Assembly: GCA_976551045.1 (NCBI GenBank)
Contig: CDPCPM010000050.1
Location: 10,230,001-10,294,000 of the forward strand
Reading direction: 5' to 3'
Length of the DNA: 64,000 nt
Origin: Glaucostegus cemiculus
Lineage: Eukaryota
Below the pieces are notes generated by a model, which saw only the letters and a list, made by a program, of their open reading frames with translations, made no database searches and was not told where the DNA came from. Below, piece by piece: positions 1 to 64,000 of the stretch (position 1 is its first letter; each line of letters starts with the position of its first letter). A program made the position numbers and the translations under genes.

Positions 1-2427
1 TCTGTTGCCGGTCTAGTCAGTTCTGGGCTACATGGTCACCAATAGTGGGATTGTGGTACAGAAGAAGTTGTGGATGTATGAAAGAATCCAAAATTTGTGG
101 AATCGAGAGGTTTGTAGATGATGGATTGGAAGAGGTTACAGAAGAGGTTACTGGAAGAGGAGCAAACCTCACAGAGGGATTAGGACTCAATGTGAATTTT
201 AAATTATATCACTTGGACATATGAGTAGGCTGTCAGGCATTCTTTTGAACAGGTCTATTTTTGTTCTGGTTGGGAAAAGAAGTTCAACAAAAAATTGTAC
301 AGCAAAACATGGGCTTGGCTCAAAAGGTTTGAACACTATTAGAGGTGGCACAATGAAAGAAATGCAAGGAGAATTTAACCTTAAACCTACCCATAAGGAA
401 ATTTATTCTGAGTGCTGCATAAGTCACTTTCCAAATACCTTTGGAAGATTTTCACTATTTGTGTTGATGGCTGGCGATTATAAGTATGGGAGTGTGTTTG
501 TCTTTTAGATATTAATGATTTCAGAAGTTCAGTCACTTACTCGTTTGTCAGTAATATAATGAACAAGAAGGTGCAAGTTATTTTAACTGCTGCTTTTTAT
601 CTCAGAGTTCAACCAATATTGATAGAAATGTACAATGCTATCAATAACTTGGCTGTAAGAACTTTCATTATGTTAAAAAAGAATATTCTATAAATACACT
701 TTAACAGTTATTGCTCAAATTTATTTTTAGAACCTATTTAGTCATATGAAATCAGGACTTTGTAGTTATATATGATGCCATTGTGTTAGGCTAAGTATCA
801 AGCATTAGCTTATCACAGTACAAAGGTATCGGCTATTTGTGAACCCTGGCTCTATCCTGAGAAATGATAAGTCAAAAATGAACTGAACCGAGCACCAACA
901 CCTCCTGTCCAGGCACATCCCACTTTTCAGGTGTTGCAATGTCGAATCATTAAGCAGCTCACCTCTCCTTGTTCGGTGGTGTTAATTGCCCACTAATTTC
1001 AACACTGTTTGTCAGCAGAAGCCAACAGCTGTCTTGCCGCATCATAAAATTTGAGCAAACTTTTACTTTATCAACTCTTCGATTATTATCTTTCCTTATC
1101 TTGCAAGCAGTTGCAATTGAGGGATGATATGAGTAGGGAAGGGCTGTTTAGCACTTTGGCAACACTAGTTATAGTGGGTTGCTGGCGCCAGCATGTCTCT
1201 TGGCTATCTGAGTGGCATGGGTTCAGGGCAGAAAAACACTTCACAGGCTGAGATCATACACAGGTAATTTCCACATGTAGTGATCTGTGAAGTATACCGT
1301 CTAATCTCCCATTCTGAAATTAGACATCTCCAGACATTTATTAAAGTCTGACTTGTTGACATCAGAGAACATACTAAAACAAGATTTTAATTGTTGATTT
1401 TCTGTGCATGTTGGTTAAGCTTTTCTTCATTAGGTTGAGTTCTCGTCCAACTTCAGACCTACACTGACAGATGCAATAAACTTTTATTGGTGTTTTTAGA
1501 CTTTGTTTGGAAACTAAATGATGGGGGATTCAAATAAGTTACAACATGTCACTTGGAGCTCTGCACTGTAACAATTGGCACACCAGCAGAAGATCTACAA
1601 CCTGCAGGTGGCATTCGAAACCTGTCAGCCAGCGTGGCTAATTTCTGCTTGCCGATTAAGGGAGATGTACCATAACTTTCTGAAAGAGTTTTTTACAGCA
1701 TAAAAGGAGGCTCTTTGACTTACTGTGTCGGTGCAATTGCTTGGATCCTTTCCCCTGCCTGTTCCTCATACCCTGTTTTAATCTCCATTTTTGAACCCAT
1801 CTGCTTCCTTTTTAAAAGTGATTACAATTGTTGTTTCCATCAGAGCTTTTGATAAGACTATTCTGTGTTAAAAGCCCCTTCCCATCCCGAAAGTGTTGCC
1901 TCTCCTCCACAGCGGAGATGCAGAGGTAACTGATAAATCTGTACTGTGTCAACAAAATGGTCATTTGAGGCTGGACAGAGATGTATCACATCTTTGCTAC
2001 TAGCCTGATTTCACGCATTCCCTTTCAATCTGGAGTCATTGGATATGAAGGAGCAATGAGAATTCTGGTTGATTTTCACTGATCTTGTTCCTCACTCATA
2101 CTGCCATTTAACATGAGCTCAGTCAAATGGGGATGAGAAACAGCCTTTCTAATGATTTCAAGTGACACTGGGTGATGCAGATCTCCCATGAGTGATTTAG
2201 TGAATGGAAGAGCATTATGGGAGGAAGTAAAGAACTCCCCATGGTGACATTAAGGCAGGAAGAAAGAAATCAAAGATCTCCATAGTCAAATTGCCTTGAC
2301 AAAACTATAATTTCCCCACTGCCAATTTGAAAATGATTGCACTTTAGTGTAAGAAAGCTTAAGAAAATGTACAGTAAAACATATATAGTTCATTGCCTTT
2401 TTTGATATTGACTGCCTGCATCTTCAG

Positions 2428-2454
2428 GTATTATGATAATTGGTTTAATTTGAG
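2428..2454 (+). CDS. Candidate 27-nt micro-exon of an unidentified host gene (xYYDNWFNLx)
   Basis: Acceptor gcatcttcag| and donor GAG|gtaaga; open frame G TAT TAT GAT AAT TGG TTT AAT TTG AG; phase-compatible with the 4525 candidate. Confidence 0.3.
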
Positions 2455-3769
2455 GTAAGACAATATACTGGAGGGAGTTGAAGTAGCAGCATCTCACATG
2501 CAGTTTCACAATACAGTCCAACAGGACTTGTGCTGTAAGTTGGAACACTTGCGTTTATTCCAACTTGTGACCTCTGAGCCCCTCTGAAGTCTGATCATTG
2601 CTGCATTGAACTACACTTATGGTTGAAGCGTATCCATTCCTTAAAACTGTAGCATTGATGTCTATTGACAAGGATAGAATTTTATCATGGTATCTTACTC
2701 AGATTGTGTGACCATCAATAAGTGTGCTTCTGTTGAATTCATTTCACCCCTATCTCGTTGTCTTTTTCACATCCATAATTGAATGATTACACATTTATAC
2801 AAGGTCAAAGATGGGAAAAGAGCTGTCATTGCTGTTGTCTAAACTGTGAAACAATTTTTGGGGGTGACAGCCTCAAACTCACCTGAGGGATTAACCCACT
2901 GGCACCATTACAGGATTGCCCACTTTAACCTTTAGACAGTCAATAGTTTTGGCTAAAGTTCCTGTCTGACACAGACAAGGGCCTTATTATGTAGGAAAAA
3001 GAGAGGGTGAAAGACATAGTTATGATGCATTTTTGCTGTAATTAAATCATGAACATCCTTAATCCATCCACAAAACATGAGTGATAAAAGTTGTTTGCAT
3101 TGGCATTTTCAGAAATGTTTAAAAGTTTCCTCAGCCATCATTAAAAAACTGAGAGCAACAGTTTGCTTGTGTTCCTCTGAGTGTTTGCTGCTTATACTAA
3201 ATTATAATGCTTGCAGTGCCTGGCAGATATTCAGTACTTGGAAAATGCTTCTGGCATTCTATTCTTCATGTGGGTCTTTCTGGCAACTCATGTACAGTGA
3301 CGACTTCCAGTACTCAACCACCCAGTGATGCTGCCAGACTGCTTGTGTGACGGATAAGCCATAATTTATTCCAGTCAACTACTGGGAAGACAGAAGCTAT
3401 TGCTTTCAATCTCTGCCACAAACTCTGCATCGAAGCCACTGACTTACCAAACACCCACCCCATCCCAAGACTGAGGTCAAAATAAACTTTATGTTCTATT
3501 TAACTTCAAGCTGAGCTTCCAGCTCCAAATCCTCTCCACCTGAGGGACCAAATATTTTTCCTACATATAATATCATCTGGCTGGTCCATTCTTTAAGCCA
3601 TAGAACCATAGAACAATACAGTACTCTATCAGTGCTCTCAAGACATTTTCCTGTCTTTCATTCTCTGTAGACAGTATGTAAAAGTTCTGCTGCATTTATC
3701 CATTTCCTCATCAAGCTGTCACTAACCCCACCCCACCCTTTCTTTTCCTTCCCTGCCACACTCCTTTGT

Positions 3770-4182
3770 CTTCCTTTATTCCTATGGCTCCCTTCCCCCA
3801 CCTTGATGACCTGCCCATCTCCTCTCCTCCCCTCCTCCATCCTTTATTCCATGGTCCTCTGCCCTCTCCTAACGGATTCCTCCTTCTTCAGCCCTTTACC
3901 TCTTCTACTTATCACCTCTCAGCTTATTACATCTCCCCCTCCCCAACCCACCTACCAACCCCTCTCACCTGGACTTGCCTGTCACCTGAACTCGCCTGTC
4001 ACCTAAACTCACCTCGCCCCTGCCTGCGTGTGCTGCTCCCCCTCCTCCCAACCTTCTTATTCTGGCTTCTGCCCTCTTCCTTTCCAGTCCTGATGAAGGG
4101 TCTCGGCCTGAAACGTCGACTGTTTATTTCCATCCATGGATGATGCCTGACCTGCTGAGTTCCTCCAGCACTTTTTGTGTAC
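3770..4182 (+). mobile_element. Non-autonomous Penelope-like element (pyrimidine-rich body plus hammerhead-bearing terminus)
   Basis: Body followed by cctgatgaagggtctcggcctgaaacgtcgactg...gctgagttcctccagcactttttgtgt, a recurrent chondrichthyan repeat end; homologous copies at 40.4 kb and 51.8 kb. Confidence 0.75.
4085..4122 (+). ncRNA. Minimal type I hammerhead ribozyme motif
   Basis: CAGTC (stem I) CTGATGA AGG-gtctcgg-CCT (stem II) GAAAC GTC^ GACTG (stem I'); stem III reduced to the ACGT palindrome. Confidence 0.75.
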
Positions 4183-4524
4183 TAACCCATTTACCCCACG
4201 CTCATTAATATTCGTTAGTCCCTGAAGCCTCAAATATGAAATTCTCATTCAGGTATTTTTTATAGATCCGTGCCAGTCCTTTACACTGTATCCTCCACTC
4301 ATCACTGCTGGTCAGTGTTTGGGCTAAAGCACACAGGTTGAGCAACATAAGGAATATCTTTATATCTGATGTGGCAGTGTCTGGCTATGACTAGAAACTG
4401 AGGAAAATATTTTATTTCCTGGCATTGACTGCAAAATGAATCAAAACATGTGAAGGAAACTTCTGTTTGGAAATACGGCATAGTCCAATTTTCCCCAATC
4501 CTCTTCCTCGTTGTCTCTCCGCAG

Positions 4525-4564
4525 GTTGAGTATGAAAATGCGACGCCTTAAATCAGTTGTTAGA
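4525..4564 (+). CDS. Candidate 40-nt exon (xLSMKMRRLKSVVR)
   Basis: Strong polypyrimidine acceptor ctcttcctcgttgtctctccgcag|, donor AGA|gtgagt, open frame. Confidence 0.45.
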
Positions 4565-4639
4565 GTGAGTCCTTCACTGGAAGCAGTGATTAATTTTGTT
4601 TAACTTTACTTCTTGCTGTGCAGTCTGGGTTGGTAGGTC

Positions 4640-4950
4640 AAGAGTTCTACCTTTGGATCACTCAGAGCAGCCGGTAGGGCCACTGACTTCGGGTGCTGTC
4701 TGTGTGGAGTTTGCACGTTCTCCCTGTGGCCGTGTGTGTTTCTTCTGTCTGCTCTGGTTTCCTCCCACATCTCAAAGGGATGCAATTTGGTATGTTAATT
4801 GACTGCTGTATATTGACCCTGGTGTGTAAGTGAGGGTCTGTGGGGATTTGAATGTAAAACAAATGGGATTAGTGTAGGATTAGAATAAATGGGTGCTTGA
4901 AGGTTGGTGAAGACTCGGTGCACTGAAGGGCCTGTTGCCATGCTGTACAA
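4640..4950 (+). mobile_element. V-SINE (HE1-like) with CR1-type tail
   Basis: gtggagtttgcacgttctcc...ggtttcctcccacatc V-domain; tail gaagggcctgttgccatgctgta. Confidence 0.85.
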
Positions 4951-5292
4951 CAGCAGACTCCTGACTCCCATCAGGTTCCCTAGGGCGGTGGTACTGTAAG
5001 TTGACTCCCAGTCTGATGTCAAAGGGTGGTACATTCCGTGGATTTATAAAGTGACGGTTAAATTAAGTGGGACAAAATATTTCAAAAATGTCCTCGATTT
5101 ACTGGCTAGCTCTGTAACATACTTTATAATCATCCCCACCCACAGATTTGGGTTATTGGGAATGTTTCCATGGTTTTCCATTTTGTTCTCATGGAGATTC
5201 CATAAAAACTCTAACAGTGAGCACAGTGACCTTCTCTTTATAACGAGTTTTCCAGCAGTGCTGAATTATTCCTTACAGACCGAATAATAATG

Positions 5293-5460
5293 GAAAATGC
5301 TGGAATCTCTCGACAGGTGGAGCAGCATCTGTGGAAAGAGAAACAGAGCTAACATTTCAGGTCAAAAGAACCTCAAACATTAATTCTTTCTCTTTCCACA
5401 GATTGTGCCTGACCGGTTGAATGCTTCCAGCATTTTCTGTTTTTATTTCAGATTTCCAGC
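5293..5460. mobile_element. Palindromic remnant of Penelope-like element termini
   Basis: aaaatgctgga...gcagcatctgtggaaagag followed by its diverged reverse complement ctctttccacaga...tccagcatttt. Confidence 0.65.
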
Positions 5461-5540
5461 AGGGATTAAGATACAAATAAAGGCTTGAGTGAATGTACAT
5501 TTCATGGTACAGTATAATCTGTAAGAAAAAGAACAACATT

Positions 5541-5582
5541 TACAATTGCACTTGGATCATAATTGATCCAAGTGCAATTGTA
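5541..5582. repeat. Perfect 19-bp inverted repeat with 4-nt loop
   Basis: tacaattgcacttggatca-taat-tgatccaagtgcaattgta. Confidence 0.95.
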
Positions 5583-7285
5583 CTTCATTACAACTCTGGG
5601 ATACTGGGCGAGAAGTTGAGATTGTTGGCAATTGGCTTTTGGATGCTGTAGGTCCCCTTGGATCTCTGCAGCCTATTCGGCCCCCCATTGCTGAGAACAT
5701 TAAAGTACGCTAGTTATGCACAATGGCAGTATGCAGCACAGCTGGATCATGATGTCAATCAACAGGAATGCTGATTCGATGCCAAGGTTTCTATTTTGGA
5801 GCTCAAAGCAGAAGCCAACGCCCTTTCTTAACCTTGTAAAGCTGAAGATGTTTGGCTGCAGGAAAGACTCACCCACTCCCACCTCACCACTGACCTCCTA
5901 CTTCTAACCAAGGCGATGTAAAGGATCATCATTGGCAGGCTAGTTGTTGGCTGATTGGTTCTGGCTGTTGTTATGATAACAAGTTTTAAGTGATTTCTAT
6001 AGTTGTTTTAAATTGCGAAAGGAATGGTATGGAAATGCTGAAGGATTTTGTTTTCCTGACGAAGGGCTTTTACCAAACTTTGGTGCATTGGCAGGCAATC
6101 CCCTTACAATGCACTGGGTTGAGAGGATGAACAGAGCTTCCACGGAGCAAATCAAATGGCTGCAATAAGCAGGTGATCGGAGGGGAATAGGTTACCAGGG
6201 ACTGTGAGTACGATGGCAACAGAATCAATCAGGGCATCCAAAAAGGTCATTGGATACACTTTTGAGTTAGAATCATTTTCAGGGTTATGGAGAAAGGACA
6301 AAGGAATGGGTCTGACAAGATTGTTCTTCTTGGATCCAACACAGACACATCGACTTGGATGACCTTCTTCTGATGCAGTAACAATCCTATGAGTCCATGA
6401 TTCTACATCCACTCAGGGTAGAGGGAACAATTTTACCTGAATCCCCATGAGGGACAGCTTTTGACACATAAGTTTGTCCTCATTGAAATATTCTATCATC
6501 TTTTGCAGCCACAACTACAATCTAAGTGTAGAACAAGGACTACATTGCCCTGGACTTAAGGAAATTAACTTCTATGCTTCAGTCTCCTTTCAGGATGGAA
6601 CTGAAGATATTTCCAACATTTGACTGTCTGCTGTTCACTGTTGTTTAACTAGGTGGAAACAAATGGGTGAGTCACTTAGCTCATTGAAGAGAGAACTAAT
6701 TCATTCTGTTTCACCAGTAACAAATAGGGGGAGTGAGAACATTGTTTTGCTAAGACTGGAGGTTTCCCATTGTGCATGCTGTCACTGAGGCCACGTTCAT
6801 AACTTTACAGGGACTACATGCCAACTTTGCCCTATACACTCATATCCCAATTAGCACTACCTCGCAGAGGGACGATTCATTATGATGCTCTTGGTCCTAA
6901 TGTTCAAACGCTCACAAGTACATAACCCCTGTGTTTTAAAAAGGGACAGTCACTGGGGTTGTGTGTTTCTGTGCTAAAAACCTGGCATGAACCCTTGCTG
7001 TCCTGTTATTGCACACTGCCGTACCAACAACCTGGGTGCCAATAATATAGCTCTCAACATATGATGCTACAGAGTCCCCTTTAAGCACTGATTCAGTAGC
7101 GCCCCGGTTTCTGGGAACATATCCTGAGTATTCAGTGAGGTACCAATGTAGGGGAATGGAAAGAGTATGCACAACCCAAAATCCAGGCAGTGTGTGATCA
7201 CAGTCGCAAGTCATGTCGTCATTACCTGTACCTTGGCAGTAGGTGTAATATCTGTATTCTGCAGCAATCTGTTCTGTTAGCTTCT

Positions 7286-7810
7286 TAACATAGAACATAA
7301 GATAGTGCAGCACAGGAACAGGCCCTTCAGCCCACAATGTCTGTGCCAAACATGATGCCAAATTAAACTTGATCTCTTTTGCTTGTACATTATCCCTATC
7401 CCTCCATTCTCTGTATATTGATGTCTATCTAAAAGCCTTTAAATGCCACTATCGTATCTGCTTCCACCACTACCCCTGGCAGCCAGTTTCAGGCACCTAC
7501 CATTCTCTGTGTAAGAAAACTTGCTTCACACATCTCCTTTACACTCTCCCCCTCTAACCTTAAATGCATGTCATCTAATACTTGATATTTCTACCCTGGG
7601 AAAAAGATTCTGACTGTCTGTCTCTACCACTCATAATTTTATAAACTTCAGCTCTCCCCTCAGCCTCTGACGCTTCAGAGAAAACAATCCAACTTCTCTT
7701 TATAACTCATATCCTCTAATCAGGCATCATCCTGGTAAACTTCTACTGCACCCTTTCAAAAGCCTTCACATCCTTCCTGTAATAGGGCGACCAGAATTGC
7801 ACACAATTCT
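7286..7810 (-). mobile_element. CR1/HER1-type LINE, 3' fragment
   Basis: acatagaacataga...acaggcccttcagcccac tail; atcctggtaaac...gcgaccagaattgcacaca ORF2 C-terminal region in reverse. Confidence 0.85.
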
Positions 7811-10194
7811 TTGTGCAGCTACAACAAATGATTTGACTGAAGAATCCAGGTACACATGTGGAATTTACACATAATAAAAGTCAGACTGTCTCTCAAGACG
7901 TTATAGACCAGATCAGCTGCACATTGTCTGGGATGCTCTGCAGGAGCCCTTCAAAGGTGTTCTGAAAGACAGGACAGGTGCCGAGGTTTGTAGTGGTCTG
8001 CCGTGTGTCCTCTCATAACAGGGCACAGCCTTTGCCATTAGATACATGACGAGCAAGAGAGAAGCAGGACCATAGAGAGGAAGGCAGATTACTGGATTGC
8101 TGTGATATCCTATAAGCTCCTTTGCACATTGTAATGACTGTCCTTGCAGCCATGAGGTTTCATAACACCACTCCAATGTTGTGTTGACAGTTAAATGCAA
8201 GCTGCTATATCAGCTATAAGACACTTCATCATGGTTGGGTCTACAAGAGTGCTAAGAGTTGGCCACCATTTCTACACTAGAAAGGTTAAGTCTCCTCTGT
8301 GTCCCAAGTTGATGCCAAGCTTTTATGATTACTCAACATGTCAGCTTTGCCCTATCCTTCTGCAGCCTGCCTATCTATGTCCTCATCAACAGAACCTGCC
8401 CACTGATCCTGAGCTACCTTTTCTGGGTAAGCTCTCAGCCACAGGGATCCCAATAACAGCAAGCATAGAGGTTAGGACATGCTGTCTCAGGAATGCTTGA
8501 CCCCTTCAATTGGCTCCTGATACATTCAGCTGTGCATCACCTTGTTCTGCCTAGGAGGAGTAATGTGTGCTAGTGAGTGTCATGCAATGTGTTTGGGTGG
8601 TATGGCTTTCATGGCTGAATAGCAAGTGGTGTCTACAAGCTGTGAGATGTTGGTGTGTGGTTTGCAGCAGTGCCAAGTCTATGAGAGTGCAGTGGAGCTT
8701 ATGCTGTATCAGGAATCTGGGTGCAGTAATACAGCTCTCAACAAGTGCTATATTGACACCTCTTATACTGATTCAGTAGTGCCCTCATTCCTGAGAATGC
8801 ATCCTGAGTAGTAAATGAGGTAGCAAGATAATGGAATGGAATGGAAAGAGTTTGCACAGCCCATCCACATTCCAAGTTGGTGCCAAGATTTTCTTTATGA
8901 TTACTCAACATGTCAGCTTTGCCCTATCCTTCTGCAGCCTGTCCATCTATGTCCTCATATGAGCACTGATCGATAGAGATTGTTGGTGGGTGAATGATCA
9001 ACCATCCACCATCATTGTCTAGAACAACTGCAACTCTAACACTCTTCTGCAACCACCATATTACAACCTCATGCCTCCGAATTGGCTGTGGCTTTAACCT
9101 ACCCCTGTCCCACTGCATTCAGCTCCCCAGAAAAGTAATGAACCTTTCCTCAATCAATGCCCAACCCAATCTTCAATGTCCCATCTCTGTTTCCAACAAA
9201 CTTTTCCACCTCTCAATTCCATCCCAGGCCTCTCACCATTGCAATTCCTTTAGGATTCACAGCAACCTTCCTAAGTTCCTTTGCTCACTCTGAAGCAAAG
9301 GAATGGCCTTTGAGCATGCTAAACATGTAAGACTTGTTCTATTGTGCACAATCTTATGGCACAATAAAACTTCAGCATTCTCATGTGCAAAACATGCATT
9401 AACTCTCTGTACAATATACTATTCACATGCCTTTTCTGGTGTTAAAAGATTTCCTAGGTCAATATCTTTTAAGGAGAGCTCAGTTCATGTTAAACATTTT
9501 GTTTGCCGAAAGAGAGAGTGTGCACTGTGTTGTCTCAAGTGCTGTAACTCTGTAAAATTAGTGACTTGCAAGTGTCCTCATTTACTTGTTTTTGACTGCA
9601 AGTCAGAATATAGATTTGCACACCTTTATTCCTTGAGTTTAAGACAAACAAATGAGCTGCCTTACTTATTGCCACAGGAGTCAATCCACAGCGTATTAAA
9701 AGCACAGCCAACAAAGAATAGGAAGTTGTTGACAATTTGTTGTAAATTGGCGTCTGCAGGAATGCAGCATGCTTTCAACAGGATGGGAGCTGATGCTGTG
9801 GTTGTGTACACTTAGAAGCTTTTATAGGTGTCTCATTAGATGACCTTCTAAGGTCCACTTAGAAGCAAGAAAAGAACAGGATGTTAATAGACTCCGCAAT
9901 GAAAACAAACCATGTCATTTTACAAATTAAAAGTGCTCTATTTTTTTTCTCCATTTACTTCTTTCTTCCAAAATATGTGAGTAAAATAAATCCTTCAACA
10001 TTAGCTGCAGTTATGATGTTCAAACAGACACGTGGTAGCTAAATGTCTTGTTTATTTGTTAGAAATTCTCATTTGTGAACAAATAAATGTCAGGAGTTGG
10101 AATGTGAGTGCACTCCGAGCTGTAAAAGATTTAAAGGTGTAGTCTTCATTTAGAAGCCTCTGCATTAAGAGCAATTTTATTGGAATAGAACTCA

Positions 10195-10500
10195 CAGCTT
10201 GTGCAGCTGCTGCCTTTCAGCACCAGTGCCCTGGTTTCAATGCTGACCCCTGGTGCTACCTGTGTAGAGTCTGCATGCTCTCCCGATAGATTTCCTTCAT
10301 GTGTATTGGCACAATGGGTCTCCTTCAAGTTAGTGGCCATTCTAAACTGCCCCTACTGTTTAGGAAAGTAATAGAATATGGTGAGAATTAATGTGAATGT
10401 GGATCAAATACATTACAGGGAAATTTAGTGGGTGATTGGATTGCTCTGTGAGCCCGCATGGACTTGTTATGCTTATTGGCCTTTCACATCATAAGGTAAT
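10195..10500 (+). mobile_element. Degenerate V-SINE
   Basis: gctgcctttcagcaccagtgccctggtttcaatgctgacc...tgtgtagagtctgcatgctctccc. Confidence 0.65.
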
Positions 10501-10579
10501 AGGAATTCTCAAACTGAATTCCACCAAATTGCTGGGTAGATTTGAACCAATAGAACTATTAAACAGGTCAGTGCTCAAA

Positions 10580-11045
10580 ATCAGGTTTATTATCATTGAC
10601 TTATATGTCATGAAATTTGTTGTTTTGTGGCAGTGGTACAGTGCAAAGACATAAAATAGCTATAAGTTACAAAATAAATAAATAGTGCAAAAACAAAAGG
10701 AATAATGAACTGTTCAGAAATCTGATGGCAGAGGGGAAGAAGCTGTTCCTAAATCGTTGAGTGTGGGTCTTCAGGCTTCTGTACCTTCTCCCGGTGGTAG
10801 TAACGAGAAGAGGGCATGTCCCGGGTGGTGAGGGCCCTCAGTGATGGATGCCGCCATCTTGAGGCATCGCCTCTTGAAAGTGTCCTCAATGGTGGGGAGG
10901 ATTGTGCCTGTGATGGAGCTGGCTGTGTCTACAACCCTCTGCCGTCTCTTGTGATCCTGTGCGTTGGAGCCTCCATACTAGGCGGTGATACAATCAGTGA
11001 TAATGCTCTCCACCATACATCTATAGAAATTTGCAAGAGCCTTTG
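10580..11045 (-). mobile_element. Rex1/Babar LINE, 3' fragment
   Basis: caggtttattatcattgac...gaaatttgttgttttgtggcagt...gggaagaagctgttcct; reverse complement of the 38.6-39.4 kb family end. Confidence 0.8.
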
Positions 11046-12259
11046 TTCTCATAACATAACTGAAAGGTTATTTGCTTATTCCACCAGCTCACCTGTAGCG
11101 TTCAACAGATACAAAGGTGAAAAATTTCCTGGCCCACTTGCCTGTGGGAATGGCAAAGATACAAATAGAAGGAAGTTAACAGTTAGATTGACTGAATCTG
11201 AAAAAAATAAATAAGATTATTGGCCTTACTTTTAATTTAGGGCACATTGCTGATAAGAATAACCACCTCTGCTTTTCTTTCAAATGTAATGAAATTTTGA
11301 AAAGGGTCAAAAGGCTTGTTTCAGTATTATTTGGCAAATACGTGTAATTGGACTCAAAACGAGGAGTGAATTGATTGCAATTTTTATAACATGGAAGGAC
11401 CTCAGACAGCTCATTAAATGTCTAATGACTGCTGCATTAAGAATACCTTAAACCTTGGATTAGATGCATTTGAGTGTACTAGAGGAGGTACTTTGTTACT
11501 GATCTCAGCAGCTACAAATAACACATTTTTAATAAAATATTCAATAGCTTAAGTTGTGTGGAGTGATAGAAGAAGCCTCAAATTGTCTCCTGGCCTTGAA
11601 GGAGTGTTGTACTTACTCATATATCAGAGGAAGGTAAAACTGCAGGATGATTTATTTCAGCCTAAACTCTGCTGCGATGCCTAGCAGACAACTGTGGAGA
11701 GTACAGGAGGGGTCTAAACTGGGTAACTTCTGAACATGAGCACAGGTAACATTTTGTGCAATTCTGCTCATTACTCCATGCAGCAGTGGCTGGCCACACT
11801 CTGCTTTGGTGTATCACTCTAGACAACACCCATTTTTGGCCTCATCTTAAAGTGGAGGTGCATTGTGATTGCAGCAGATGCTGGCGAATGTGCTGGATTT
11901 CAGTCTGTCATGGGAGACATGGAAAAGTAGAACATAGGAGAGTATTGGGCCCCCACACTTTACCAATGCTACATATAGTGCATTATCGGTGGAGCTGATG
12001 GTAAAGAAGCGATGGTCTTCACAGCTATCAGGAGGGCCTCTATACATATGCTGTGAAGGCAGTGGGAGGAGGCAGCTATGGATTAAGCCCTTAGAACTTG
12101 GATTTTGGGTTGTAAGTTCAACTACCTTTTCCGTGTTGTGAAATCAGCTGTAAAAACCTGAATATAGGAATATTGGAATACCTCATTTGTGGTATCAAGG
12201 TTGATGACCACATCTTCTAATATGATTGCCCGCAGTTGCATCAAATCCTGCTTGAAGCA

Positions 12260-12260
<1 letters not shown>

Positions 12261-12327
<67 letters not shown>
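12261..12327 (+). repeat. (CA)33 microsatellite
   Basis: Direct read. Confidence 0.98.
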
Positions 12328-12329
<2 letters not shown>

Positions 12330-12531
12330 CCAGCACACACTTAACAACAATCCTTCAGGGATATTCTCACCTCCTCATATTTAGCACTGCTGTCAAATTC
12401 ATGCTTGGATGTCACTGCTGTGATGGGTACATCATGCAAACACATGTGTAGTGTTCACTAGCACACTTCCCTCCATCATGAGGGGCAGGTTGGCACATAG
12501 TTGTAACTGCTAAATGATGGGGAGAGAAGAG

Positions 12532-12534
<3 letters not shown>

Positions 12535-12622
<88 letters not shown>
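12535..12622 (+). repeat. (TG)44 microsatellite
   Basis: Direct read. Confidence 0.98.
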
Positions 12623-12624
<2 letters not shown>

Positions 12625-14189
12625 CTGGAGGTGTGGTGGAGGATGTCGAGGAGAGCAGGTGCATTAGCATCACCTCACTGAGGAGGCAGTGCTTGCCATT
12701 ACGAAACCCACAACCAGAGGCAGGACTGAAGATGCTGCAAGTTTCAGATCTAATTCTTCTCACATCTTACTTGCTTCACAGCCCTCAGCATTTTTGGGTT
12801 TAAAAGCTGCAGGGGGATGTGGACGCATGCCTCTTACTTCACCCCTTCCCTTGCACCCCATCTACCCCCATCTTCCGTCACCAAACCCCACCTTTATTTT
12901 ATCTCCTTTCACAACTGCAACCTGACCAGGTGGTGGTAGAAGTACAAGAGAGTGTAAACTAAGACTCACTAGCACATAATTTAACCCACTCTGCCACCAG
13001 CTCAGATTCTGACACTGTGAATAATTTAGAGGATAGATTAACGGAGCAATGGGCAGTCGGTGATTCAGTGATATAGATACCTTGCAGCCAGGGCAAGTGA
13101 AGCTCAGCACAGGTGCCAGGGCCCCAGAGGGTGAGGTTGACCACAAGTGGAGAACTCAAGAAGGACATTGGATTTGCATTTCTTCAGGAAAACTGATGAC
13201 TTTGCAAATGAAATGTTTGCTTCATTGGCAGGCATGTCAGACGGTCTCTCTTGAGGAACACGGAAGAGTCAAGTCTCAACCTTCCACAGGACTTTCCACA
13301 GAGTTTGCATTCCAACCCAGAAGTGGTGGCCCAAAGCACATTGAAAATCAAAAAAAGTTGCAGAAGATGGAAATCTGATATAAAAACAGAAAAACTGGAA
13401 AAACTGAAAAGCAGTTCAGGCAGCATCTGCAGAAAGAGAAAGTGTTAATATTTCAGGTCTGGCAAAGGGACCCAGTAACTGTTTCTCTTGGCAGAAGCAC
13501 ATTTGTGGATCCAACAATAATGGTGTGTTTGATGAACAATAGCTTGTTGTTATATCATCTCAGACAGCTGCCAACATTGCTGTGGACACCAGTACTTAAA
13601 TGTGTCTCACACACACTACAAGTCTGTTCTCCAACAGGTAACTAGGATTGCTAATGCCACCCCAGTGGATTGGCGGGAGACCAATGGACAATGTATCTCC
13701 TATCTTCTCTTTGGAAGTCACTTGTGATCTCAGCATTTCAATTCCACAAATGTTTTTATTAACCGTCAGCCAGCCAGTTACCCCTCATGGTCAGAAGATG
13801 CAGTCTGATGTTTGATGTTGTCCTTCAGAGCCAACTGCAGTTCCATCAACTGAAAGTCAGCTGTCTTCTACCAGCCAAACTGCAGCTTTGGGGAATGTTA
13901 GAACATGAAATGGTACACTAAAGATAGGTGCTCTGGGGATGTGACAGGTTAATTGGTTCACACTTTCATGTTACTTGGCCTGGTTCAACTCATAAATTTG
14001 AATTAGGATGTTTATTTTGTATTGCCTTTGTTGCTGCATCGTAGCCTAGCAGACACTGAGAATGATGTGGGGAAGGCTTGCGAAGGGGAAACTGGACTGT
14101 GTTCATGTGTCTCTCTGTTGAACATCTTGTTTATAATGAGAACACTCAGTAAAGAGCAGGCCATGTTGACTTGGTGCTTCATTCTCCTG

Positions 14190-14510
14190 CTCATCCTTTC
14201 CTTCTTACTTAACATTCACCACCTCCTCCTCCTCTGCAGCTGCTTGCTGAATGTCTGGCGGTTAGCACTAATTTGTTATGATGTTGAAGTTGTGCAAGAC
14301 TCCACCATGATTACTGCAGCAGTCTGCCAGTATGGAGTAGACAGCAGAGTCATTCTTTTAGCATTCCAATGAACTCATTTCATGAGAGCGTGACATTCAT
14401 TGTCTTAATTTCCTCACGAAAGGATCGTGACTACTTCTGGGATACCAGCCACTGATGTCCATGATTTGCAATCTATGGTCATACAGGGCTGGACACTGAG
14501 GCATTGGAAT
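14190..14510 (-). mobile_element. Decayed PIF/Harbinger transposase relic
   Basis: Minus-strand translation with frameshifts: FQCLSVQ/YDHRLQIMDISGWYPRSSHDPFV ... NECHALMK ... FIGMLKR ... VLHNF, matching HARBI1-type motifs SLNVQ..CDH..YPGSxHD, YNxxH, IGxLKxRF, LHN. Confidence 0.7.
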
Positions 14511-14774
14511 TGAAATGGAGGGAAGTTATGCCAAGCTTGAATCGAACCTTGGTTAGCTTATGGTTAGAATACAATGTACAGTTCTGGTGAGAATGTGGAA
14601 CTCACAACACATCAGCGTATGATGGAAGTGTATTTCAAGGCTGGACAAGTATATGAGGGAGAGTGGAATAGAAGGTTACAATGATGGATTCAGAGGAGAA
14701 GAACAGAAGGAGGTTGAAGTGGAGAGTAAATGGCGGCTGCACTAATTGGGTCACGTGGTTAGTTTCCCACTTAC

Positions 14775-15135
14775 TACGACACAGAAGGAGGCCATTCAGT
14801 CCATTGAGTCCATACTGACTCCGAATAGAGCAATGTCATGAATCCCATTTTTTATTCCTCTTTAGCCCTACAACTTATTCTCTCGACTCCCCTTTGAATG
14901 TACTTAACACTTATCACATCACACTACTTACCTACTCTTCGGCATAATTTACATTAGACAGTTGACCTACCAGCATGTCATTGGAATGCAGGAGGGAACT
15001 AGAGCACCCTGCGGAAACCCACACTGTCATGGGAAGAATGTCTGGGAAACTCCACCCGGACAGAACACAAGGTCAGTATTGATCCTGAGTCCTAGGATCT
15101 GTAAGGCAGCAATTCCAATTTTTACACCACATTGC
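14775..15135 (-). mobile_element. Degenerate V-SINE
   Basis: acagaaggaggccattcag tail; ttggaatgcaggagggaactagagcaccc..gaaaccca reverse V-domain. Confidence 0.7.
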
Positions 15136-17978
15136 CAGCATTTTGCACCCTTTATCCCACATGATCCTAAATTATATAAAATTCCTTTTGACTGAAGTGT
15201 AAGGCATGCACAAAGTAACTTGCATACAGTCAGTAGTACCATACACCATAGAGAAGCCTAAAACCAAGTAAAGCCATCTGCACATTTTATTGTTTGTCTC
15301 TAGAAAGCAAAAATGGAATGTGATCAGTTTTCTTTGAATAGGGAGCCTATACTCCTGCCTTACACAAAAGTGGAAGGCAAATTGAGAGATATTGCAAATA
15401 CCATCAGCCCAAGCTTGGAAGTTGTCAAATGCTTAATAATTCATTGCCACAGTGACATTCAGCCAATAGGAATGCAATCCTCATATTGAACTTTTCTGCT
15501 TTAGCTGATAATTGAAATAAAAACACCTTGAAAACTGAGCAGAAATTTTGCTATTATATGTTTTTACTCACATAAACCTCTGAGCTGACAATATTTTTTT
15601 TAGAATGTGGTTTACGGAATGCAAATTTTGAGGACAGACAATTGGCCAACCACTTGTGTTCACAAATATGTAACAAAGTAGGTTCATTGGTGACTTTGGT
15701 AACTCGAGTGGGGTAGGAGAGGGCAGAGGGATGAAAAACAGTGAATAGTCGATGGCTGATTTTGAATGTGCAGGAACTGTTATTGTCATTATCAGTTTAA
15801 ATGTACTGAAACTTGTATTTGTCTAAAATTTCTAATAATGGCTTAAAAAAAGCAATGTCAGCAAACATTTATACTAATGCAAAAACAGCACTGAACAAAA
15901 ACAGAAATGAAATTCCAGTCTTGGCAGTAGGAAATGACAGACTTTAGTACAAGGACTGAGGTGCAGAGATCTCCCCCCACACTGAGGTGGAGGTACAGGA
16001 ATGGCTTACCAAGCACCCTACGTTAATACGGCTACTACCCTATGGCTGAAGGCATGGTTCACAGGCTTCCTCCAGAAGTTTGTTCAGCTCTGTGAGCCCC
16101 CTACTAATTCTCCTCATGCAGGCAGCTGGAAACAGCTGGTTGACACAGATGCCTTGAAGTCAGGATGAAACCCTTTGGCATCCGCGCCACCACTCCTTGT
16201 GGATCACTGTGACTTGAAACAACCAAATTCATGTGAGATCAAAGCAACAGCCAGCTGCAATCAAAAAGCACCCATCCCATATGTAGTTCATCCTTTTAAA
16301 TTGCACTGCTAGGAATACATGCCAGGCTCACGTTCAGCTGTGCGAGGTTAAAAAAGCACATTGTCCAGGGTGCTGAGCCTCAAATGGCAACAGAGGTGCC
16401 ACAGCACACTAGATTCACAAATTGATCTGTCCATTCTGCACACATTGTCAGACGTTCCTTGCATGCAGGCTTGTACTAAATAGGCTATCCATGTGATTCA
16501 CCCCACAAATGTGTGCATATGCCTTACATGTGCCTTTTTAGCGCCCTAGATACACTTCTAGTGACCCAAATATGGCTGTTCACAACACCAATTTCCTGCC
16601 AATGTTTCTTCTTAAACTTGGTTATAAGTGTTGCAATGTAAACTGAGAGAAATAATGCATTCATGGTATCGCAGGGGAATTTTTAGCCCATGTTGAGCAT
16701 AATTTGGAGTAAGGTTACGTTTTCCTTGAGAACTTAAATTTTTAATCACTAGCAAAGGTTTGATGGTGAAATAAGCCCTCTGTGATTTCACTGAATTTTT
16801 CAGCGAGAAAGAAACAACGTTGGTTGAGTAAGTCATGTAAAGCTTGCAATAGATAATTAATTGTCACAAATAATAAGAATTTTAAAATCTGGAGAAATTC
16901 TGCAATGGCACCTATATTTCAAGTAAAAAGGAGATCAAAAGTACTGATTAACAAAATGCTCCTGTTAACTGTTGGCTTTTCCTCCATTCTAGTTTTCCTA
17001 TTGAAGGTCAGTGCCCGAGCATACTCTCCCTAATTAGCTAATTATAAAACATTTCTAAAACTAAAAGAGAGTCACATGAAATAATTATGGCTGCATATCA
17101 TTACTGTGTGCAAGTTTGAAGCATTTTAATGTAATTTTTTAAATTAAATAATATCAATTATTATTTTCAGTAACTCTTGCTATAACCCAGGGCAAAATTT
17201 AGTTTATGCATCAAAAGAAGTTCAGTATTAACATGATGGACAAGATTAATGGAAAATACCTGACTTAACCTTATCCTCAGGCCCATAATGCTGATTGAAA
17301 AGGCAACCAAGACTTTCAGCAAGGGTTATGCTATAACTATTCAAAAGCTTCCAACATACACAGCTCTGGGCAAATGATGAAGGATAGCTATAGTGTTAAT
17401 CCTGAGTGGAAAACAAATATTTAAATTTGACTTTCAGTCCCCCAACTGTCAAAGATGCACATTTTGATCATTCTTTCATTTTAAACCTTCTTTTATTCGA
17501 CATGTGCTATTTTACAGTTACAAAGTTGAATCTTAAGAAGACCTTTAAACCTTGAGAGTGCTTTGTAAACATTCATATAAATTACCTTATGGGAGTAAGA
17601 GGTGATGGTCTATTAGTATTGCTTATTGTTTCGCAGAATTAGAGAAATTTGGAAGTGAATAAATCATTGCATTAAGCAGTTAAGTTTTAAACTTAGCTTT
17701 GTTCATGGGATGCATTATTGGTTCCAATAGTCCACTATGGTTTGTGCTCCTCATGTCGGCTGACACTCTGCAGTACAGCAGGAGCACTTCATTGTGAGTG
17801 GTGATATGCTCCATTCATTCATTCGTTTATGGGAGTGTCAATGCAATAATGGGAAGTTGGCTGATTTGACTCTAGCTCTTTTATAATTCCTTTATCATAT
17901 AAGATTAATGAAGTAATCATGATTGTTTAAGCAATACAGTTTTATTGTTTCATCCTTGAAAACTCTTTACAGAAATCA

Positions 17979-20900
17979 TTGAATGCTGCTTTTAAGTCTG
18001 CAACACAGGATGTTTATCATGCTCCTGTAAAATGTGCAATGGAAAGTACAAATTGTTCATCAAGAGAAGAAAGCTATCAGTCCCCTGTGAGGGTTCTTAC
18101 CCTTCACACTTCATACATTTTAGGTCCTCTCATTTCCATTGTCATTTACTGTACATCCAGAACCCAGTCCCACTTGTCCAGTGGTCTGGCATTGCTGGCC
18201 TAATCTGATTTTTAGTCTTTCCAGGTGACAGAGAAATATATGGGAGAAGGGATTGATGTGAGCCAGTATAGACTAAGAAAACTGAAAGGCCTCCTTCTAT
18301 GCTACAAGAGAATACCATATGAAAAGGTGAAAGATGATGGTAAAATTGGGAGATTTTTCTCTCAGATTCAAAAAAGAAAAACTGTTAAAACATTTGCCTT
18401 TCACTGGACAAGGTAACAGAAGGGTTTTAGATCAGTTCCCAACTCTCCAATTAAATGCAGTGTCACAGGAGGAAAGAAGTGATTCAGCTCTGCAGAATTT
18501 AACATTGATGCTCCATGCAACAAATAGTTGTACTTCCTGCTTACATACTCAGTCCTCACCTCTTTGTGCAACTAAGTCTGGTCTTACTGGAGGAGCAGAA
18601 GTCTCTAAAAAATACCTCCAGATCTGAAAGAGTTGTTCAAGGCTTCCCAAGTGGATTCTTAAAACCAGCCCAAAAATGTGAAAATAGGAAACCCATCAAA
18701 CTTTATGGAAAAACAAATCCTGTACAAAGATTTTGCAACCAAACAGCATGCCTATGCTGTCACCAGAAGATATTAACCCAGAAATTGACTTGCAAAATAC
18801 CAGTAAGGTTGGGTTAGTGTGGAATGAATCAATTTTGCACACTTCTCTGTTAACATCAGCTGTTAGTTGTGTGTACACATTTGATGCATGTCTTCCAGGT
18901 ACTCTAGTGCTTTTTCTCCAATGTGCCTAAATGATATCAGTGGTACTGTAATGTCTAAAATTCACTCCTTGAAAGATTTCCCATCACATTCGTCTGAGGG
19001 TCACTGGTACTGCTCACTCTCAGAAGAACCATCTTTCAACAATGCTGGAGGCTGAAACTGAACATTAGTTAACTGGGGAGACACAATTCACCTGTTGTCA
19101 TGGGAACTCAGCAAAGCAAACTTCAAGTAGGCAAACCTACACTGGGTTCCCAGTAACATCTCTCCAAGATGGTGTCAACAAGTTCATTCCTCAGATTTCT
19201 TGCCTGAAAAGCCAGAAGAAGAGAAGCACTTCCATGCTCATCAGATGAGAAATGAGCGAAAAGTTGGTGGGAGATATCTACTAAAGGAGGTGGCATCAAA
19301 AACTTCCTCCAACAGGTTTCACTCTCCACTCAACACTGCTGCAGGAGTATGAAAGTAACCCTCAATCACATCCTCGACTACTGAAGCTCTTAAAAATAAG
19401 CTCATACAAGTGTCTGCATTGGTCTCAAAATCAAAGGTGTTCACTCTCAGAAACGTTGGCTCAGGATCCTTGCAGAGATATATCACATGTGACACTGCTG
19501 CTCACTGCTGCAAGGAGAGCTCTGCCAACAAAGTGGGGAACGTCTGATTTGTGGTGAATGTGATTTTTTTTGCATTCATTTGACTGCATTGCAGAATTCC
19601 CAAAAGTGCAGATATTCATGCAGGGGACTGCAGGGGTCTATAGACATCTCCCTGGCAACTTCTTTAGTGTCAATTGCACAAGGAAACTACATCCTGCATA
19701 TTGTACATCATAAGTCTTTGAAGGCTTCTCAATGCCCTGGGACAACTCTGCCAATTAACTCCTTTCCCAACACTCTTGTACTCCAGCACTCCTACACACA
19801 TGCACTCCTTTCCCAACCTCTGCTCGGCTGTATTATGCTGTGACCCTTTACTTCCTGTACTCCAGTTCAAAACTGTGAGGAAGGAGGAGATGACCATGGG
19901 AAGATAGACATCTAATGCCTACCGTTCCTGAAACAGTATGATGTTACACAAGGGTGCCAAGTTCCACTGATTTGGAATGGTGATAACAAGTTTCACAATT
20001 TTTAAAGTGATTATACCATTTTAATGTTTTAAAAATGGTGTAGGGGACTTTAAGATATGGTAAATTTTGATGTGACAGATTTTGTTATTTTTAAAAGCAA
20101 ACAACAATCCTGATAAATTTTTGAAAAGGAAGATTCAGATTATTAATGCCCTGAGAAGAATAGAAATCACGCCCAAGTGCTTAGAATCTTTCTGGCATCT
20201 TTCACATTAGTGGTGGCATCTGAATTAGTGCATCAGCTAACTGAAGAATTTACCGATTACCATCCCGCAGATCAGTGAAATACTGGGAATGCAAACTGAA
20301 GGCATGTCCCAATCAATGGAACAGCTCTGGTTTGGAATTTCTCAGGTAAAATCTGCTTTTACTTGGTCTAGCAGTTTCACTTTGTTCCTGAAGGTTGTCA
20401 AGTATCTCCGAATGCTTCTGGAAAACAAAATCTGACCCAGTACGATGTTTTCCCTCATTAAAGGAAAATCAAATTAAATCAAATTTGCATCTCTGATTAC
20501 GTGCAAGGTGAATGTGTTAGACTGACAGCTGTCACTCCTTTTAACATGAAAGTAATTTTCTGCTTCAGGCCAAGCAAACAACCGACATAACCTCCAGCAT
20601 AAGATCTCAGCAGCAACATCTGGAGAACAAGTATTAGCCGATGGAGGTACAATCCAAAGTCCAGCTTCTGCCATCACATGCCAGAAAATGTAAGCATTGC
20701 TGTTGCTATGCTAGTAGCCTTGAACGTTTTTAGACAAGGAAAATGCTGCAGAATATTACAGAGGGTTTTTTTTGATTTCATGTGTTCATGGTCAGCTAAA
20801 GCCATGAATGGGAATATTCAGACATCAAGCAATTAACTGAATATCAGTCCAGAGGATCACATCCTCTGTGCTGCTTTCAAATTTCATGACCACTTTACTT

Positions 20901-21600
20901 AAGGTTGTGTAATGGCTGTTCTATTTTCTTTATCAACCTCATGTTAGTGGAAAATAATACCAATCCATCTGATCTGTTGATGTTTACTGAATGGACCCAA
21001 CTAATGTGCTGGAAAGATCTGCACCTTTACAAAAAATGTTCAAAAAGTGCAATTCATTCGTGAGGTTCTGGCCATGTCTTCATATTTAGAGGCTACAAAT
21101 AAATAGAAGTGTCTTCAAAACATTTCTTGTTTTAAAATGTAAAAAGATCTAATAGCTTGCTCTGTCAACAACAAGCTTATCTTCTTTAACTTGGAATGTA
21201 AGCAGTGTCTGATAAAAGTTTTATCCTAAGATAAACTCTGCCTATTTGGAATGCTGAATCTCTCATGTCAACCCATTAACCCTTTAAGAACCATGCCAGT
21301 ATTTTGGCAACAAATGCTCTGAGGTTATGGAGTGGGCTTGTTTTTACTCGAGTGGAATTTCAGTGCAATTTTAATACTAAAACAGAATTATTAATAATCT
21401 TTTCATTCTGCTGTGGCATGGCTTATTTCCTCTGATCCGTATTTCTAGAAAGGGATCTTCCCATATGCTTCCAAAATATACTGTTCAGTCTGATCAGAGG
21501 GATCATCCAACATCTTTGATAATTGAAGAGGTGTTTGGGAGACCAGGAGAACTGGTGTGCATTGGGCTAGACAGGTGATCGGACTGACTGTCAAGAGTAA
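17979..21600 (+). pseudogene. Disabled, essentially intronless WDR64-like (WDR64/WDR49/EFCAB8 family, EF-hand+WD40) pseudogene
   Basis: Collinear peptides across many stops and frameshifts versus recalled WDR64: EKYMGEGID; FPTLQLNAVSQE; SAVSC..GTLVL; VGKP; HQKLPPTGFTLHSTLLQEYESNPQSH (HGMLITG..IQDTKQVPHTH); NKLIQV (NKYFHQV); SGERLICGECD (SGFLFATGAYN); CLPFLKQ (LIFLKA); NGTALVWNF (NGVIILWNF); QLMCWKDLH (QLLSWRAH); EEVFGRP (GIVFGSLP). Confidence 0.7.
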
Positions 21601-24069
21601 GTCAAACTTTCTCTTTGTTAGAAACCATAAGTTCATGGGGCACAAGACCAAATGAGCCAACAAAAATCTGGCAAACACCTTGCTGCTGTAGAACCATATA
21701 GCAGGTGACAGACAAAAGCCCCACGAGGCAGGCTGAAAAAAATGTGGTAATGCTTTGTTCAATACAAATACACTCTTTAACTCACTCAGGGTCCTGTTAT
21801 CGTCTGGGAGAGATGACAATCTAGATTAAAACCCAGGCTAATTAAGGAAACTAAAATCTAGAAAGTATACCTCCAACATCCTCAGGTAATCATTACTGGC
21901 ACCAGGTACCATTCTGAACCTGGGTGGTGCCTGCCTCTTAACTGATGCAATCTCCATCTCAATCAAAACAGATAAAGTTTGGTCCAGGTTTGGTGTCTAT
22001 CCTGCAAGTTGGCAGTTCTTCCATATCACCAATACACAACACAGCCCCCAACATTGAAGCCAATTCTGGCCATTGCCTAAACACCACTTCAAAGTCCTGC
22101 TCTCTACTCCCTACCATAGCTCTCTTCAACCTTCCCAACGTAAACACAATCATCAAGGCGTGACCCTCCTGTAGAATTCATCACTCTGGAATACGTCAGC
22201 CTCTGTTGAATAATTAGGGGATGCTGTCAGGCCCTGCTCCCAGTGTGCCACATTTTTGTTTATTTTCTTGTGAGCTGAGTGTGTGGTGAGGAAGTACCTT
22301 GACTGAAGTCGGACGTTTGAGCAGCCTTGTTGCTACCAGCCACAGCATGGTTTAGTGATCAGTGTCCAAGGCCAGGCCATGGGGTCAGACGTCCCTGCTG
22401 TCCTCCTTGATGAGAGGGACAGGTGGAGCTGCTGTTGAAAAATGGCTTTAAAAAGTGATTTGCTTTGCAGAGTGTGAAATTAGAAATATAATCCTTGCAG
22501 GAGATGACCAGGAGTAGTGCACGTTTTTAGATTAATTGGGTGAACATTGACAATCAATCAACATGTAGTCACTCTGCTTCAGCTTTCTGATGTAGAGGGA
22601 AAATCTTAACATACAGATATTTCTTCGTTTGACAGTGTGAGCTGGGAAAAGTATGGAGACCACTGGCACATTTTTATTTTCTTTTATACTCACAAACCAC
22701 ATGTTGGTGCAGTGGTATAGGTCAGATAGATTAGTCTCGTGTTTATTATAGAAAATAATTGCGATTCATACTTGTGACTATTCAGACTTTGTTACATGAT
22801 ACAAGTATAATACCAGGGATTAAAAGTCACATTTTCTTAATTATGAAGCATGCTTTGCACATCCATCAAGTACTGAGGATGTAAGAGGCTCAATTACCAT
22901 CTGTGCTCAAAGCTTCCTTAAAGCAACATCACAACTTCTACATATTACCTATAAATATAATAACCTTGCACTTAACGTAAACCAATTTCCTGCTTCAGAG
23001 AAATTTGGATATACCATAGAATTAGGTTCACAGCAGATATTTTTTCCAATGCTTGTGCTTTTTAGTCAGGAATCTGTAAATGCAAATCTCCCAGTATTCT
23101 TGTTTCGGAGCTGGAGTGGTCTAACATCAAAGAGTTGAGGCCTCATTTTGCATAGCTGATTTATTTCCAGTCAAACTTTATAATCTGTGATTCAATTTTA
23201 CATTGTTCCACTACCACCATGCTGGAATCTGCAGACTTGGCAAACGATGGGCCTATTCTTAATCCTTCACTGAGAGGCTGCAGAGGTTACAGGGCTGATA
23301 TTCACTTTCACATTGACTGCTGTGCCAGCATTTCAGTGATATTTCCTGTACAATAAAATATATAATTGCTCTGTGCAGTAAAGCTGCATCATAGCCCTTT
23401 GAAGTCCTAGGCAGACAGAAATTAAAAATGACTTGCTTTCACTTGCAAATGCCAGGAGCATAATCAGATACACTGTGCTGATCTGGAATATTTCTCTTGC
23501 TGAATAATTGTCAGGATTTGAGGTGTGTAATGTGCAGTTGATGCCACAAGACTATGTACCAGATTCAAGAATAAATCTGATCCAAATGTACAGTACTGCC
23601 ATAAGGAAATTGCTTTCTGTTCAGTTTTAATGCAGGGAAACTGTAATCCTGCCGGAATTTGTCAGTGTACCAATATACTTCCTGAGCCATGCCTCCAACA
23701 CAGCAAGATTGAGACTGTAGAGAGTCGACTGCCACAATAAAGATGTATTCCCTTGATGCTCCAAGTCCAAATGAGCTTATCTTGCACTCCACAGTTTAAT
23801 GTCAAGAAGAATCCAAAGAGATATAGTTCCAAACTTCTTTTTACAACGCTGGATGCCATGTCAAGAGGCCCGGTGCTGGACTCCTCATAGTGCAGTGTGG
23901 AAAAACTCAATCTTACAGAGATTCCTAATCATTTATGCTAGAGCATCAGTTTTCAAACCCAGTTTGGCCTTATGCAAGATCCATAACCACAATGATTTCC
24001 ATGGGGATTGTTGGGCTGCAGAAAAGAAAAAAAAGATGGAAGGTAAGTTCCTTTTTATTTTAATTTTGT

Positions 24070-24480
24070 TTAATCTCAAGTTCAAGTTTATTGTTGTCAA
24101 AGGTATACATAAAAGCCTTGAAAATTAGCTTTTTGCAACAGCAGCACAGTACATTACAAGACAAGGACAAATATAAGTTAACATAAACTTAAATTAAGGT
24201 AAATTATACATAACTTGTACACGTGCAACGTAAGTAACAGAATAAACATAACAACATTAGTGCAAGTTTGAGAGAGAGAAGAAAAATATGGTCCAAGGTA
24301 GTTTTAAGGTTTTACAGGTCGGTGCAAGAACCTGATGGCAGTGGGGAAGAAGCTGTTGTTGAACCTTGAGGTGTTTGTGTTCAGGATCCTGTACCTTCTG
24401 CAGAAGAGGGCATGGCCCAGATGGTGGGGGTCCCTGATGCTAGATGTCACCTTCGTGAGACATTGCTTCTTGTAGATATC
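24070..24480 (-). mobile_element. Rex1/Babar LINE, 3' fragment
   Basis: caagttcaagtttattgttgtc...aacctgatggcagtggggaagaagctgttgttgaacct. Confidence 0.75.
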
Positions 24481-24789
24481 CTATCTGTGATTTGGATTTT
24501 ATTAAATTAAAAGAATATTATTTTTTAATTAAAATTATTTTGTGCCATTGTTAAATATCTCTAAATGTCACAGAATTGACAGCTGACAAAGCCAGAGGTG
24601 GAATTTTACCAGCAGCCAAAGTTTTCAGGGTTGTTTTGGGGGTCAGAGTTTGTTCAGTGTCCCATCAGAGCACCTGCTCTGCTCAGGCATTGACACAGGG
24701 CTGGACCAGCACAGTACGCCCTCTGCATCTGGACCAGGTCAGCTCAGGCATGAGATGAGCTCTAGCAGTTTTCCACATCAGCAGCATCT

Positions 24790-24990
24790 AGTCCATTGTG
24801 CTAATGGCCAGGTCATCAGTTTTGAGGCGCTGACTGAGGGATAAATATCGACAAGGATACTGGGAAAATTCCCTTGGTTTTATTTGAGTAAAGATGTTGG
24901 ATCTTTTGCATCCACCACAGAAGCAGATGGGAGAGGGCTTTTAGTGATCAAATGAAGATAGCAAATACAATCCCCACTTAACAGTAAGGC
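24790..24990 (-). mobile_element. Deu-domain SINE fragment (SacSINE1/AmnSINE1-like)
   Basis: tgagggataaatatcgacaaggatactggg...ggatcttttgcatccacc resembles the reverse Deu core. Confidence 0.55.
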
Positions 24991-25249
24991 CCATTACATC
25001 AGTAATGTATTTAAAAGGATTTGTTCATTGTATGATATTGGGATAATTTTATAGCACCGATCAATTCAAATGCTAATAATTTTGATTAATTAAACTGCCT
25101 ATTTTATGTGTGAAATTTAAAATCCATGAGACATGTTCATGACTGTGTGAGTGTTGTGTCATGTAAAATATGGGCCTAATCTCACTTTCTCCTACAGCAC
25201 TACTGTGTGAAGCTTTCTGCTGTAACAAGTCAAAGAAAGAAACAGAAAG

Positions 25250-25695
25250 AAAGTGTTCATTTATAAACTAGTTATCAGAACTGGAGGATGTTCCAAGACA
25301 CTTCTCAGTTAATGAAGTTCGTCTGCAATAGATTGGTGCAGGGAACATAATAAATAATCTGAGGTTAGCAAACTCCCACAGACAGAAACATATTGCTGGC
25401 TGAATAATTTGCTTTTTTTTATAATTATGATCATTTATGATATTTATGGTAAATATTAGTCAAGATTTCAAAGATATCTCCTTATTTTTCTCATGGTCTT
25501 GTTCATCCTTCTGGGAGAGCTGGTGTAGCATGGGTTTAATGTCACAGCTGAAAGGCAAGAGCCTGTGACAATGGGGTATTCCCTCAGTACTGCACTTGAA
25601 TGTGAGCCGGGATTTTTGTGATGGACTATATCTTGAACCCTCAGTCTTTGCAATCTGGAGTGAAACTGCTACTAAGTGAAGACACAGCTGGTAAA
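25250..25695 (-). mobile_element. Deu-domain SINE, degenerate
   Basis: tccctcagtactgcacttgaatgtgagcc...cttgaaccctcagtc head region; gttcatttata...ccaagacactt tail. Confidence 0.55.
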
Positions 25696-25939
25696 TGTGC
25701 ATGATGAAGATTACTTAAAAATTCTGAACTGAAGGAAATGTGGAGCTCAGGAAATAAATCAGCTACCAACCTTTCTTTCTACTCCTTTTGTGACAAAGTC
25801 AGCTTGGTTTGCATGAGTGGAATTTAAAAATTCTTTACTTTTTTTCCATCTCACATCTCACTTTGATGATTTACTCATCACATCCATCCTCTCCCAGGCC
25901 CAAGAATTAAAACAGACTCGTTTGCATTCATCAAACTTA

Positions 25940-26239
25940 TAAGATATAAGTTAAGATCTTTATTTGTCACATGTACATTGAGACACACAGTGAAATGCAT
26001 TTTTTGCATAGTGTTCTGGAGGGCAGCCTGCAAGTGTCGCCACGCTTCCAGCGCCAGCATAGCATGCCCACAGCTTCTTAACCTGTACGTCTTTGGAATG
26101 TGGGAGGAAACCGGAGCACCCGGAGGAAACCCACGCAGACACGGGGAGAACATACAAACTCCTTACAGACAGTGGCCGGAATTGAACCCCGGTCGCTGGC
26201 GCTGTAAAGCGTTACGCTAACTGCTACACTACCGTGCCT
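25940..26239 (-). mobile_element. Young full-length V-SINE with non-CR1 (Rex1/Babar-like) tail
   Basis: tRNA-like head ggcacggtagtgtagcagttag / ggttcaattcc; V core gggtttcctccgggtgctccggtttcctcccaca; tail tttcactgtgtgtctcaatgtacatgtgacaaataaa. Confidence 0.9.
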
Positions 26240-28899
26240 GGGCAAACTTACACAACAGTTTGAGCTTCTGTCCAGTTTTGAGCCCAACACTATTCTTCGC
26301 TGCAAGTTAATAAATTGGTTCCACATCCAGAAAGTAGGCAAACAATTCCCCATCCTTCTTCTGCCATCATGTTACTCTTGTTGGAACTGTTGATGGAATG
26401 CTTTCCAAACGCTTTGCATATCGTGGATGCCAGGCAAGTGACATCAGAACAGGCAATGCGGTAAATGTATGTCAAACTGCACTGCAGCAAACAAAGTGCG
26501 ACAACAGCCTTCATAACTGAGAATTTTAAGTACAGAGAAATGCCTACTCCAAAGGTTTAGGAGGGGACTGTTTTATTAGTTGTACCACCTTAAGAATTGC
26601 AGCATATGACTGACTGCTTTCTGTATGTTGTTACAATGTTTCAGTAAGAAGGTTATAAGAACTTCTTTGCAGCATATAAATTCTTTGTAATGAAGTACCT
26701 TTACTTCTCAGTTTAAACTGCTGGCTATCCCCCAGTATCTTAGAGAAGATACTGAGACATGGCTTCAGCAGTGCAAGTTAATGAGATTATGAAATTTAGA
26801 TGGCAGGCTTGAATTGGAATATCAAACACTGGTGTGATTCTACCCAACAGAGTTAATAGACATTTGAAAACTGATACACAGTGAGCTGTGAGACTCAACT
26901 GAGATACTACACAGTAGAATAAATAATGAGGGAGCTTTCCAACTAGGTAATTTGTCTGAAGAATAGGGACAACAGAGGGAAGAATTTACACTCTATACTG
27001 AGCTGGCTATGACAGATAAACCAGAACAGATGAAAGAAAAGGTGTTATTTTATCTCATTGGTCACGTGGGGAGAGAATTGCACCTGCTATAAAGGCCACA
27101 GGTGTGACCCTGGAGAATGTATTGGATGTATTACAAGCACATTGAAGCTTGCTAGAGGTGACACAATTTACTGTTACCAGTTCTCTACTTGCAACCAAGA
27201 TTAGGGAGAATCCTTTGATTCATTCTTTATGGAGTCAAGGTTGTTCACTGATCTTTGCATTTTCATCGATTTGAAGGGATTGTTCATCAGAGAACTGTTT
27301 ATTTGTAGAATCCCGTGAGGGAACCACGAGCATGTGAAACAGCATCTACCCGAGAAAAGTACATAAAATGCAAGGCTGTGGCTCTCTCCAATGCCAGACC
27401 AGAAATGATAGATGGCCAACAGAAAGAAGAAAAAGTGGTGAGGTGCAAGACAAAAGACAGAACAGGGAAAGTGCAGCCAAGAGATTAGCTGTTGCAAGTA
27501 TTGTGAAACGACAACATGAATGGCTGAAAAAAAACCTGCATATGGAAAAAAGTGTGTGCGATGTGGATTGGAACATCATTTCTAAACTGGCTTTGATGAA
27601 AAGAACATCAGAATTATGGGGTGGAAAGGATGCAGAGTGAGAGTCAAGGTCAGATTCAGAGAACCAGTTAAGCGCAATATACCTGGTACCAAATAGTCTG
27701 ACCATTGTTTTGTAGGAAGTATGTAGAAACATTGATGAAAAGGCAAAGGAAATTTGTAAGAATGAAACAGAGATATGAGATTTAGATATCTTAGGAAAGG
27801 ACGGGAATATCAGTTCTGCCGAAGAGATGACCTGTGCCAGGGTGGTTACAGGGATGGGATGAGACAAGATGCAAGAAGCAATCGGATCTGAGAATGGATA
27901 TTTTACAACTGAAGCTCTGGGGAATCCGGGAGTCATAACAAATCAGCAAAAGGCAAATGTGATGGACAACTACAGAAGCAGATTTTTCATATGAAATGAA
28001 GTTTATGGAGGGTGGAGAATGGAAGCATTGGAGCAAACATCTTCAATGGAAAGTAAAATAAGGCAGAATGTAATTCAGTTTCTCACTAAGCACATTATGT
28101 TAAAATTACCCCAACGCTTCACTGCAAATGGTATTTATGGCTGCTACTTTAAATCCCAGCAAAGTCTCTATTTAGTAGACTATTGAATGAGTTTATTGGG
28201 GCTCCCTGTTGGTGTTACAGTCTATTAAGCAAACATTCCATTAACTAAGTGGCTGATGGACAAGAACTCAATCCCTCACATCCTTGTGAACAGGTCCCAG
28301 TTGGGTGACTAAATCCTGCACTAACAGTGAGCTGTGGGGAGGTCTGCTGTTCTACTGATCTCCAAGTCAAGTGATGACAGAAACGTCTGCCATCAAAGGA
28401 AAGTGACCACTTCTCCTGTTGAAGCCATGCGGAACACAACCTACAGTACCTGGGACTCCTATAACCCCTCACAAAACATACTGAACACTTGTTATTTTAC
28501 AGACATTTTCAGAAAATCTGTTCTAATGATGCTTGTTTTCTATTTATCACTATGTCACCTCTTTGTCATGGTGAGATGTTAGTTTTGGACAGTTGACATT
28601 TTTCAATTAAAACAAATTATATAAAATCTATGTCTCAGAATGGACTCAACTGATATGATGCATTTCATATCTTCAGGGCCTTCAAAATCAATTACGACCA
28701 ATTAATGACATAAAACCACTGTTTTATTGGTCGACACAGTAGCCAATCTGCCCATGTGAATGTCCCACAACAGCAATGATATGATGAGGTGTTCGCATGT
28801 TTCTGGTGGTGGTGACTGATGAATAAATATTGGTCAGGAAGCTATAGGAACTTGCCTGTCCAAGGCTATTTCAAATCTGCTGACCAGTTCTTTTTGGAA

Positions 28900-29500
28900 T
28901 ACAACACAGTGAATAGCAGAGAAGTCACCTTATTGAACCTTGGCTAGGCTTGTAGCACAATCCTGATCAATGTTTACAGAGAGTGTGCAGAGACATTGAT
29001 GAAAAGACAAAGGTTTGCAAGGATGACAGCAGAAATATGAGGTTTAGACATCTCAGGAAAGCATGGAAATGTTTATTTTCTTTTGAAAAGAAAATCCATC
29101 AGAATGATCTAATGTGAGTCCTTCACATTATAAAGGCTTTGAAGGTTGACAAAAAGTGAATGTTTTCGCCCAAGAAGAAAAGGTGAAACCATATGCCATC
29201 AATTCTGGAAATCGAGTTGATAACATAACAGAAATGTCTTTATCCAGAGAGTTATGGAATGAGAAATTCCTGGTGCCCTGTCCAACATTTATTCTTCAAA
29301 CAAATTCACTTACTTGATCATCATCACATTAGTGTTTACAGTATCTTCCTATGAGCAATTTGGCTGCTGTTTTACCCATAGCAACTACAGGGGGATGGAC
29401 CAAACACAGAAAAATGGGACTAACTCAGTGGGGTGACTTAGTCGGCCTGGATGAGTAGGACCAAAGGGCCTGCTTCCATGCCCAATAACTCTATCACTTG
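28900..29500 (+). mobile_element. Degenerate CR1 3' fragments with an interposed Deu-SINE piece
   Basis: Diverged ORF2 C-terminus; tail ggaccaaagggcctgcttccatgc. Confidence 0.5.
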
Positions 29501-30184
29501 CAAAATCCTTCTTTGATTGGATTATCCAAAAACGAATGTAAAAGTCAATACATGATTGCAAATCTTTCTTTCTTAGATCCTCGTGTGCTTATCACATTTC
29601 TCCTTAAGTGCATCAATATATATTCACGTCAACCGCTCCCTGCGTGTGTGAAATCCACATTCTCACCACTCTCTTGGTCAGGACGACCATTCCTAATTGG
29701 ATACATAAGTGACAATTTTTTATTTATGGCCCTGATTGAATCTCACCTCTCAAATGAACCATTTTCCAAATGTCTGCCCCATCAAATCCTCCAGTAATTC
29801 AAGATCTCTGTTCCATCACCTCCCCACCCACCCCAGCCTTGTCTTTTCAAGAGAAGAGAACTCCAGCCAATTCAATTGTTTTGTTTTATCCTTGATGTTT
29901 CTCATATCAGGAAGCTTCACCCTTCACCAGAGCCTTTCAATTGTCATAAACAAAGCTTTGTAATGGATGCCTGATGTTGTGGTTATAAATTATAGGTAAA
30001 TCATTGGGGAGTTGTCACTCAACTGGGTTTAATGTTCAGAGGATAGAGATAAAAGGCATCCAGTAGTCAGATGTTCCAGACAATGGGTTTAAAAGCTATT
30101 TCATTTCAATGTCGAAGATAAACATTGTCACTGCACTTGAGAATACATAGAATAGTTAAGCAGTGGAATAACCATACTTACATT

Positions 30185-30515
30185 GGACACAGAAGAAGGC
30201 CATCTGGTCCATGCTAGCTCCCAGCAGAGCATTCCCAAACACCTCTGCCTTTCTTATTTTCTCCGATCCTTGCATTGCTGCAACTTATTCTCTCTCACCT
30301 GCCCATCAGCAGCTATTTGGTTCTATTGCCTACACTAAGGGGTAATTTACAGTGGCCATTTAACCAATGAGCACATCATTGGAATGTGGGAGGAAACCAG
30401 GGACCTAGGGAGAAACCCACACAGTCACAGGGAAAACATGCAAACTCCATACAAACACCATCTGAGGTTAGGGTCGAATCGGGGTTACTGGAGCTGTGAG
30501 GCCATAGCACAACCT
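30185..30515 (-). mobile_element. V-SINE
   Basis: ttggaatgtgggaggaaacc...gaaaacatgcaaactccatac. Confidence 0.8.
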
Positions 30516-31189
30516 GAATTAACTAATGTATAATAACATTGAGCAAAACTGAGTTTGAGCCCAGCCATCCATAATATCACCACATTCACTTGGTCCAGTT
30601 ATGAACTCCTTTGTCATCCTTGTACCATTGTTTCACACTAAACACCTCAGAAACAGACCGCATTGTTGTAAACCTCAGCTGGAAGAGCTGAAAGTGAGTG
30701 GTGAGAAACTAATTATTGTACATCATGTTGTTAATACTGCCACTCAGGCATATAACTAACAGCCTGAGTGAAATCCTATCCCAATGCATATCCTCTCTCA
30801 TCAAATAAACACGGGCTCATTCCCAGACATAGTGATGGAATTGAAAGATTTGCCCAAATTGTTTGTGCCATAAGCCTAGAAAGTCAATTTTCATAATAAA
30901 TGGGGCAGCTTTATCACTTTGTGAAATTTCAATCTTCTATTTTACTCTGATGGACCTAATAAGTTTTGAAATTTCGAGCTAGACACTTTTCCAAATAATA
31001 TTGGAACCATGGCCCAGGTTTTAACTGTGGAGCACAGTCACACCTCAGATTTCCTCGTTGGCTGAGAGGAGTATTTCTGCTCTCTTTGACCCTTGAGGAG
31101 GTTTAAAAATAAATGTAAACCTGCCTCTTTGGGGGTATATCTGGCCTTATCACTGGGATGATATGGTCAGCAACTTGTTACTTCATGTA

Positions 31190-31460
31190 AAATTAACACT
31201 CTCACCCTGTCTTCTTTGGATCCACTATTGGTAGTTGTACCTTCAGTTTCCTGGACTTTAGACTCTGGAATTCCCACACTTGACCCCTCTAGCTCTCTTT
31301 ATTCCTGATAATGTTGCTTCAAACCCACCTCTTTCACCAAGAATTCCATCAGCGCCCTCATATCTCCTTATCTGTCACTTGTCCTGAGTACATTCCTCTG
31401 AATGATCTTGAACTGTCTTTCTCCATTAAAAATATTATATAAATGTAAGTCATTATTGTT
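31190..31460 (+). mobile_element. L2 LINE 3' end, degenerate
   Basis: ctctggaattccc...aaacccacctctttcaccaag...tatataaatgtaagt. Confidence 0.55.
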
Positions 31461-33139
31461 GAATGCATATTCTAAGGGAGATTGTGGTGGCTTTGTTCTG
31501 ATGCACTTTCCACCTGCAGTGAAATCCCATTAGCTCAGCTCCCAGCATTACCAGGGTGGGAAACTGACCCATGGAATTTATACTATCCAGGGATAAGATC
31601 ACCATCTATTTCATACATTTGAACATTTCTCCTACCTAATCTTGCAAACTAATGGGAAATACATCTCCCAAATTCAGTTTAAAGCTATCTGTTCATAAGC
31701 ACTGTCACATAAATATACTTATTTGGAGCATCTTATTTCCATTTTTCTAGATTTGTAATTCTGAGTACAACTTTAAACTAAGACCCCAGCCAGCTGTTCA
31801 AATAGTTGTAACATTGCCCTCATGTCAATTGAAGAGTTCTGGTGTGGTGTCACGGCCAAATTCCTCCTGAATTAATCACCAAAAATGAACCTAATTTGTT
31901 TCCCTTCTCCATTGATTGTGGGGACCCTGGTTTTGCCAAATTGGCTGCTGAATTTGTCTTCATTACTGTACTTGTGAAGTTATTTAGTTGTACTAAATTG
32001 CTCTGGGATAAGTTGTTCTGCTTTAGAAATTCCAGGCTACCTTTGTAAATGACAAGAAATGTGGAGCATCTCCAAAATCTTAGTTTGAAAACAAGCCCCT
32101 TTATTTCCCAGGTAACAGGACTTTGGGCCTCTCTATTTTCTTTTGGAAAATCGTAGGAATTAATAACTTTGAAAGTATAGTTTATTGGCAGCCTTGAACA
32201 TCAAAGTTTTCTTTCAGCATCAAAGATATAAGGTATTTCTCTTTTTGGTGTTCTGTTACTGAAGCTACAGTGCAATGTAACTTTAGAAAAAGTAACATGT
32301 TCAATAAAATGTAATTCATAAAATAAATCAAAACTGTGTTGATAATTCTCTTCCTTTGCTTGTTCACTGCAATAGATTAATCGGAAAGATATTTGTTCCA
32401 ATGTGTTTGAGTGGGCACTTTCCAACATAATGCAATTAGCTATAGAATTAATAAAGCTGTGCGAGAAAGTCTCCATTTTGTTTTCAGATTCCAAAGTATA
32501 TCCAATTGTAATTTACAGCTACATCCAGCTTTTTTTTGTAAATTCACGCAGAGCCTACAAAATAAAATATTTCATGTTGTATATGTCAATTTGCTTTCTT
32601 ATTGATTGCGTATTGACTCCTTCCCTATTGCTTATTATCTAACATTGCTACTCTCCAAAATTGCAAAAGGCATCAAGGGATTTGGGGAGGGAGCAGGGAT
32701 TGGGTGTTGAGATGGCTGATCAGCCATGGTCACATTGAGTCATACAGCAGAGTTGAAGGGCTGAATGGATGACACCTGTATGTTTCTAATGCTTGTCCAC
32801 TCCATGGTTCCTCCCTTACCCTATCATGGCTCTTTAAGGCTGTTCAGAGAAGCCTAGGCTTGTATAGAGTGAAGTTTAGAAGAGAGAGAGGGAGGGGACT
32901 TGATTGAAATATGTAACATCCGAGGGGTCCGTGTAGCATATTGAGCTGTGCAATTCTTTGTGTTTGTCTGCTTTGGGTTGCCGTAGTGTTGGTTTGCATT
33001 TAACCAGCAGAGGGAGCCAGTAGGGGAAAGAATAAAGGAGAGACAAAAAAAAATCCTGCAGATGCTGGAATCTGGAGCAATAAACAAAGATGGCTGCTTG
33101 CAGATGAGAAGCACATGCTTTTGTCTTCCTCTCTGTGTA

Positions 33140-33442
33140 TTACATATAAAGGTTGTCATGGTCTTGAGAGGGTGGATGTAGAGTGGGTCCTTCCTCTTGT
33201 GGGAGAATCTAGAACTGGAGTAACTGTTTAAAAATATCAAAGAAAGAGTTGAGGAAACGTTTTAATCTTTCAAACAGTCATGAGTCTTTGGAACTCTCCA
33301 AAGGGCAATGGAAGTAGAGCCAGTGAATATTTTTAAAGCAGAGGTAGATAGATTCTTGATAAGCATGCAGGTTAAAAGTTTTTGGGGGCTGGACGGGAAT
33401 GTGGAGTTGTGGTTACAATCAGATCAGCCAAGATCTTATCAA
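33140..33442 (+). mobile_element. CR1 LINE 3' end (continues through the minisatellite)
   Basis: gggtggatgtagag..gggagaatctagaact...tttaaagcagaggtagatagattcttgat...agatcagcca. Confidence 0.8.
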
Positions 33443-33816
33443 GTGGTAGGGCAGACTTAATGGTAGTGCAGTCCCAGTGGTAGGGCAGACCCAATGGTAG
33501 TGCAGTCCCAGTGGTAGGGCAGACCCAATGGTAGTGCAGTCCCAGTGGTAGGGCAGACCCAATGGTAGTGCAGTCCCAGTGATAGGGCAGACCCAATGGT
33601 AGTGCAGTCCCAGTGGTAGGGCAGACCCAATGGTAGTGCAGTCCCAGTGGTAGGGCAGACCCAATGGTAGTGCAGTCCCAGTGGTAGGGCAGACCCAATG
33701 GTAGTGCAGTCCCACTAGTAGGATAGACTCAATGGTAGGGCAAACTCAATAGTAGGGCAGTCCCAGTGGTAGGGCAGTCCCAATGGTAGGGCAGACTCAA
33801 TGGTAGGGCAGGCCCA
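33443..33816 (+). repeat. Minisatellite: 8 x 34 bp (dimer of 17-mers) plus 6 diverged 17-mers
   Basis: Unit gtggtagggcagaccca+atggtagtgcagtccca. Confidence 0.97.
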
Positions 33817-33911
33817 CTGGACCAAGTGGATCTTTTCTAATTTGTGTGTAAATGATGAATACTCGAGCTGCTTTCTCACTTTCTTGCTGCTGCGTGTGCT
33901 TTTGAGCCCAG

Positions 33912-34130
33912 GTTCTACATCTCTGCTCCCAGAACAAGATCTTGCTGGGTAGAGCACATGCAAATCATCAACGATACCATTGACAGAAACCACTGGGGCA
34001 GGATAGAAATAATGGAACAAGGAAGATTAACAATAAGTCTCGTGCAAGGAAAAAAAAGAGACACCTACAAGTATAAAAGGAGGCTAACAAAGCAAGAACG
34101 ATTGTCAGGAATACAGGATCAGAATAACAG
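33912..34130 (+). CDS. Candidate 219-nt symmetric coding exon of an unidentified gene
   Basis: Acceptor gcttttgagcccag|, donor CAG|gtaaga; stop-free FYISAPRTRSCWVEHMQIINDTIDRNHWGRIEIMEQGRLTISLVQGKKRDTYKYKRRLTKQERLSGIQDQNN. Confidence 0.4.
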
Positions 34131-34959
34131 GTAAGAGTATTTAATTCAGAATAATAATCGGTGACTATCAGCCTACCTATCGATCATACTCTCTGAGCTG
34201 CTGTCTTCTTCCCCAAATAATCTGACCACCCCTACTATCTCCAACTCTAGACCCTCACTGGCCTTGCTTCTCCATGCTGATTTATGGGCCTGCTTCCTAC
34301 CCCTATATTCCCCTCCTTCTGGACTGCTCTCTCCTAAACCGCTTCCTGGGCTTGATGAAGCATGTAAAGGAAAGGCTTTAAGTGTGTGTAGTGAGGACTG
34401 TAGTGCCTGATGCCTTGGACCTTGCACTACTGAATTTTCCAGTAATGGACCCTAATATCCTTTGGCTCGCTGTGAACCCAACATCTGACTGTGTCTTTGG
34501 AGCTACTGAGCAATTTATAAGTTTGAATTATAGTAAGTATATAGTTAATGCATTAATAATATGTCATAATATACTTCACAGGTTTTAGGGGAAGGTGCTT
34601 TAAAGTGCTCCCGTGTGCAGCCTTCATTCATCTGATGTATTCAAATGATTTCTTTGACATCTTGTCCTGAAAGATATAATGGTGGGTGAATTGAAGAGCA
34701 GTGATGATAACCAATATTGCAGTGCATACAACTTTGCTGGATGTACATGGATCTTATGTTTCCTTTATTGCAATAGGCACTAGAGACTGCTTCAAGTCTG
34801 ATTGGACCTTACTACAAATGTTTGGTTCAGGTATACTCGCATGTATATTCTGCTAAAGATTCAGATTCAGTTTGGATCGAGCCACACAATGTAGTCATGG
34901 CTCAGTCCTTTACCAGGGTTAGGATGATTTGCTTCGTAATACTTCATATTAAGAACATG

Positions 34960-35120
34960 TTTCAACATAGAACAGTACAACACAGTACAGGACCTTCGTC
35001 CCACAATGTTGTGCCGACATTTTATCCTGCTCTAAGATCTATCTAACCCTTCTCTCCCACATAGCCCCCCGTTTCTCTATCATTCATGTGTCGATCTAAG
35101 GATCTCTTAAGTGTCCCTTA
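34960..35120 (-). mobile_element. CR1 3' tail
   Basis: acatagaacagtacaacacagtacaggaccttcgtcccacaatgttgtgccg. Confidence 0.75.
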
Positions 35121-38100
35121 TGTTTGAGATTTTGCTTTATTTATGATGTTGATTGAACCGGTTTTGGAAACAAATATGAAAGTACTCTGGCTTGAGTATG
35201 GTTCAGCTTGGCTGTTGATAGGTCATGTTTTCAGTTAATAGCTGAGCAGACTTCACAGAGAGACCATGCATCAAATATTGGCTGTAAAATATTTTGAGAT
35301 GAATTGTGGTCCATTAGCACCATACAAGTCCAAGTTTTTCCAACACTGTTAGCCATATAAATATACAACCCCATTCATGTAATATTTTACTTCTGCAAAA
35401 ACCAATCTGGATCAGGAAAAAAATTATAACACTGAACATGCATTTTGAGTTGGTTGTTAATTTTATCATCACCAAAGTTCATGAACTGTAAGCCTTTTAC
35501 CACACAGATCAAATATTTTATCACTGAGTTTAATTAAACTCACCAACCAGACGTTAATAATTAAACTATTTGTAAGATTTTTACATGGAAATTTATTTAT
35601 TAATATTTATCAGAGAGAATGAAAATCTTGACATCTAAATTGCAAAACTTATTGATAATATGTTTGAGTAATGCAAGGGTTCTTGCAAATCTTGGGCAGC
35701 CCCTAAATGATGTGGTCAATGCAATATTATGTGCTCTGCCACCTAAATTCCAATATAGCTGTGTTGGCCATTCTTCAACAGCAAACTCCTGTGTGTGTCC
35801 CAGCTTTGGACTCCACAGGGAATCCAAAGGTCAGTCATTAGTTTCTGGCAATTCACAGGCACCTCCACTCAGTGACTTTCCCGATGAACATGAGCCAGTT
35901 TAGATCCAATGCAGGAGCAGTGATGACATTAATTTGGATGGAGCAGAATGGCCATAATAGGCCATGATAATTACTAGGCTGTTCACAGGTTTTAATTCCT
36001 TGGGTTAATATAATTACTTGAACTATATTCTTCATTTGTCTTAAGAGTTTTAATATTATTTCATTTCTTTTAATTGTTTGATTTATTTAAATAATTTTTG
36101 AAGACCTTTAAATGTTTCTGAATAATTAATCCTGAATGAACTGGGGTGAGACCAAGCCAGTTGTCAAGATCTTTTCCAGCAGTTGTGTTTCTTCTCCATG
36201 ACCCCTCTAAACATAACTGCTGTGCAAGACTCTTCCATTTTTTCCGTTGGGTTGGCTTTAAAAACCACGCACGCAGAAAAGGCAAGTTCATTCTTATCAG
36301 ATTGGTTGGCGGCAAATGTAGATAACTCACCACTGGCAGAATTTTTGGGCAAATTTTTCAGGCTAGACAACGCAGAGCACTAATTGACTATGGCTGTTAG
36401 AAAAGATGGAGCCACACTGATATGTGGTATGTGGACTGTGAGGAAGTGAATAATTAATGTTAATCACATACAGAATATCCATGTAAGTATTGACTACCCT
36501 AAATTTAAGATAACAAAAACACAAAAGATGTTTTAGAAACATTTAAATCACTACATCAAAGCTTCTTGGTGTTATTAGAACATAAGAGCATGGAAATTGG
36601 ACTGTATTGTACCCATTACTTGGGCACTAAACAGTCCAATTTTGCCTTCATGTGAAATGAATCATGCTGGAGATCATTTATCAATGAAATTGTGCCAGAT
36701 GCGAAATTTGTATTGAACATTTCCATGCACCAATCATGTCTGCATATCTGATGTATTCACAACATTGTGTTCACACCAAATGACGTCATTAAACACAAAA
36801 CATACATTATGCATACTGACATGGGAGTGGAAAGTTCCACATTATAAGAGAACATCATGCTAGTTTATTTCACAAATTTGTCCATTTATAAACTTCTTTC
36901 CCCATGTTTTGTGCATGAAATTCATGCTATTCAGGCTACAGAGGCTTTTACTGTAAATATACAGTTAACATTAAAGCAGATAGCGGTGAAAAGCCAGAGA
37001 ATATGTTTCTCATTTCATTGTCATGGAACAGTGAAGACTATGCAGTTACTGCATAATGTGGACATGATATAGAACATGAAGCAAATTCTATAAATGGAGG
37101 ATGACATTGGTGAATTTTCTATTTTATTAATGTGATAATCCATCACTATTCATGACACCCAGTCACCATATCCAAGTCATGAATTTTAAATTTTACTTTG
37201 TCAAATTTGATTGTTTTGCTAGTTCTTTGTCTTTTGAGTTTCTTTGATAGAGTAAGTGCTGTAAGTGCATGGTAATAGAGATTCATCAGTGAAGTACAAG
37301 GTACTAATTCAATGGAGTCAGTCTGATGATGTCAACAACACGACAAGATTAATATCCCTTTCTATTTCTTTGTTACCTCCAGCATCTACATTCTATTCTT
37401 TATTGTCAGTCTTTAACTTGCCCCTCACATGCTCACTTTTTTTTTGTATATTCTTGCAGCTTGGGATATCACATCTATAATGTTGCCAGCTCAAGGCACG
37501 ATGTGATGTAAATGAAGCACATATGTATCTCCTCAGGCAGTGCAGACGATCTCATGATATGGCTTTAATTCTGCATGTGGGTGCAAAACTCCAACCGGCA
37601 GTAAATGTATCAGCGTGTCCTTTCTTTAATTTTGAATAAGGCTTATATTGATATCACTCTGACTTTGTCAAAGGTTCAGTGCCACAGTCATGTCTTGAGG
37701 AGATGTTTCAGCAATGGAACTTCAACAACTTTGCGCATTGTTCCTATGATTACAATTCAGCACTGTGATGCAATTGGGCCAAATTGTAGGTCTTTGATTG
37801 GATCTTGTTTTGCTGAAATGAAGTAAAGAACATGCTCCCATATCCCCTAGAGCTCTCCTGGGTGGAAATATCTCCTTGTCTACCTTGTCGGGGGCAGGGA
37901 GTTGCCTTTTGCTTGGTTCACCTTAAAGTGTTTTTCATTATGGAAGCAAGATAACTTGATTACAGACATGCACTTAAAAGCTAATCACTGTCTGCTAGAT
38001 GAATTGCAAGGTGATGTGCCAAAATGGTCAAACTTAGGAAGACTTGAGGCACAAGAGATTTTGACTGACCAACAAGATGCTTGATTCATTCCATTGGCAG

Positions 38101-38559
38101 TGGTGACTGCAATACCGACAGGGGTAATGACTTAAGTTCACTGCTACATCCATGTGACAGGTATATAACTATATTCCCTTCTTAGCTTTGTGGTCATCCA
38201 ATACATGTACAATCAATATGTTAGGCAAGATAATACTGGTGCCTGAGCTCCAGCAGAAATGTGGAAGGTGGATTTTTTGAATTGATTTGGTTGGCTTCTC
38301 CCTGGGAGAAGTTGATTTGAAGTATGCTGTCCACAAGTTATTATATATGTTGAATAACTGGGGCTGGCAGCAAGTGCTTATTTTCACTGTCGGTTGATCT
38401 TTGCATTCAGGAAGGAGGGAGCATCTCAGAAGGTGTGACCTGTCGTAAGGAAAAATGAAGGCTATATTCTTTAAATGAAGGTTGTGGGGAACTGGCACAG
38501 AAGAGGAGATGAGACCTGGGGCAGATCAGCCGTGGTCATAATGAATATGATCATGTGGT

Positions 38560-39357
38560 CATACAGTTGTTTGTAGAATTGCAGATGGCAATGAGGAGGC
38601 ATACAGGAGTGAGGTAGACCGGCTGGTTGAGTGGTGTCGCCAGAACAACCTCGCACTCAACGTCAGCAAGATCAAGGAACTGATTGTGGACTTCAGGAAG
38701 GGGAAGTTGGGAGAGCACACATGGTGGAAAGGGTGAGCAGTTTCAAGTCTGTATGCATAAGCATCTTAGAGGATCTATCTTGGGCCCAACACAATATATT
38801 GCAATCTTGAAGGCAGCACGCCAGTGACTGTACTTCATTCAAGATTGAGGAGATTTGGTACGTCGCCAAAAAGTCTTACAAGTTTCTATGGATGTACAGT
38901 GGAGAGCATCCTGACTGATTGAATCACAACCTGGTATGGAGCCTCCAGTGCACAGGATCACAAGAGACTACAGAGGGTTGTAGACTCAGCCAGCTCTATT
39001 ATAGACACAACCCTCCCCACCATCCAGGACAGCTTCAAGACATAGTGGCTCAAGAAGGTGGCATCTATCATTAAGGACCTTCACCAACTGGGACATGCCC
39101 TCTTCTCATTACTGCCAGCAGCAAGGAAGTACAGGAGCCTGAAGACCCACACTCAATGATTCAGAAACAGCTTCTTCCCCTCCACCATCAGATTTCTGAA
39201 CTATCAACAAACTAATGAACACTACCTCATTATTCCTTTTTTTTTGCACTATTTATTTTAGTTTTGTAATTTATAGATTTTTATGTCCTGCACTGTACTG
39301 CTGTCGCAAAACAACAAATTTCACGTTGTATGTCAGTGATAATAATTCTGATTCTGA
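38560..39357 (+). mobile_element. Rex1/Babar LINE, 5'-truncated (RT C-terminus and 3' UTR)
   Basis: RIADGNEEAYRSEVDRLVEWCRQNNLALNVSKIKELIVDFRK; ends aataattctgattctga. Confidence 0.9.
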
Positions 39358-39584
39358 ATGGTGGGGCAGATTTGAGGGGCCAAATGGATCATTCCTGATC
39401 TCATTTTCTCGCATCCTTATCTTGCGCTGCTTCCAGAGCTAGCCCTGTGGTAGAAAAGGGGCCAGAAAATTTGCAAAATCCACCAACAAAAGAAAGAAGA
39501 TGAATAAATTGGGTCACAGAAAATAGTTGCTGAAATTCCATTTGAAACATTAGGAAAGGGTAAAGTGAAAATTTATACGTTTGG

Positions 39585-39855
39585 AAATACAGGAGGCTAC
39601 AGATGCTGCAGTCTGGAGCACCAAACAATCTGCTAGAGGAACTCAGCAGGTCAAGCAGCATCTGAGGGAGGAAAGGAGTTGTCGATGTTTTGGTTTGAAA
39701 TCCTGCATTAAGACCTGTTTCGGGTCAAAATGGGTCCTGATGAAGGGCCCTGATGCAAGATTTCAACCCGAAACGTCGACAATTCCTTTCCTCCCACAGA
39801 TGCTGCTCGATTCGCTGAGTTCCTCCAGCAGATGGTTTGTTGCTCCAGATTTGTG
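39585..39855. mobile_element. Inverted pair of Penelope-like termini with a hammerhead core
   Basis: gaggaactcagcaggtcaagcagcatctg ... cagatgctgctcgattcgctgagttcctcc; GTC CTGATGA...GAAACGTC GAC at 39734-39780. Confidence 0.75.
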
Positions 39856-40407
39856 TATTTGTTGCCCACTAGGAAAAAAACCTGAACAGTAAGACAGTGA
39901 GAGTAAAGGGCAACTCCCTGTATTACATCCAGAGATTTTGGTATTGCTTTAATGTTGTTTGTAATGTGGCAACATTATTTATTTTCTTGACTTTAGAAGA
40001 AAAATTATACCTCTATGATTTCTTGCAACCATTGAAAAACAGCCATTTCTCTCAAAAGGTTTGTAAAACAAAACCTCTATTTCCAACTGTGTTGGTGCCA
40101 ACAGGTACCTCATGTCTATCATTATCCCGACTAACTGATGCCTCATTGACTGCTCCCACTATTGCCTGCTAACATGACAATCTCCAATCACAGCAAAAGC
40201 ATTGGCATCTGCCAGTATTCACTTACCACGTGAATAACTGGCACAGTTGAAAACTTATTTGAAAGCACATTTTGCAGAGATTGGGAGAATTGTGCAATTG
40301 CAGATCTCACATATGGACAAAATTACAGCACGTGAGCTGTGTATCTGTTAGATACATCACAATACGTAGACCATTTACACAAAATTAGACTTTCTTGATG
40401 TGTTTTT

Positions 40408-40745
40408 AAGACACAAGGGACTGCAGATGTTGGTACTGGAGCCACAAACAAATCTCCTGGAGGAACACCATGGGTTGAGCAGCATCTGTGGTGGGGGGGT
40501 GGGGAAGGAAGGAATTGTTAATGTTTCGGATTGAAACCTTGCATCAGGACTGACTGTGGAGAGGGAAAATGGGCAGTATGAAGAGGAGAGTGGGAGTGGT
40601 GAAATGGTCAGTAAGTGAGTGGTTGACCAAGGATGGGTGAAGGATGATGGCCAGATGGAGCCAGGTAGGAGAGGGGGAGGGGTGGAGTTGGGAGGTAGAG
40701 ATAGGTGGATGAATGGTGGAGGCAGGCAAAAAGAAGAGGGAATGA
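40408..40745 (-). mobile_element. Non-autonomous Penelope-like element
   Basis: Reverse complement of the 3.8/51.8 kb family; variant core cagtcCTGATGC...GAAAC. Confidence 0.7.
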
Positions 40746-40877
40746 GGGGAGAGAGTATCTTTAGGCAGGTATAATAACGAATTAAATTTCTTCAAAGAAC
40801 ATTTGTGATCTTATTGAATGGTGGAGCAAGTGTGAGTGGCTGAGAGGCCCACTCCTGCTTCAGTTTCGGACTTGAAT

Positions 40878-41195
40878 CAATACAGAAGAGGCCATTCAGC
40901 CCAAAGCTTCCGTGCTAATGCCCAGGGAGCAATCTCATCAGTTCCACTCGCACTTTATTCTACTGTAGTTTTGCATCTTATTCTCTTTCAAAATTCCCCT
41001 TTGGTTCTTTTTCATCAGTAGCCGATAATAAGGAGTAACTTACAGTCGGCCATTAACCTACTTGCGCGTCTTTGGAATATGGGAGGAAACCCATGCTTGT
41101 CATTGGGTGATCATATCCACACAGACAGTGCCCCAAGTCAGGATCTAATCTGAACCGTTGGAGTTGTGAGCCAGCAATACTAATGGCTCCACCAT
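40878..41195 (-). mobile_element. V-SINE, degenerate
   Basis: acagaagaggccattcagccc tail; tctttggaatatgggaggaaaccc. Confidence 0.7.
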
Positions 41196-41304
41196 CATAT
41201 ATTCTTCTGTTTTGTTCTGGCTGAAAATTACCACTTGCATCCCAAGAATCCTAACAACATTCCTGAAGCAAAATATGCTTTGTGAACATGAAGTCCAGGA
41301 ATGG

Positions 41305-41635
41305 CAAGTGGGGCAGCAGATAGTGTGGCTGCCTCCCAGCTCCAGTGACCCAGGTTCAGTCCTGACCTCTGGTGATGTCTGTGTGGATTTTTCATAACCT
41401 GTCTGTGATGAGGTGGATTTCCCTTGGGTGCCTCAATTGCCTCCCATGTCTCAGTATGTGTTGGTTAGCAACTTAATTATTTTTGGTAAATCATTCCATT
41501 TGTAGGTGAGCTGGAGGGGACTCGGGTGGAGTTGAAAGGTACGTAAGAGAGAATAGATTATAGCCAAGTAAATGGGATTTCTCTGAGAGCCAGCATGTAC
41601 TCGATGGGCCAAATGGCTTCCTTCTGTGTAATAAC
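41305..41635 (+). mobile_element. V-SINE, degenerate
   Basis: gctgcctcccagctccagtgacccaggttcagtcctgacc...gatgggccaaatggcttccttctgtg. Confidence 0.75.
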
Positions 41636-43069
41636 ATGAACAATTTACTGACTTTGTGCAGAACACACTGGAAATCATTGACTCTCAAGTTTATTGAATT
41701 CTAAGTTTCTTTTTCCCCAAAGAAGAACTCCTTGCTTTGATCCTGATGCGAATGGCTAATGTTTGTATTTTACTCAATAATTGAAATCCACCTTTTCTTT
41801 AAGCTTTGCTGGATATGCTTCTAATTTATTTATAGTTTCCCCACAGAATGTCTGAAAGAAAAGTAATAATTTAAGCTGCAAGCCACCCAGGTAAACGAAC
41901 ACTGGTCTGGGAAATTATAAGGGAAACTGCAAGAGCCCACATATGAACACAGCACAGCAGAAATATTGATCTACAGAGACTGTGGAAGCACAATATTGAT
42001 TTTACTCAAAATCGTCCTTATTCCAGTAGACAGGTAAGCATTTAAAATAGATATGGAAGTTAATGGGAATGCAGCAGACAGAGTTTGACAGTGATATGCA
42101 CATTATTAAAACCACGAGGCCCATGGCGTGTTGTTAGGGAGCCAGATGCAATTTGCAAATGTATCATCTTCCCAGCCCATCTGCAAGCAGTTGAAACTGA
42201 CTGTGCAAGTTAATATTGCAGTGACCTGGGTCTGCACTTTGTGACATCTGAGCAGTTTAGACCATCAGATTTGTTTGCTGTGCAATGCATTCTGTTGTCT
42301 CCTCCATTATGTAACAGATGTTTAGGGTTAAGAAAGCAAACTTTCATTTAGGGTTGATTTTTTTTTACAAGTTACATGTACAGTGAAACTGACTGTGAAT
42401 TACAGGCATCTCCACCCCCTTTGCACCACACCACCAAAAACTGCTGCAAAGCAAGCATATTCTTTCAGGTCAACCAAAGGAGAGGGTGCGCAATAAGGCA
42501 GAGCTAAAAATAAATCTGGCAGCTTCAGTAACCAGCAGACACTCAGCTTTGGCCTGAACGTGATTGTTAATGATGATAGAGCCCCATGTGGTCCCAGAAA
42601 TGCTTAATAAGATCTATAGAAACGAGTGCACTTTATGTTGTTCTGCTCTACCATATTGTTAATACAGGTGAGAGTTTTGAGTGTTGACCACTTATCCTAA
42701 CTGGAGTAATACATAAAAACAAGAAGACATTGTAAACATTGAAGAATCTATTTATAATTTAAAATGTTGGTGCTAGAAGGTTCGTCTAACATGCCAACTG
42801 TCTGTTCACTCTGGCTGTTGAAACCTCCATTGTTGAAAATTTGGTATTATTCTGATTACCCTGGTCCCCTCCCTACTCCTCCCTCTTCAGTTTGTTTCTA
42901 AACATTGAAGCAACTGAGTTACTTTTTTTTGTACTTTCACCATCTCCTCCAGTTCTCAGCCCATGGTTTTGGCCACATGTGGTTTCACAGCTGCCATCAG
43001 CCTTCTGCCCTTCAGTCAATCTTTCCTGTTATGATTTGTCGAGGATTTCAACTGTGGGCAATGATAATG

Positions 43070-43370
43070 GTGGCAAAAACAGCTTGCACTTATACAGCAC
43101 CTGTAACCTCAATTGAAAGTTGCCAGGACACCTGATAAGAGCATTACCAGACAAAAACCTAGCACCGAGCCACATAAGGAGAGGGCAGGATAGATGACTA
43201 TAGCTTTGGTTAAAGAGGGGGGTTTTTACAGAATGACTTAGTGAAGAGAGGAATCAATAAATGAGGATGTTTAGGATAGTTGAAACCATGGCAACCAAAT
43301 CAGGATGTGCTAGAGGCCAGACCAGACATAGAAGAGTGCAGAGATCTTGTGTTGGAAGAGATTACACAAA
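43070..43370 (-). mobile_element. L2 LINE 3' end
   Basis: cttgcacttatacagcacc...gagccacataaggag...gctttggttaaagagg. Confidence 0.65.
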
Positions 43371-45004
43371 TGCTCACATTCTCTGAGCTGTATTTTCCAG
43401 CAGAAATGTGGGAAAAATAGCAAGCAATTCATTCCCTACTGTACGAGGCACTACATTGTTGGATAAAAGATGATTAGAAGCTGAATTCCATTTACCTCTC
43501 TTAATAGGTAATGATTGGGAGCCTCTTTCATTATCAAAAGTTCTGAGGTTCATTGAGATGACTTGACCATTTCTTCGGTTAAGGTCAGCCAATTAAAAGA
43601 AAGAACAAAACTTGCCACCTTCTCAAGCTCCCAGTTCTGTGATTTTCCACTTAAACTATTGGGGTGTCATTTGTATCACCAAGTACCTTCTCTCTTAAAC
43701 TGATCAGACTGCACTCAAGGTCAGGGAGGTGACCCTTATTATCTGACATCAATAAAACCATCGGGTTATACACCACACAATTTTAATTTATTGAGCAAAT
43801 GGGGCCACTTATGTGAAAAGTGCTGCCATCAGTGTTCTGGACAAGAAGCAAGAAACAGTCAAATGTACTTAGTTTGTTAATTTTCCATTTCCTTCAATGA
43901 GTGTGCATGAAAAATCAATAACACAAGAATAAGCAAGTCAGGCTGAAGGATGCAACTTTGAGAAAGATAGATTCAAACAGCTGCTGGTGTTTGATGCTTC
44001 TTTTCTGTCTTAGTAAACTACTTAATTTTCATATAATACAAACCGACTGTGCTATTTCCTGGCAATTAATTGTAGATTAGCCCTTGCAGTGATGACAAGT
44101 CGGAATATCTCCTTCAGTGAAGATGACACCAGGCATCAAAGAATGCCCTGGGTACACAACTCCCACACTGAATCCACCGAGGTTGATTTCACTATCTGTG
44201 CCTGGTAGTAACAGGATGGCAGTGACCTCTGAATTGGTCAGAAGCCTTACGGCCTCTGTTAGTGCAGTCAACTCCATTTTGAATAACGGGCTTACTGACT
44301 TCAATCTAAGGCCCCTGCCTGATTCAAGTGATCCGTCCCCTTGTAAAGGGGGAAATTGGGGTATTATAGTGCAGCCTGGTTCATTGTTATACGTCGGAGC
44401 CTGCACTGTTCGCACTTCAAGCAGTTCCAAAATTCTGAGCCAAAGCAAAGTCAAATTGCTTATGTGAGTTCTGGCGTGGTGCAGGAATTACAATCTGGGC
44501 TACAGGCACTCCAGGAGCCCCATCCTCTTGGATTGTATCCCCCCCCCCCCGACCCACCCTTCCCTAGTGCTCCTTGCATCACCCTCACAATTTACACCTC
44601 GCTGATGGCTGGTTCAGCTCGACCTCACCCAATATGATCAGCTGCACCAGGGTTCCTGCTTGAAGAGCAAGTCCTGTGCAAAGCAATGAGGACACTTTGA
44701 AAAACATTTAAAACCCTGACTCTCAGAGGGATATTCATCCCACAGAAACCCAGATGGTTTGGATTACAGCAGTATCCCAGCATTCAGTGTGACAGAATGG
44801 TTTCTCTCACCATGTTTTCAATCCGGTATGAAAACCAGCCTAGTGTGGTTCAGATCACTTATAAAACATCTTCACCGTGGAAGGTATAAACAGGCTGCAG
44901 GCAGCATTTTCCTTTTATTTCCCAAGTGGCGTGTTCCCTTTTCCATTCAAACCCTGTGCGCACGCGTGTGTGTGTGCGTGTGCGCGGTTCCTGTTTTTTG
45001 TTGT

Positions 45005-46720
45005 GGAGTTGTACAGCACTGAATTGTCCCCTTTGGCCCTCTGCATCCATGCTGACCTTATGCCCATCTACACGGATCCCAATTGCCCACAGTAGCTTTG
45101 CATCCTTCTACGCCTTACCTATTCAAGTGCCTGTCTAGGTATTGTTTAAATGTAGTGATTGTGTCTGATTCCACTACCACCTCCTGCAGTGAGTTCCAGA
45201 TATCAACCACCCTGTGTTTTAAAACTTACCCCCTCAGATCTCCTTTAAATCTGCTTCCTCTCACCGCAAACCTATGCCTCCTTGTTTTTGATACCCCTAC
45301 CATGGGGTGAAAAAAGATTCTGCTGATCTACCCTATCCACATTCTTATAAGTTGATACACTTCTATCAGGTCACTCCTCAGCCTCCTTCACACCAAGGCA
45401 AACAGGTCCAATCTCTCCCCATAACTAAAGCTCTCCAATCCAGGCAACGTCCTGCTGATCTTTCTCTGCACTCTCTTCACCACAACCACATCATTCCTAC
45501 AGTGGTGACCAGAACTGCAAGAAATACTCCAAACATGGTCTAGCCAGTGTTTTGTAAAGTCGCAACATTACACTGCAGCTTTTATATTTATGCCCCAACC
45601 AATGAAAGTAAGCATGCCGTATAACTTCTTCACCATCCTCTCTACCTGTATTGCCATTATCAGGGAACTATGGACTCTATCCCCAAGATGCTTCTGTTCA
45701 TCAACATTACTTGGCCCCCAACCATTTCCTGTAAATATCCTCACCCATTTGACTTCCCAAATGCGTCACTTCACACTCGTCGGAATTAAATTCCATCTGC
45801 CAAAGCTCCACCCAACTTTCCATCTGATCTGTATCCTGCTGTGGCCTTCCTCACTATTCACAACACCACCAATTCTTGTGTCATCTGCAGACTTACAAAT
45901 CATACCTCCTGCAGTTACATTTTACTTATTAAAGTATATCACAAACAATAAAAGTCACAGCACTGGTCACAGACTTCTAATCCAAAAAGTATCCTTTCAC
46001 CAAGCCAATTTTGGATCGAATTAGCCAGCTCACCTTGGATCCAATGTGTTTTAGCATTCTGGACCAGCCTACTACATAGGATCTTGTCAAATGCCTTACT
46101 ACAGTCTATATGGAATTCTGCCCTGCCTTCATCAATCTCCTTAGTTACCTCCTCAAAAACTTAATCAAATGAGTGAAACAGGATGCCTTCTGCTCAAAGC
46201 CATGCTGGTTATTCCCGCCTTTGCAAATGTACGTAAATCCCATCCCTCAGAACTTTGTCCAATGACTTCTCTACCACTGATATCTAGCTTATTGTTGGTG
46301 CTCTTAGTTAAAGAAACAACATCAGCTATCCTCCAATGTTCTGGTATCTGTGGCTCATGAAGATGCAAAATTCTCCATCAGAGCTCTGTCGATCACCATC
46401 CTTGCTTCCCATGGCAATCTTGTTTAGCCCTGGGAATATGACAACCCTTGTGTGTCCCAATAACATCTAATACCTCTACCTTCTTAAAACTGACATGCTT
46501 TAGATTATCGACATAACCCTCCCTGAACTCACTTTCTTCTGCATTGTTCTCCTTAGTGAATACAGATGAGAAGTATTCAGCTAGGACCTCATCCACATCC
46601 CCTGGCTCCACATACTGATTACCCCTTTGGTCCCTAAGGGGACCCATTCATTTCCTGGCTATACTCTTGCTCGATATACTTATTAGAATGTCTTGGGATT
46701 CTCCTTAATCTTACTTGCCG
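45005..46720 (-). mobile_element. CR1 LINE ORF2 fragment with internal deletions
   Basis: Minus-strand peptides GPLRDQRGN..EVLAEYFSSVFTKE and IPEHWRIADVV; atctgcagactt (FADD region in reverse); 3' tail near 45.0 kb. Confidence 0.9.
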
Positions 46721-47684
46721 AGGTCAAGCCTTTCTGGCTGAGTTGAATTCCTGTGGTTGGTTGAGTGAGTGTAAGTTTGTCATGGGGGTTCATGCCTGAG
46801 TGCTGGAAGGGGACAGGGGTGTGTGGAAATTGGTGGTGGAGTTTTGGGGTCCAGAGTTATTGCCTTGTTCTCACACGCATTTTATTCTGAACTTCTGCTT
46901 GCATGTAACCTCGGCGTGAAGGATTGTGTCACCGATATTAGCTTGGAGGTTTATTGACAGTGCACAGGTCAAAGTGAAATCTGGCACACTCTCGGTTTGT
47001 TGTGGTATTTTGCAGATGGTTGATGGTGTATAAAATTTCATCTTTTGTAACGGTAGTATTTATTTTTGTTTGGGTGTCAAAAATCTAGGCATTTGCTTGC
47101 AGTGGTTTCAAACAAAGTTCAAACAATACGTTTGTTTTGTGTTGCCAGTGGAATTCTAGATGTAAAAAGCAGGTTGTTATTTTTTTTGAATGGTTCAGCC
47201 GCTCAGGCTGTGTGGTAACAAGGTATAATTGAGTTAAAATATACCTACAGCATGCTCAATCTAATTGAATGGTGTAGGAAACAGCTTCTATTTTAAATTG
47301 GGCTTTCATAAAGCCTTGTTTATTTGCTCGGAGGCAGTCCTAAAGGCATCCGTAGCAATCTCGACTGCTGCTGTATCATTATGTCTGCTGTTGTGAAGGA
47401 GAATGGGTGGCCTTGTGAGAGGTGCAGTTCATTCAGTGAGCTGCAGTGGGCTCTGCAACGTGAGCCGATTATCATTCAATTCCGATCAAGGCTGGCAGAA
47501 TTTGCGAGTCCAGAGTCTCTTAAATAGGGACTTTGAATTGAAAGGAATGGGAGGAAGCCATTCAGCCCATCAGCTGACATGCAATTAAACCAGGACTCTA
47601 AGGCAGGAGTATACAAGTCCTGTTTAGAGTGGGTCAGATTGACAATCCAAATCACTTACGAAGGCCACTCATTATAAGATGAGA

Positions 47685-47977
47685 TTCCTTTATTAGTCAC
47701 ATGTACATTGAAACACACAGTGAAATGCATCTTTTGCGTAGAGTGTTCTGGGGGCAGACCGCAAGTGTCACCATGCTTCCGGCGCCAACATAGCATGCCC
47801 GCAACTTCCTAACCCGTACATCTTTGGAATGTGGGAGGAAACCGGAGCACCCGGAGGAAACCCAGGCCGACATGGGGAAAACGTACAAACTGCTTACAGA
47901 CAGCGGCTGGAATTGAACCCGGGTCGCTGGTGCTGTAATAGTGTTACGCTAACCACAGCACTACCATGCCTGCCGTG
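47685..47977 (-). mobile_element. Young full-length V-SINE, same subfamily as the 25.9-26.2 kb copy
   Basis: Collinear and highly similar to 25940-26239. Confidence 0.9.
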
Positions 47978-48774
47978 CCTGCATTATGTAAAGTATATTA
48001 CATTAACCATACAAAAGTGAGTTTTTTAGTCATGTTTTCAAAGGCACATGTGCTAGGCCATTAACAACTTAGTTTTTATGCAGTTAGTTATCAAACAACA
48101 GGCCACAATGCATCCTTATTTTCTATGTAGGGAATTGTAATGCAGCATTTGTGCTTGGTTAAAATCTTTACCGAAAACTGAAAATTGTTTCAAACATCAA
48201 CCCTGAGATTCAATGGCTGATGAGGTCTAGATCAAAACAACATTTCATCATTTAGTTTAATTCATTCACTGCTATATAAATTACAGTAAACTTTAAAGAT
48301 TAAAATAATGCACATCAATCCTGTGCTCTAACGTATTTTGTTCTGTTGGCCACAGTACTTGCTGATCATAAAAAGCACTAGTTCCAAACTGCTGGTACTT
48401 CAAGAACTTCCCCCCACCTCACTCCACCACCCTGACCCCACTAATGTCTTGCTACTGTCAACTGTCCTGCAAATATTCCACTGAGTTTCCAAATAGAGAG
48501 CAGATCTGGGGACTGCTCAACTTGCACAGGGTGATTATTGGAGTGTGACAAACTGAAACGCAAGCTGCTTGTCCCAGCTGTGTGTCAGCTGCCCTCTCAG
48601 GCACAAATGCCATGTTGGGCATTTACTTCAGAAATTGATGGAGCTCTTTCTCATAAAACAACAGACATGACATTTCTCCAAGATGCTTCCTTGGATGTCC
48701 CAGGGGGTGGAGAGTGGGTGTTATGGACTTCAGAGGTACAGTGGAGAAATACATGATGTGTTGAGAACATAAGG

Positions 48775-48985
48775 CAAACAGAAGAGTGGTAGATGCCTGG
48801 AATGCATTGCCTGATAGGGTGGTGGAGGCAAGTTCATTGGGGGCTTTCAAGAGGGGCTTGGATGGTCTTATGAATGAGAGGAAAATAGAGAGATATGGGC
48901 ATTCTGCAGGTAGGAGAGATTAGTTATGTCAGCACAACATTGTGGGCCTGTTCTGTGCTGTACTGTTCTATGTTCCATGTTCTAT
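48775..48985 (+). mobile_element. CR1 3' end
   Basis: gagtggtagatgcctggaatgcattgcc...gggcctgttctgtgctgtactgttctatgttc. Confidence 0.85.
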
Positions 48986-49782
48986 AATCATGACTGAGCT
49001 TTTACCTCACTAACCCCATTAACCTTGGTCCCCTTAATATTTAGAATGGTATGGATCTTGAATATACAGTGACCATCTCACCACAGCTCTTGTGGGCAGA
49101 GTTTTCTTTCTGGGTAAAGAAATTTCTTCTCATCTCTGTCTATACCATTGATTAGACAGGAGTGGAACTGGGTGAGGCAAGTCTAACTGATCTGGGAAAT
49201 AGTGGAGAGTGGTGTGGCTAAAAGTACAAAGGTGACTTGGATACATGATGCACACTTGCATAATCGCAAGGAATGCGAGTTTAGTTGGGCTCATTTTCCA
49301 CGGGGGGGGGAGGAGGAGGAAGAACCTGAGAGAGGCTGGACACAGTTATGGAAGGCAGCAGCTTAATGTTCTCTTCACTCTGTAGCTCGTCTCTGCTCAG
49401 CGATTTCCTGCATTTAGATAGCTAAAGTCAAGAGCTAGGATGAATGCTCTGCACAATTCTAATTTGCTCTGGTGCAGCACTGGATGCTTATGTTTTATTC
49501 CTGGTTCTTCTCCTCGTGCTGCTTGACAGGATTACACTTCCAGGGTTTCCTCTGTGTGTAACCTTGGGCTTGGTGATGCAACTTCTGATTAACTGGAGTC
49601 AAGTCCAGTCTCTCTGTGTTTATTGGGGAGAGTGGTGAATGAACAACAGCAAGAGGGGAATTACCAGCAATTGCCTTCTCTCCTACTGGTGCCACAAAAG
49701 GCTTAAAACCATTGACTGATCCTAAAAGTGTTGCTCCACATGGGGCACTTACTCAGTGAACTATCAGGGGAGCTGATGTTTT

Positions 49783-49873
49783 ATATGGGCATTCTGTAGG
49801 TAGGAGGGATTAGCTATGTCAGCACAACGTTGTGAGCCGAAGGGCCTGTTCTGTGCTGTACTGTTCTATGTTC
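49783..49873 (+). mobile_element. Short CR1 3' tail
   Basis: Near copy of 48892-48975. Confidence 0.8.
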
Positions 49874-51159
49874 TTATCTCAGTCATGGAATAAAATCATC
49901 AATTCGCACTGCACACAAGGAGGACACTTTGCCCATTGTGCCTGTCATAATTCTTTCCTCTCCAGTTCTTTATCCACGCCTTCCTCTTCTGATGCACATC
50001 CATTTAAAGGAGGAACCTTGTTTCTGCTGATACCAGTAAAGTGCAAAACCTCCTCATTTTTTAAACCTTTTGCTAAATGTGCATTTGTGTGGAGCAGACA
50101 GAGTGAGAATCTGTTTTCCCAATAAAGCATGCATTCATTGTTGATACAGGTTACTTAATGGCCTGGAACAGTTTGTCAAACTCTGTGTGGCTGAGTATGG
50201 ATCTTCCTCATGGGACTGCTTTGTAAAGGTCTTGGTCGGATTTGCAGCTTAACCCAGCCTGTCTGAAGCAGGAACCTTTAAAGTGACACTTCAGTGAGGT
50301 GATGTGTTGGGAATTACACACTTCAATGACGCATTCAGCTTCTATCTCAACTCAGTTCAAAACAACAAACTCGCTTCTTTCTTCTGCTGCTTTGTTGGCT
50401 CCCTCCCAGCTCTGCTTATTCTGCATCAGCTGAAAGGAGATGTGATTTACAGGTGACCCAGCTTCTCCCACTGAATGCTTCTTCCCACCGTGAGCTTGCC
50501 CAAGAACTGCCATGAGATTCACTGTTTAATGACTTGTCTGACAACGTGAATCTGGTTAATATCCCAATCTTTGGCATAAAAACCTAATGAGCAGTTTGTG
50601 TGCAGATCCCACACTGCCCCCTTGGCAATGGTCCAATGCTGTTTTGCTAATCTAGGTTTTGGTAATCCATTGACAGGCACACTAATTGTTATAAACCCTG
50701 CATGTGTATGTCTTCAGTTGTCACTATGTCCATACTTTAGTTATAAGCCTTTCAAAATAGCTTCAGTTTGGTATTATAGAACATGAGGGAGTGACACTTG
50801 AGAACTTGTATGTACCTTTGACAAGCATTATTTGCATCATTTCTGGCTGACTTTTAGCTCTGAATGTGAACATTGTGCATACAAGGGTTAGGCTATAATC
50901 CTAGTTGACATATCAGTATCTTTGCAGAAGTCCATTTTGTTCAGTAAACACTGGGGTGACTGAAGCCAATGATGCCAACAGCAGTTTTCACCCTGATCTC
51001 CCTTTCTGTTTAGCCACTCAGCTGATGACCTGAATCTTGCCAGAATCCCAAACCCATTGAGCATGTTTTGGGACAGCTCCTGGTACAACATCAGTCATTA
51101 TACAGCACATGGGATTAACAACCTCTCAATGTATGTCAGAAACAAGAATATTTTTCACA

Positions 51160-51755
51160 GCCGTGGAGCCATTTTTGACACCAAGATTTTCCTCCAGTTA
51201 CATATCCATGCCACCACTGTGATGGACTACTTCAGATTGTGTTACAACCTCAGTCTCGGCTCATCCACTGCTGAGAGTCTCATTTATGACTTTGTCCACT
51301 CTGGAGTCAACTATTCCAAGGCATTCTAAATCAGCTGCCATAAAGGGCGGCACGATAGCGTAGCGGTTAGTGTGATGCTGTTACAGCGCCAGCAATCGGG
51401 GTTCGATTCCCATCGCTGACTGTAAGGAGTTTGTACGTTCTTCCGTGTCTGCGTGGGTTTCCTCCGGGTGATCCGTTTTCCTCCCACAATCTAAAGACGT
51501 ACGGGTAGGTTAATTTGGGGGGTTTAAAATGGGTGGTGTGGACTCGGTTGGGCGGAAAGGGCCTGTTACCATGCTGTAAATAATTAAAAAAAAATCTCCA
51601 TGAAATTCTGGCCGCTCAAACTTCTGTTACGCTTTTCCTCGGTCTTGTTCGCCAATCACCCCAATACTTGCTGACCCCACTGCTTTCTAGTTAAGCAACT
51701 TCTCAATATTAAAGTTCTCGCCCTTCATTTCAAATTCCATCACAGCCTCCTCAGA
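51160..51755 (+). mobile_element. L2 LINE ORF2 C-terminal fragment split by a SINE
   Basis: AESLIYDFVHSGVNYSKAF (cf. AETLIHAFVTSRLDYCNAL) before the SINE; SPITPILAD/HCFLVKQLLNIKVL..FK (cf. HWLPV..RI.FK) after it. Confidence 0.75.
51345..51594 (+). mobile_element. Young V-SINE with CR1-type tail and A-rich end
   Basis: gggcggcacgatagcgtagcggttag / ggttcgattcc head, V core, gggcctgttaccatgctgtaaataattaaaaaaaaa. Confidence 0.9.
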
Positions 51756-51756
51756 C

Positions 51757-52150
51757 TTGGTCTACCCATCACCCACACACTCCTCCCATCGGGATCCCTC
51801 CCTCTTCTATTCCCACCTGCTCACCCACCTCCCTAATTTGATTCAATGCTCCACCTCTCCAATCAGATTCCATCATCTTCAGCCCTTTTTTGCCTCCACC
51901 TATCACCTCCCAGCCTCTGTCGCAATTTTTACTCTCTCTCCTCCACCTACCTGCCATCCCTTCTCATCTGGGTCCACCTATTATTTGCCAGCTCTTGCCG
52001 CAACCCTTCCCTTCACCTTTTTATACTGGCTATCTCCCCTCTATCTTTCAGTCCAGATGAAGGGTCTCGATCCGAGATGTCAACTGTCCATTTCCCTCCA
52101 CAGCTGCTATCTGACCCATTGAGTTCCTCCAGCATCTCATTTGTTGCTAA
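51757..52150 (+). mobile_element. Non-autonomous Penelope-like element with mutated hammerhead core
   Basis: cagtcCAGATGAagggtctcgatccGAGATgtcaactg; body homologous to 3770-4182. Confidence 0.7.
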
Positions 52151-55100
52151 ACTTCCTGCATTCCTGCTGCAGGAAGAATGACTTTTTAATGAAGAATCTC
52201 TTCAATGGAAAGGGTGTGGCTGTGTGGGATATAGGAAGATGTGAAGCAATTTATTTTCTTTGAATTAATTAAGTTTAATTAAAAATTAATTCAAACACTT
52301 AAGTAATTTTTGTGTATTTTAAATATCTAATTTAAATAGATAAAGTTTTAATATTGTTGAATGCCTGAGACTTTTGAAACATTCATTGTTTTTAAAAAGT
52401 TTTGACAGGCAGCTAACCAGGTGGGATGAGTTTATAGTTGCGACATTTTCCACTATTTTTGTGGGAAGAGTTTGTTGTGACTCCACTATATGAAGGGGTT
52501 AACATTTTCAAGGCACTGTTCTGCACAGCAATTCAAAAAAGAGGTCTGAGGTACTTTCTGCAATTGGTTCTTGCCAGCTGAATTCACTCAGGGTAAGTGT
52601 GGAGATAGCTGGTGGCAAGTGTGGGCAGCCAAGAAATGCTTATACATTTCACTGAGGCCTTGAATGCTCATCGGAAGGATAGAAAAAGTTCCATAACATA
52701 ATTGATACATTTCTGACTTTTGTGACCAATGCACCTTCAAGCAATAACAACTCACCGTAGCAAGTTCTTTATTCAGCACGTTTGTTGTACATACGAATTT
52801 GCAATGCGGAAGTTGACTTTGTAATGAATCACATAAAAATGACTGAAGGTGAAATAAGAATGATAATAGGCAGGAAAAGAGGGTCATCCATCTAGCCTGT
52901 CCCAAACAATGTCACCACATCTCTGTGTTCCACCCCACTAACACCCAAATGGAGACTCAGAAGAATGTAAACTTAGGCTCACTGGAAAGAGAGAAAATTT
53001 ACATTTTCTGTTTTCCCCATGATAAAAGAAATGTTTGGTTCTCTTAATTCTCAGTTACATCTATTTTTTGGAAGTGGTGATTTTTGCTCTCACCAAAACT
53101 GCTAAAGGACTTCTTTAAGTGCTATAAAAATCCACATTATTTCGCTTTGATTATGTTATAACTATTATAAAATGTCAAAAAATTGCCTTTTTATTGCTGA
53201 AATATTTGACACTAAAGTAACTCCTAAACAGTAAAAGCAGTTCATCTGATTCAGTTATTTACTTTCTGGTGGTATGGTCAGTTTTTTAACATTGCTATGT
53301 TTCCCTTTTCCCTCATTGCCAGGCTGACCAATTCATCTCAAGCACACGTTACATTTGACTCCCTGACTTGCATTGCTATAGCCTTCATGAACAATACAAA
53401 GTAATCTGTAATCTCCAAATCTGAATTATCAGGCGTGGTCATGCTGCCATAGCATTTTAGTCCCAGTGAGAACGCTCTGATCTATGCCTTGTTTGATAGC
53501 CCACTTCAATCCATGCACCAAATCACACTGCTGACCACACACATCCAGCACTTGTATTGGCCTCTATTGTAAGCCAATAAAAGTCGGCATTTTTGACCCA
53601 TGCACAGCATTGGGCCGCTTTGTATGTCTTCCTATCAGTGGCGGGATGTTGCCAAGCACTTAGCAGAAGCACAGGATGTCTCAATGCATAGCACATTTGG
53701 CAGATAGAAAGTGCTAGAAAAAAAACAACTGCTTTAAGGCACAAAGGAAATGAATCAGTCAGAAGGTTAAAATGTCACGGTTTGAGAAATGTAAAGAACA
53801 ATTAAAATGACCCTTAAAAAGCCACACAGTCCTGCAGGAATGGAAGATAGTGATGCTGAGCAACAATTTCTCATTCCAAATTATATTATCCAAGTGACTG
53901 TACCTCCATGTCACATTGTACAGTAAACCTGGGGCAGCTGCAGTGTATAAACAACCATCTTATTAATACTGGCTGATGTAACACTATTGTAAAACTTTAC
54001 ATTTATAACATTTATATTTGAAATACAAATCAGCTATGTTATCAGCAGTGCTATTAGTAAGACCATTTATATAACAGGTTACGATTGTGTGGGGTGATGG
54101 TCAGTTATCTCACCCAATACAAAAGGCTGGCTGACAGTTAAAGTGACATTAGTGAAATACCAAATCCATTCCATGTTTTAGAATTTCATTCTACACCATC
54201 TTAACACAAAAGGGAGCAGAGTGTCTGTGAAGTTGCTCCAGCGACCACAACTTGGTCTGATGATTGAAAATGCCTTTGCTGGAATATTTAAAACTTTGTA
54301 GCTCCTCACCTCTTAAAACAAAGGCTTCCCCTGTGCTAACAACTTCAGCTTTCTCAGCTGCTGATTGCATCATACCCCTCGAAGAACCTTCTTCAAGGTC
54401 TTGACTTACTGGCAGATGAAGGACGGCATAAGGTCATATATCATCTCATCATTTTCTGCAGCTTCTCTGCTATTTTGACCATGATTTTGGTCAGTATCAT
54501 GTCAATATGAACCAGCTGGTAAAATTGGCTTTGCCTCTCCTACATCTGCTCCTGTCTGAACCATCTGTCCACTAGGCTCTGTGCAGCCCAGGATGCCACC
54601 ATGGTCCCTGCAAGGAACTCGGTTTTATACACTTAAGAACTTTTAAACAGTTGTATGTTCTGCTTGTTCTAAAGTGCACTGTCTTCATAAGGGACAAAAC
54701 AATGTTTGGTGAAAGAGAGAGAAAGGTGAAAGTTAGAGATTCATACATATTCATTATTTTTATAGGATTACATATTTCTTATAAATGGAAGAAGGCCTTT
54801 CGGCTGATGCCAGATCTCTGAGCAGTTCTATTCATCCCATTTCCTTTCTTGTTTCCCAGTAATGTTACCGGATCCGGATAACAAGGGAACTGAGGAATAT
54901 GGGGATAATGCAGAAAAATGGCATCAAGGTAGAGAATCATGATCATGATGAATGGCAGAACTGATTCAAAGGGCTGAAGGCCGACTCGTGCTCCTTTAGA
55001 ACTTTATTTATACAGCACGGTAACAGGCCCTTCTGGCCCAACAAGCCCGCACTGCCTAATTATACCTGTGTTCCTTAAATTCTTCTGACACACAAGGAAG

Positions 55101-55540
55101 ATGATTTATATCCATGCATTGATCATTTGCCATTTTTTTTTAGCAGTAAACCTTTTTCCTGACGTCACAACCTTTCTAAAACTACCTGTTGAATTATCTT
55201 GTTTTATCCCTCATTTTGATTTCTATTTTCTCAGCACTTGTTTCTCCCATTTTCCAATCCTTTCCTCACAGCTCTTTAACCCTTCCCTAGGTTTACATCC
55301 CTGCGCCGTTCAGGTATCCTCACACCTTATCCATGATTTTATTTCCTATATGGGGAAAGACAAGCCATGACAAGCAATTGAATATACATCACATATACAC
55401 AGCTGAAGCCACAGTCGAGAACATCAAAAAGTACAGAGAGAGCTGGAAAACACCGAAACAAGGGATAAGGAAGGAAATCAAATCAAAGGGGAACACAAAA
55501 TTTAAAGGTTGAAGGGATAAAAATAGACCTATCTTAATAC

Positions 55541-55756
55541 ATAAGTGACATATTCCCGAGTTTTTAAGAAGTCCAATAATTTCCGGAACTTCCTTATCAA
55601 AGTGAGACACAAGGCTGATGAGCTCATTGACACTACTGATGGTATCACAGGTGAATCTGGGAGTCTCTGACATGCAGATCCGAGTTCATGCTGCTGCCGA
55701 CTAACCATGCTATAGTCTGGGTGAACCTTCCATGACTTTCCCTCGTGCTCAAGCAC
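55541..55756 (-). CDS. Candidate 216-nt phase 0-0 exon, minus strand, unidentified
   Basis: Acceptor aattttag|GTG, weak donor TAT|gtatta, stop-free VLEHEGKSW...RKLLDFLKTREYVTY. Confidence 0.25.
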
Positions 55757-56374
55757 CTAAAATTTGGTTGCTGCCAGAAAAAGTAAATGCACTTTGGGTT
55801 GTAATCCATCTTTTTCTAACTAGAGTAATTTACCCCAATTGCCAAAAGTTTTACCCAGTTAACATCCACAAAACCCTGACAAATTCTCTGTTTTAGGTTG
55901 CAGCAGTCTTTGACTGGAAATTAATGTTACTTAGTAAAACAGATTCTACATTTTATTAGATATATCACGAAACACTGTTATATTGTGCATGGCAATCAGA
56001 GCACAGAAGGCCCTTGAATTTGCATGGATCAACAGACCATATTTGTATTGCAGACAGGAAGCTGTGAGTTGCATTTGAAATATCACTTTTAAGTTACCAA
56101 TATAAAGAAGAGTCAAGCAAATCACATTCTTCCATTAGTGCCGACATGATGGAATATTGTCTGGAGTTGAATGATACATAATTATTGCTGATCCTTAGTT
56201 CCCTTGAGGATATTACATGTCATCTACACGAATGCAGTTGACTTACTGGTTGACCAGATCAAGTGAGGGTGGGCTTTGAAGAACCTGAATGAAGGAGGTG
56301 GTTGGGGGGGGGGGTTGGTGGTGGTGGGGGGTGGTTTATGACAACTTTAAATGGTGTCAGCTGCCAGATTCATT

Positions 56375-56495
56375 GAGCAACAAACAATCTGCTGGAGGAA
56401 CTCAGCTGGGCCGGCAGCTCCTGTGGAAGGAAAGGAATTGTCAACGTTTTGGGTCGAAAATCTGCATCAGCATCTGCAGTCTCCTGTGTTGCCAG
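56375..56495 (-). mobile_element. Penelope-like terminus fragment
   Basis: caaacaatctgctggaggaactcagc...gtcaacgttttgggtcgaaaatctgcatcag. Confidence 0.65.
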
Positions 56496-56527
56496 GTTTA
56501 TTGAAAGAAGTTTCATAGGTTTCCATA

Positions 56528-56960
56528 GGCAACACGGTGGTGCAATGAGTAGAGCTGCTGCCTCAGTTCTAGTGACTTGGATTCAATACTGACCCCTGTC
56601 TGTGTGGGGTTTGTATGTTCTCTCTTTGACCATTTGGGTTCCAATCCCGCCCCCACCCCCACAGTGCTCCAGTTTCCTCCCACTTCTCAAAGACATACAG
56701 GCTCGTAAGTTAATTGACCACTTTAAGTTGCTCCTAACGTGTAAATGAGAGATAGAATCTGGGGAGAATTAAACAGGATTCATGTAGGATCAGTGTAAAA
56801 TAGATAACTGATGGTCAGTGTGGACCCAGTTGTCGAGGGACCTGTTTCAGTGCTGTATGGCTGCATGATTCTCTGACTCAAAGATTAGTAGGGGAATGGG
56901 ACTGCTCTGTGAGCTGGCATGGACTTAATGGGCCGAGGTGGCTGCCTGCTATGTCATAAG
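56528..56960 (+). mobile_element. V-SINE with duplicated tail segments
   Basis: ggcaacacggtggtgcaatgagtagagctgctgcctca...tttcctcccacttctcaaagac. Confidence 0.8.
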
Positions 56961-59239
56961 AAAATATGGAAATGTTAGAATCTGTAGTCACCTCACAACT
57001 GCAAGCCAATGGCAGCTGATTTAGAATGCCTTGGAATAGTTGACTCCAGAGTGGACAAAGTCATAAGTGAGGCTTTCAACAGTGGATGAGCCGAGACAAA
57101 GGATAATGATAGATTCCCAGATTTCTAAATTAAGCCACTGAATGGTCCAACTGAGGTGAATGCAGGAAAATCAGGTGAACAGAAATGTTTTCATCCTTCG
57201 TCATTTTTTTCCTACTCCTTGTATATCCAGAGTTAATGAAATCTACCTTAAGATACCAAGGAGGACAAAGTAAGGTGGTTGCATACACTCAGTGGTATCA
57301 TGTGAGCTGCCTGTTATTCACCCTGCTCGTATTTAAGAACCATTGTGGACAATGAACGTAATATCAAGCAATCTGCATTACAGGGGTCCAATGCGAGACT
57401 ACTCATTTTACACTGTAGCCAAAGAGCAGCCTCTGCCCAATATTTTAAGTTTGCATAAATGGATGCTTTAAAAAAGATTACATGAATGATGTTGGCTCTG
57501 TGTTCTCAACCAGCAGATATTTAAAATATATCTATTTCATTTTTGTCTGAATAAAACAATCTGTGATGTACTTTTCACTTATCTTTTGGTACTACATGTA
57601 CTTTCTGATATCCCAGTTTAAAGATTAACTGCTGTTTTTATCAGGGGAGCAATGGGCCGAATCCAGAGGAGTAACCGCAGCTGGCTCACGTCAAAAAGTC
57701 ACACTTTGACTTCACATCTGCCCAACAAGTTTAGTTTAGAGTACTCCCTAACGTTTGTTAACTATTAGTGGGTTTCCTTAGTTTCCGGCACCTAAGCTGG
57801 GAGCTAACAAAGCTCAAGTCCTGAAAAAGAAGAGGACTTTGCTGGTATCTGAATGAGTTGAAAGCTCGGCTCTCTCAAAGCAATCTCTCACAGGAAGCAA
57901 TGGATTTTTAAATCAGCATTCCAGCCTGTCCATAGCTACAATGATGAGATGTCAGACCTTTTTGTTATGCCTCCAGTGAATGGCAATATATTCAATGTCA
58001 CTTTGGACTCTTACTTGGTCCTTAAAAGTGAAAAAGCAAGATAATTAGAGGGAGGAATGCCCGGTGTCGGATCATTATAGTGGTTGTGATCGTTCAAACT
58101 GGCTAGACTTCATTACACTAGAAACAAGTCCCTTTTTAATCCATCCACTTTAGTCACTTTGAAAGAAGCTGGACAAAAAGTTATTGGATTCATTTTCACT
58201 TCGGCACTGTGCAGGCTGTCGGTTTAACATTCTGGTTGTATAGACTCTGACATAAGTAGGGACACAACACAAAAAAATCAGGAGGTGACTTCAAGCAGGA
58301 TAATTAAATGCTTTCACGGTAGATCTTACCCATAGTTGCATTGTATTGGAGAGTTAGGTCTCTCACATGAGATTGCTGTAGTCGACAGATTATTTTCAGA
58401 GGTGCCTGAAAGCTGCATCTTTTCAGGAAAAAATGGGGATGTTTGATGACAAGGGGAGAAGGAGCAGAGGCCGAAAGCAGAAGCTGCAGAATGGAGACTA
58501 AAATCTATTTAATGAAGACTAATGTGGCTTGGAGAAAGCACACTGTGCCAGCACCAAGGTTGCTTGCAGCAGATCTGAGAAAATTGTCAAGATGTCTCAG
58601 ACACCAATGAATCGCCCTTTTCTTCTCCTTTCTCAGAGTATTTCCCCCCTAGAGATACAGTTGCCTGAACATTCTAGAGGAACTGCTCGAGACAGTAATG
58701 CCAAACGACTTATCATCAGCTTGTTTCCTTTATCGGAGCAGACTACTTCATCTCCAATTACTTACCCAGCCTTTATCAATTCCTAATTTTTTTCCCTATT
58801 TGACTGTGAGTCAGGGACCAAAACATTTAGAATCAGATTGTTTTTATGCGAGTTTAATGGGCAGATCGCTAAAATGAAAAGTTAGATTTTTTTTATGACT
58901 GTTTTTGAACAGGGACTGCATTTAACATTTGCCTAATTCTGTGCAGAATTATTTATATGGGCTTCAGTCTCAATCAGTGATATGAAATGATATTTTTCTC
59001 TTTGTTAACAGAAAAGTAGAAACTGCTACTGAGGCCCTGCTCACTTTGTACAACCCGTCCTTGCTCATCTGGGCGTGATAGTGAGTGGTGCAGCCACTGC
59101 TAGACTGTGCTATCATCAGTCAACACAAGGCATAATCCAAGTGGAATGAATCATATTCTACCAGGTCTTTTTTGCTTGATGATTGAAAATCTGCCTCATG
59201 GTACTCTCTAGTTACCATGTTAGGAGAGAGCTGATGAAA

Positions 59240-59590
59240 CTCCCAAAACGAACGGGTTCAAGTGAAAGCAGACTTGGAATATGAACCCCCTTTGCCTTCT
59301 GACTCCATTTACTTGAGCCATGAGTGCCAATAATAAACTGCCTCCATACTGAATTGATAGAACTCCCTCAAGCATTAAGCTTGACACTTGAGGTGCGAAA
59401 CATGTATTCTGCATCAACTGTTCTGTCCTAGTTCCTTGTAATCAACAGCAATTTATCGATGAGGAAACTTTGAAGCAAATACTTTATAATCATTGATCCA
59501 TCCATCGAGATGTTCACTTATGCAAGGCACAGTGACCACTGTACTGCTTGCTTGTAGTGAAACACAATGTGTGCATTGAGTACTCAGAGT
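59240..59590 (+). mobile_element. Decayed PIF/Harbinger transposase relic
   Basis: ADLEY/PLCLLTPF (cf. GDSGYPLxxWLLTPF), TLKQ, VTTVLLACS/HNVCIE (cf. IVxACCVLHNxC). Confidence 0.45.
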
Positions 59591-62500
59591 ATGCATTGTA
59601 GGGAAAAGAACATTTATGTGGGAAGGATCTTAAGGTTGCATGCTTATCTCTTAGTTCAGGTGATGCCTGTCACAACATGCAACATTGAATGAAACCCCAG
59701 TGATCCCACTGCCATTGCCACATTCCTGCTTGTTCATTATTCTCCTTAATTCTGAATTACAATCATTGAGGTTTTTCATAACAGCCACTCAACATGGTTA
59801 TTTGTAACTCCTCTCTTCTGATTTCGTCGAGCTTTTCAGTAATTGGGTTAACTCCTCTGACTACAGAGCAGAGAAAAATTCAGATGATTTTTCTTTTTAA
59901 TCATTGGTACAGTAGTGCTTTGTGGCATTGTTTCAGGGAGTATATCCTTTCTGGTTATCAGCCAAGGAGCATTACACATTTTGTATTTACATGTACATAT
60001 CGAGAATTTTGAAAGCAAGCCATTATAGATACTAAATATGATGTTGCAATCTTCTAGAATTTCCCCACATAAATCACATGCCTATTGTATTTATGTTTCT
60101 TGGAAAGGAAATACTCAATTAATTTCAACATTGTTGTATTTGCACGCAACATAAAGTGACAATTTTAAACAAGTTAAACATCATAAAAATTTGTAAACTA
60201 CATTTTAGCATGAAGCTGTGGGTCATTTGCCAATCCAGTAAAATGAACAACTCCCAAATGTTTGTGAATAGATATCAAAGACATCATCAAGATTCATTCT
60301 CAAATTAAGAGACTCTGTTAGAATCAGTTGTAAGATGGTTGTAAGCTCAAGCTGTAAACTCCATTTTTCAGTAGATAATTGATTGGTTGCAAAACAGAAT
60401 GTTCAGATGGCAAGCAATAGCAATTGACTTGAGATCTCTTAGAAAGAGTCCCTAGAGGGTGAAAGTGTTCTTTTAATTTCTGCATTCTCATATGAAAGAA
60501 TCCTTAAGAAGATATAATAGAAGTATTTGTATTTATGTAGGCTTTTCTCATCCTTTTTGAATTCAGATCTGCATTGGAAGCATCTAATTAACTTAAGGTT
60601 ACATTCTTCTGTTGTAAAGGTAAATAATTGTGACCAGGGTAAACACTACAAGCCCCCTGTGGCAGCAAATGAAATAAATAATCCATGTTTGGTCCTGGTG
60701 AATAAAGTGAGTCAAGTTGATCAGGAATTCCTCCTTACTGTTCTTCAAATAATGCCAATATTTGACCATTTGTATCCACCTGATAAGACGTGGGAGTCTG
60801 AATGTATGCCCAAATGGAAAATGGCATGTCAAAAGCCTTCGATTTTCCAATTTTGCCATCAGATTATCTGCAAAATCCATAGTCAATTTTAGAGCCACAA
60901 TCTTTTGATTCCAAATTAAGTGCTTGACAAACTAAACTGGGCTAATATGTAGCTCCATGTTCCTGAGCACAAATTTTACAGCTGAAGGAAAAAGATGGCA
61001 TCCTACGTCAAGGTCCTGAAGAAGTTTGTCCAGGGCCACTGGTACAAAACGATTCACTGGGTATTGGTTCCCTGCTGATTTGGTGCCATGGAAGTCAACA
61101 CTCCATGGAACTATGCGGCAAAGTCAGACTTCTCCCCTTGGCTCAGAAACTACATGACCACGAACAAGCAGAAAACCCTAATTCTTCTAAGATGACAGGG
61201 AATAAATAGGGGACAGACACTGGACCACAATGGGATTCTACCCCACTTGCTGTGATACTTCAGGGTGTAAATCCTCGTCTGACCGCCACATCACTCATCC
61301 ATTCTCATGTATCTCACTCACTCTGCCTATCGTAGGATCAGTGGTATTATTCCAGCTGACAGATGATTAAGAATTATGTTGAGCTCTTTAAAGCTCCCAA
61401 ACTCACTGGATTTTGATAAGTCCTGTTCGTGTGACAGGAGAGGTATGGTCATTGGTTGCTCCATGTTTTGTCCTGAGTATCTGGCACTTCAAGAATTGAT
61501 TTTGTTACCAGGTTATGAGGCAGGATCTCTGTATTTGGATAAAGGTAGTTACAATTGAGATCCTGGAGGTGATCGTCCTGTTAACTTCTGGGTTTGCTTG
61601 ATTGACTTCAACAGACACAAGGCTTATTATACTCTACTGAAAAAGCGAGTGTACATGAGAATTAATCCTACTCTATCCTACCAAATGCTATAGTGCCTCA
61701 TGGTATCCGCAGGCTACCTCGTATATCCCACTGATGCAGCTATCCCAGTGACTCCCTGCTGTAAAGATCATTTCACCTATTGCAGATGTTTTTAACTTTA
61801 ATTTTTTGATTCCTTCCAAAACTGAGGCATACATTATTGTATCACTAATGCCTACAGACAGTCAGGCACCACAACATGGGAGATAGTGTAACATACATAT
61901 GTAAAAGATCATATGGTCTCTGTCTTAAAAGATTATGGTTCCTGAGGAGATTTTTTCAACATTCTGTAATCTAAGATTAGAATTACAGTCAGCTTTCATT
62001 GTGTGCGATATAAAACAGTACACGCTGTAGCAAAGAAGAGTAGCATTTGGATATTCTGCTGTACTGAAGGCAAACAGAGCCCTTAAAAGGAGAAAGAAAC
62101 TTTGGGTAAGTTTGGTAGGTGCTTAGAATTTACTCACGGAGATGTTACATATATTAGTTATCACACTTCTTTTCTAGGAAAATCTTAAGATAATTTTTTT
62201 TAAAGACTCCAAAAATAATATAAGAATCTCAATATGCTAAGTTTGAAGGAAGAAACTTAAACATAATGAAGTAAAGGGATCCCTTTAGAGTTTCTTCCCT
62301 TCCAGTGATTGTGTCCGTTTATACAATCTTCTTTCAGACTGCTCATAAGCTGCTTCTCTTTGTCCCCTCCCCTCCCCCTCCCCCCCACACCACTGCTCCC
62401 CCCCAAGTACCCCTCTTCACTGTGACTTTGGACTCAGCAGAGACAGTTGGGAAAAGTTTCACTGTCATTCTGGAGACAAGCTGAACACAGCGGAAGAATT

Positions 62501-62884
62501 ACTGGAAAGTAGCCCACAGGGAACCACCATAACTAACTGGTTTGTCATGTCCCTGCTTTGCTGCTTTGTGAAATAGATGCTCCAAAACATTCTGACTGAA
62601 ATTTTAAGGAAAAATTAAAAGAATAATTTTGTGGGATAACTGGAATATCACTCTGGGATGAACACCAGAGAGGATGAAGCCCCCAATCCTTAGAAACAAA
62701 CTTATGATTTTGCCTTCATCTAGCTCACAAATGATATTTTTGTCCATATGGTCAATTATTACAGTTGAATTTGTTTTGAAAAATTGCTTAAAGGAATAGG
62801 AAACTAACTAAAGACTTATATTTTGCATGAGTAATTTGACTCCATGCCAGTTAGGACACCTACAGTCAGTTGGAGCTGTGACAC

Positions 62885-62912
62885 TGTGTGTGTGTGTGTG
62901 TGTGTGTGTGTG
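62885..62912 (+). repeat. (TG)14 microsatellite
   Basis: Direct read. Confidence 0.95.
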
Positions 62913-64000
62913 ATCATACTCAAAGAGCAATGAGGCTGTGTAGGTCTAATGAATGAGACTGTAGTCAAGCTTTTCTACTGCCAGGACACAGTTGTAGCAT
63001 TAAATGCTGTACATGAAGGTATAGCATGAGCATTGTTAATTATGGGGAGTGACTTGAAAGTGATGTATATGGAAGTAAGGGTCAATTGTTACCCCTTCTT
63101 TATGGAAAGTGATGGTGAAGTGCCCATGATATGCCCATGACTTTTCAATTTCTCGAAATAAATGGTTTGAAAGTCAATCAGGCATCTGTAATGGCCAGGC
63201 GACCTGCCCTGTTATATTATCACCTGTCTGAAGAAGACCAAAGTGTTTCTGAAGTTATCGTTTTGGCAGGTCCACCTCAATCTATAACTCGCTGATCTTA
63301 ACTCTGCAGCTTTTCACATCAGTCTTGACCAAGTTTACATTCAGAGCCCCAAGTTGCTCACATTCCTTTCATCTCACATTGACCCTTGTTCCTTTAAGCT
63401 CATTCTCAGAAAAAAAAAGATTATAACGCATATTGTGATTTTTGTTTACATAGATTAAAAGGAATTTATGTTACATTATTGATAAAAGGAATTTACAATA
63501 TTGATTGGAATAATTCAGTGAAGCATCAGATACAAGATCAAACTGTTTATTTTTGAATTTCACATTCATGTTGAGAATGAGGGATCACAGAGTACAGCTC
63601 AGAGCAATTATTTTGAAATTGCTTTTTGGTCATTTTCCTGCGTAAAGGCAGAAGTCTCCAGGTCAAGGAGAGAATTTATCAGCCAAGACAGAACTTTGAT
63701 TGGCAACTGAAGGAATCAATCCTCAAATGAATGGCTGATCAGATGTTGCATCTTCCTTATCTTGAACCTTCCTCAACTGCAATGAGGAGAATGGAACAGT
63801 GATTAAGACATCACATTCTTTGGCCATTGAAGGATGTTCTAAAACTTCAGGCTGAAATATCAGTACGTACACTCAGTAAGAGGAAAGATTCGCCAAGGGA
63901 CTGCAAACTCAAAGTGTGTTTACCCCATCACTGACAAGTTCTTAGACCAAGATTTTGCATCGAGAATAATGTTACATTCAGCTGTGAGGGAATTTTAACA

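What the first reader, a model, noticed from the sequence alone, without database searches (positions are those of the whole stretch)
4085..4122. Intact-looking minimal hammerhead ribozyme at the end of a Penelope-derived element
Seen: perfect stem I (CAGUC/GACUG), CUGAUGA core, a 3-bp stem II (AGG/CCU), GAAA and a GUC cleavage triplet, with stem III collapsed to the loopless palindrome ACGU. Established: Penelope-like elements carry minimal type I hammerheads with palindromic stem III that are thought to cleave as dimers. Inference: this copy may still be cleavage-competent. It lies in the sense orientation between two candidate exons (2428 and 4525), so it could cut a host pre-mRNA if it pairs with another copy.
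Basis: partly seen in the sequence, partly recalled or inferred. Interest (0 to 1): 0.7.

Follow-up and report, generated by a model that had tools for sequence, protein, structure and literature searches.

The report
Relic Penelope hammerhead, best-kept local copy
This is a real copy of the tiny self-cutting RNA motif that Penelope-type jumping genes are known to carry, left at the end of a truncated insertion in what is likely a ray genome; it is better preserved than its neighbours, but it has one damaged base pair and no partner copy beside it, so it probably cuts nothing.

Summary
The motif is at 4085-4122 as described, but stem II was read in the wrong register. Folding and family comparison give a bulged A plus a 4-bp stem whose conserved G10.1-C11.1 closing pair has decayed to G·U at 4109, so the copy is core-intact but not fully intact. 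It ends a 452-bp 5'-truncated Penelope-like insertion (3729-4180, 8-bp target duplication). Longer copies encode RT plus GIY-YIG with a Neptune-type linker. The family is huge: 2,079 copies match a 34-base subfamily pattern, 71 (this one included) have this exact 38-mer, and 117 are better. In the subfamily the catalytic G12 is lost as often as C11.1 (595 against 612), as neutral CpG decay predicts. There is no tandem partner, and no host gene was identified. The 2428 'exon' donor reads GG in three related organisms. Published metazoan minimal hammerheads are inactive as monomers and weak as dimers. Verdict: a new member of a known kind, probably inert. The scan has already reported this family at least eight times elsewhere in this genome.

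The parts
3721..3728 (+). Left copy of an 8-bp target-site duplication (ACTAACCC); partly overlaps family sequence, so the boundary is uncertain by a few bases
3729..4180 (+). 5'-truncated Penelope-like (Neptune-type) element: non-coding 3' end / pseudo-LTR only, without the optional ~40-nt tail seen in many other copies
   Evidence: 82% to L061 7122-7544, directly behind that copy's GIY-YIG frame; all 29 other loci align up to 4179-4189; tail seen in other copies
4085..4089 (+). Hammerhead stem I, 5' arm
4090..4096 (+). Core C3-A9 (CUGAUGA), unchanged
4097..4097 (+). Unpaired A between A9 and G10.1, typical of PLE minimal hammerheads
   Evidence: A in 47 of 50 copies; PMC4209133 discussion
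4098..4109 (+). Stem II GGGU/GCCU with a CUCG loop; the closing pair is G10.1·U11.1 (CpG decay at 4109)
4110..4117 (+). G12-A14, palindromic ACGU (loopless stem III, which can pair only with a second copy) and the predicted cleavage nucleotide C17 at 4117
4118..4122 (+). Hammerhead stem I, 3' arm
4181..4188 (+). Right copy of the 8-bp target-site duplication

Best explanation
The 38 bases are a minimal type I hammerhead motif at the 3' end of a 5'-truncated Penelope-like retrotransposon insertion, with a complete catalytic core but a G·U pair in place of the conserved G10.1-C11.1 pair, and this copy is likely an inert relic that is decaying neutrally. In the source element the motif most likely works as a double hammerhead: two copies on one tandem transcript pair through ACGU, each core cuts the other copy after C17, and the element's own protein probably helps (inferred from published PLE work). 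This copy was likely inserted by target-primed reverse transcription (8-bp duplication shown; mechanism inferred). It lost the ORF and any tandem partner, and later took a CpG hit at 4109. As a monomer it cannot form stem III and is predicted to bury its core against the cleavage site. Its good state is within what chance leaves among thousands of copies.
For: PLE origin: longer copies carry RT and GIY-YIG frames directly upstream. 266 homologues at E<=1e-20 among 7,993 scored; many of the 120 listed carry PF00078/PF26215 and some PF01541, and the closest named ones come from rays and sharks. A CX4CxxC linker and CxxC inside GIY-YIG are present (clade definition in PMC8557442 passages). Abundance: 2,079 copies match a 34-base pattern; 117 have C11.1 and 71 equal this copy exactly; 93 pieces in 524 kb, 46 plus and 47 minus. 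Neutral decay: G12 to A in 595 and C11.1 to U in 612 of 2,079 (binomial p 0.65); all four CpGs are similarly decayed in 30 loci (kept in 12, 12, 8 and 14); U11.1 copies do not cluster as a lineage (p 0.68, 9 against 22 sequences). Chance of being this well kept is about 0.02-0.06 per subfamily copy. Stem II is -2.5 against -5.1 kcal/mol for a natural C11.1 copy. Literature: monomer inactive, dimer low (PMC4209133); anole PLE ribozyme needs the PLE protein and shows no RNA-seq ends at the site (PMC11167929); 1 of 9 Xenopus dimers cleaved (bioRxiv 10.64898/2026.07.22.740005).
Against: This is the best-kept copy of 50 in 524 kb: the only one with full core, ACGU and a 5-bp stem I. It has 0 non-CpG changes in 30 ribozyme positions against 17 of 241 and 2 of 57 on either side. 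The insertion looks older than the split from relatives that differ by about 7-9% (junction overlap only about 30 bases), so it has lasted a long time. G·U keeps G10.1 and still pairs, so some activity may remain; I found no measured rate for this change (two classic papers not held). In a double hammerhead the cut at 4117 is made by the partner's core, so this copy's own U11.1 would not block it. The 4525 acceptor ranks in the top 0.1% of AG sites. No RNA data were available.
Confidence: 0.85

Rival explanations
1. By-product cleavage in trans: the copy is transcribed in sense and now and then pairs with one of the many intact family copies on other RNAs (or with the same copy on a sister transcript), perhaps helped by PLE protein, and is cut at a low level without selected function.
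For: Core, ACGU and stem I are intact. At least 117 fully canonical partners exist in the genome. A mixed double hammerhead scores -17.3 kcal/mol against -14.7 for the homodimer. Protein-assisted cleavage is published for an anole PLE (PMC11167929).
Against: The double-hammerhead fold is predicted to be less stable than two monomers (-21.6) or a plain duplex (-29.9), though the model omits core tertiary contacts and says the same of canonical copies. Stem I forms with probability 0.02-0.44 depending on flank length. Among the 150 scored RT matches the longest open frame was 568 codons, against about 900 residues for the longest homologues, so active helper protein is not shown. Sense transcription is not shown.
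Confidence: 0.1
2. Domesticated intronic ribozyme that regulates splicing or turnover of a plus-strand host pre-mRNA, like the amniote RECK intronic hammerhead.
For: Best-kept local copy; apparently old insertion; strong acceptor 400 bases downstream; precedent in PMC6155905 passages.
Against: It carries decay at a conserved pair and has no stem III of its own or tertiary loops. No partner lies nearby. The donor of the upstream 'exon' is GG in X2, X3 and X10. No Pfam family at cut-off in 300 of 468 window segments or 150 of 584 flank segments. An acceptor as strong as 4525 occurs about once per 15 kb.
Confidence: 0.03
3. Member of a separate short non-autonomous, retrozyme-like element that spreads through its own self-cleaving RNA circles.
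For: Many copies are short and hold little more than the ribozyme end. Animal retrozymes derive from PLE pLTRs and were found in one chondrichthyan (bioRxiv 10.64898/2026.07.22.740005).
Against: 5' ends are scattered, from the ribozyme itself to beyond 1.5 kb into the RT frame, with a fixed 3' end, which is the pattern of 5' truncation. This copy is a monomer, not a tandem array.
Confidence: 0.02

Closest known systems
Minimal hammerheads (min-HHR) in pLTRs of metazoan Penelope-like elements (Cervera and De la Pena 2014, PMC4209133)
   Same: Type I topology, 5-bp helix I, unpaired base before 10.1, loopless palindromic 15.2-16.2, position in the pLTR, mass dispersal as single truncated copies.
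   Different: Helix II is 4 bp here (7-8 bp in the Schistosoma families described). This copy has G·U at 10.1-11.1. The parts read list fishes, coelacanth, Xenopus and reptiles and do not name cartilaginous fish; supplements not seen.
Neptune-clade EN+ Penelope-like elements (definitions in PMC8557442)
   Same: RT followed by C-terminal GIY-YIG with CxxC between the motifs, CX2-5CxxC linker, 5' truncation, inverted pLTR upstream (L116, L119), optional 30-40 bp tail.
   Different: This copy holds no coding sequence. Clade placement rests on motifs, not on a tree.
Hammerhead of the anole Poseidon element PAc (PMC11167929)
   Same: Minimal PLE hammerhead in the pLTR region.
   Different: PAc is a tandem, expressed element of another clade whose ribozyme cleaves only with its protein. 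This copy is a solitary relic.
Domesticated intronic type I hammerheads of amniotes (RECK, CTCL, DTNB; PMC6155905)
   Same: Type I hammerhead of likely retroelement origin.
   Different: Those are conserved across species in introns of known genes. Here no host gene or cross-species conservation of the motif is shown, and the family decays neutrally.

Membership tests
PLE minimal hammerhead (min-HHR) | Invariant core C3 U4 G5 A6 N7 G8 A9, G12 A13 A14 A15.1, U16.1, H17 | tested here: met
PLE minimal hammerhead (min-HHR) | Helix I of 4-5 bp closing a type I topology | tested here: met
   5 of 5 pairs
PLE minimal hammerhead (min-HHR) | Unpaired nucleotide between 9 and 10.1 | tested here: met
   A4097; register probability 0.946
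PLE minimal hammerhead (min-HHR) | Conserved G10.1-C11.1 pair | tested here: not met
   G·U in this copy. The subfamily's source state is C: 117 exact copies, and symmetric TG/CA decay 612/595. Read as post-insertion damage to a family member, not as another family.
PLE minimal hammerhead (min-HHR) | Palindromic 15.2-16.2 with no helix III loop | tested here: met
   ACGU 4113-4116
PLE minimal hammerhead (min-HHR) | Location in the pLTR of a PLE | tested here: met
PLE minimal hammerhead (min-HHR) | Stem covariation across families in the genome | tested here: inconclusive
   Overall score not above shuffles (165 of 500). One pair, C2.1-G1.1, is U-A in 9 of 48 copies (Fisher p 0.027, uncorrected, one of two pairs tested); a second pair showed nothing. 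Copies are heavily decayed.
PLE minimal hammerhead (min-HHR) | Self-cleavage as a dimer | not testable with these tools
   needs an in vitro assay
Neptune-type EN+ Penelope-like element | Single ORF with RT then C-terminal GIY-YIG | tested here: met
   Natural 523-aa frame L118:3911-5479: RVT_1 E 0.0026, GIY-YIG E 0.051, both under Pfam cut-offs; full-length homologues with these domains at 40-45% identity over 98-99% of the frame. Shown for longer family copies, not for this copy.
Neptune-type EN+ Penelope-like element | CX2-5CxxC linker and CCHH motif | tested here: met
   CNCTKCYTC in the L061 frame, CxxC inside GIY-YIG and downstream His in the L056 frame; alignment A1
Neptune-type EN+ Penelope-like element | RT phylogeny groups with Neptune references | not tested
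   no named reference set was held
Neptune-type EN+ Penelope-like element | 5' truncation, inverted pLTRs, optional tail | tested here: met
Domesticated intronic hammerhead (RECK type) | Lies in a sense intron of a host gene | tested here: inconclusive
   no host gene found; no RNA run listed
Domesticated intronic hammerhead (RECK type) | Motif conserved at the orthologous locus across species | not testable with these tools
   related species' contigs break inside the repeat
Non-LTR retrozyme | Head-to-tail tandem units | tested here: not met
   single copy between target duplications; nearest same-strand ribozyme-covering copy is at 39734

The most novel reading that the evidence does not exclude
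With possibly 10^5 Penelope hammerhead relics in this genome, the minority with intact cores and ACGU palindromes could form a trans-acting network of double hammerheads that cut unrelated pre-mRNAs, and this old, best-preserved copy could be kept as a cleavage substrate in a host intron.
Probability: 0.04. Interest if true: 0.7.

Novelty: new member of a known kind. Interest (0 to 1): 0.13.

Why it matters
As it most likely stands it matters little: one more copy of a motif described in 2014, in a family that this scan has met repeatedly. The useful general result is that the subfamily loses its catalytic G12 as freely as the neighbouring C, so 'intact-looking' copies in this genome are expected survivors and no sign of function. 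If trans-dimer cleavage of host RNAs were real, it would give abundant Penelope debris a regulatory role and make the in vivo function of minimal hammerheads testable.

Tried and rejected
Rfam: nothing at gathering score in the window and no hammerhead model at E<=10 locally; the motif lacks stem III, so this is not evidence against it. U11.1 as a source-element variant was not supported, on a small sample. Whole-structure covariation was not above shuffles; 2 of 50 copies were dropped for insertions before alignment. The near-zero divergence of other copies inside the ribozyme is an artefact of selecting them by exact match and was not used. The loci are biased toward U11.1 because the window was the query, and were not used for frequencies. 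Host-gene search: Pfam on 150 of 222 plus and 150 of 246 minus window segments gave 0 and 5 weak sub-cut-off hits; 150 of 584 flank segments gave none; a rough splice-site model with recalled frequencies gave no recognisable exon chain. Short exons can be missed by all of these. Sequencing runs: no RNA holder listed. Conservation of the 4525 candidate exon across relatives remains open. Lunse et al. 2016 and two classic mutagenesis papers were not held; three searches found no rate for G10.1·U11.1. Two searches listed no paper devoted to shark or ray PLE hammerheads; the 2026 preprint includes one chondrichthyan. No supplements were read; those of PMC4209133 and the preprint may list such families.

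Full report
Observation. The core pattern has 1 match in the window against 0.02 expected. Rfam found nothing at gathering score and no hammerhead at E<=10 in 3600-4600. One correction matters. Stem II is predicted to form as a bulged A4097 followed by GGGU/GCCU around CUCG, with closing-pair probability 0.946 against 0.03 for AGG/CCU. Cervera and De la Pena list an unpaired base before 10.1 and a G10.1-C11.1 pair as marks of PLE minimal hammerheads (PMC4209133; I read parts 1-2 of 4). Here that pair is G·U.

The element. A search of the own genome with 4050-4180 gave 2,520 candidates, 40 scored. All 29 other fetched loci align to the window up to 4179-4189, with scattered 5' ends. The window copy spans about 3729-4180 between two copies of ACTAACCC and lacks the roughly 40-nt tail that many copies carry. 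It is 82% identical to L061 7122-7544, which directly follows broken frames for RT and a GIY-YIG nuclease. A natural 523-aa frame in another copy has weak RVT_1 and GIY-YIG hits, both under Pfam cut-offs. It has 266 homologues at E<=1e-20 among 7,993 scored; many of the 120 listed carry RT and PF26215 domains, some GIY-YIG as well, and the closest named ones are from rays and sharks. The host group is inferred from that. A CX4CxxC linker and CxxC inside GIY-YIG fit Neptune as defined in PMC8557442 (passages); no tree was built. Inverted pLTRs flank L116 and L119.

How special is this copy? The genome holds 71 exact matches to this 38-mer, this copy included, and 117 with C11.1. A 34-base pattern free only at the four CpGs has 2,079 matches. 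In 524 kb around the window a profile found 93 pieces, 46 plus and 47 minus; if that region is typical the genome holds on the order of 10^5 (extrapolation from one region). Of the 50 pieces that cover the ribozyme, 5 keep the invariant core, 3 also keep ACGU, and only this one has a 5-bp stem I as well. So it is the best local copy. It has 0 non-CpG changes in 30 ribozyme positions, against 17 of 241 upstream and 2 of 57 downstream. With 3 of 4 CpGs kept, the joint chance is 0.02-0.06 per subfamily copy. That is unremarkable for a copy picked because it looked intact.

Selection test. C11.1 and G12 form one CpG. G12 is the catalytic general base (established knowledge, recalled), so if copies were kept active, G12-to-A should be rarer than C11.1-to-U. 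The counts are 595 and 612 of 2,079, with 872 others (p 0.65). In 30 loci the four CpGs were kept in 12, 12, 8 and 14. U11.1 copies are no closer to each other than to the rest (0.151 against 0.142, p 0.68; small sample), so the change looks recurrent and post-insertion. Whole-structure covariation in 48 decayed copies did not exceed shuffles (165 of 500), though C2.1-G1.1 is U-A in 9 (p 0.027 uncorrected). That is a hint of selection in source elements, not in copies. This tests the subfamily as a whole and cannot exclude selection on one locus.

Can it cut? As a monomer it has no stem III, and the core is predicted to pair with the cleavage site (probability 0.94, also true of a C11.1 copy). 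Stem II is weakened from -5.1 to -2.5 kcal/mol. The double hammerhead (-14.7) is less stable than two monomers (-21.6) or a plain duplex (-29.9); the model omits core contacts and ranks canonical copies the same way. In a double hammerhead the partner's core would cut C4117, so a partner is what counts. Core-complete same-strand copies lie 222 kb and 75 kb upstream (the latter without ACGU) and at 39734-39782. The last is an accidental chimera with an internal duplication and is predicted to fold into a long hairpin with its inverted neighbour. Published results set a low prior: no monomer activity and low dimer activity (PMC4209133); cleavage only with the element's protein and no RNA-seq ends at the site for an anole element (PMC11167929 passages); 1 of 9 Xenopus dimers active (preprint 10.64898/2026.07.22.740005, abstract and Results); very low rates even as dimers (review PMC6765202 passages). 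Lunse et al. 2016 was seen only as a title in that reference list. I found no measured effect of G10.1·U11.1; partial activity is possible.

Host gene. Contigs of related organisms lie on the unique flanks with about 7-9% differences (94 in 2200-3618; 48 in 4152-4717). At 2456 all three related runs read G, turning the GT donor of the 2428 candidate into GG (one contig each; 40 of 279 difference rows shown). Its acceptor is weak, with 2.5 equal or better per kb. The 4525 acceptor is strong (0.067 per kb), but its donor at 4565 is weak (rough, recalled weights). Pfam found no family at cut-off in 300 of 468 window segments or 150 of 584 flank segments. A host gene with short exons is not excluded, but neither the gene nor sense orientation is shown. 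About 42-44% of Xenopus retrozyme copies overlap introns, so an intronic position would itself be ordinary.

Verdict. It works like, and by all testable structural marks but one is, a PLE minimal hammerhead; the one failed mark is best read as CpG damage. It is most likely inert (0.85). Low-level trans cleavage is possible (0.10) and a domesticated role unlikely (0.03). Earlier scan notes on other pieces of this genome reached similar readings; they are unchecked AI notes and were not counted as evidence. None lay near this window.

Noticed in passing
window 39595-39866: Inverted pair of Penelope ends (121-nt arms, 81%). The plus copy has a short internal duplication that by accident yields a full core, G10.1-C11.1 and ACGU with a long loop II (39732-39782), but it is predicted to be locked in the fold-back hairpin.
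   Followed up: partly
524-kb sample around the window (e.g. window 40445-40570 and 52010-52143): Shared changes in 'invariant' core positions mark whole subfamilies: A9 to C in 12 of 50 copies and U4 to A in 10 of 50. These are not CpG changes and suggest source elements that spread with altered cores.
   Followed up: no
window 4500-4570: Strong plus-strand splice acceptor at 4525 with several CpGs kept nearby and a possible 40-nt exon ending at a weak donor (4565); identity unknown.
   Followed up: partly
window and 230 kb on each side: No recognisable host coding exon in the segments scanned: a gene-poor region or a gene with very long introns.
   Followed up: partly
window 33374-33883: Tandem array with a 17-base spacing.
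   Followed up: no
window 4683-4947 and copies at 30363, 47822, 56596: A different, very high-copy short repeat directly downstream; not classified.
   Followed up: no
G000:C172 (650998-2178564): 9 of the 100 listed exact C11.1 copies fall in about 1.5 Mb of one contig: a region with young or CpG-protected copies.
   Followed up: no
one search hit list (P0002, P0003, P0112): Several ray proteins named as ordinary host genes match the PLE frame at 60-63% identity, which suggests PLE pieces inside annotated gene models, either exonised or mis-annotated.
   Followed up: no
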